Assembly (NCBI GenBank): GCA_963746035.1
Contig: CAVUZN010000001.1
Coordinates: 223,509 to 247,508 of the forward strand
Direction of reading: 5' to 3'
Length of the DNA: 24,000 nt
From: an uncultured Verrucomicrobiae bacterium
GTDB taxonomy: Bacteria; Verrucomicrobiota; Verrucomicrobiia; Chthoniobacterales; UBA10450
Below the pieces are notes generated by a model. It did not search any database, had not been told where the DNA came from, and saw only the letters and a program-made list of their open reading frames with translations. The position numbers were made by a program, and so were the translations under genes. Numbering within the stretch: position 1 is the first letter of the stretch; each line of letters begins with the position of its first letter. Of this stretch, positions 1-24,000 are shown piece by piece.

Positions 1-68
1 GCCTTCCGCATCGCGCTCGGTCCATATGTGTTGACTCCGCATCGCAGGGAAACTTTACACTAACAGGC

Positions 69-953
69 TTGAAGGACGCCGCCAGAATCGTCGCCTACTT
101 CGCCGGCACCGTGCTTTTGGGCTGCCTGCTGGCGCCGCCGCTTTACTGGGGCGCGCAATTCCTGGCCGCTTCCAGGGCATTTTCATTCCTGCGCGAAGTC
201 GATTTCGAATCGTTCTTCCACCGCGCCCTGCTAATCGGGGCGTTGCTTCTGCTCTGGCCTTTTCTGAAATGGGCGCGGCTCAGGCGGGCTGATACCGGAA
301 CGGTGGTCGCGGCCAGGTCGCGACCTCGGCAGGAAATATTGATCGGCTTCTTGTCCGCCGTGATCCCCCTGCTTCTCTGCGGGTGTGTCTTGCTCGCCTT
401 GAACGTTTACGGCTATCGATTTGCGCTCACTCCGGGGGCGTTCATTAGCGTGGTGGCGGCGAGTATTTTCGTTCCGATTATCGAAGAACTGTTTTTTCGC
501 GGACTCGTGCTCGGTCTCCTGCTTCGTTCCAATCCGGCGATGGTGGCGAACGCGTTTACCGCCGCTGTTTATGCGATCGTCCACTTTTTAAAGGCGCCCG
601 AGGGAAGCTCCGGTCCGGTCACCTGGGCATCCGGTTTCGTTTCGATAGGCCATTCCTTAGAGCAATTCGGCGAGCCGATGCTTCTGCTCGCCGGATTCGC
701 TACCTTGTTCCTGATCGGGTGGGTCTGCGGCGACGCCAGGATTCGCACCCACAGTCTCTGGCTGCCAATCGGGCTGCACGCCGGCTGGATTTTCGGCAAC
801 GGAATTTTCAACCGGCTGGCTCATCGCCGCATCATTGCGCTGCCGTGGTTAGGCCGGAATCTTTTGATTGGTATTGTGCCGCTCTGCCTCTGTCTGGTGA
901 CCTGGGGCCTGGTCTGGTTTTACCTGCGCCGCCGGCGGCAGACGACGAATTGA
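69..953 (+). CDS. CPBP-family intramembrane glutamic endopeptidase (CAAX-protease-like)
   Basis: Polytopic hydrophobic protein carrying the family motifs IIEELFFRG (EExxxR), AAVYAIVHF (FxxxH) and GLHAGWIFGN (H-containing third motif). TTG at 69 is the first start codon in a frame that stays open to the window edge, so the true start is uncertain. Confidence 0.8.
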   Translation: MKDAARIVAYFAGTVLLGCLLAPPLYWGAQFLAASRAFSFLREVDFESFFHRALLIGALLLLWPFLKWARLRRADTGTVVAARSRPRQEILIGFLSAVIPLLLCGCVLLALNVYGYRFALTPGAFISVVAASIFVPIIEELFFRGLVLGLLLRSNPAMVANAFTAAVYAIVHFLKAPEGSSGPVTWASGFVSIGHSLEQFGEPMLLLAGFATLFLIGWVCGDARIRTHSLWLPIGLHAGWIFGNGIFNRLAHRRIIALPWLGRNLLIGIVPLCLCLVTWGLVWFYLRRRRQTTN

Positions 954-955
954 AC

Positions 956-1660
956 ATGCTGCGCTCGCTCGTTTCGCTTTTTTATCCGCCGTTCTGTTTT
1001 CTGTGCCACACGGCGGTCGATCCCGGCGAACTTCTTTGCCACAGTTGCGGTGGCACCGCTCCGCGAATCAGAGCGCCGTTCTGTCGAACCTGCTCGGAGC
1101 CGTTCGACGGCGCGATCACGACCAGTTTCTCCTGCGCAAACTGCGGCAGTCGCACCCTGCACTTCGAAACTGCCGTGTCCGCCTATCGCAGCCGGGGTGT
1201 GGTGCGGCGAGCCGTGCATGAGTTGAAATACAATGGTCAGCTTCACCTTCGTCATCAGGTCGCCGATTGGCTGGAAGCGGCCCTGGATGACGACCGTCTG
1301 CACGCTCGCAAATTCGATGTGCTTGTGCCGGTGCCCCTCCATTCGGCGCGCCAGCGGGAGCGCGGCTTCAACCAGGCCGAAATGCTGGCCCGGATCGTGG
1401 CGGAGCGGCGAAGCATTCCTTGCCAACCCCTGTTAAAGAGGGTTCGCTACACCACGACCCAGACCGCTTTCGACCGCAATGAACGCATCAAGAACCTGCA
1501 TGACGCCTTTCGTTTACGGAATAAGGCGGACGTGCGAGATTTGCACGTGTTGCTGATCGACGATGTCTTAACCACCGGCGCGACCCTGAGCGAGTGCGCG
1601 CGTGTGCTGAGAGTGGCGGGAGCCGCTTCAGTTTGCGCGGCGACCGCAGCCCGCGCCTGA
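956..1660 (+). CDS. comF: ComF-family protein (phosphoribosyltransferase domain with N-terminal Cys-rich zinc ribbon)
   Basis: ATG at 956 lies 2 nt after the CPBP stop. N-terminus has CFLCHT..CHSCG and CRTCSEPF..CANCG Cys pairs. C-terminus has the PRTase motif VLLIDDVLTTGATL. The track ORF start at 719 is an out-of-frame overlap with the upstream gene and was trimmed. Confidence 0.85.
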   Translation: MLRSLVSLFYPPFCFLCHTAVDPGELLCHSCGGTAPRIRAPFCRTCSEPFDGAITTSFSCANCGSRTLHFETAVSAYRSRGVVRRAVHELKYNGQLHLRHQVADWLEAALDDDRLHARKFDVLVPVPLHSARQRERGFNQAEMLARIVAERRSIPCQPLLKRVRYTTTQTAFDRNERIKNLHDAFRLRNKADVRDLHVLLIDDVLTTGATLSECARVLRVAGAASVCAATAARA

Positions 1661-1666
1661 TTCACC

Positions 1667-2512
1667 ATGGCCATTTTCAAGAAGCCGGTTCTCAAAGCTC
1701 AAGCGCGCAAAAAACGGGATATCCCGCCCGGGCTTTTTCAAAGGTGCGACGGGTGCGGTGAGGTCGTGCACGAGATTGAGCTGATGCAGAATCTGCGGGT
1801 TTGTCCGCGCTGCGACTATCATTTCCCGCAATCGGCCAAGGAACGGGTCGACACGCTGCTCGATCCGGAAAGCTTCGTCGAGATGGACGCCGAGTTGGCT
1901 TCGATCGATACCCTGCGTTTCCAGGGCCTGTCCAACTACAAGGATCGGCTGAAAAAATACCAGGAGAGCACCGGCCTCATCGACGCCGTCCTTAGCGGCT
2001 ACGGCTTGATCAACGGCTACAAGGTGGCGATCGCGGTGATGGATTTTAGTTTCCTCGCCGCCACCATGGGTTCGGTAGTCGGTGAACGCATCACCCGCGT
2101 CATCGAATATGGCACTTCCAAGCGCGCGCCGGTGATCATCATCGCGGCCTCCGGCGGCGCTCGCATGTACGAAGGAATGCTGAGCCTGATGCAAATGGCC
2201 AAGACCAGTGGCGCGCTCGCCCGGCATGCCGCAGAAAGACTGCCTTACATTTCTGTCCTAACGAACCCGACGACGGCCGGAGTGATGGCGAGCTTCGCTT
2301 CACTCGGCGATGTCATCATTGCCGAGCCCAAAAGCATGATCGGCTTTGCCGGACCGCGCGTGATCAAAGAAACGACGCACCAGGATCTGCCGGAAGGTTT
2401 TCAGACCGCGGAGTTCCTGGAAGAGCACGGCTTGGTCGACATGATTGTGCATCGCCGCCGCATGCGCGACCAGATTGCGCAATTGCTCGCCTACTTGAGC
2501 CTGGCGGCGTGA
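1667..2512 (+). CDS. accD: Acetyl-CoA carboxylase carboxyltransferase subunit beta
   Basis: N-terminal zinc ribbon CDGCGEVV...CPRCDYHF, carboxyltransferase core IIIAASGGARMYEG and LTNPTTAGV. Conserved accD-folC adjacency. Confidence 0.95.
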   Translation: MAIFKKPVLKAQARKKRDIPPGLFQRCDGCGEVVHEIELMQNLRVCPRCDYHFPQSAKERVDTLLDPESFVEMDAELASIDTLRFQGLSNYKDRLKKYQESTGLIDAVLSGYGLINGYKVAIAVMDFSFLAATMGSVVGERITRVIEYGTSKRAPVIIIAASGGARMYEGMLSLMQMAKTSGALARHAAERLPYISVLTNPTTAGVMASFASLGDVIIAEPKSMIGFAGPRVIKETTHQDLPEGFQTAEFLEEHGLVDMIVHRRRMRDQIAQLLAYLSLAA

Positions 2513-3759
2513 CCGGCGCTTCGTCGGAGCGATCATTTTCGTCTTACCCGGAAGCGCTGAGCTGGCTGTACCAGCTGGAGCGCTTCGGGATTAAACTCGG
2601 ACTGGAAAATGCGCAGCGGCTTTTCGCCGCGCTCGAGATCGATCTTTCCTCCGCTTGCGTCTTCCACGTTGCGGGGACAAACGGCAAAGGCTCGGTCTGC
2701 GCGATGATCGATTCAATCTGCCGGGCCGGCGGCTTGCGCTCCGGCCTGTTTACCTCGCCACACCTGATCACTTTCCGGGAACGCATCCGGGTGGACGGCG
2801 AGTATGTTCCCGAAGACGACGTCGTGGCGGGCCTGGAAAGAATCAGGCGACTGATCGAGACTTGGGATCCGCACCCGACTTTCTTCGAAGTTACGACGGC
2901 GCTCGCTGTGGATTTTTTCATGCGCCAAAAGTGCGAGGTGGTGGTTCTGGAAACGGGGTTGGGCGGGCGCCTCGATGCGACCAACAGCGTTCAATCAAAT
3001 GTCACAGGACTCACGCCGATCCAGTTCGATCACGAGAAATGGCTGGGCTCGACGATCGCGCAGATCGCCGGCGAGAAGGCAGGGATCATCAAGCCTAACG
3101 TGCCGGTGGTTTCAGCGCCGCAGTTGCCGGAAGCCCGACGCGTGATCGAAGCGCGCGCGGCGGAATGCCAGGCGCCGTTGGAGTTTGTCATGTCGCCGTT
3201 CGAGGCCTTCCGGGTCGGACTCGGCGGCGCGCATCAGAAATGGAATGCCGCGGTCGCAGTGGCGGCGATTCGCCAGAGTCGTCTGGTGGTTCCGGCACAG
3301 AAGATTGTGGCCGGGCTTGGAAGTGTGCAGTGGCCGGCTCGCTTTCAGGGGGTCGACGAACGAACGGTGCTCGACGGCGCGCACAATCCGGCTTCCGCGG
3401 AAACGCTGGCGGCGACGTGGAAAGAAGTTTTCGGTGGTGAGCGAGCGACCTTGATCCTGGCAGTGCTGGCGGACAAGGACATCGGAGGGATAATCCAGGC
3501 GCTGGCGCCGATTGCGGATTCGATATTGTTGCCGAGGATTCGGAGTGAGCGGAGCGCGCCGCCGGAAGAGATTGCGGCCGCTCTTTTGGCCAAGGCTCCA
3601 TCACTCCGCTACTCCATTACTCCGAGCTTCGCGGAGGCGCTGGCGATTGCGCGCGGGAAGAGCCGTCCCATTTTAATAACCGGATCTCTTCATTTTGCGG
3701 GTGAAGCGCTGGCCCACCTGCAGGGGCAGCTGGCCGCGTTTGAAGAATGCGCGCAATAA
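2509..3759 (+). CDS. folC: Bifunctional folylpolyglutamate synthase / dihydrofolate synthase
   Basis: Mur-ligase P-loop HVAGTNGKGS, LETGLGGRLDATN and DGAHNP motifs. GTG start overlaps the accD stop (GTGA at 2509-2512). Confidence 0.9.
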   Translation: MTGASSERSFSSYPEALSWLYQLERFGIKLGLENAQRLFAALEIDLSSACVFHVAGTNGKGSVCAMIDSICRAGGLRSGLFTSPHLITFRERIRVDGEYVPEDDVVAGLERIRRLIETWDPHPTFFEVTTALAVDFFMRQKCEVVVLETGLGGRLDATNSVQSNVTGLTPIQFDHEKWLGSTIAQIAGEKAGIIKPNVPVVSAPQLPEARRVIEARAAECQAPLEFVMSPFEAFRVGLGGAHQKWNAAVAVAAIRQSRLVVPAQKIVAGLGSVQWPARFQGVDERTVLDGAHNPASAETLAATWKEVFGGERATLILAVLADKDIGGIIQALAPIADSILLPRIRSERSAPPEEIAAALLAKAPSLRYSITPSFAEALAIARGKSRPILITGSLHFAGEALAHLQGQLAAFEECAQ

Positions 3760-3840
3760 AGCGGCGCTTAGGAACGGCTCGACAGAGTCTCGCCCCACCG
3801 ATGGGGGTTCGGCGCTGGATGGACTCGATGGCAGTCGTGC

Positions 3841-5391
3841 CTACTTAACGTCGATTCTGGGGAAGAGCGGGACGGGCTGGCCGACGACATGGCCGTCCGG
3901 CAAACCGCTGGATTTTGTGTCGGCGAGGCTGAAGCGATTTTCTTTCCCGCGTTCTTCCGTTTTCCAATTCAGTTGATCGAAGATTCCGTGGGCAGCCTTG
4001 GGTAAGACCGGTGAAATCAGGATGGCGATGATCCGCAGGGAATCGGCTAAGGCATAGAGCAAACGATCGAGCGCGTCCTTCTGACTATCATCTTTCGCCA
4101 TCGCCCAGGGCTTGAGGGCATCAATCTGCTGGTTACAGCTTGTGGCGATGCCAATCGCCTGTTCCAAGCCGGCCTGCACGTGGAACGAATCCATCGCCCC
4201 GGCGTAGTGTCCTGGCACCGGCGAAAGCTCCGGCGCGTTCTGTCGAAGTTTTCCTTCCCGGTACTTCTGCGCCATGTTTAAGGACCGATTGAGCAGGTTC
4301 CCTAACGAATTGGCCAATTCCGAGTTGTAGCGCGTGATCAGTCGATCCTCCGCGAAATCGGCATCGCGGCCGGTCGCGATATCGGTAACCAGGTAATAGC
4401 GCAGCGCGTCCGCACCGTATTTGTCGGCCAGTTCATTGGGATCCACCACGTTGCCGGCGCTCTTGCTCATCTTCGCGCCGCCCAGATTCCACCAACCGTG
4501 CACGAGCAATTGTGGCAACTGCTCATCCGGAAAACCGAGCGCGTGCAGCATGATCAACCAGTAAATTCCGTGCGCTGGGATTAGGATGTCTTTGCCGATA
4601 ATCTGCACGGCCGGCCAACGGTCACGGAAGGTTGAGGGTTGAGAGTTGAGGGTTGCCTGAGCAGGATCGTAACCGAAAAAACTGATGTAGTTCGTTAGCG
4701 CGTCGAACCAAACATAAGTCACGTAGTCGCGATCGAAGGGGAGCTCGATTCCCCAGTCGAGGCGCGCTTTGGGTCGGGAGATACACAAATCTCCGATGAG
4801 TTTTTCGACCGCGTTGCGGAGCTCTGTTTGCCGAAAGTCCGGAATAACCGCATCAGGCCGCGCCTGAAGGTAACCGAGCAGCCAGTCTTTGTGCTGCCCG
4901 AGTTTAAAATAGTAATTCTCTTCCTCGCGAAATTCGACCTGTCCCCACTCCGGCCCGAACTCGCCGTCGGCTCCGCGCTCTTTGTCGGTAAGAAATTGTT
5001 CCTGCCGAACGGAGTAATAGCCGGACTGCTTGTCCTTATAAATCTGCTCTTCCTTGTAAAGCCGCTGCAGAATTCCCTGCACCACGCTCTTGTGCTTTGG
5101 ATCAACAGTAGCCGCCCATTCGCTGTAGCGGACATCAAGTTTCTTCCAAAGATCGATGAACTTTTGGGTGACGTTACTGACGAATTCGGACGGGGCGATG
5201 CCTTCACGCGCGGCGGACTGCTGCACCTTCTGGCCGTGCTGATCGACGCCCGTCAGAAAGAACACGGGCTCGCCCTTCAACCGATGATAACGAGCGATCA
5301 CGTCGGCCAGCACCTTTTCGTAGGCGTGGCCGATATGCGGCGACGAATTGGTGTAATCGATCGCCGTCGTTATGGAATAAATCCGACCCAT
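3841..5391 (-). CDS. metG: Methionine--tRNA ligase (short form, no C-terminal tRNA-binding domain)
   Basis: Class-I signatures SPHIGHAYE (HIGH) and KMSKSAGN (KMSKS). Start set at the ATG (5389-5391, MGRIYSITTAIDY...) rather than the upstream track start at 5469. Confidence 0.93.
   Translation of the reverse strand: MGRIYSITTAIDYTNSSPHIGHAYEKVLADVIARYHRLKGEPVFFLTGVDQHGQKVQQSAAREGIAPSEFVSNVTQKFIDLWKKLDVRYSEWAATVDPKHKSVVQGILQRLYKEEQIYKDKQSGYYSVRQEQFLTDKERGADGEFGPEWGQVEFREEENYYFKLGQHKDWLLGYLQARPDAVIPDFRQTELRNAVEKLIGDLCISRPKARLDWGIELPFDRDYVTYVWFDALTNYISFFGYDPAQATLNSQPSTFRDRWPAVQIIGKDILIPAHGIYWLIMLHALGFPDEQLPQLLVHGWWNLGGAKMSKSAGNVVDPNELADKYGADALRYYLVTDIATGRDADFAEDRLITRYNSELANSLGNLLNRSLNMAQKYREGKLRQNAPELSPVPGHYAGAMDSFHVQAGLEQAIGIATSCNQQIDALKPWAMAKDDSQKDALDRLLYALADSLRIIAILISPVLPKAAHGIFDQLNWKTEERGKENRFSLADTKSSGLPDGHVVGQPVPLFPRIDVK
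4630..4655. repeat. 7-bp-period tract GGTTGAG GGTTGAG AGTTGAG GGTTG inside metG
   Basis: Read directly from the sequence. In frame on the minus strand it encodes ..ATLNSQPSTF.. in the variable loop between WFDALTNY and IGKDIL. Confidence 0.8.
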
Positions 5392-5487
5392 GGGGCGATC
5401 AAAGTGCCGGACAGAGGGTCGGTTAGCAACTCCCGCTTCGTCGCTCAGCCTCGGTGCTACCGAAACCACCGCTTGGTCGTCACCGAT

Positions 5488-7023
5488 TTACTCACTCATC
5501 GACCCGTGCCCCTGATTCATTTGTTCCGGGTTGAGCTGGGAAGGACGAATGCGCAGGAAGACCTGGAAGCCGAAGGCCGGTGCATCGCCGTAGTAGTGTC
5601 GGAGGGAGTCGGGGTAGAAATCGACGGTCAACTCGGTGCCGAGCCCGACATCGATGCCGCGATCATGAACGAAATCGTGCATCACACCGACAGACCACGA
5701 ATTCACGTTGTAAACACGTTCGAGATCGGCACCTTCGAGCACCAGTTCGTGCCCTGACTTTTCCACGTGCTCGAACCGGCTGAAGAAAGTCTCGCGCTGC
5801 CATTGCAGGTCCGTCTCGAAGACAAACGACTGTGTCCTCCCCTCGCCTGTGATGTCGTCCTGTCCCCAGGCAAAAGTATTCGCCCAGTTGATCCCTTTAC
5901 TAAACCGGTGGTTGTAGACGACCGAGGCGGTAGTGCGGTGCTCATTCAGCTCCGGCTCGAGCCCCTCCGGGCCGGTGATATAACCGTGCGAGACTTGAAA
6001 GGCCCAATCGCTGGTTGGATTCCACGAAAAGCGCACACTGGCGGAATCGAAACGCGGACGATCGAAATCGTAGCGGTTCTCGTCGGGTTCACGTCCGGTG
6101 AAGACGCTGCCTTCGAGTTTGAAGTTTTTCCAAACTACGCCGCCGGTGGCGACGCCGAAGGTCACGTGGGTCGAATCTTGCCAGTGATGGGCCAGCGGCG
6201 CGTCCGGCATGTCCATCGCGCTGGGACGATGCATGAATGTGGGCGGGCCGAGGGCAGGTTCGCCCGGATAACCGAAGTAAATGAATGCCGACCAGTCGGT
6301 GTTGAAACGCTGCGAGAGCGAAAAGGAAAGCTCGTCGAAAAGGTCGTGCGGGTGCTGCCGGTCATGCAGCGGCTGGTCGTGCCAGGATTCACCGCTTTGA
6401 AAAAGAAGCGGATAACCACGTCCCCCCTCGGTGAGCGGATCGAGGCTCATCATGGCGCGCAAGCCGAGCTGCGTGTTTTCACCGAAAGCATGGCCGTACA
6501 TAGCCATGATCCAGTTAGGCGCATCGATTCGATCGTCGCCGCGTGAGGTTTCGACATTGGTGTAACGCGGCAAAGCGGCCCCGTGCAGCATCAGCATGTC
6601 TCCGTTAGGCATGAACATGGTGGCGAAAACTGGCGAAGAATCCGGCAGCCAACTTGTGCCCGAACCTTCCCGCGTCATCGGCTCGGCGATGTTGATGGAA
6701 GAGGACATGCTCATGGCGTGAGCGTGCTCGTTAGGAGGAGCTACGGTATCCTTCCCGGAATGTCCGTGGACCGCCTGCGCAGCCGATGACTTTCCCTTCA
6801 CCGGCACTAGCGGCATGTCGCAAATGGGACACTCGCCGGGCTCGCTGCGGACGATGTGGGGATGCATCAGGCAGGTGAATTCCGAGGGTGCCGTGTCAGG
6901 TGAGGTTGCCTTCGAAGCCGCTGCGTGAAGTAGAGCAGGCGCGAGGAAGAGCAAAGCGACAATTGCGCGGCAAAGTTCGAGACGAAGAGCAGGGCGGCTC
7001 CCGCTGGCCCATGACGTGAACAT
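5488..7023 (-). CDS. Secreted heavy-metal-binding-domain (HMBD) protein fused to a Met/His-rich, putative outer-membrane beta-barrel-like region
   Basis: Signal-like N-terminus from the ATG at 7023 (MFTSWASGSRPALRLELCRAIVALLFLAPALLHAAAS). HMBD signature CLMHPHIVRSEPGECPICDMPLVP. His/Met-rich linker (HGHSGK..NEHAHAMSMSSS). Then about 400 aa with alternating-pattern strands and many Met/His (MFMPNGDMLMLHG, MAMYGH, HDRQHPHD). The coding call is solid; the functional call is tentative. Confidence 0.55.
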   Translation of the reverse strand: MFTSWASGSRPALRLELCRAIVALLFLAPALLHAAASKATSPDTAPSEFTCLMHPHIVRSEPGECPICDMPLVPVKGKSSAAQAVHGHSGKDTVAPPNEHAHAMSMSSSINIAEPMTREGSGTSWLPDSSPVFATMFMPNGDMLMLHGAALPRYTNVETSRGDDRIDAPNWIMAMYGHAFGENTQLGLRAMMSLDPLTEGGRGYPLLFQSGESWHDQPLHDRQHPHDLFDELSFSLSQRFNTDWSAFIYFGYPGEPALGPPTFMHRPSAMDMPDAPLAHHWQDSTHVTFGVATGGVVWKNFKLEGSVFTGREPDENRYDFDRPRFDSASVRFSWNPTSDWAFQVSHGYITGPEGLEPELNEHRTTASVVYNHRFSKGINWANTFAWGQDDITGEGRTQSFVFETDLQWQRETFFSRFEHVEKSGHELVLEGADLERVYNVNSWSVGVMHDFVHDRGIDVGLGTELTVDFYPDSLRHYYGDAPAFGFQVFLRIRPSQLNPEQMNQGHGSMSE

Positions 7024-7194
7024 CTTGGTTGTCGATCTTAACCCGTTATCCATTGTGTCACGTTGTAAGCGCTTGTGGGGTCCCTCTCGCTCCCGCGCTC
7101 GAAAATGACCAACCCGTGCGCGTCGGCGGCGTCTGGTGGTTGGATATTGGAGCTTATTTGGAGCGTGGAGGTCGGAATTTTTAGCTTCGCGCCG

Positions 7195-7587
7195 TCACCG
7201 TGGGTCAGCCCCTTCCAGGACGACACAGGCCATCGCATGATTATCCGTATGACTGAGCGTGATCAAGGCGCCAGTGACCCCGCGTTTCTGCGCGAGCTCC
7301 TCGGCGTGACCGGTTAGGATCAGGAACGGCTCACCGCTTTCTCGCTTCTGAACATCAATGTCTTTCCAGCCCATCGCTTTGCCGATCCCGGTCCCAAAAG
7401 CTTTGGAGACCGCTTCCTTGGCCGCGAAGCGCGCCGCCAAATGCCGGGCTGGATACTTCATTGAGTTCGAATAGGCGATCTCACCGTCGGTAAAAACACG
7501 GTGGAGAAAGCGCTCGCCGAAGCGCTCGAGCGAGTGTTCGATGCGCGCGCAGTCCACCAGGTCGACTCCGATCCCGATTACGCTCAT
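7195..7587 (-). CDS. acpS: Holo-[acyl-carrier-protein] synthase (4'-phosphopantetheinyl transferase)
   Basis: MSVIGIGVDLVDCARIE... and FAAKEAVSKAFGTG motifs. ATGA overlap with the pdxJ stop. Conserved pdxJ-acpS pair. Confidence 0.9.
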   Translation of the reverse strand: MSVIGIGVDLVDCARIEHSLERFGERFLHRVFTDGEIAYSNSMKYPARHLAARFAAKEAVSKAFGTGIGKAMGWKDIDVQKRESGEPFLILTGHAEELAQKRGVTGALITLSHTDNHAMACVVLEGADPR

Positions 7588-8336
7588 CCGTTGTAATTCC
7601 GCATCGCCGAAACCATTTGATGAACCGCTGCCTGCAGGCCGATAAACACCGCCCGCGCAATGATGGCGTGGCCGATGTTCAATTCGGCCAGGTGCGGGAT
7701 CTGGTGAATGAGGGCGATGTTATTATAATTGATGCCGTGGCCCGCATTCACCTGCAGGTGATGTTCGTGCGCGCACTTCGCTGCTCCCTGCAGATTGCGT
7801 AACTCTTCGCGTTCGATTTTCTCGGCAAAAGCGTTGGCCAGGCGTCCGGTGTGAAGTTCCACCATATCGGCGCCCAGAGCCCCGGCGGCATCGATTTGCT
7901 CGAGCTTCGGATCCACAAAAAGGCTGATGCGGATGCCGGCGGAATGCAGGCGCGCCATCGTCGGCTCCAGCTCTTTGCGGTTTGCAACCACATCAAGACC
8001 GCCCTCGGTGGTGACTTCTTCGCGCTTCTCCGGCACGAGACAGACTTCGTCCGGGAGCAAACGCAAAGCGGCGTCCACGATCTCCGGCGTGTTGCCCATC
8101 TCGAGGTTCAACTTGGTGATGACGTTTTCGCGAAGGCGCTGCACGTCACGATCCTGGATATGCCGCCGGTCACCACGCAGGTGCACCACGATTCCTTCCG
8201 CACCCGCCCGTTCACAGATCGAGGCTGCCGCAACGATGTCGGGCTCGGCATTTTTCGATTCGGGCATGGTGGCGTAGCGCGCCTGTCGCAGTGTTGCGAC
8301 ATGATCGATGTTCACCCCGAGGCGCAGATTGCCCAT
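7584..8336 (-). CDS. pdxJ: Pyridoxine 5'-phosphate synthase
   Basis: LGVNIDHVATLRQAR, ELHTG and NAGHG motifs. Start placed at ATG 8334-8336; the track ORF begins at a TTG four codons upstream (8348). Confidence 0.93.
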   Translation of the reverse strand: MGNLRLGVNIDHVATLRQARYATMPESKNAEPDIVAAASICERAGAEGIVVHLRGDRRHIQDRDVQRLRENVITKLNLEMGNTPEIVDAALRLLPDEVCLVPEKREEVTTEGGLDVVANRKELEPTMARLHSAGIRISLFVDPKLEQIDAAGALGADMVELHTGRLANAFAEKIEREELRNLQGAAKCAHEHHLQVNAGHGINYNNIALIHQIPHLAELNIGHAIIARAVFIGLQAAVHQMVSAMRNYNG

Positions 8337-8464
8337 AAGCTGCTCCAATAGGTGCTATCCTGTTCCCCAGAGCAAGGGAGAAGCGGCGGTGATCGAACCG
8401 AAGCGCGGAGTTTTCATTGTGCCTGAAGGCGCTGCGCAATCGATTCCCCGCCCCTATACTGCAT

Positions 8465-8653
8465 ATGAAAAAACTTTTTCTCGGATTAACCGCGGCCGCG
8501 CTGCTGGTGACCCCAGCGTTCGCCGCAAAGATGATCTGCAAAGACAGCGGCAAAGAAGTGAAGTCATGCTGCTGCTTGGTCAAAGACGGCAAGTTCGTGT
8601 GCAAGATGTCGAAGAAGACACACGACAAGTGCTGCTGCGAGTCGAAGTCGTAG
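8465..8653 (+). CDS. Small secreted Cys/Lys-rich peptide (62 aa precursor; predicted 42-aa mature part with two C-x9-CCC modules)
   Basis: ATG at 8465 gives MKKLFLGLTAAALLVTPAFA|AKM..., a classic Sec signal with an AxA site. The mature part, AKMICKDSGKEVKSCCCLVKDGKFVCKMSKKTHDKCCCESKS, has 8 Cys and 11 Lys. Codon usage resembles neighbouring genes. The upstream 16 codons of the track ORF (from 8417) were dropped. Confidence 0.6.
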   Translation: MKKLFLGLTAAALLVTPAFAAKMICKDSGKEVKSCCCLVKDGKFVCKMSKKTHDKCCCESKS

Positions 8654-8654
8654 A

Positions 8655-8687
8655 GCGGGCAGTTGCCCGCGCCCGATTCGTTTCTCG
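8655..8687 (+). terminator. Possible intrinsic terminator after the small peptide gene
   Basis: GCGGGC-agtt-GCCCGC perfect 6-bp GC stem (8655-8670), 2 nt after the TAG stop. It is followed by a T-containing stretch (gcccgattcgtttctcg), but the U-tract is displaced and weak. Confidence 0.35.
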
Positions 8688-8750
8688 ATCTGCGAGAGCG
8701 TGACACGCCGCGGCTGACGACTTGGTAGCCGCGCGTTGCCGTCGTGCGAC

Positions 8751-8779
8751 TTGCCAGAAGCGGTCGGAAACTTTACTAT
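8751..8779 (+). promoter_or_regulatory. Sigma70-like promoter candidate for the radical SAM gene
   Basis: TTGCCA (8751-8756), 17-nt spacer, TACTAT (8774-8779), about 55 nt upstream of the GTG start at 8835. Sequence match only. Confidence 0.4.
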
Positions 8780-8834
8780 CAGAGCTTCTGCCCCCGGTTC
8801 GCTGTCCCTTCCCCTCGTCCTGTAGTTATCCATC

Positions 8835-9794
8835 GTGAACCGTTTTGCCGATCGCGTAAAGAGTGAGGGTCTGGAGTTGCGCCACGGCCGACCACAGGTG
8901 GTGCAGCTGAACCTCGGCCGGATCTGTAACCTGACCTGTTTTCACTGCCATGTGAACGCTGGCCCGACCAAGTCCGAAGCGATGTCGCGCGAGACGATGG
9001 ACCGGATCGTGGATTGGATCGCGAAAACAGACATTCGCACGATTGATCTGACCGGCGGCGCGCCGGAGATGGTGCCCGATTTTCGTTACCTGGTGGAACG
9101 GTTGCGCGCATTGCAGCCAACGCGACGGATTATTGATCGTTGTAACCTGTCGATCCTCTTCGAACCGGGTTACACCGATCTAGCGGAATTTCTCGCGGCT
9201 AAGAAGCTCGAGATTGTCGCTTCCCTGCCTTCCTGGAAGTTGAATGACGTCATTAATCAAAGAGGCGAAGGCGTATTCGAAGCCAGCATCAAAGCACTGC
9301 GGCTATTAAACCGGTTAGGCTACGGCGTGGCCGGAGAATTGAAACTGCACCTCGTGGTCAATCCGAACGGGACGGAATTGCCGCAGGAGAGCGGCAAGCT
9401 GGAGGCGGACTTTCGGCGCGTGCTGGCGGCGGAGTTCGGAATTGTTTTCAATCGGCTGGTGACCCAAAGCAACGTGCCGATCGGGCGATTTGCGACGGTG
9501 CTCAAGTTTCGGAAGACCTTCGATCATTACATGGACACGCTGGTTAACGCGTTTGAGACGGACGCGCTGGCGGCAGTTGGATGCCGCGACACCATCAGTG
9601 TCGGCTGGCAGGGCGAAGTTTACGACTGCGATTTCAATCAGCAGCTCGGAATGCAATGGCGCAACGGCCATCCGACTTTTCTTTGGGACGTCAAAACCGA
9701 CGATGTGGCCGGCCGCGAGATCATGACGGCTGATCATTGCTTTGCCTGCACCGCTGGGAAGACAGCGGGGTGCGGTGCGATGCGGGTGCCGTAG
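8835..9794 (+). CDS. Radical SAM / Cys-rich-domain protein of the ArsS (arsenosugar-biosynthesis-type) family
   Basis: CxxxCxxC cluster motif in LGRICNLTCFHCHVNAGP near the N-terminus. C-terminal Cys-rich region with EVYDCDFNQQLG and HCFACTAGKTAGCGA, typical of the radical SAM/Cys-rich (DUF3641-type) family. GTG start. Confidence 0.8.
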   Translation: MNRFADRVKSEGLELRHGRPQVVQLNLGRICNLTCFHCHVNAGPTKSEAMSRETMDRIVDWIAKTDIRTIDLTGGAPEMVPDFRYLVERLRALQPTRRIIDRCNLSILFEPGYTDLAEFLAAKKLEIVASLPSWKLNDVINQRGEGVFEASIKALRLLNRLGYGVAGELKLHLVVNPNGTELPQESGKLEADFRRVLAAEFGIVFNRLVTQSNVPIGRFATVLKFRKTFDHYMDTLVNAFETDALAAVGCRDTISVGWQGEVYDCDFNQQLGMQWRNGHPTFLWDVKTDDVAGREIMTADHCFACTAGKTAGCGAMRVP

Positions 9795-9825
9795 GAATTT
9801 TCGATTCGCGCTTTTCGCGAGCGGC

Positions 9826-10326
9826 CTACTCGATCGGATATTCGACGCGCTCTTCTTCTTCCGGCTTTACCAGTTTGTTGCGCTCGATGATGCGCGCGCA
9901 GGTGTTCCAGCGCAGAAGAGCGTCGTCGTTGCCGGGTGGACGAACCTTTTCGGCTTTCTCGAACCAGTTCATCGCTTCCTGGAAGAAGTCGAAGGCGTGA
10001 TGGCGTGAGCCCGGCGTGTTCTGGGACAACTTCACCTTAGCCCGGCGCTCGGCGACAATCCCACTGTAGTAGCAGCGCTCGTATTCGCTGGTGATTCGAC
10101 CTAACAATTCCCGCGCTTCCGTCTCGCTGACACCGTAGCCCTTGGAGAAACGGTCAGTGACGGCGAGAAGCAGGGAGACGACGGCTTCTTGGTTATCTGG
10201 ATCTGCTTTCAGCACATCCAGGCAAATGCTTTCGGCTTCGGCCGGTTCATTCAAAAGCCGGTAACGCATCGCCTTCTCCAGCGCGGCCGGAATGGCTTCT
10301 TTTGATAGCGGCTTCAGGTCGGGCAT
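9826..10326 (-). CDS. Conserved hypothetical protein, helical/TPR-like
   Basis: 166-aa ORF with good codon bias, co-directional with and immediately downstream of the sdh cluster. The helical repeat-like N-terminus (AESICLDVLKADPDNQEAVVSLLLA) suggests a TPR-like fold. No catalytic motif recognised. Confidence 0.6.
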   Translation of the reverse strand: MPDLKPLSKEAIPAALEKAMRYRLLNEPAEAESICLDVLKADPDNQEAVVSLLLAVTDRFSKGYGVSETEARELLGRITSEYERCYYSGIVAERRAKVKLSQNTPGSRHHAFDFFQEAMNWFEKAEKVRPPGNDDALLRWNTCARIIERNKLVKPEEEERVEYPIE

Positions 10327-10334
10327 GGTGGTGC

Positions 10335-10440
10335 GTTGAAGCGATGAACAGTTAAAGCGTTAAAGCGAATCAAATCAATCAGCATCGTGGCGGCGGATCG
10401 TTCTTCGGCGAGCACGCTTCAACCCTGCAACGCTCCAACC
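10335..10440. repeat. Degenerate inverted-repeat hairpin element built from GTTRAARCG sub-repeats (cargo-less copy)
   Basis: Left arm 10335-10367: GTTGAAGCG ATGAACA GTTAAAGCG TTAAAGCG. Right arm 10415-10440: CGCTTCAACCCTGCAACGCTCCAACC. About 17/26 positions are complementary. The right arm overlaps the last codons and stop of sdhB (..GALQG*). Confidence 0.65.
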
Positions 10441-11195
10441 CATTTCCGTGCCTTTTTCCAAATCCAGCCCAGGGGATCGTAGAACTCGTCCACCACCCGT
10501 TCTTTCAAGGGAATGATCCCATTGTCGGTGATGTGAATTTCCTCCGGGCAGACTTTGCTGCAGCACTTGGTGATGTTGCAGTAGCCGATGCCGTGAGCAT
10601 TGCGCAATTCTTCGATGCGATCCTCGGTGTCGAGCGGATGCATCTCCAGGGCCGCGGCGTAGATCAGGAAGCGCGGCCCAATGAAGCGATCGTGCATCTG
10701 GTGATCGCGCAGGACGTGGCACACGTCCTGGCAAAGGAAACACTCGATGCACTTTCGAAACTCCTGCACGCGGTCAATGTCTTGCTGCTGCATCCGCCAG
10801 GTTCCATCGGGCGCGTCCGGCGGGCGCGGTTTGAATTTCTTGATCCGCTTCTTCACCTCGAAGTTCCACGAAACATCGGTGATCAAATCCTTGAGCAAGG
10901 GAAACGCCTTCAACGGCTGAATCGTGATGGGGGTGTCCAGCGGCAGGTCACTCATCCGGGTCATGCACATCAGCTTCGGCATGCCGTTAACCTCGGCGGA
11001 GCATGACCCGCATTTGCCGGCCTTGCAGTTCCAGCGGCAGGCCAGGTCGTTAGCGTGATCGCGCTGGATGTCGTGCACCGCATCGAGGACGACCATGCCT
11101 TCGGAGCATTCGGTGGTGTATTCGCGGAATTCGCCGCCGGTGGAATCCCCCCGGAAAATTCGGAAAACTGCCGTTTTTACCGTTGAAGTGTTCAA
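10419..11195 (-). CDS. sdhB: Succinate dehydrogenase / fumarate reductase iron-sulfur subunit
   Basis: Three Cys clusters: CRWNCKAGKCGSCSAEVNG...C (2Fe-2S), CIECFLCQDVC (4Fe-4S), CNITKCCSKVCP (3Fe-4S). TTG start at 11195 is the only start codon upstream of the conserved N-terminus. It overlaps the upstream stop by 4 nt (TTGA). Confidence 0.92.
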   Translation of the reverse strand: MNTSTVKTAVFRIFRGDSTGGEFREYTTECSEGMVVLDAVHDIQRDHANDLACRWNCKAGKCGSCSAEVNGMPKLMCMTRMSDLPLDTPITIQPLKAFPLLKDLITDVSWNFEVKKRIKKFKPRPPDAPDGTWRMQQQDIDRVQEFRKCIECFLCQDVCHVLRDHQMHDRFIGPRFLIYAAALEMHPLDTEDRIEELRNAHGIGYCNITKCCSKVCPEEIHITDNGIIPLKERVVDEFYDPLGWIWKKARKWVGALQG

Positions 11196-11214
11196 GGGTT
11201 GAAGCGTTGAAGCG
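11182..11214. repeat. 3'-side arm (mRNA sense) of the inverted repeat bracketing the four-helix-bundle gene
   Basis: GTTGAAGTG TTCAAGG GTTGAAGCG TTGAAGCG. Positions 11194-11214 are the reverse complement of 11672-11692 at 19/21 positions. Confidence 0.8.
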
Positions 11215-11671
11215 TTTCACCGGGAGCGAGAATCTCGGTGCAGTCTTCTTCGTTATCGCCTTCGCGGACGCGCTTATCAGAATTAATTCTGCCGCGAAGG
11301 AAACGGATGTAACCGTTTAAGACCTGGTGAACACGCCATCCTTGAACCTTAAGGTCGGCCAGTTGGGCGGCCGTTTCGTATTCCTCGTCTTCGCAGACAT
11401 TGAGGTCATCGCTCAGCTCTTCAAGCGATCCGCGAGCTTGCAGGTTAAATCTGATCTGATCGGGATAATGATACCGGCCGTGCCCCTCCGCGATATTGTT
11501 AGTCAATGAGACCGCAGCTCTTCGAATTTGGCCGGCTAGACCGAACTTTTCTTCCACGGGGAGAATCTTCGCCACTTTGTACATGGCTTTCCTGAATTCG
11601 CGCGCGACTTGATACGCCTCCAAGTCTTCGAAAGTTCGGTAACGTTGATCTTCAGAGTCGGTCTTCTTCAT
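11192..11671 (-). CDS. Four-helix-bundle protein (23S rRNA intervening-sequence protein / Avd-like family)
   Basis: Family-typical helices: LEAYQVAREFRKAMYKV, EEKFGLAGQIRRAAVSLTNNIAEGHGR, LQARGSLEELSDDL. At 159 aa it is longer than the usual ~120 aa because of N- and C-terminal extensions. The C-terminal ..ETLQRFNP* is encoded by the repeat arm. Confidence 0.85.
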   Translation of the reverse strand: MKKTDSEDQRYRTFEDLEAYQVAREFRKAMYKVAKILPVEEKFGLAGQIRRAAVSLTNNIAEGHGRYHYPDQIRFNLQARGSLEELSDDLNVCEDEEYETAAQLADLKVQGWRVHQVLNGYIRFLRGRINSDKRVREGDNEEDCTEILAPGETLQRFNP

Positions 11672-11707
11672 CGCTTTAACGTTTCAACCCTTCATCGGTT
11701 TAACGAC
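11672..11707. repeat. 5'-side arm (mRNA sense) of the inverted repeat bracketing the four-helix-bundle gene
   Basis: CGCTTTAACGTTTCAACCCTTCATCGGTTTAACGAC fills almost the whole sdhA-stop to ATG spacer and abuts the ATG at 11669-11671. Confidence 0.8.
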
Positions 11708-11712
11708 GGCTC

Positions 11713-13524
11713 TCATCCCATCTCCTCGATCACCTGCTTCAGATACTCCGGCATTTCCGGCAGCGGCTCCAAACGAATCCGCATCGAGCCATCCGGCGCT
11801 TTGCCGACGATCGTGTTCACTTTTGAAAACCGCTCCTCCTTCGCCGGGTAATCATCGCGAAACTGGGCGCCGCGGCTTTCCTTGCGCTCGATTGCGGCGC
11901 GCGTGATTGCCTCCGACACGATGAGCAGATTTTTGAGATCGATCGCGGTGTGCCAGCCCGGATTGAATTCACGGTGACCGATGACGCCGACCGCGCGTGT
12001 CCGTTGCCAGAGCTTTTGGAGTTCGCTCAAGGCCGTCTGCATCTCATTTTCAGTTCGGACGATGCCGACGTTGTCCTGCATCATCTCCTGAAGATCTTTT
12101 TGGACCTGGTAAGGATTTTCTCCGTCACTGCGTTCGAAGGGCGTCAGGGCGTCTTTGCCAGCGTGCTCGATTTGAGCGGGATCGATCGCTCCATGCGCGT
12201 TTTCTTTTGCGAACTTCGCGGCGAATTCGCCGGCGCGTTTTCCGAAAACAATAATGTCCGACAGCGAATTTCCTCCAAGCCGGTTGGCGCCATTGATTCC
12301 GGCTGCGCATTCGCCGGCCGCGAACAGCCCCGGTATGCGCGACATCTGCGTTTCGGGATGCACATGAATTCCGCCCATCGCGTAATGCGTTGTCGGACCG
12401 ACCTCCATCGGTTGCTCCGTGATATCTATGTCAGCTAGCTGCTTGAACTGGTGATACATGCTGGGCAGCTTCCGTTTGATGTGTTCGGATGCGTTCGGGA
12501 GCTTCTCTTTGATCCAGGCGATGTCCAAATAGACGCCACCGTGGGGCGATCCCCTGCCCTCTTTGATTTCGCGCACGATGCAACGGGCGACGTGATCGCG
12601 GGTCAATAGTTCAGGCGGACGCCGCGCGTTCTTATCGCCCTGGCAGTAGCGCCACCCTTCCTCCGCATTGTCCGCGGTTTGTGCGCGGTAATTGTCCGGA
12701 ATCGACTCGAACATGAAGCGTTTGCCTTCTTTGTTAGTCAGGATCCCGCCCTCACCACGCACGCCTTCCGTCACCAAGATGCCACAGACGCTGGGCGGCC
12801 AGACCATCCCGGTGGGATGAAATTGGACAAACTCCATGTCGATCAGCTCGGCACCGGCTTCATAGGCAAGCGCGACGCCGTCACCGGTCGATTCCCAACT
12901 GTTGCTCGTAATCTTGTAGGCGCGACCGAGACCGCCGGTGGCGAGCACAACAGCTTTCGCCCGGAAAATTTTGAAACGGCCGCGCTCGCGTTCGTAACTA
13001 AATGCACCGGCAATCCGCTCGCCGTCCTTAAGCAGCGTGAGGACCGTGTGCTCCATGAACACTTCAATTCCCTGATGGATTCCGTGATCCTGTAAGGTGC
13101 GGATCATCTCCAGCCCGGTGCGATCGCCCACGTGAGCGAGGCGCGGATAACGATGGCCGCCAAAATTGCGCTGCAGAATCTTGCCGTCCTTGGTGCGGTC
13201 AAAGACGGCGCCCCACGCTTCCAGTTCACGCACACGATCGGGCGCTTCTTTGGCGTGCAACTCGGCCATGCGCCATTGATTCACGTACTGGCCACCGCGC
13301 ATGGTATCGGCGAAATGGACTTTCCAGTTGTCGCGATCGTCAACGTTCGCGAGCGCGGCGGCGATACCGCCTTCGGCCATGACTGTATGCGCCTTGCCGA
13401 GAAGTGATTTACAGATCAGGCCTACCGAAACCCCTGCCGTCGACGCTTCGATCGCCGCCCTCAATCCCGCTCCACCTGCGCCGATAATCAGGACATCGAA
13501 GGTGTGAGTTTGGTAGTCAGGCAT
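11713..13524 (-). CDS. sdhA: Succinate dehydrogenase / fumarate reductase flavoprotein subunit
   Basis: FAD fold DVLIIGAGGAGLRAA, covalent-FAD histidine context KAHTVMAEGG, FVQFHPTG, GANRLGGNSL. Confidence 0.95.
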   Translation of the reverse strand: MPDYQTHTFDVLIIGAGGAGLRAAIEASTAGVSVGLICKSLLGKAHTVMAEGGIAAALANVDDRDNWKVHFADTMRGGQYVNQWRMAELHAKEAPDRVRELEAWGAVFDRTKDGKILQRNFGGHRYPRLAHVGDRTGLEMIRTLQDHGIHQGIEVFMEHTVLTLLKDGERIAGAFSYERERGRFKIFRAKAVVLATGGLGRAYKITSNSWESTGDGVALAYEAGAELIDMEFVQFHPTGMVWPPSVCGILVTEGVRGEGGILTNKEGKRFMFESIPDNYRAQTADNAEEGWRYCQGDKNARRPPELLTRDHVARCIVREIKEGRGSPHGGVYLDIAWIKEKLPNASEHIKRKLPSMYHQFKQLADIDITEQPMEVGPTTHYAMGGIHVHPETQMSRIPGLFAAGECAAGINGANRLGGNSLSDIIVFGKRAGEFAAKFAKENAHGAIDPAQIEHAGKDALTPFERSDGENPYQVQKDLQEMMQDNVGIVRTENEMQTALSELQKLWQRTRAVGVIGHREFNPGWHTAIDLKNLLIVSEAITRAAIERKESRGAQFRDDYPAKEERFSKVNTIVGKAPDGSMRIRLEPLPEMPEYLKQVIEEMG

Positions 13525-13542
13525 TGTTGCGGAAAGAGGGCC

Positions 13543-13643
13543 GTTAAAGCGTTGAAAGGTTAAAACGTTGAAACGTTAGGGAGTCGGCCACTCGCATCAG
13601 AAATTCTTTCGCTTCATCGTTTTAACGATTAAACCCTTCAACC
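13543..13643. repeat. Inverted-repeat hairpin element of GTTRAARCG sub-repeats (cargo-less copy) in the sdhC-sdhA spacer
   Basis: Left arm 13543-13575: GTTAAAGCGTTGAAAGGTTAAAACGTTGAAACG. Right arm 13610-13643: CGCTTCATCGTTTTAACGATTAAACCCTTCAACC. 26/33 positions are complementary. About 34 nt (13576-13609) separate the aligned arms. Confidence 0.75.
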
Positions 13644-13646
13644 TCG

Positions 13647-14453
13647 TCATAAGAGCCGCCAGTCATGCCAGACGCCCATCGAACAGAGGCGAACGTAGAG
13701 ATCCGTGAAGCCAACCCAGATCAAGCTCATCCAGGCCCAGAGCATGTGGCGGCGATTAAAACAGCTGACGCAGGCATAGGCTCCGGCGCAGGGCGGCGCT
13801 TTGGAAAACTGGTCGAGGAACCCGCCGACAAGGTGACGCAGCGAATGACAGCCCAGGGTGTAGCCGCCGAGGAAGACGACGTTAGCGCAAAGCACGATCG
13901 TGCCGAGCCCCAGACCTAACGAGCTACGTTCCGTGCCAGGATCAGCAAACCAGAACGCTTTCCAGGCGTCATAGGCCAGGATGAGGAGAAAGATGAGGGC
14001 GAGGTAAAGGAAGTAGCGGTGAACGTTTTGCAGAATGAGGGGGAAGTGACGCTCACCGAGATAGCTTTTGCGCGGCTCACCCACGGTGCAGGCCGGTGGA
14101 TCGGCCCAGAACGCCTTGTAGTACGCTCCTCTGTAGTAGTAACAGGTGAGCCGGAAGCCGCCCGGCGCCCAGAGGATGAGCAATGCGGGAGAAAAGAAAA
14201 GCCAGGCGGGCCACCACGTCGGCTTTGGGCCGAACCAGGCGTGCGGCGAATCACCGAAAAGTTCGGGCGAATAAAAGGGCGAGATGTAATTGCCGAAATG
14301 ATAATGCGCGCCCTGGAAGGCGGCCCAGGTCGAGTAAACAATGAATGTGGCGAAACCGAGAAAAACGACGAGCGGCTGCGCCCACCACGCATCGCGGCGC
14401 ATGGTCGCGCCAAACGATCGTTGCGGAAGAGCTGCCGTGCTCGCGCCGTTCAT
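13647..14453 (-). CDS. Putative succinate dehydrogenase membrane anchor / cytochrome b-like subunit
   Basis: Polytopic hydrophobic 268-aa protein with several conserved-looking His (HYHFGNY, NVHRYF, GCHSLRHL) directly upstream of sdhA-sdhB. Assignment is mainly by operon position and topology. Start could be M1 (14453) or M18. Confidence 0.6.
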   Translation of the reverse strand: MNGASTAALPQRSFGATMRRDAWWAQPLVVFLGFATFIVYSTWAAFQGAHYHFGNYISPFYSPELFGDSPHAWFGPKPTWWPAWLFFSPALLILWAPGGFRLTCYYYRGAYYKAFWADPPACTVGEPRKSYLGERHFPLILQNVHRYFLYLALIFLLILAYDAWKAFWFADPGTERSSLGLGLGTIVLCANVVFLGGYTLGCHSLRHLVGGFLDQFSKAPPCAGAYACVSCFNRRHMLWAWMSLIWVGFTDLYVRLCSMGVWHDWRLL

Positions 14454-15880
14454 TTCTGCGGACCCGGTTCGTCAATCCGACGGTCCCTTGGTTTTTCTTT
14501 TGGATACCCCGATTTGGTCCATGCCTCCCAGCTGCCGGGCACGTTCCACAGCTTTTTGAATCCTTCTTTCTGCAGAATACTGGCGCCGATACTCGCGCGG
14601 TAACCGCTCGCACAGTAAACAGCGGTCGGTTTCTGCTTGTCCAGTTCGCCTAACCGGTCCCGCAACTCGGGCAGGAAGATGTGTTTTGCGCCCGGAACAT
14701 GACCGTTATTCCATTCCCGCGGCGAGCGCACGTCGAGCACCTGCAGCTCCTGCAGCCGCGACTTCAAGGCATGCACATCCATTTGCTCGAGCCCTTCTAA
14801 ATCGTACCCAGCCACCTGCCATGCCCGCATGCCCCCGATCAAATAACCGGCGAAGCGCGTGTAGCCGGTGCGGACAAATAAGCGCAGGACCTCGTCGAGA
14901 TCGTCGTCATCCTCGAGCACCAGGAGCAGTGGGTGCCCCGGCGAAAGCATCCAGCCGGCCCAGATGGAGAGGATAGGCGCCCCACCGATATTCAGCGCGC
15001 CTGGAATGTGTCCGCCGCCGAAACTTTGCATGGTCCGCGTATCGACGAGCACGCCAGCTTTGTTTTTCACCGCCTCATGGAAGGCAGCGGGCGTTAGGGC
15101 GGGGACGCGCGGCAGCCCTCCGATCACTTCCGGTCCTTTCGCGTTCAGTTTTTTCATTACCGGGTAATAATGCGGGACGGGCGGCGCGCTCTTCACCGCA
15201 TAGTCCGTGAAGCTCTTCACATCCGGGAATTGGAGGAAGCGGTTAAACTTTCGTTCGTAACCAATCGTGCTGCTGAGCCGATCTCCGATGTCGGCGCCAC
15301 AAGGCGAGCCGGCGCCATGATTCGGATAGATCATGACGTGGTCGGGCATCTTCAGATAGAAATCGCGCAGGGTATGAAACTGTTGTTCGGCGAGTTTCTC
15401 AGTGTGCTCCGCGCCTAACAGGTCGGGCCGTCCTGCCGAGGAAACGAAAAGGGAGTCGCCGGTCAGGATTCCCCAAGGATCGTCGGGGCGATCTTTCTCC
15501 GCCAGGAGATAGGAAATGTGTTCGGGAGTATGGCCGGGGGTGTGACGAGCGGTGATGAGCAGCTCGCCGAAGGTGAAAGTGTCGCCGTCCTTCAGACCGA
15601 CATGCGGAAAGCCGTAGTGCGCTCCCCCCTCCTCGCTCACATAAATCTTTGCAGAGTCGAGTCGCGCACAGAGCTCGCGCGAGCCGCTGACCAGATCGGC
15701 GTGGATGTGCGTCTCGAAGATGTGCGTGATGGAGAGCTTCTCCTCGCGCGCCATATCCAGGTAGACGTCCACGTCCGGTCGCGGATCAAAGACGGCGGCG
15801 GTTTGCTCCTCGTCGTCGCCAATCAGATACGAGAGCTCGGCGATGCCGTGTGTCTGGATCGTCTTAAAGATCAGCGACAT
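14450..15880 (-). CDS. Persulfide dioxygenase (MBL fold) fused to two rhodanese domains (CstB-like)
   Basis: Metallo-beta-lactamase motif ETHIHADLVSG and HTPGHTPEH. First rhodanese-like domain lacks an obvious catalytic Cys (VLVDTRTMQSFGGGHIPGALN). Second has an active-site loop (VLDVRSPREWNNGHVPGA...VYCASGYRAS). Confidence 0.82.
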   Translation of the reverse strand: MSLIFKTIQTHGIAELSYLIGDDEEQTAAVFDPRPDVDVYLDMAREEKLSITHIFETHIHADLVSGSRELCARLDSAKIYVSEEGGAHYGFPHVGLKDGDTFTFGELLITARHTPGHTPEHISYLLAEKDRPDDPWGILTGDSLFVSSAGRPDLLGAEHTEKLAEQQFHTLRDFYLKMPDHVMIYPNHGAGSPCGADIGDRLSSTIGYERKFNRFLQFPDVKSFTDYAVKSAPPVPHYYPVMKKLNAKGPEVIGGLPRVPALTPAAFHEAVKNKAGVLVDTRTMQSFGGGHIPGALNIGGAPILSIWAGWMLSPGHPLLLVLEDDDDLDEVLRLFVRTGYTRFAGYLIGGMRAWQVAGYDLEGLEQMDVHALKSRLQELQVLDVRSPREWNNGHVPGAKHIFLPELRDRLGELDKQKPTAVYCASGYRASIGASILQKEGFKKLWNVPGSWEAWTKSGYPKEKPRDRRIDEPGPQK

Positions 15881-15942
15881 TCCCAGCGAGTTAAGACGAG
15901 CGGCGGCGGGAATTCAATGCTGCGTTATGCGACTCCGCGACG

Positions 15943-17022
15943 TCATCGTGCAATGCGCACATTGATCGGCAGGAGGTGATGAACCATATAGGTGCCAAGG
16001 GTCTGATCACGTTGTGTCGGTTGGGTCTCGCCTTTGTCGTCGATGGCGCGCGCCATCAATGTGGCCGTGCCTTCTGCTTTAGGCGTAATCCAATCCATCT
16101 CCCATCGGCGCCATGCATGCGGCCGATGTTCATCCAGGAATTCGGCTGCTTGCCATGTTTTTCCGGCATCGACACTCACCTCAACCTTTTGCACGTTTCC
16201 TCCCCAGGCCGCACCACGGATGCTGACTTTGCCGCCGGGCGGCACGGTTGAGTCGTTAGCTGGTTGCGAAATTTCCGCTTTCAAGGTCATCCGGCTGAGC
16301 GGCGTCAACTCGTCGAGGTCATCCCGTCGCTTCCAGTAGGCGTAATCAAGCGTTTGATAATATCCTTGGAAGGGTTTTGCGGTGACGACGATGCGCTCCA
16401 TCCATTTGATGGAAGCCATCGCATACCAGCCTGGCACAATCGCGCGCACCGGAAATCCGTGCTCCGGCAAGAGCTCCTCGCCATTCATTCGATAGGCCAA
16501 GAGGACGTCATCTGTCGCTTTTGCGAAAGGCAGGCTGCGCGCGAAACGGATTTCTCCCGCCGGTGCCTTCGGATCTTCGAGCTTGCCGTGATCAGAACCT
16601 TCCAGGATCACTTCCAGTGCGCTTTGTTTTGGCTCGGCCTTCTTCAAAATTTCGGTCAGCGGCACGCCGGTCCATTCCGCCGTCCCCACCGCGCCGAGTT
16701 CCCATTGCACACCTTTGACTTTCGGCTCGAGGAAGATCCGATTGTTGCCGGCGCATTCGAGCGTCGCCGGGATCGTTTTAGCCGACATCTCGATAAGATC
16801 ATCGTAACCGATCTCGAACGGATGGTTGACCTCGCCCTCAATTTTCAGCCGCCATTTCGTGCGATCGATTGACGGGATCGGGAAGTGCGTGCGGACGTAG
16901 AACGATTCGGTCGGTGTGATGAAGTCGTCGAGATTGGCAAAGGGCGCTTCAAGATTGATCGGTTCTTCGCTGCGAAGGATGCGGCCGTTCAGCCTTTTCA
17001 TTACGTCAGAAGCGGCGGCCAT
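15943..17022 (-). CDS. Sulfite-oxidase-family molybdopterin oxidoreductase (SUOX fold; no haem domain, no signal peptide)
   Basis: Mo-ligand cysteine context TLECAGNNR, a Moco-binding domain followed by an Ig-like dimerisation domain (VEVSVDAGKTWQAA). The N-terminus MAAASDVMKRLNG is not signal- or TAT-like. Confidence 0.8.
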   Translation of the reverse strand: MAAASDVMKRLNGRILRSEEPINLEAPFANLDDFITPTESFYVRTHFPIPSIDRTKWRLKIEGEVNHPFEIGYDDLIEMSAKTIPATLECAGNNRIFLEPKVKGVQWELGAVGTAEWTGVPLTEILKKAEPKQSALEVILEGSDHGKLEDPKAPAGEIRFARSLPFAKATDDVLLAYRMNGEELLPEHGFPVRAIVPGWYAMASIKWMERIVVTAKPFQGYYQTLDYAYWKRRDDLDELTPLSRMTLKAEISQPANDSTVPPGGKVSIRGAAWGGNVQKVEVSVDAGKTWQAAEFLDEHRPHAWRRWEMDWITPKAEGTATLMARAIDDKGETQPTQRDQTLGTYMVHHLLPINVRIAR

Positions 17023-17028
17023 AAGAAG

Positions 17029-18099
17029 TCAGTTTACCGCGCGCTCGTACTGAACCGGCCAGGCCATCTTCTGCCCCAATTCCTTCGCCGCATGCAAGGG
17101 CCAGTAGGGATCGCGCAAAAATTCTCGGGCCATCAATATCATGTCCGCCTTTCCCTGCTCAATGATTTGATTCGCTTGCGTTGGCTCCGTGATCATCCCG
17201 ACTGCGGCGGTCGAGATTTGCGCTTCGCGTCGAATTCTCTCGGAGAACGGGACCTGGTAGCCGGGACCGGTTGGAATTTTCACATGCGGCACCAGCGCGC
17301 CCGATGAGCAATCGAGCAAATCAACGCCGAGCGGTTTCACCATCTTGGCGAGCTCTACAGAGTCATCGGGCGTCCAGCCACCTTCCGCCCAATCGGTCGC
17401 GGAGATGCGAAGGAAAAGCGGCAGGTTCGCGGGCCAGGCGTTCCTGACCGCCTGCACGACTTCTCGCACCACGCGCGTTCTGTTTTCGAAGCTTCCGCCG
17501 TAATCATCCGTGCGCCGATTGCTCAGCGGCGAAAGAAATTCATGGAGCAAGTATCCGTGCGCGGAGTGTATCTCGACGAAACGAAAGCCGGCTTGAAGCG
17601 AGCGTTTCGTCGCGGCCGCGAAAGCTTCGACAATTTCGGTAATATGTGTGGTGGTTAGGGCATCCGGCGTTGGAGACTTTGCATCGAACGGAATAGCACT
17701 GGGAGCCCAGATCGGCCGCCACCCTCCTTCCTCCGGGGTGAGCGGATCCCGTTTTTGCCACGGCGGCGGCGTGCTCGCCTTGCGTCCGGCATGGGCAAGT
17801 TGGATCCCGGGAACGGCGCCCTGTCTTTCGATGAAACGAGCGCAACGCGCCAGCGGCTCCATGTGCGCATCTTTCCAAATCCCCATGTCCTGCGGCGAAA
17901 TGCGTCCATCAGCAGTGACCGCAGAAGCTTCCACCATGACGAGCCCTGCGCCGCCGACGGCGCGACTGCCGAGGTGAACGAGGTGCCAGTCAGTGGCGAA
18001 ACCATCTTCGCAGGAATACTGGCACATCGGGCTGACGCCGATGCGGTTGCGGAAAGTGACGTCGCGAATGGTGAAGGGAGAGAAGAGCGACGACGGCAT
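17029..18099 (-). CDS. namA: Old Yellow Enzyme family NAD(P)H:flavin oxidoreductase (YqjM/NamA type)
   Basis: SPMCQY, HLGSRAVGGAGLVMVEASAV, EIHSAHGYLLHEFLSPLSN and LRISATDW motifs. Its stop lies 6 nt before the SUOX start. Confidence 0.88.
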   Translation of the reverse strand: MPSSLFSPFTIRDVTFRNRIGVSPMCQYSCEDGFATDWHLVHLGSRAVGGAGLVMVEASAVTADGRISPQDMGIWKDAHMEPLARCARFIERQGAVPGIQLAHAGRKASTPPPWQKRDPLTPEEGGWRPIWAPSAIPFDAKSPTPDALTTTHITEIVEAFAAATKRSLQAGFRFVEIHSAHGYLLHEFLSPLSNRRTDDYGGSFENRTRVVREVVQAVRNAWPANLPLFLRISATDWAEGGWTPDDSVELAKMVKPLGVDLLDCSSGALVPHVKIPTGPGYQVPFSERIRREAQISTAAVGMITEPTQANQIIEQGKADMILMAREFLRDPYWPLHAAKELGQKMAWPVQYERAVN

Positions 18100-18191
18100 G
18101 AAGCTTTGACCTTACCGTGCAATGTCTTGCGCGCTAGCCACCCGTTCGTCGGACCGCGCAGCGTGGGATTTTAAGCGGAACCAGTAGCTGC

Positions 18192-18593
18192 TCAGTGCTT
18201 CTTCGCCGGATGAATGGAGAGCCCGCGGCCGTTATCCGATTCCATGATTTCCGCGCTGAGTTTGCCGTCCGCGCGGCGCCAATGCTTCTTGTCTGTCGCT
18301 TCGGGAGTCCAATGCCGTCCGCTCGCGCTGAGGAAGCGTTGAACTTCTTTGTCGGAAAGATCCCGGCCATCCGTGCGCAGGTATTCTTCCGAAACGCTCT
18401 GCAGGTTCCGGAAGAGGACGTGATAAAGATAGGGATTTTTTTTGTAAGTCATGATCACGCTGCCGTCGTCGTTCAGGTGACGTTTGACGACGTCGCCGTA
18501 GCTTGAATCGATCCGATCGTAATCGTCGCCGATGGCCGCGCGGACGGTTTGGAGTAACACCAGGGAGAGGGAGAGAGCGGCTGTATGGCGCAT
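18192..18593 (-). CDS. Small secreted hypothetical protein
   Basis: ATG at 18591-18593 gives the signal peptide MRHTAALSLSLVLLQTVRA|AIG. High-GC3 codon usage. No recognisable domain. Confidence 0.55.
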   Translation of the reverse strand: MRHTAALSLSLVLLQTVRAAIGDDYDRIDSSYGDVVKRHLNDDGSVIMTYKKNPYLYHVLFRNLQSVSEEYLRTDGRDLSDKEVQRFLSASGRHWTPEATDKKHWRRADGKLSAEIMESDNGRGLSIHPAKKH

Positions 18594-18688
18594 CGCCTGT
18601 ACGCTATCGTGGCATGGGCATTCTGCCAACGTTCAGCATTGATTCGGTCGGCTGGACTCCGATGCGACGGGAAGATTTGCGACGGCCT

Positions 18689-18707
18689 GAGACCGCCGCT
18701 ACAGAAG
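18689..18707. repeat. Solo half-copy of the GAGACCGCCGCTACAGAAG repeat arm
   Basis: GAGACCGCCGCTACAGAAG is identical over GAGACCGCCGCTACAGAA to 19720-19737. No complementary arm lies nearby. It runs into AAGGAG, 8 nt upstream of the ATG at 18718. Confidence 0.75.
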
Positions 18708-18717
18708 GAGACGACCG

Positions 18718-19503
18718 ATGAAACAGAATGCATCTGAGCTCGCGGCCAAGGTTCCAGCGGTCACCCTGCTCTTCTGGGTCGTCAAGATCCTCGCCACCAC
18801 GCTGGGCGAAACAGGCGGCGATGCCGTAACAATGTCGTGGCTCGGGGAGACGACGGCTGAAGCGAAAGGAACGGGCTACCTGATTGGAACCGCTATCTTC
18901 GGCGTCATCTTTATCGTGGCCGTGCTGATTCAGATCAGAGCGAAAAAGTTTCACCCTCTTCTGTATTGGCTAACGATAGTCGCGACCACCACCGTGGGAA
19001 CGACCCTAGCCGATTACTGCGATCGATCTCTCGGGATCGGTTACACCGGCGGCTCCGCCATTTTGTTGGCCTGCGTGATCGCTTCGCTGCTCGCATGGTA
19101 TTGGTCCACTGGAACGATCTCGATCGAAACGGTCAACCGGCCGAAGGTGGAGATGTTTTACTGGGTCACGATCATGTTTTCGCAAACGCTCGGCACCGCG
19201 CTGGGCGACTGGGTGGCCGACACTAACGACGTGGGATATCTCGGCGCGGCCGCGGTGTTTGGTGCGCTGCTTCTGGTTACGGCCGTTCTCTACTACTTCA
19301 CCAGCTTGTCACGTGCGGTTTTGTTTTGGGCGGCTTTCATTTTGACGCGACCGTTAGGCGCGGTGGTGGGCGACTTCCTGGACAAACCGCACGCGCAAGG
19401 CGGATTGGCCTTGAGTCGTTACGCAGCCTCGTTCGCCTTACTGGGCGTGATGATTTTGCTAATTCTGATCTCCCCGCAACGACCCGCGACGAGATCGCAT
19501 TGA
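18718..19503 (+). CDS. Integral membrane protein with four tandem 2-TM repeats (COG4705-like uncharacterised membrane protein)
   Basis: Eight predicted hydrophobic segments. The motif recurs four times: ATTLGETGGD, GTTLADYCDRSLG, SQTLGTALGDWVAD, TRPLGAVVGDFLDKP. AAGGAG Shine-Dalgarno lies upstream. Confidence 0.7.
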   Translation: MKQNASELAAKVPAVTLLFWVVKILATTLGETGGDAVTMSWLGETTAEAKGTGYLIGTAIFGVIFIVAVLIQIRAKKFHPLLYWLTIVATTTVGTTLADYCDRSLGIGYTGGSAILLACVIASLLAWYWSTGTISIETVNRPKVEMFYWVTIMFSQTLGTALGDWVADTNDVGYLGAAAVFGALLLVTAVLYYFTSLSRAVLFWAAFILTRPLGAVVGDFLDKPHAQGGLALSRYAASFALLGVMILLILISPQRPATRSH

Positions 19504-19519
19504 GGCGCGCGCGAAACTT

Positions 19520-20010
19520 CCGGGGAGGGCGGGCGCCTCGCGCGCCCGATTGCGGCGCCCTCGCCGCAATCAGTTGGAGGGATCTAATAGAACGAAGGCG
19601 AGGCGCCATCGTAGGCGCGCGAGGCGCGGGCCCTCCCCGGAGGTTCAAAGACGTCTTCTTGTAGCGGCGGTCTCTGAGCGTCGCATTCTTCTTCGATGCG
19701 TTGGAGTTTCGGGCGGTCGGAGACCGCCGCTACAGAAAGACCCGCGCGCTCCGCCTACTTCGCCGTCATGTTGCCGGCGGTTAGATTTCCGCTTGCGTAG
19801 GGGGCCGACTGCGCCGCCGCCGCGCGATCAATTAGAGAGATCTAATAGAACGAAGGCGAGGCGCCATCGCAGGCGTGGGAGGCGCACGCCCTCCCCGGAG
19901 GTCCGACGACGTCTTCCTGTAGCGGCGGTCTCCGACCGTCGCATTCTTCTTCGATGCGTTCGAGCGGCGGTCGAAGACCCGCTACAGAAGAAGCGCGAGA
20001 AGCAGTCCTA
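19520..20010. repeat. Two tandem copies (~258-bp period) of a GC-rich structured repeat in a convergent intergenic spacer
   Basis: Identical 30-mer ATCTAATAGAACGAAGGCGAGGCGCCATCG at 19582-19611 and 19840-19869. Further shared blocks are GACGTCTTCyTGTAGCGGCGGTCTC and CGTCGCATTCTTCTTCGATGCGTT. Copy B is degraded in both stem partners. Confidence 0.85.
19660..19734. repeat. Long hairpin within repeat copy A (15-bp perfect stem)
   Basis: TGTAGCGGCGGTCTC (19660-19674) and GAGACCGCCGCTACA (19720-19734) are exact reverse complements. An inner CGCAT/ATGCG mini-hairpin lies at 19682-19700. Confidence 0.85.
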
Positions 20011-20024
20011 CTTCACCGTGAGCT

Positions 20025-20777
20025 TCAGTAAAGAAATTGAACCCCGAGATAGCCGATCAGGGCCAGAGATTCGTCAGGGGCATGAATTTCGTGCCCAATC
20101 GAAGCGATCAGAACGTGGTGTTCGTCCAGCTCGCGTCGAAGCCCAAAGTTTAACGTCACCGTGTTGCGGGTGAAGTTCATCCGTGAAGTGGTGTGCACCT
20201 CCGCCATGACTACGGTTTTATTGTTCACGTCGTAACCGGCAACCGCACCGTACAGCCACTCGCCCCGTCCGACCGTGGTGACGAGTGGACCGACCTCAAC
20301 GTCGGCGTGCCATTTCCCGAACGTCCTGGCCGCTTGAAAGGGAATCTGCAGGCGCGTCCCTTCCTCGGAGAGCCCGCGACGGGCCGATGACTGCTGGATG
20401 TTGAAAACGATTCGCGGGAACATCGACATGTCGAAGCCGGACTTCTGCTCGTCGAGGAAGCGCCATTTCACCGCCGCTTCGACTCCGCCTAAACCAGCGA
20501 CGGGGCCTTGCTGCTCCTTTTGTAGAACGGTAGGCGCGGTTTGCAGGGTCAGTTGAATGTGATCACCCACGCCATAGTTCAGATCAATCATCGGCAGATC
20601 ATAGGAGCTCTCGCCGCTTCGATGCTCGAAGGTGAAGGCAAAGTTGTTCTCCCATTTCCCGCTACCCGGTGTGCCGGGATCGTCCGTAATCATCGGCGGG
20701 CCGCCCTGCCCGCGCGCGGTCACCGCCAGGGCGATCCCCAGCCAGACCAGGATGAGGATGGCCCGCGCGAAATGCAT
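20025..20777 (-). CDS. Outer-membrane beta-barrel protein (MetA-pathway/'transporter'-type OM channel-like)
   Basis: Signal peptide from ATG 20775-20777 (MHFARAILILVWLGIALAVTARG). ITDDPGTPGSGKWENN N-terminal motif, alternating amphipathic strands, and a C-terminal beta-barrel signature ending ..YLGVQFLY*. The track start at 20843 overlaps the upstream gene and was trimmed. Confidence 0.7.
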   Translation of the reverse strand: MHFARAILILVWLGIALAVTARGQGGPPMITDDPGTPGSGKWENNFAFTFEHRSGESSYDLPMIDLNYGVGDHIQLTLQTAPTVLQKEQQGPVAGLGGVEAAVKWRFLDEQKSGFDMSMFPRIVFNIQQSSARRGLSEEGTRLQIPFQAARTFGKWHADVEVGPLVTTVGRGEWLYGAVAGYDVNNKTVVMAEVHTTSRMNFTRNTVTLNFGLRRELDEHHVLIASIGHEIHAPDESLALIGYLGVQFLY

Positions 20778-20781
20778 CGCT

Positions 20782-21819
20782 CTAAGGGCTGGTCTTTGAA
20801 TCGTTAGGCGCAAAGACCAGAAGCCTTTGCGTGTTCGGGACAATCGATGGCCGCGCCGGCGGCTGGCCCAGGGAAGGACTTGGCGGCGGCTGAAAATCCG
20901 CGGTCGGAAGATAGATTCGGTGCGTGCCGGGATCGAGCGCGATGGTGCGCGCCCCGCGTTGGGTCTTCAAAGCCTGCACTAACGCGAGCGTCCCCTTCTC
21001 ATCCACTCGCGCGATGGTGGCTTCGCCTTCCCCACAGGGAACAAAGATCAGCTGTGTTTCAGGGTCGAAGGCGCATCCATCGGCGCCGTTCGCGGTCGCG
21101 AGCGATCCGGTCACCTGGCCCGAGGCGGTGTCGATCATGACCAGCAGCTTCCGGCAGACGCAGAAGAGACGGTGGTGCGCCCCATCCAAGGCAATGCCGG
21201 TCGGTTCTGTTCCGGGCGCGACCGGCCATGTTGCCGTCACTTTGTGCGACGCAGTATCGATCACGGCCACTTCGCTCTTGTCCTCGATGTTGCAGTAGAT
21301 TTTCCCCGCCTGTTCGTCCCAGACCGGGAATTCCGGGCTTCCGGAGAGCGGAATGGTCGCGATCACTTTCAGTGACTTGGCGCCGATGATCGTCACGGAA
21401 TTACCGCGATGGTTAAAGACGTAGACCTCACCATTCTTCTTATCATAGGCGATCGCGTCCGGACTCTCGCCGGTGTCGATCTTCGATCTCGTCTCCAGCG
21501 ATTTGAGGTCGACCACGCTGGCTTTGTTTTCCTTGCCGTTGGATGAAAAGCCGCGGCCAATCTCCGGAACAGGCAGGAAGGCATGCACCCCGGGGGTGTC
21601 CGCGATATGCGCGATCGCTTTGTTTTCGGTCAGATCAACCACCACAACCTGGGCTGAATGCGCGAGATAAAGACGATGCGCGCCACTATCGACCGTAAGG
21701 ATGTCCCAGCCCCCCTCGCCGCCGATCGCAATCGGTGGCTCGGCCGAGTATCGATTTTGCGCGGCAAGCTGAGCGAGCGAGGCAAGAAGAGTAAAAGCAG
21801 ACAGCAGAAAACGGTTCAT
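20782..21819 (-). CDS. YVTN/YncE-type beta-propeller repeat protein, secreted
   Basis: Signal peptide MNRFLLSAFTLLASLAQLAAQ. Repeated ~40-aa units of the form P.gia.d....lyv.n.....v.viD (e.g. HRLYLAHSAQVVVVDL, EVYVFNHRGNSVTIIG, KIYCNIEDKSEVAVID, RLFCVCRKLLVMID). Confidence 0.8.
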   Translation of the reverse strand: MNRFLLSAFTLLASLAQLAAQNRYSAEPPIAIGGEGGWDILTVDSGAHRLYLAHSAQVVVVDLTENKAIAHIADTPGVHAFLPVPEIGRGFSSNGKENKASVVDLKSLETRSKIDTGESPDAIAYDKKNGEVYVFNHRGNSVTIIGAKSLKVIATIPLSGSPEFPVWDEQAGKIYCNIEDKSEVAVIDTASHKVTATWPVAPGTEPTGIALDGAHHRLFCVCRKLLVMIDTASGQVTGSLATANGADGCAFDPETQLIFVPCGEGEATIARVDEKGTLALVQALKTQRGARTIALDPGTHRIYLPTADFQPPPSPSLGQPPARPSIVPNTQRLLVFAPNDSKTSP

Positions 21820-21824
21820 TGGAT

Positions 21825-22337
21825 TCAGTTTGGTTGATGTAGTCTAACGAGTTGCGGTTGCGGTCCGAGCAGGACTTCGAACAAGTTATCGTAATCCTGT
21901 TCCCCGATCTTGACGACATCGGCAATCCGCAAGGCGCGAATCAGATCCGGAATAGTGTTGCCGTGAGCGATCACCAGCGCGTTTCCTTGGAGCGTCCGCA
22001 GTCGCGAGAGCAGCGACTCCCGGTCACTCGCGGGAATAACGACTGGCTTGAGACCAAGGGCCCTGGCCAGCGGAGCGGCCGTCTCCTGCGTTCGCTTGAA
22101 CTCTGTGACAAAGATCGCCTTGATGTCCGCATCCTTGAGTTGTTGAGCGAGCTTCTCCGCCCGCGCTCTGCCGGCTTCGGACAAGTCGGGATCATTGTGT
22201 CCGCTCTTATCGGCCGCCTTTTCTGCGTGCCGGACGAGGAAAACAGTCGGCTCGGGGTGAGCGGAGGCGGGCAGCAGGGCCGCCAGCAGAGCAATCAGAA
22301 GCGCAAATCGCATGGAATGTTTCAACCATGCCTGCAT
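21825..22337 (-). CDS. Histidine phosphatase family protein (SixA/PGAM-like), secreted
   Basis: Catalytic RHxE motif in VFLVRHAEKA, a downstream TEFKRTQETA, and the second catalytic His in LVIAHGNTIP. Hydrophobic signal MRFALLIALLAALLPASA. Start could be 22337 or the ATG at 22313. Confidence 0.78.
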   Translation of the reverse strand: MQAWLKHSMRFALLIALLAALLPASAHPEPTVFLVRHAEKAADKSGHNDPDLSEAGRARAEKLAQQLKDADIKAIFVTEFKRTQETAAPLARALGLKPVVIPASDRESLLSRLRTLQGNALVIAHGNTIPDLIRALRIADVVKIGEQDYDNLFEVLLGPQPQLVRLHQPN

Positions 22338-22418
22338 GGCCGCGGTAGTCCATCGCCGCCTTCCCTCTACTTTAGATGGAGTGAGCGGGTGATATCCCGC
22401 GTATCGCCGGCGCCGCCG

Positions 22419-23258
22419 TTAAAAGAGTCGGGCCACTGCCGGAAAAGGACGGCGTGCCTGCAAGCGCTCCTGCTGGATCGCTGCCTTCGCCCTCCGCCGG
22501 CGGAAGAACTCGCAGAGGACAGCGGCAGCGCACGATCCCACCGTAACGAGTCCGGACCGACCTTCGGGCACAATCGTGTAAACGATTGGGCTCAATCCCA
22601 CGGCTTGCGCGCCGTGGCCGCTGTCGGAGTTTGACCATTCGAAAGAAAATTGGGTGATCGGCTGGTTGAATGCGATGTCGACCGTTCCCTGGTTTGTCGT
22701 GTTGGAGGCGCCAGCTGTGCCGCTGATGACGGCACTCAGGCCGCTTCCGGAAATGGTGTTGTAACCCGCAACCTCGCTGGCGAATGAGTCGGCACCGACG
22801 GTGGCGCCCCCGACGGCGAGAGCCTGGATATTTTGGAATTTATCGACGAACTGGCCGGCAGAAGCGTCGCAGTCCCACAGGGAAAAGGAAAGATTCGTAA
22901 CCGGAGTGGCAAAGCTCACGGTGACCCGATAAAAACTGGTCACCGCAGCGCTCTTGCTGGCGTAAAGTTGGAGCCCGTTCACGCCGCTTAGCCCACTGGT
23001 CGTCTCGGTGCTGTCGATCGCAGGGTATCCGCCCTGCGCCGTCATTCCGCTGTTGTAGATCGAAACGGTGATGTCGTTAGCGGTAACGCTGGTGAACTGC
23101 TGGGTCTTGGTCTGACCGTTGGTGGGGCTACCCGCCGACCATGTGCCGGACCAATTGAAAGTGACGGATGCATGTGCTGCCGGCGCGGCTAACGATATGC
23201 AGAGAACCGCCAGCAAACAGGCAAAGCGGCGGCTAACAGATTGGGCCAGGGCAGGCAT
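22419..23258 (-). CDS. Secreted Ser/Thr/Gly-rich protein with a PEP-CTERM-like C-terminal anchor
   Basis: Signal peptide MPALAQSVSRRFACLLAVLCISLAAPAAHA. Near the C-terminus, VPEG followed by a hydrophobic stretch and RRRR (IVPEGRSGLVTVGSCAAAVLCEFFRRRRAK) resembles a PEP-CTERM sorting signal, but about 23 extra residues follow. Confidence 0.6.
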   Translation of the reverse strand: MPALAQSVSRRFACLLAVLCISLAAPAAHASVTFNWSGTWSAGSPTNGQTKTQQFTSVTANDITVSIYNSGMTAQGGYPAIDSTETTSGLSGVNGLQLYASKSAAVTSFYRVTVSFATPVTNLSFSLWDCDASAGQFVDKFQNIQALAVGGATVGADSFASEVAGYNTISGSGLSAVISGTAGASNTTNQGTVDIAFNQPITQFSFEWSNSDSGHGAQAVGLSPIVYTIVPEGRSGLVTVGSCAAAVLCEFFRRRRAKAAIQQERLQARRPFPAVARLF

Positions 23259-23375
23259 TCATTACGTTTTAGCAATTCATGGGCCCCACCTCGTCATAGC
23301 GAGTCGTTTAGTGACCATTACCTCTCCAGGCCCGGAAGAATTTGCGTGCTTCGGCTTCTTCGCGGTCATTTGCCG

Positions 23376-24000
23376 ATGGTCTGGGCTTTCCGAACTCCGC
23401 TTCTGCTATCGATTGCCATGCTCACGGCATCCCCGATGCAAGCGGAACAGCGGCAGAATTTAAGCGGATTGCAGATTTTTGATTCAGCGCTGGCGCACTT
23501 CGAAGCCGACCGGACGGCGCTGCACGAGTGGCAATACTACCAGACCCTCACCACCCATCAGCTGGACGCGAACGGTAAAGTTGTGGCGAAAGGGACGTGG
23601 CGCTCGATCGTCCGGCCCGGCGATCCCCGGCCGCTGGAATACGTGAGCAAAAGCGTGGAAGGCAAAATTTCTTTTTTCGAGGCCGGCGGAGAAGAAAAGG
23701 CAGCGGCGCACGAACGAAAAGAGTCCCCCACTGCAGGGAGCAATCCAACGCCGGCCGAGAAAAAGAAAAACGAAACTGAATGGGCCGTTGATGTGGTGAA
23801 GAAATATCACCTGCGCGATCGTTATGACTGGAAGCGTTTACCCGACGGGGTCGCGGTCGGCGAAGACGCCTACGTGATCGCCTTCAGCCCGAAACCGAAT
23901 CAGAGCACGGGCACGCGCGAAGAACGTTTTTTCGCGCACCTGGCCGGCCGCATGTGGGTGAGCAAGCAGGACTTCACCATTCTGCGCGCGGAAGGCAGTC
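23376..24000 (+). CDS. Secreted hypothetical protein, 3'-truncated by the window edge (possibly LolA-like lipoprotein-sorting fold)
   Basis: Not in the ORF track because no stop is reached. I translated it by hand: ATG 23376 gives MVWAFRTPLLLSIAMLTASPMQA|EQRQNLSGLQIFDSALAHFEADR...GRMWVSKQDFTILRAEGS, open for 208 codons with GC3-rich codons. The fold suggestion is a weak impression only. Confidence 0.5.
   Translation, partial: MVWAFRTPLLLSIAMLTASPMQAEQRQNLSGLQIFDSALAHFEADRTALHEWQYYQTLTTHQLDANGKVVAKGTWRSIVRPGDPRPLEYVSKSVEGKISFFEAGGEEKAAAHERKESPTAGSNPTPAEKKKNETEWAVDVVKKYHLRDRYDWKRLPDGVAVGEDAYVIAFSPKPNQSTGTREERFFAHLAGRMWVSKQDFTILRAEGS

Follow-up and report, generated by a model that had tools for sequence, protein, structure and literature searches.

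The closest analogues of the elements described here are the 23S rRNA intervening sequences (IVS) that bear an open reading frame (ORF) and the TAACTGA-type repeats found 5′ of start codons. ORF-bearing IVS are known from Leptospira, Coxiella, Xanthomonas and Brucella (Ralph & McClelland 1993; PMC4990558). In Coxiella, an S23p ORF is enclosed by a terminal stem of 28 bp at which RNase III cuts (PMC4990558). Our elements resemble the IVS in size (~430–760 nt), in a PF05635/S23p ORF closed by a ~25–30-bp terminal stem, in their location inside an essential, highly transcribed unit, in their sporadic distribution and in the existence of short ORF-less versions. Unlike the IVS, they are hosted by protein operons (sdh; in relatives cys, pgl, xdh and nuo-like) and not by helix 25 or 45 of 23S rRNA, their stem arms are built of tandem 7–9-nt units, and these arms give neighbouring genes stop and start codons. 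RNase III excision has been shown for the IVS; for the sdh-type elements we infer it.

Cyanobacteria reportedly carry heptamer arrays, the STRRs, described by Mazel et al. in 1990. Direct repeats of the heptamer TAACTGA precede start codons (MacGregor 2015, PMC4679880). Repeats of both kinds are like ours in that they form sets of 2–6 short tandem units, mainly intergenic, that point toward a start codon lacking a Shine-Dalgarno (SD) sequence and end a few nt from it, may extend into the end of the preceding ORF, stop all three frames in one orientation and are scattered over unrelated phyla. In contrast to TAACTGA, the unit here is an octamer, SYTTYAAC, the arm with the stop-rich orientation is the one farther from the start codon, and inverted hairpin pairs are common, whereas one inverted set only was reported for TAACTGA, with no mention of an association with four-helix-bundle (4HB) genes (PMC4679880).

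Other systems share single features. REP/BIME/REPIN elements and their RAYT genes have in common with ours short imperfect extragenic palindromes, probably hundreds per genome and often within operons, and a gene flanked by inverted repeat copies; they differ in that our arms are internally tandem-repeated and strictly placed relative to start codons, and the flanked gene encodes a small helical bundle without a nuclease or transposase fold. Rickettsia palindromic elements, reportedly described by Ogata et al. in 2000, are said to be inserted in-frame inside genes and translated within host proteins; here too a palindromic repeat is translated, but only the first or last few codons, stops and starts are repeat-derived. 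The intercistronic RNase III hairpins of phage T7 early mRNA and the malE-malF REP stabilisers set segment processing and stability, as experiments have shown. They are likewise stem-loops between cistrons of one transcript, but with unique-sequence stems and no gene in the loop.

Three hairpin elements in one sdh operon

We analysed a window of 24,000 nt from an uncultured Verrucomicrobiae bacterium (GCA_963746035.1, CAVUZN010000001.1, 223,509–247,508, forward strand). Window coordinates are used throughout, and the features located below lie on the minus strand. Six arms form three hairpin elements, at the junctions sdhC|sdhA, sdhA|sdhB and sdhB|next gene. An arm consists of 3–4 tandem 8-nt units, GTTRAARS in the mRNA 5′ arm (G-arm) and the complementary SYTTYAAC in the 3′ arm (C-arm).

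The first element follows the gene of a 268-aa membrane protein (13647–14453, from its ORF and translation) that is sdhC-like by position, precedes sdhA in relatives too and has no match in Pfam or NCBIfam. Its TGA stop lies 4 nt ahead of the G-arm (13610–13642; GTTGAAGG GTTTAATC GTTAAAAC GATGAAGC G). In the 34-nt loop (13576–13609), the ORF that begins at the ATG of the final G-arm unit is just 6 codons long (MKRKNF*); relatives have mini-ORFs of 12–22 codons at the matching position, and the window's own loop mini-ORFs are degenerate. The C-arm (13543–13575) ends 18 nt before the ATG (13524) of sdhA, which encodes the 603-aa flavoprotein subunit (11713–13524; Pfam FAD_binding_2, Succ_DH_flav_C). 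The two arms are complementary at 26/33 positions, the same figure as in the original prediction.

The second element is filled. Its G-arm (11672–11705; GTTAAACC GATGAAGG GTTGAAAC GTTAAAGC G) starts 7 nt past the sdhA stop and directly abuts the ATG of the 4HB gene (159 aa, 11192–11671; PF05635/TIGR02436, related to PDB 2GSC), whose full-length ORF is supported by homologues. The C-arm (11182–11214) codes for the 4HB tail ..LQRFNP and the TGA stop (11192–11194). A repeat-encoded 4HB C-terminus had been proposed, and the translation indeed ends ..ETLQRFNP*; the + strand across 11666–11707 reads HRFNVSTLHRFND, which recovers the repeat reported within a spurious + strand ORF. Complementarity between 11182–11214 and 11672–11705 is 26/33, and the predicted minimum-energy fold of the whole cassette pairs these arms.

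The gene that follows, sdhB, encodes the 258-aa iron-sulfur subunit (10419–11195; Pfam Fer2_3, Fer4_8; NCBIfam PRK12386, with the alignment beginning at residue 7). Arms encode the first ~5 codons of sdhB and also the final 6 together with the stop. The sole in-frame sdhB start in the window is a TTG at 11195, within the C-arm and overlapping the 4HB TGA; the ATG start of the relatives' sdhB is lost. This start does not figure in the original prediction.

At the third junction, the G-arm (10415–10440; GTTGGAGC GTTGCAGG GTTGAAGC G) codes for ..VGALQG and TGA. The translated SdhB C-terminus, ..VGALQG*, is thus repeat-encoded as claimed; SdhB of relatives has no such tail and ends ..KKKFD* or ..KLNR*. 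A 47-nt loop (10368–10414) and a C-arm (10335–10367) follow, the latter ending 8 nt before the ATG (10326) of a 166-aa gene (9826–10326) that has a weak TPR-like match below cut-off and follows sdhB in relatives. Complementarity between 10335–10367 and 10415–10447 is 20/33 Watson-Crick, in agreement over a longer span with the ~17/26 given before.

The arms could owe their likeness to the chance resemblance of low-complexity intergenic sequence: the units are short and mix A/T with G/C, and the arms differ at ~20% of positions. The counts refute this reading. GTTRAARCG occurs 13 times in the window (1.0 expected), a number reached in 0/100 shuffles, and 12 of the 13 matches lie inside the three sdh junctions; the two-unit pattern GTTRAARSGTTRAA, with at most 2 mismatches, occurs 20 times (0.99 expected), 19 of them inside the six arms. 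The motif is thus ~13–20-fold enriched over chance and, within the window, confined to the three junctions. Since the same arms are also kept in >70 related loci and the same family recurs at unrelated loci of many genomes, we give chance virtually no weight and consider the hairpin family at the sdh junctions real. The arm complementarity agrees with the earlier figures.

Predicted pairing of the arms

When the minus strand, which is the transcribed one, is folded as RNA, both short elements form arm-arm hairpins, with energies of –32.1 kcal/mol (z –2.2) and –43.2 kcal/mol (z –3.3). For the sdhB|next element, the + strand gives a far weaker fold (–29.8, z +0.6), so G-U pairs account for many of the pairs that the sense RNA forms. 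Sense RNA is the stabler in 36/54 junction hairpins (P = 0.004), these sequences being related and hence non-independent. Around the ORF, a register-specific 25-bp helix is paired in 91.6% of cells, versus at most 51% when it is slid. From these sequence comparisons we infer that the paired arms form an RNA stem in the mRNA.

Compensatory changes between the arms, which the original prediction called for, were not found. Pairing in the stem is no higher than the mean of the shuffles, most of which score above the real alignment for covariation; where R/Y sites vary, A-C mismatches occur as often as G-U pairs. Complementarity could thus arise as a side effect of each arm keeping its family consensus, which is the only way in which pairing is kept.

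The sdh locus in relatives

Of 80 related metagenome loci, 77 have the order sdhA|4HB|sdhB. In the remaining three (L230, L234 and L250), the 4HB gene lies between sdhB and the next gene, and its proteins nest within the sdhA|sdhB 4HB clade. The sdhB|next junction of relatives is absent, a hairpin or filled by the same gene lineage, and in the window it is an empty hairpin, so that the notion of filled and empty sites holds. The claim that every junction of the operon is occupied applies to the window genome but not to the relatives, whose outer sdh junctions range from no spacer through an array to a hairpin or a 4HB gene. In the sdh cassette, the sdhA stop falls in G-arm unit 1 and the 4HB ATG in unit 4, and in many relatives the 4HB TGA overlaps the sdhB ATG (ATGA). 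A mini-ORF of at least 12 codons spans G-arm to C-arm in 22/42 empty hairpins.

Codon-position identities of 0.87/0.90/0.52 show purifying selection on the 4HB gene. The arms of the sdh cassette are constrained at the nucleotide level: pairwise identity averages 0.89 in the non-coding 5′ arm and 0.88 in the 3′ arm, and third codon positions are 0.88 identical within the 3′ arm versus 0.52 in the 4HB ORF.

A family dispersed between genes

A scan of 185,579 species genomes for the motif gave at least 80 loci. Of the 80 matches listed, about half are from Verrucomicrobiota metagenome-assembled genomes, and there is no sdh locus among these listed matches. The motif family is thus genome-wide and not restricted to the sdh operon, contrary to the scenario that the original prediction named as its refutation: the family is dispersed at unrelated loci of many genomes, through soil Verrucomicrobiota, exactly in the gaps between genes.

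Selfish DNA is one explanation of such dispersal: REP/REPIN- or MITE-like palindromes would be propagated as DNA by a transposase whose gene lies elsewhere (e.g. of the RAYT/IS200 type, which acts on single-stranded hairpins), start and stop adjacency would mark where insertion is tolerated, and the 4HB gene would be a passenger. It fits that presence at the same junction differs between close genomes, that both arms at one junction jointly adopt another unit flavour in some relatives (GTTACAAA, GAATCGTG), as expected if whole elements are replaced, that loops also admit other DNA, as L210, L236 and L260 show with a second palindromic repeat, that arrays grow to 13–17 units in some loci and that covariation is lacking. 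However, MITE/REP-type transposition as originally suggested finds no trace in the loci examined. The arm consensus, CGTTRAAGCG, ends in neither GTAG nor CGTC, the tags that mark the termini of the REP superfamilies (PMC3733652), no target-site duplication is visible across the empty, filled and absent states of one junction, and no transposase was seen. Moreover, the sdh-cassette arms are kept like non-synonymous sites in hosts ~48% diverged at synonymous sites, and the order G-arm, loop, C-arm relative to the genes is fixed (24/25 pairs). We regard selfish spread as unlikely.

Placement relative to genes is strict. Among C-oriented arrays, 29/71 are followed within 40 nt by the ATG of an ORF that is 80 aa or longer, versus 3/71 in the opposite direction and 14% at random positions; for hairpins the figure is 13/14. 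The C-arm usually ends 1–25 nt before the start codon, with no SD sequence in between, and SD sequences are generally rare in the window. The stop codon of the upstream gene lies next to or within the G-arm, which often supplies it, and three successive G-arm units give TGA or TAA in all three frames. Short loops often hold a mini-ORF that runs from the ATG of a GATGAAGCG unit to the TAA of a CTTTAAC unit; filled loops hold a whole promoterless PF05635 4HB gene with the same start and stop contexts.

This geometry could mean that the C-arm array is the functional unit, a G-poor unstructured leader serving SD-less genes as ribosome standby or protein-binding site, with the G-arm and hairpin secondary, e.g. 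as a switch by which the leader is masked. C-arrays often stand alone, with no partner arm, similar octamer arrays precede ATG codons in other phyla, and the alike-placed TAACTGA repeats of Beggiatoaceae, Cyanobacteria and Bacteroidetes have been suggested to act in translation (PMC4679880). But only 3 of about 22 genes in the window bear arrays, orthologous junctions manage without them, the arrays in front of 4HB genes have the opposite (G) orientation, and 4HB genes between inverted arrays of lineage-differing units are left unexplained. This explanation is, in our judgement, rather improbable.

4HB genes between arms elsewhere

The proposed link between 4HB genes and flanking arms extends to four more Verrucomicrobial operon contexts: cysH|4HB|cysD, where the next junction is an empty hairpin, and paralogs in X|4HB|pgl, xdh small|4HB|large and a nuoC-like context. 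Among 26 unrelated 4HB genes (L132 and IMG/VR loci), 18 have strong flanking inverted 7–9-nt tandem arrays versus 1/56 control ORFs; the IMG/VR sample includes groups of related loci, so that 18/26 overstates the independent cases; at least 12 distinct units occur in it. The unit sequence is lineage-specific, and the arms of L300 contain TAACTGA. The association is one-sided: 4HB genes sit in arrays, but most arrays have no 4HB gene, which adjoins the array in just 1/39 Verrucomicrobial loci chosen by motif among the matches listed.

A gene between inverted copies of a dispersed repeat is the signature of a protein acting on that repeat, as in RAYT-REP. By this analogy, a pentameric 4HB protein could bind the tandem units, one per subunit, as TRAP binds triplet repeats, and regulate, protect or spread its own cassette, with the dispersed empty arrays as genomic targets. 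Each 4HB lineage having its own unit sequence speaks for such putative binding, as do arms of 3–5 units beside a family of homopentamers (2GSC; PMC4990558), the classing of relatives (Avd) in the same family (PMC10053308) and MacGregor's proposal of a repeat-binding protein as possible mobile part (PMC4679880). Against it, one locus combines 4HB arms of GTTGATAG with a different hairpin, GTTGAAAC, 6 kb away, single genomes hold several unit flavours yet the sdh 4HB arms remain GTTGAAGC, and 558 kb around motif-selected arrays, among the matches listed, contain just 3 4HB genes. We think a cognate protein–repeat system of this kind quite improbable.

A possible relay within the mRNA

We are highly confident that the six arms are three copies of one short-tandem-repeat hairpin element; taken together with the mechanism proposed below, we favour this reading by somewhat more than even chances. 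The element would be co-transcribed with the operon and its arms would pair within the mRNA. Ribosomes may then be relayed by termination and re-initiation, from the upstream stop in the G-arm to the ATG that opens the loop ORF or the 4HB gene, and from the stop of that reading frame in the C-arm, often an ATGA overlap, to the next start. Relaying ribosomes would melt the stem and so keep downstream subunits translated. The 25–33-bp duplex probably doubles as an RNase III processing or stability site, by analogy with the rRNA intervening sequences, and the alternative in the original prediction, a role of the hairpins as putative operon-internal processing or stability elements, is plausible. 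Cargo probably shifts between sites via recombination of homologous arms, interconverting filled and empty hairpins. Many arrays precede apparent first genes and the coupling relay cannot account for those, and 18/37 single arrays have neither a partner arm nor a nearby start by the criteria used; we hold relay and processing only tentatively, at a little under even chances. Overall, the arrangement of a 4HB gene in a hairpin loop, so far known only from rRNA intervening sequences, extends to ordinary operons in many bacteria.

Octamer arms border every junction of the sdh operon

The sdh operon lies on the reverse strand and comprises a gene for a 268-aa membrane protein (13647-14453), which is sdhC-like by position, sdhA (11713-13524), a 159-aa four-helix-bundle (4HB) gene (11192-11671), sdhB (10419-11195) and a 166-aa gene (9826-10326). 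The 268-aa protein matched no Pfam or NCBIfam model; it is conserved 5' of sdhA, where in all relatives it stands in the position of the membrane-anchor subunit. Pairs of arms on the same strand border the sdhC-sdhA junction (13610-13642 and 13543-13575), the 4HB gene between sdhA and sdhB (11672-11705 and 11182-11214) and the junction between sdhB and the 166-aa gene (10415-10440 and 10335-10367). Each of the six arms is built of three to four head-to-tail 8-nt units, either GTTRAARS (the 5' or G-arm of the mRNA) or its reverse-strand form SYTTYAAC (the 3' or C-arm). The nonamer GTTRAARCG occurs 13 times in the window (1.0 expected), 12 of them within sdh junctions, and a two-unit pattern occurs 20 times (0.99 expected), 19 of them inside arms. 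Chance similarity of the arms is excluded. The original prediction of complementary arms stood up to a recount (26/33, 26/33 and 20/33 paired positions), and translation confirmed that arms encode the C-termini of the 4HB protein (..LQRFNP, then stop) and of SdhB (..VGALQG, then stop).

The 4HB gene matches Pfam PF05635 (E=3.6e-26), TIGR02436 (E=1.4e-23, above cut-off) and PDB entry 2GSC (E=2e-15). The public gene call (130 aa, internal Met start) is 29 codons short, because homologues align across all 159 residues. The sdhB start ATG of relatives (..CAACGAATGAAAAC..) reads ..CAACGGTAAAAAC.. in the window (11171-11195). With this ATG lost, the sole in-frame start is a TTG within the arm, overlapping the 4HB TGA. 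Window SdhB gains about 5 N-terminal residues from this start, and the alignment to the NCBIfam SdhB model begins only at residue 7. A scan of the whole window against Rfam at gathering threshold found no family and no rRNA. No sigma-70-like or intrinsic-terminator-like site in the window coincides with any arm, and the idea that four-unit arrays are -35/-10 pairs for leaderless mRNAs was therefore dropped.

The sdh junctions in related operons

We compared the operon with loci (L numbers) from metagenomes, a genome scan and IMG/VR contigs. Going by its relatives, the window probably stems from a Chthoniobacterales-like soil bacterium of the Verrucomicrobiota. The closest 4HB homologues (59-73% identity over the best segment) are encoded on contigs that are syntenic sdh operons. 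They begin with MKR and end with ..RFNPSSL or ..RFNPSTLQRFDE, termini made of translated repeat units. The order sdhA-4HB-sdhB is found in 77/80 metagenome loci. At the remaining three (L230, its duplicate L234, and L250) the 4HB gene lies between sdhB and the 166-aa gene, which gives two distinct filled junctions of this kind; in L250 sdhA and sdhB directly adjoin. The 4HB proteins of the alternative junction nest within the main clade, hence a single relocation of the same gene. Judged from these comparisons, the sdh 4HB cassette is a conserved, old element that has moved once. A second 4HB copy in L226, where an apparent 858-nt gap was seen, was rejected, as the junction is an ordinary hairpin.

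Arm units and coding signals coincide. In relatives, the sdhA stop (TAA or TGA) falls at the R position of the first G-arm unit and the 4HB ATG lies within the fourth (GATGAAGCG). The C-arm reads CGCTTCAAC CCTTCATC GCTTYAAC NCTTCAAC, and the 4HB ORF terminates either with the TAA of its third unit or with a TGA that shares bases with the sdhB ATG (ATGA). At the mirror position of CCTTCATC stands the distinctive unit GATGAAGG. Both window arms have one extra unit compared with relatives and retain the mirror order.

The other two junctions are found empty, filled or without any element. At sdhC-sdhA, relatives show 12 hairpins, 2 junctions that lack a spacer, a few degenerate arrays, and in two cases a different cargo. 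These two cargoes, both without recognisable arms, are a PEMT-family methyltransferase gene (L206, 163-669; E=8e-15) and a two-gene pair whose second product is weakly YafQ toxin-like, below the family cut-off (L213, 223-682). Between sdhB and the 166-aa gene there are, apart from L226, 21 hairpins, 12 G-arrays alone and 7 junctions without an element, besides the two distinct junctions filled with 4HB. The same junction carries different unit variants in different relatives (GTTGAAGC, GTTACAAA, GAATCGTG), and the two arms switch jointly. A mini-ORF of 12-23 codons is present in 22/42 distinct empty hairpins (examples are MKRDALKRSEFSRTYASTL and MKRLLRETFSALTL). Its MK(R) start falls on a GATGAAGCG unit located 3-20 nt past the upstream stop, and its stop is the TAA of a CTTTAAC unit located 10-31 nt 5' of the next ATG; both contexts are identical to those of the 4HB ORF. 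A second dispersed palindromic repeat of about 100 nt (gtcattctgagcgRagcgaagaatctc ... gagattcttcgctccgctcagaatgac) is nested in octamer-hairpin loops downstream of sdhB in L210, L236 and L260, and also lies beside arrays at the unrelated loci L076, L091 and L124.

Octamer arrays in other genomes

We scanned one genome per bacterial species with the pattern GTTRAARCGTTRAARCGWT and obtained at least 80 loci. About half of the 80 loci among the matches listed belong to Verrucomicrobiota MAGs (Chthoniobacterales, 'Udaeobacter', Verrucomicrobiae). The motif, sought beyond the sdh operon as the original prediction had proposed, is thus present at many loci in many Verrucomicrobial MAGs. No related sdh locus and only one Verrucomicrobial locus with a 4HB gene beside the array are among the matches listed; arrays as specific markers of sdh or 4HB loci were rejected on these grounds. 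The only two SdhA/SdhB matches among them (25-37% identity) come from loci of Coxiella and Photobacterium at which coding sequence matches the motif by chance.

The scanned loci show two forms, a single array or a hairpin of G-arm, loop and C-arm, and both obey position rules. Within 40 nt (mostly 1-24 nt) 3' of 29/71 C-oriented arrays, an ORF of 80 aa or more begins with ATG, compared with 3/71 in the opposite direction and 14% at random positions. By type of element, such a start is found at 13/14 hairpins and 19/37 single arrays. No Shine-Dalgarno (SD) sequence lies between array and ATG, and SD sequences are rare in the window generally. These placements bear on an alternative that we hold to be quite unlikely, namely that the C-array by itself is the leader of genes devoid of an SD sequence. 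The arms of hairpins run from G-arm to C-arm in 24 pairs versus 1; with this order fixed, flanking starts face the C-arm and flanking gene ends face the G-arm.

Window arms have 3-4 units, and arrays elsewhere have 2-17. Near-perfect GCTTCAAC/GTTGAAGC units are repeated 13 and 17 times in L109 (4401-4504) and L135 (3153-3302), so the units can evidently expand in a minisatellite-like manner. The long array of L109 is a C-arm; the G-arm opposite has the normal 4 units, and an ORF of 796 codons follows the C-arm. Like octamer arrays are found 5' of ATG in Anaerolineales, Acidobacteriota, Bacteroidota, Gemmatimonadota and other MAGs. Related units that all contain AACGTT (GTTGGAAC, GTTGAAAC, GTTAGAAC) occur in L066, L071, L075, L104, L111, L115, L123, L125 and others; their hosts are Anaerolineales, Acidobacteriota, Chloroflexia, Thermoanaerobaculia and other MAGs, and they often stand directly 5' of ATG. 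In two IMG/VR contigs (L056, 2383-2473; L058, 855-921) the search pattern recurs at an exact spacing of 24 nt, equal to three units or 8 codons, and may be an in-frame coding repeat.

4HB genes generally lie between inverted arrays

We looked up four further Verrucomicrobial contexts of 4HB paralogs. The gene lies between cysH and cysD in L296, where an empty hairpin occupies the cysD-cysN junction, and between a gene X and pgl in L297-L299; the arms of both belong to the GTTRAARS family. In L300 it separates the small and large xdh subunit genes, with arms of 9-nt units containing TAACTGA, and in L303 it lies 5' of a nuoC-like gene, with arms of GTTACAA units. In all four contexts a G-arm precedes the 4HB gene and a C-arm follows it, the latter ending 5-15 nt 5' of the next start. 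Unrelated 4HB genes (30-50% identity; L132 and IMG/VR contigs) are likewise enclosed by inverted arrays whose 7-8-nt units vary with lineage, for example GGGAGTA/TACTCCC, GAGTGGA/TCCACTC, CGTTACA/TGTAACG, AGAAGGC/GCCTTCT, TCGGCNT, GGTACGYG and GTTGATAG/CTATCAAC. With a single score threshold, flanking inverted arrays were detected at 18/26 4HB genes versus 1/56 control ORFs from the same loci, in an IMG/VR sample that includes related loci. The association of 4HB genes with flanking arms suggested for the sdh operon therefore extends to further Verrucomicrobial operons and to this sample.

Protein tails of diverse 4HB representatives resemble translated arrays (..IRFNAFNILTF, ..DYQTTRPPDHQTTRP). 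These associations are where a cognate binding system between 4HB protein and repeat comes into question, an alternative that we consider very doubtful. An exception to the bracketing of 4HB genes is an Anaerolineales one (L125, 1632-2006) that has an upstream hairpin and, instead of inverted arrays, a direct repeat (GCTAATTGCTGAAAGCT upstream, GCTAATTACTGAAAGCT past the stop). G-arms of some other lineages are SD-like (GGGAGTA, AGGTAAG). The Verrucomicrobial unit is not, and arm pairing with the 16S 3' end or mimicry of SD/anti-SD was for this reason rejected as a general rule.

Pairing and conservation of the arms

Sense-strand folds of the two short window elements are arm-arm hairpins of -32.1 kcal/mol (z -2.2) and -43.2 kcal/mol (z -3.3). 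In the minimum-energy fold of the 542-nt filled cassette, the arm 5' of the 4HB ATG pairs with the arm at the 4HB stop. Relatives' cassettes form a 25-bp helix with 91.6% of cells paired, compared with 91.7% in shuffles. The original prediction had called for compensatory changes between arms across copies; the 46 distinct cassettes yielded nothing beyond consensus conservation, with no covariation between arms and a covariation score below that of 468/500 shuffles. At the R/Y sites of the arms, A-C mismatches are as frequent as G-U pairs. The absence of covariation and the frequency of A-C mismatches speak against selection on an RNA stem. In 36/54 junction hairpins the sense RNA has greater stability than the antisense RNA (p=0.004, for sequences related to one another), and this bias, together with the kept mirror order of units, speaks weakly for a selected stem.

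The arms are strongly conserved. Mean pairwise identity is 0.89 in the non-coding 5' arm, 0.88 in the 3' arm and also 0.88 at third codon positions within the 3' arm, versus 0.52 at third codon positions of the 4HB ORF. These identities point to constraint at the nucleotide level or to concerted evolution. First and second codon positions of the 4HB ORF reach 0.87 and 0.90, and the contrast with 0.52 at third positions indicates that the 4HB gene is under purifying selection.

Relation to known repeat systems

In 23S rRNA intervening sequences (IVS), RNase III cleaves the stem, about 28 bp long, that encloses a PF05635/S23p ORF (PMC4990558). The sdh element likewise contains a PF05635/TIGR02436 ORF, and where an IVS has a terminal stem of about 25-30 bp, the window arms are complementary at 26/33 positions and paired in the predicted fold, without covariation. 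An IVS by definition resides in helix 25 or 45 of a 23S rRNA gene; the sdh element, located between sdhA and sdhB, falls outside that class. The filled element shares the anatomy of an ORF-bearing 23S rRNA IVS and is placed within mRNA operons.

The dispersed octamer arrays match the TAACTGA/STRR kind of repeat. TAACTGA heptamers have essentially the same placement before starts in Beggiatoaceae, Cyanobacteria and Bacteroidetes (MacGregor, PMC4679880). Such repeats have 2-6 tandem units of about 7 nt and are mostly intergenic; the sdh arms have 3-4 units of 8 nt, and forward arrays end a few nt before a start codon with no Shine-Dalgarno sequence. The unit itself differs (SYTTYAAC/GTTRAARS), TAACTGA being found only in the arms of L300. 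In the searched literature, we found no published description of the octamer family and no paper that connects 4HB genes outside rRNA with tandem-repeat arms on their flanks.

Short palindromes at many loci in many Verrucomicrobial MAGs could also be purely DNA-level selfish elements of the REP/MITE type. We think this unlikely, since the loci examined showed neither a GTAG/CGTC tag nor a target-site duplication nor a transposase. REP, BIME and REPIN elements carry a conserved GTAG or CGTC tetranucleotide at one end (PMC3733652), whereas the arm consensus CGTTRAAGCG... has neither, and their partner is a RAYT (Y1 transposase) gene, whereas the gene flanked by octamer repeats is a 4HB gene. A comparison by eye of one junction in its absent, empty and filled states revealed no MITE-type target-site duplication. 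This alternative, the C-array leader and the cognate binding system are compatible with our main reading.

Given the IVS-like anatomy and the TAACTGA/STRR-like arrays, we read the sdh junctions as a single family of hairpins built of short tandem repeats, in which a promoterless 4HB passenger is present or absent. In such a family the arms would pair within the operon transcript, and ribosomes that reach the upstream stop might be handed on to the loop ORF and then to the downstream start, melting the stem on the way. The arm duplex may be an RNase III or stability site, and 4HB cargo could be copied from hairpin to hairpin through arm-arm recombination.

Implications

The 'ORF closed by a stem' element resides in ordinary operons, its stem made of lineage-specific short tandem repeats, and these repeats are also scattered genome-wide, as empty hairpins and as single arrays directly 5' of starts. 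RNase III cleavage, the mini-ORF ribosome relay, protein-repeat binding and filled/empty conversion offer experimental handles. In practical terms, arms provide essential proteins with terminal residues as well as with start and stop codons, and gene callers misplace starts in this setting, as with the window 4HB gene.

PF05635/TIGR02436 proteins are very common in bacteria (6,688 protein-search matches at E ≤ 0.001; >11,000 matching clusters in a 50%-identity library). To our knowledge, no function has been assigned to them since their discovery in 23S rRNA IVS. By analogy with RAYT and REPINs, 4HB (S23p/Avd-like) pentamers and short-tandem-repeat hairpins might form a two-part selfish system, a conjecture to which we give a low probability. 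The 4HB protein would recognise the tandem units bracketing its own gene, one unit per subunit, and use them to maintain or protect the cassette or to copy it into other hairpins. If true, this would unite three subjects until now regarded as separate, namely 23S rRNA IVS, the TAACTGA/STRR-type repeats that precede start codons and the 4HB genes scattered within housekeeping operons, R-M and CRISPR loci, and would provide the first function for a protein family left unexplained since 1993.

Follow-up and report, generated by a model that had tools for sequence, protein, structure and literature searches.

Why does a gene for a four-helix-bundle (4HB) protein lie between sdhA and sdhB in an uncultured Verrucomicrobiae bacterium, enclosed by a long-range inverted repeat? 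Sequence analysis of the window (the whole 24-kb stretch of DNA presented here) and comparison with related loci suggest, with a probability of roughly 0.75, that the 531-nt segment is an IVS-type hairpin cassette carrying a promoterless 4HB gene, and that it is an exchangeable, selfish-type module rather than a source of an SDH subunit. Its site is, to judge from these comparisons, the ancestral sdhA/sdhB ATGA overlap of part of the Chthoniobacterales (Verrucomicrobiota), and its kin occupy nuo, cys, cox and other operons. Because relatives of the segment show an exchangeable module, rRNA IVSs appear to represent a general kind of cassette, found in ordinary operons as well.

rRNA IVSs and the S23p ORFs inside them have remained a curiosity without explanation since about 1990. 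The protein family concerned (PF05635/TIGR02436) is very large, and to our knowledge its sole assigned function is that of Avd in DGRs. In a literature search that covered few subscription journals, IVS-type cassettes in mRNA operons were not described.

The 4HB gene and its operon

An earlier note on this DNA placed a 4HB ORF between sdhA and sdhB, and profile searches bear this out. The protein belongs to PF05635 (E=3.6e-26 over residues 15-119; 91.9 bits, cut-off 33.8) and to TIGR02436 (E=1.4e-23; 83.2 bits, cut-off 24), with PF05635 as its sole match in the Pfam scan, and the neighbouring genes match the models NF005866 and NF009052 (Table 1). A profile search of the PDB returned 2GSC alone (XCC0516; E=2e-15), an entry with five chains; the oligomeric state has been described as a pentameric toroid (Lin 2006, as cited in PMC4990558). 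The protein also matches the PHROG entry 'Avd protein of DGR' (phrog_3206, E=8.7e-7), and its orthologues give weak matches to PF22296 (bAvd). An AF2 model built from a 23-sequence alignment is all-helical with a low-confidence tail, at a low pLDDT of 60.6. From about residue 130 on, the protein ends in an acidic disordered tail.

The public gene call starts at M30 and predicts 130 aa. Homologues conserve the 29 residues that this call omits, and the 159-aa reading is therefore correct. A median dN/dS of 0.052 across 115 pairs indicates strong purifying selection, and 54 columns of the alignment are invariant; to judge by these two measures, the protein is functional.

Table 1. Features of the sdh operon in the window
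Feature	Coordinates	Strand	Description	Evidence or content
sdhC-like gene	13647..14453	-	membrane anchor, 268 aa, first in operon	ORF list and synteny
sdhC|sdhA hairpin	13543..13642	-	ORF-less hairpin with periodic arms in the spacer	sequence, motif matches, repeat search
sdhA	11713..13524	-	flavoprotein subunit, 603 aa	NF005866 (E=1.7e-296); PF00890, PF02910
Cassette 5' arm	11672..11705	-	about four 8-nt units	CGTTAAAC CGATGAAG GGTTGAAA CGTTAAAG CG
4HB gene	11192..11671	-	159 aa, S23p / 23S_rRNA_IVP / Avd family	family matches, conservation, dN/dS
Cassette 3' arm	11181..11214	-		CGCTTCAA CGCTTCAA CCCTTGAA CACTTCAA CG
sdhB	10419..11195	-	iron-sulfur subunit, 258 aa	NF009052 (E=4.7e-122), aligned from residue 7
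sdhB|orf166 hairpin	10335..10439	-	ORF-less hairpin with periodic arms at the junction	motif matches, repeat search
orf166	9826..10326	-	downstream gene, 166 aa, conserved and syntenic in relatives	weak TPR-like match

The 268-aa product of the first gene has no Pfam or NCBIfam match, and a 267-aa gene occupies the equivalent position in the relatives L001-L006. sdhA ends with a TGA at 11715-11713. The 3' arm supplies the last seven codons of the 4HB gene, which spell ..LQRFNP*, as the earlier note had read them; the same is true of the TTGA at 11192-11195, in which the 4HB stop codon (TGA, 11194-11192) overlaps a TTG (11195-11193). That this TTG starts sdhB, also claimed earlier, is a good inference: the frame offers no other start before an upstream stop codon, and where L001 and uninserted relatives point to the ancestral ATG, this genome has GTA. 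On this reading of the sequence, sdhB would have lost its own ATG and rely on a start codon that the cassette arm provides, an example of how host genes can become cassette-dependent. Further downstream, the ATG of orf166 lies at 10326, after the 3' arm of the sdhB|orf166 hairpin.

The region scanned showed no sigma-70-like promoter in either orientation, and inside the cassette the coding (minus) strand has no terminator-like site; two weak terminator-like matches fall on the opposite strand. Rfam at gathering thresholds gave no match in the window, and no rRNA.

Inverted arrays of short units enclose the gene

The arms of the cassette are inverted arrays of a unit of about 8 nt, GTTRAAGS in this cassette; the unit of its own (cognate) arms is GTTGAAGC, and CGTGAATC and GTTAAAAG are non-cognate arm units. 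A relative (L047) has 7-nt units. The earlier note described a 21-nt inverted repeat, and this proved to be the core of a longer one: the 21 nt match at 19/21 positions, with both mismatches A.C in the mRNA as stated there, and the repeat search extends them to 34 nt at 79% complementarity. The strong stem involves the inner 21 nt of the 5' arm (11692-11672), which indeed ends at the ORF's AUG, position 11672 adjoining the ATG at 11671. The 5' arm also holds a mini-ORF of three codons (ATG AAG GGT TGA, 11695-11684) in frame with the 4HB ATG. This geometry is conserved across 34 sdh cassettes: by the medians, the 5' arm begins 1.5 nt past the sdhA stop and ends 0.5 nt from the 4HB ATG, and 3 nt separate the end of the 3' arm from the sdhB start that follows it.

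Arm pairing was compared with shuffled controls, as the earlier note had proposed. The arm duplex reaches -31.9 kcal/mol, against -16.8±3.3 kcal/mol for 1000 dinucleotide shuffles (z=-4.6; 0/1000 as good). When 601 nt of the mRNA strand are folded, pair probabilities within the inner 21 bp are 0.66-0.89, and the long-range stem is present in the MFE and centroid folds alike.

The earlier claim of a paired stem stands as regards the strength of the duplex; signals of selection at the RNA level did not appear. Arm mismatches show no wobble bias (31 of G.U type vs 40 of A.C type), and the two arms show no covariation within a locus at the polymorphic unit position (OR 1.1, p=1.0). Because G.U tolerance and within-locus covariation are both lacking, support for RNA-level selection of pairing is weaker than first thought, and both absences are points against the cassette reading proposed here. 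On the opposite strand, both mismatches become G.T and the arm duplex reaches -44.6 kcal/mol; this antisense stem, stronger than that of the mRNA strand in the window, was likewise counted against that reading. With RNAduplex, self pairs averaged -30.5 kcal/mol and cross pairs -23.1 kcal/mol, the own partner being the best in 4/78 cases; because most loci share one unit family, this test was replaced by a family contingency table.

Insertion and exchange among relatives

Uninserted Verrucomicrobia carry GAGATGAAATGAAAAC at the site, an ATGA overlap of sdhA and sdhB, and the gap between the two genes is at most 30 nt in most of the 80 species surveyed. Because these uninserted Verrucomicrobia keep the overlap, the 4HB ORF is an insertion. 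Orthologous cassettes interrupt sdhA|sdhB in about 47 metagenome loci and in L014. Comparison of the junction in relatives thus revealed that carriage is not universal. Indeed, uninserted and inserted hosts are interleaved: L018 and L091 share 86% nucleotide identity, whereas inserted hosts have a median of 78.5% among themselves.

Exchange of whole units is clearest in two hosts, L104 and L170. Along 1.4 kb on either side, each 100 nt of their flanks is 0.91-0.99 identical, whereas their cassettes share 0.56-0.73 nucleotide identity and 62% amino acid identity, with saturated dS and with arms of the AAGC and AAAG families, respectively. Homology stops directly after ..GAGAATC and restarts at (A/T)TGAAAAC, so that its limits coincide with the arm ends. 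L096 and L127 display the same pattern. A single ancient insertion followed by purely vertical descent is ruled out by this decoupling of host and cassette. The precise swapping could in principle be recombination, not transposition.

Throughout the set, the arm family follows the 4HB clade (identity 0.80-0.82 within families vs 0.65-0.74 between them) and does not track the host (0.788 vs 0.789, p=0.87). The same 4HB subfamily also occurs at nuoB|nuoC (15 loci), nuoD|nuoI, PAPS_reduct|PAPS_reduct (cysH|cysD-like), |coxM, kdsB| and |nagB, and a distant 4HB gene in Chloracidobacterium lies at sdhC|sdhA instead. The 4HB proteins group mainly by insertion site, and transposition between sites is therefore infrequent. 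This grouping was counted against the cassette reading, and so were the recombination option and the failure to find a transposase, integrase or reverse transcriptase gene in the scanned parts of the window.

Comparison with known cassettes

The closest anatomical counterpart is the rRNA IVS of Coxiella burnetii and Leptospira. The Coxiella IVS is 428 nt long and has a 28-bp terminal inverted-repeat stem, a sense S23p ORF in the loop and tandem heptamers (GACAGAT) directly upstream of the ATG; RNase III cuts it mid-stem (PMC4990558). The 531-nt segment repeats this plan, with a terminal stem of 21-34 bp around the whole element, a PF05635 ORF in the loop in sense to the host transcript, and tandem 7-8-nt repeats directly before the ATG, whose copy number varies between strains. 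Its GC content (about 0.51) lies below that of its flanks (0.57-0.60), as IVS GC lies below that of the host, and its sporadic distribution is, as for IVSs, consistent with horizontal transfer. An IVS-like and probably selfish or mobile cassette, as suggested in the earlier note, is thus supported by the ATGA ancestor, the patchy presence, the whole-unit swaps and the shared anatomy. Two features set the segment apart: its host is an mRNA stop/start junction rather than an rRNA helix with a 23S/16S tetraloop site, and its ORF is under strong purifying selection and probably chained to the translation of host genes, unlike the Coxiella ORF, which is decaying and probably untranslated.

Avd of DGRs is a homologue in fold and family; its positively charged barrel, a pentamer, binds an RNA stem-loop (bioRxiv 10.1101/2023.10.23.563531). 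No reverse transcriptase, template repeat or variable repeat was found in the examined parts of the window and loci: scanned window ORFs gave no RT match, and no long direct repeat of TR/VR type was noted around the cassette. Integron cassettes resemble the segment in being promoterless small ORFs served by a host promoter and exchangeable at a fixed site, with imperfect, foldable inverted repeats. Unlike the integron cassette with its single 3' attC, however, the segment has repeats on both sides of the ORF and occurs as one cassette per site; no integron integrase was matched among the scanned window ORFs, and no attI was found.

How the cassette may work

The cassette would be transcribed as part of the sdh mRNA. 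Its arms are predicted to pair over 21-34 bp, looping out the ORF so that the sdhA stop and the sdhB start meet at the base of the stem. Translation would be relayed from sdhA through the 4HB gene to sdhB, because the stem's inner edge is where the 4HB gene starts, and the 4HB stop overlaps the sdhB start in the TTGA. By analogy with rRNA IVSs, in which cleavage has been shown, the stem is a plausible candidate substrate of RNase III; the geometry appears compatible both with such processing and with structure-gated translation of sdhB.

The 4HB protein, as a pentamer, most likely binds the repeated units that flank its own gene, in RNA or in DNA, in a way comparable to the binding of a DGR RNA stem-loop by Avd. 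This would be its likeliest job given the purifying selection and the co-variation of its clade with the arm units. Such binding could steer the processing, maintenance or spread of the hairpin repeats.

Alternative readings and the hairpins without an ORF

The window contains two further hairpins built of the same units and lacking an ORF (Table 1). At sdhC|sdhA, the 5' arm (13642-13611: GTTGAAGG GTTTAATC GTTAAAAC GATGAAGC) and the 3' arm (13574-13543: GTTTCAAC GTTTTAAC CTTTCAAC GCTTTAAC) are separated by a loop of 36 nt; this hairpin is absent from L001, where the sdhC-sdhA gap is 3 nt. At sdhB|orf166, the 5' arm (10439-10416: GTTGGAGC GTTGCAGG GTTGAAGC) holds the sdhB stop codon and is followed by a loop of about 49 nt and a 3' arm at 10366-10335 (GCTTTAAC GCTTTAAC TGTTCATC GCTTCAAC). 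ORF-less unit hairpins were seen in relatives too.

These hairpins invite a different explanation, of rather low probability: host-beneficial regulatory RNA hairpins, STRR or REP/BIME-like, would tune the SDH subunit ratio in that they stabilise parts of the transcript and gate the next gene's translation or couple it, with the 4HB gene as a passenger in one of the loops. Such hairpins indeed occupy all three operon junctions (13543-13642, 11181-11214/11672-11705 and 10335-10439), as tandem repeats of the 7-bp class inverted between co-transcribed genes. Short tandem repeats are likewise inverted between redox-enzyme subunit genes in cyanobacteria, where an STRR between hupS and hupL has been proposed to stabilise the transcript or couple translation (PMC2670836); of the known systems, STRR hairpins resemble the two ORF-less hairpins most closely, although they belong to another phylum, consist of other units and have not been described with an ORF or a 4HB link. 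In the cassette, the upstream stop and the downstream start would be brought together at the stem base, and the segment right upstream of the sdhB start lies in the stem (pair probability 0.8-0.9). Moreover, NTGA stop/start motifs are 2.4 times as frequent in 5' arms as in shuffles, and all three frames are closed in 45% of the arms vs 12%, although total stop density is not raised (2.57 vs 2.31); that the 7-9 nt period serves as an all-frame stop-codon device is only an idea. Such regulation is, however, hard to reconcile with the fact that most relatives, close ones included, lack any hairpin and have the plain ATGA overlap, or with hairpins that are indel-polymorphic between hosts with 92-97% identical flanks. 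It would also lead one to look for the wobble bias and within-locus covariation that are absent, and strong purifying selection on the 4HB gene is needless for a mere passenger.

A DNA-level mobile element of REPIN/RAYT type has a similar, rather low probability. The arrays would be protein-binding ends, the 4HB protein a specificity or mobility factor by which hairpins of its cognate unit are copied or maintained, and RNA pairing incidental. REP/REPIN and RAYT systems also place a gene between inverted hairpin repeats and leave the repeat gene-free in spacers, as do the two in-operon hairpins and those of relatives, and in both systems the repeat family co-varies with the protein lineage, here with the 4HB clade rather than the host. 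ORF-less hairpins and the nearby cassette mostly share one unit family (a mean of 8.36 shared 7-mers for the junction of the locus itself vs 6.50 for others, p=0.019), and minority unit families are clear (for instance 23 vs 5.9 in L127). In L096 and L127, the unit family has switched at both junctions, while the sdhB between them stayed 0.88-0.96 identical. The arms behave as arrays with no co-evolving helix, and their mismatches are strand-symmetric. A role of the IVS ORF as a mobility component was an idea of Ralph & McClelland 1993 (cited in PMC4990558).

Several observations weigh against such an element. One host, L170, does not fit: its cassette is of the AAAG family, and its second junction is AATCG-like. 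All 16 unit matches in the window lie inside the sdh operon (16/16, with 0 in the other 20 kb), so that no genome-wide dispersal is seen in the window, and the arms are 8-nt tandem arrays rather than a single REP palindrome. Every cassette examined seems to run in the direction of its host operon, an orientation not required of a DNA transposon. RAYT is an HUH transposase, whereas the 4HB protein has no HUH (Y1) signature and no known catalytic motif; we know of no nuclease or recombinase chemistry for a four-helix bundle. PADLOC gave no match for the 4HB protein.

A broader proposal is more speculative still: S23p/Avd-like pentamers might be the sequence-specific factor of an unrecognised class of hairpin-repeat elements, of which the rRNA IVSs would simply be the first-seen members. 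Its strongest hint comes from hosts with 92-97% identical flanks, in which the arms of the cassette have switched to a new unit family and a second hairpin, lacking an ORF and at a distance of 750 nt, has switched to that same family, with the sdhB between them unchanged. Conceivably, though with low probability, such elements would write clade-specific arrays of 7-9-nt units, with or without the gene; their target sites, an equally conjectural point, would be the stop/start junctions of highly expressed operons and rRNA helices.

It is very improbable that the 4HB protein is a dedicated accessory or assembly subunit of SDH, fixed in the operon. Its recurrence at the sdhA|sdhB junction (about 47 metagenome loci and L014), the purifying selection on it and its translational link to sdhB would fit such a role. 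However, the gene is missing from close relatives with an intact operon, its subfamily recurs in nuo, cys, cox, kdsB and nagB contexts, cassettes are swapped apart from host genes, and the distant Chloracidobacterium gene lies at sdhC|sdhA. A chance inverted repeat flanking an ordinary small gene, for which the ordinary fold energy of the whole fragment may be cited (MFE z=-0.70 against shuffles, a statistic insensitive to any single helix), is already ruled out by the comparative data: 21-mers with at most three mismatches are expected 0.00 times in a shuffled 24-kb window, the arm duplex is far stronger than its shuffles, and at least 15 matched arm bp recur in 59/78 distinct, independent related cassettes of differing sequence.

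Implications and other cargo

If the 531-nt segment is an IVS-type cassette, the IVS architecture of stem, ORF and short repeats is also at home in Verrucomicrobia that are abundant in soil, where it occupies stop/start junctions within respiratory operons, with precise modular exchange, strong purifying selection and a unit that co-varies with the protein clade. For annotators, 4HB genes at such junctions are not to be read as operon members.

The 4HB gene is one of several cargoes. Cassettes with PDDEXK_3 cargo have arms of the same style as 4HB cassettes; together with the hairpins that lack an ORF, they indicate that the arms need no 4HB ORF in cis, a further point against the cassette reading. 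Cargo in other phyla includes toxin-antitoxin genes.

A cassette between sdhA and sdhB

The sdh operon lies on the minus strand, and the identities of sdhA and sdhB are unambiguous (table). The earlier note had placed a four-helix-bundle (4HB) gene of the 23S rRNA intervening sequence (IVS)/Avd family between them. Profile searches bear this out: the ORF product matches PF05635 '23S rRNA-intervening sequence protein' (E=3.6e-26), TIGR02436 'four helix bundle protein' (E=1.4e-23), the X. campestris S23p structure 2GSC (E=2e-15) and the PHROG 'Avd protein of DGR' (E=8.7e-7). The public gene call (P0001, NCBI/ENA) comprises 130 aa and starts at Met30; because the first 29 residues are conserved and the Pfam match begins at residue 15, this call is too short, and the true start is the ATG at 11671.

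Features of the sdh region and other repeat-bearing sites in the window
Feature	Coordinates	Strand	Basis or remark
GC-rich nested inverted repeats	18678-19943		
sdhC-like gene	13647-14453	minus	ORF call
ORF-less hairpin, sdhC-sdhA spacer	13642-13611 / 13574-13543	minus	GTTRAARSGTTRAARS matches, repeats
sdhA	11713-13524	minus	NF005866 E=1.7e-296
Cassette inverted repeat	11181-11214 / 11672-11705		34 nt
Mini-ORF	11684-11695	minus	within 5' arm
4HB ORF, 159 aa	11192-11671	minus	PF05635, TIGR02436 matches
sdhB	10419-11195	minus	NF009052 E=4.7e-122
ORF-less hairpin, sdhB-orf166	10439-10416 / 10366-10335	minus	contains sdhB stop codon
orf166, conserved 166-aa gene	9826-10326	minus	ORF call
metG	3841-5469	minus	
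7-nt periodic tract	4627-4655		inside metG

The inverted repeat around the ORF matches at 19 of 21 positions, as had been claimed, and extends to 34 nt with 79% complementarity; in shuffled windows, the expected count of a comparable 21-mer is 0.00. The proposed stem also withstands comparison with shuffled controls, the arm duplex reaching -31.9 kcal/mol vs -16.8±3.3 in 1000 dinucleotide shuffles (z=-4.6). When 601 nt of the mRNA strand are folded, both the MFE and centroid structures contain the stem, with pair probabilities of 0.66-0.89 along its inner 21 bp. The z-score of the whole-fragment fold, a statistic not addressed to one helix, is unremarkable (-0.70). Pairing of the window arms on the antisense strand is stronger (-44.6 kcal/mol). 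The TTGA stop/start overlap of the 4HB ORF and sdhB is real, and its TTG, inside the cassette arm, is probably the sdhB start codon, the ATG of relatives reading GTA in the window. A mini-ORF of three codons (ATG AAG GGT TGA) is in frame with the 4HB ATG and 24 nt upstream of it; relatives, e.g. locus L100, have comparable ATGAAG..TGA units in their arms.

Insertion site and distribution

An ATGA stop/start overlap is a classic arrangement for translational coupling. This is the state of the uninserted sdhA-sdhB junction in Verrucomicrobia (..GAG ATG AAA TGA AAA CC...), and in most of the 80 loci at which the gap was measured (genomes with sdhB, one per species) it spans 30 nt or less. Presence is patchy among the nearest relatives, Chthoniobacterales whose sdhB is 82-86% identical: L012, L013 and L016 have no insert, L014 carries the 4HB gene, and L011, L015 and L017 contain other, non-coding inserts. 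Uninserted hosts are no more distant from inserted ones (up to 86% nucleotide identity) than inserted hosts are from one another (median 78.5%). These junctions uphold the proposed insertion and, within the genomes compared, show the cassette to have entered an ancestral ATGA overlap. In L011 (1337-1546) and L017 (3831-4001), both Chthoniobacterales MAGs without 4HB, the junction holds a non-coding hairpin of another kind, TGTCATCCCGAG...CTCGGGATGACA (42/47 matched in L017); in L017 a further hairpin of GTTACAAG units follows sdhB.

A protein search with the 4HB sequence gave 6688 matches; the best 120, at 60-70% identity, measure about 163 aa. In ten metagenome loci, which also keep the wider synteny, the database protein P0006 occupies the sdhA-sdhB junction. 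Scanning metagenomes with the family alignment returned 80 loci: approximately 47 have the order sdhA-4HB-sdhB, and the other 33 carry a 4HB gene of the same subfamily (55-71% identical) elsewhere. Contexts with Pfam-verified neighbours include nuoB-nuoC (15 loci), nuoD-nuoI-like, a pair of PAPS-reductase genes (cysH-cysD-like), the interval between an upstream gene and a coxM-like FAD subunit, and sites after kdsB and before nagB. The proteins cluster mostly by insertion site, with exceptions at 88% (L110 at sdh, L123 elsewhere) and 82% identity (L164 at sdh, L140 elsewhere; L169 at nuoD-nuoI, L133 at nuoB-nuoC). A distant 4HB gene (142 aa, 29% identical) occupies sdhC-sdhA in the Chloracidobacterium MAG L051 (1685-2131); its stop overlaps the sdhA start, and its flanks are complementary (GGTTGGCAGTAGCAGTTGGCAGT / ACTGCCAACTGCCGCTGCCAACC).

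Arms as inverted arrays of short units

Complementary flanks accompany nearly every cassette, with at least 15 matched arm bp in 59 of 78 distinct cassettes (median 20.5). The arms are tandem arrays of units of roughly 8 nt that differ between loci: GTTGAAGC / GTTAAAGC / GATGAAG (the window and 24 others), CGTGAATC / GAGAATCG, GTTAAAAG / GTTGAAAG, GTTACATGA (the nuoB-nuoC set) and further families. Both arms of a cassette share a unit family in 24/24, 5/5 and 6/8 classified pairs, the two exceptions pairing with minor, related families. The layout is constant across 34 distinct sdh cassettes: the 5' arm begins a median of 1.5 nt past the sdhA stop and ends 0.5 nt from the 4HB ATG; the 3' arm takes in about the last 7 codons of 4HB and stops short of the sdhB start by a median of 3 nt. 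Arm sequence is partly translated and makes up the family's C-terminal ..RFNPSSL(QRFNE) and N-terminal ..AMKR motifs. Units contain TGA or TAA, often as NTGA, and three units close all three reading frames in 45% of cases vs 12% in shuffles; frame closing may explain why the unit period is not a multiple of three.

Arm complementarity is roughly 90% (1566/1741 aligned positions) and, because neutral sites are saturated, must on this comparison be actively maintained. Mismatches between arms carry no RNA signature (31 G.U-compatible vs 40 A.C). Across loci, the states of the two arms at the polymorphic GTT[R]AA position are associated (OR 6.7, p=1e-5), but within loci bearing both unit types they are not (OR 1.1, p=1.0). 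By these results, the arms act as one unit family arrayed in inverted orientation rather than as a helix co-evolving base by base.

Exchange of cassettes and selection on the protein

Arm family tracks 4HB clade (identity 0.80-0.82 within families, 0.65-0.74 between) and is unrelated to host similarity (0.788 vs 0.789 nucleotide identity, p=0.87). In loci L104 and L170, 1.4 kb of flank on either side is 0.91-0.99 identical when taken in 100-nt windows, whereas the cassettes, with AAGC and AAAG arms, respectively, share 0.56-0.73 nucleotide and 62% protein identity with saturated dS. The alignment breaks directly past ..GAGAATC and resumes at (A/T)TGAAAAC; the sdhB start codon at the border is ATG in one locus and TTG in the other. 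L096 and L127 repeat this pattern. Swapped cassettes bring in no more than about 10-15 nt of flank, and the swap looks more like an exchange specific to the site or cassette than like ordinary homologous replacement. Such mosaics could otherwise stem from chimeric metagenome assembly; as compared here, the loci show the cassette to be an exchangeable module. Its protein core has a median dN/dS of 0.052 (115 pairs, dS about 1.7) and 54 invariant columns, including a ..SLTNNIAEGHGR.. motif. Judged by its codons, the protein is under purifying selection and functional.

Relation to known intervening sequences

The Coxiella IVS is a 428-nt element whose inverted repeats, one at each end, pair into a 28-bp stem cut midway by RNase III; the loop contains its S23p ORF in sense orientation, with two to three tandem GACAGAT heptamers directly upstream of the ATG, its GC content is below that of the host, and horizontal acquisition is inferred (PMC4990558). 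Xanthomonas S23p is a homopentameric toroid, and an old idea holds that the IVS ORF encodes a mobility component (PMC4990558). Avd, described as 'similar to S23 ribosomal proteins', is also pentameric; its ligand is a stem-loop in DGR RNA (bioRxiv 10.1101/2023.10.23.563531). For the 7-bp STRR hairpins between hupS and hupL, the proposed roles are transcript stabilisation or translational coupling (PMC2670836). No description of IVS-type cassettes in protein-coding operons was found in the literature searched, which excludes most subscription journals. The earlier reading is essentially right, and the cassette is best classed as an IVS-type element outside rRNA; because of that location, and because RNase III cleavage of the stem is proposed by analogy only, it is called IVS-like rather than an IVS.

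The 21-34-bp stem is predicted to loop out the 4HB ORF and juxtapose the sdhA stop and sdhB start. Co-transcription with the sdh operon is probable: the scanned region yielded no sigma-70-like promoter, and the cassette coding strand no terminator-like site. Translation would be relayed from sdhA through 4HB to sdhB, and the 4HB protein would bind the unit arrays. The finding gives experiments a way to address what S23p/Avd-like proteins do and what IVSs are.

Hairpins without an ORF and other cargo

Matches to GTTRAARSGTTRAARS, with up to 2 mismatches allowed, number 16 in the window vs 0.41 expected, and all fall within 10351-13642; those outside the cassette arms form the two ORF-less hairpins, which use the same 8-nt units as these arms. 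Locus L001 has neither hairpin; that at sdhB-orf166 occurs only in some cassette-bearing Chthoniobacterales and L017. Its units usually match the local cassette arms (on average 8.36 shared 7-mers for a locus's own junction vs 6.50 for others, p=0.019; L127, 23 vs 5.9; L165, 20 vs 4.0). Between the closely related hosts L096 and L127, both junctions have switched from AAGC to AATCG units around an sdhB that is still 0.88-0.96 identical; in the L104-L170 pair, compared likewise at both junctions, L170 is a partial exception. This concerted switching is the main hint of a trans- or cis-acting specificity factor.

ORF-less periodic-arm hairpins also occur at sdhA-sdhB in Poribacteria (L047, 7-nt units), Gemmatimonadota (L073, CCCATAGC) and Chloracidobacterium (L080, CACGAAT). 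In the Acidobacteria L035 (3415-4001) and L048 (3517-4001), the junction holds a PDDEXK_3 (GxxExxY-type) ORF bracketed by inverted TTTCGTG-type arrays (67/80 and 27/29 matched), the same architecture as in the 4HB cassette with different cargo. Toxin-antitoxin-type genes lie in sdhA-sdhB gaps of 569-757 nt in L019, L033 and L082 (Hydrogenedentota, Pyrinomonadaceae): PIN, DUF433 with a second ORF, and ParE with a partner; no long flanking arms are obvious in the outer 110 nt.

Elsewhere in the window, the periodic tract in metG (GGTTGAG on the + strand, CAACCCT in gene sense) encodes an 8-aa in-frame insertion, TLNSQPST, in a loop relative to T. thermophilus MetRS (3VU8), and may represent an arm-like repeat standing alone within a coding gene. 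The GC-rich repeats (TGTAGCGGCGGTCTC..., GGGGAGGGCGGGCGCC...) are a separate family and fold into several REP-like hairpins; these lie downstream of a gene for a DUF347 membrane protein.
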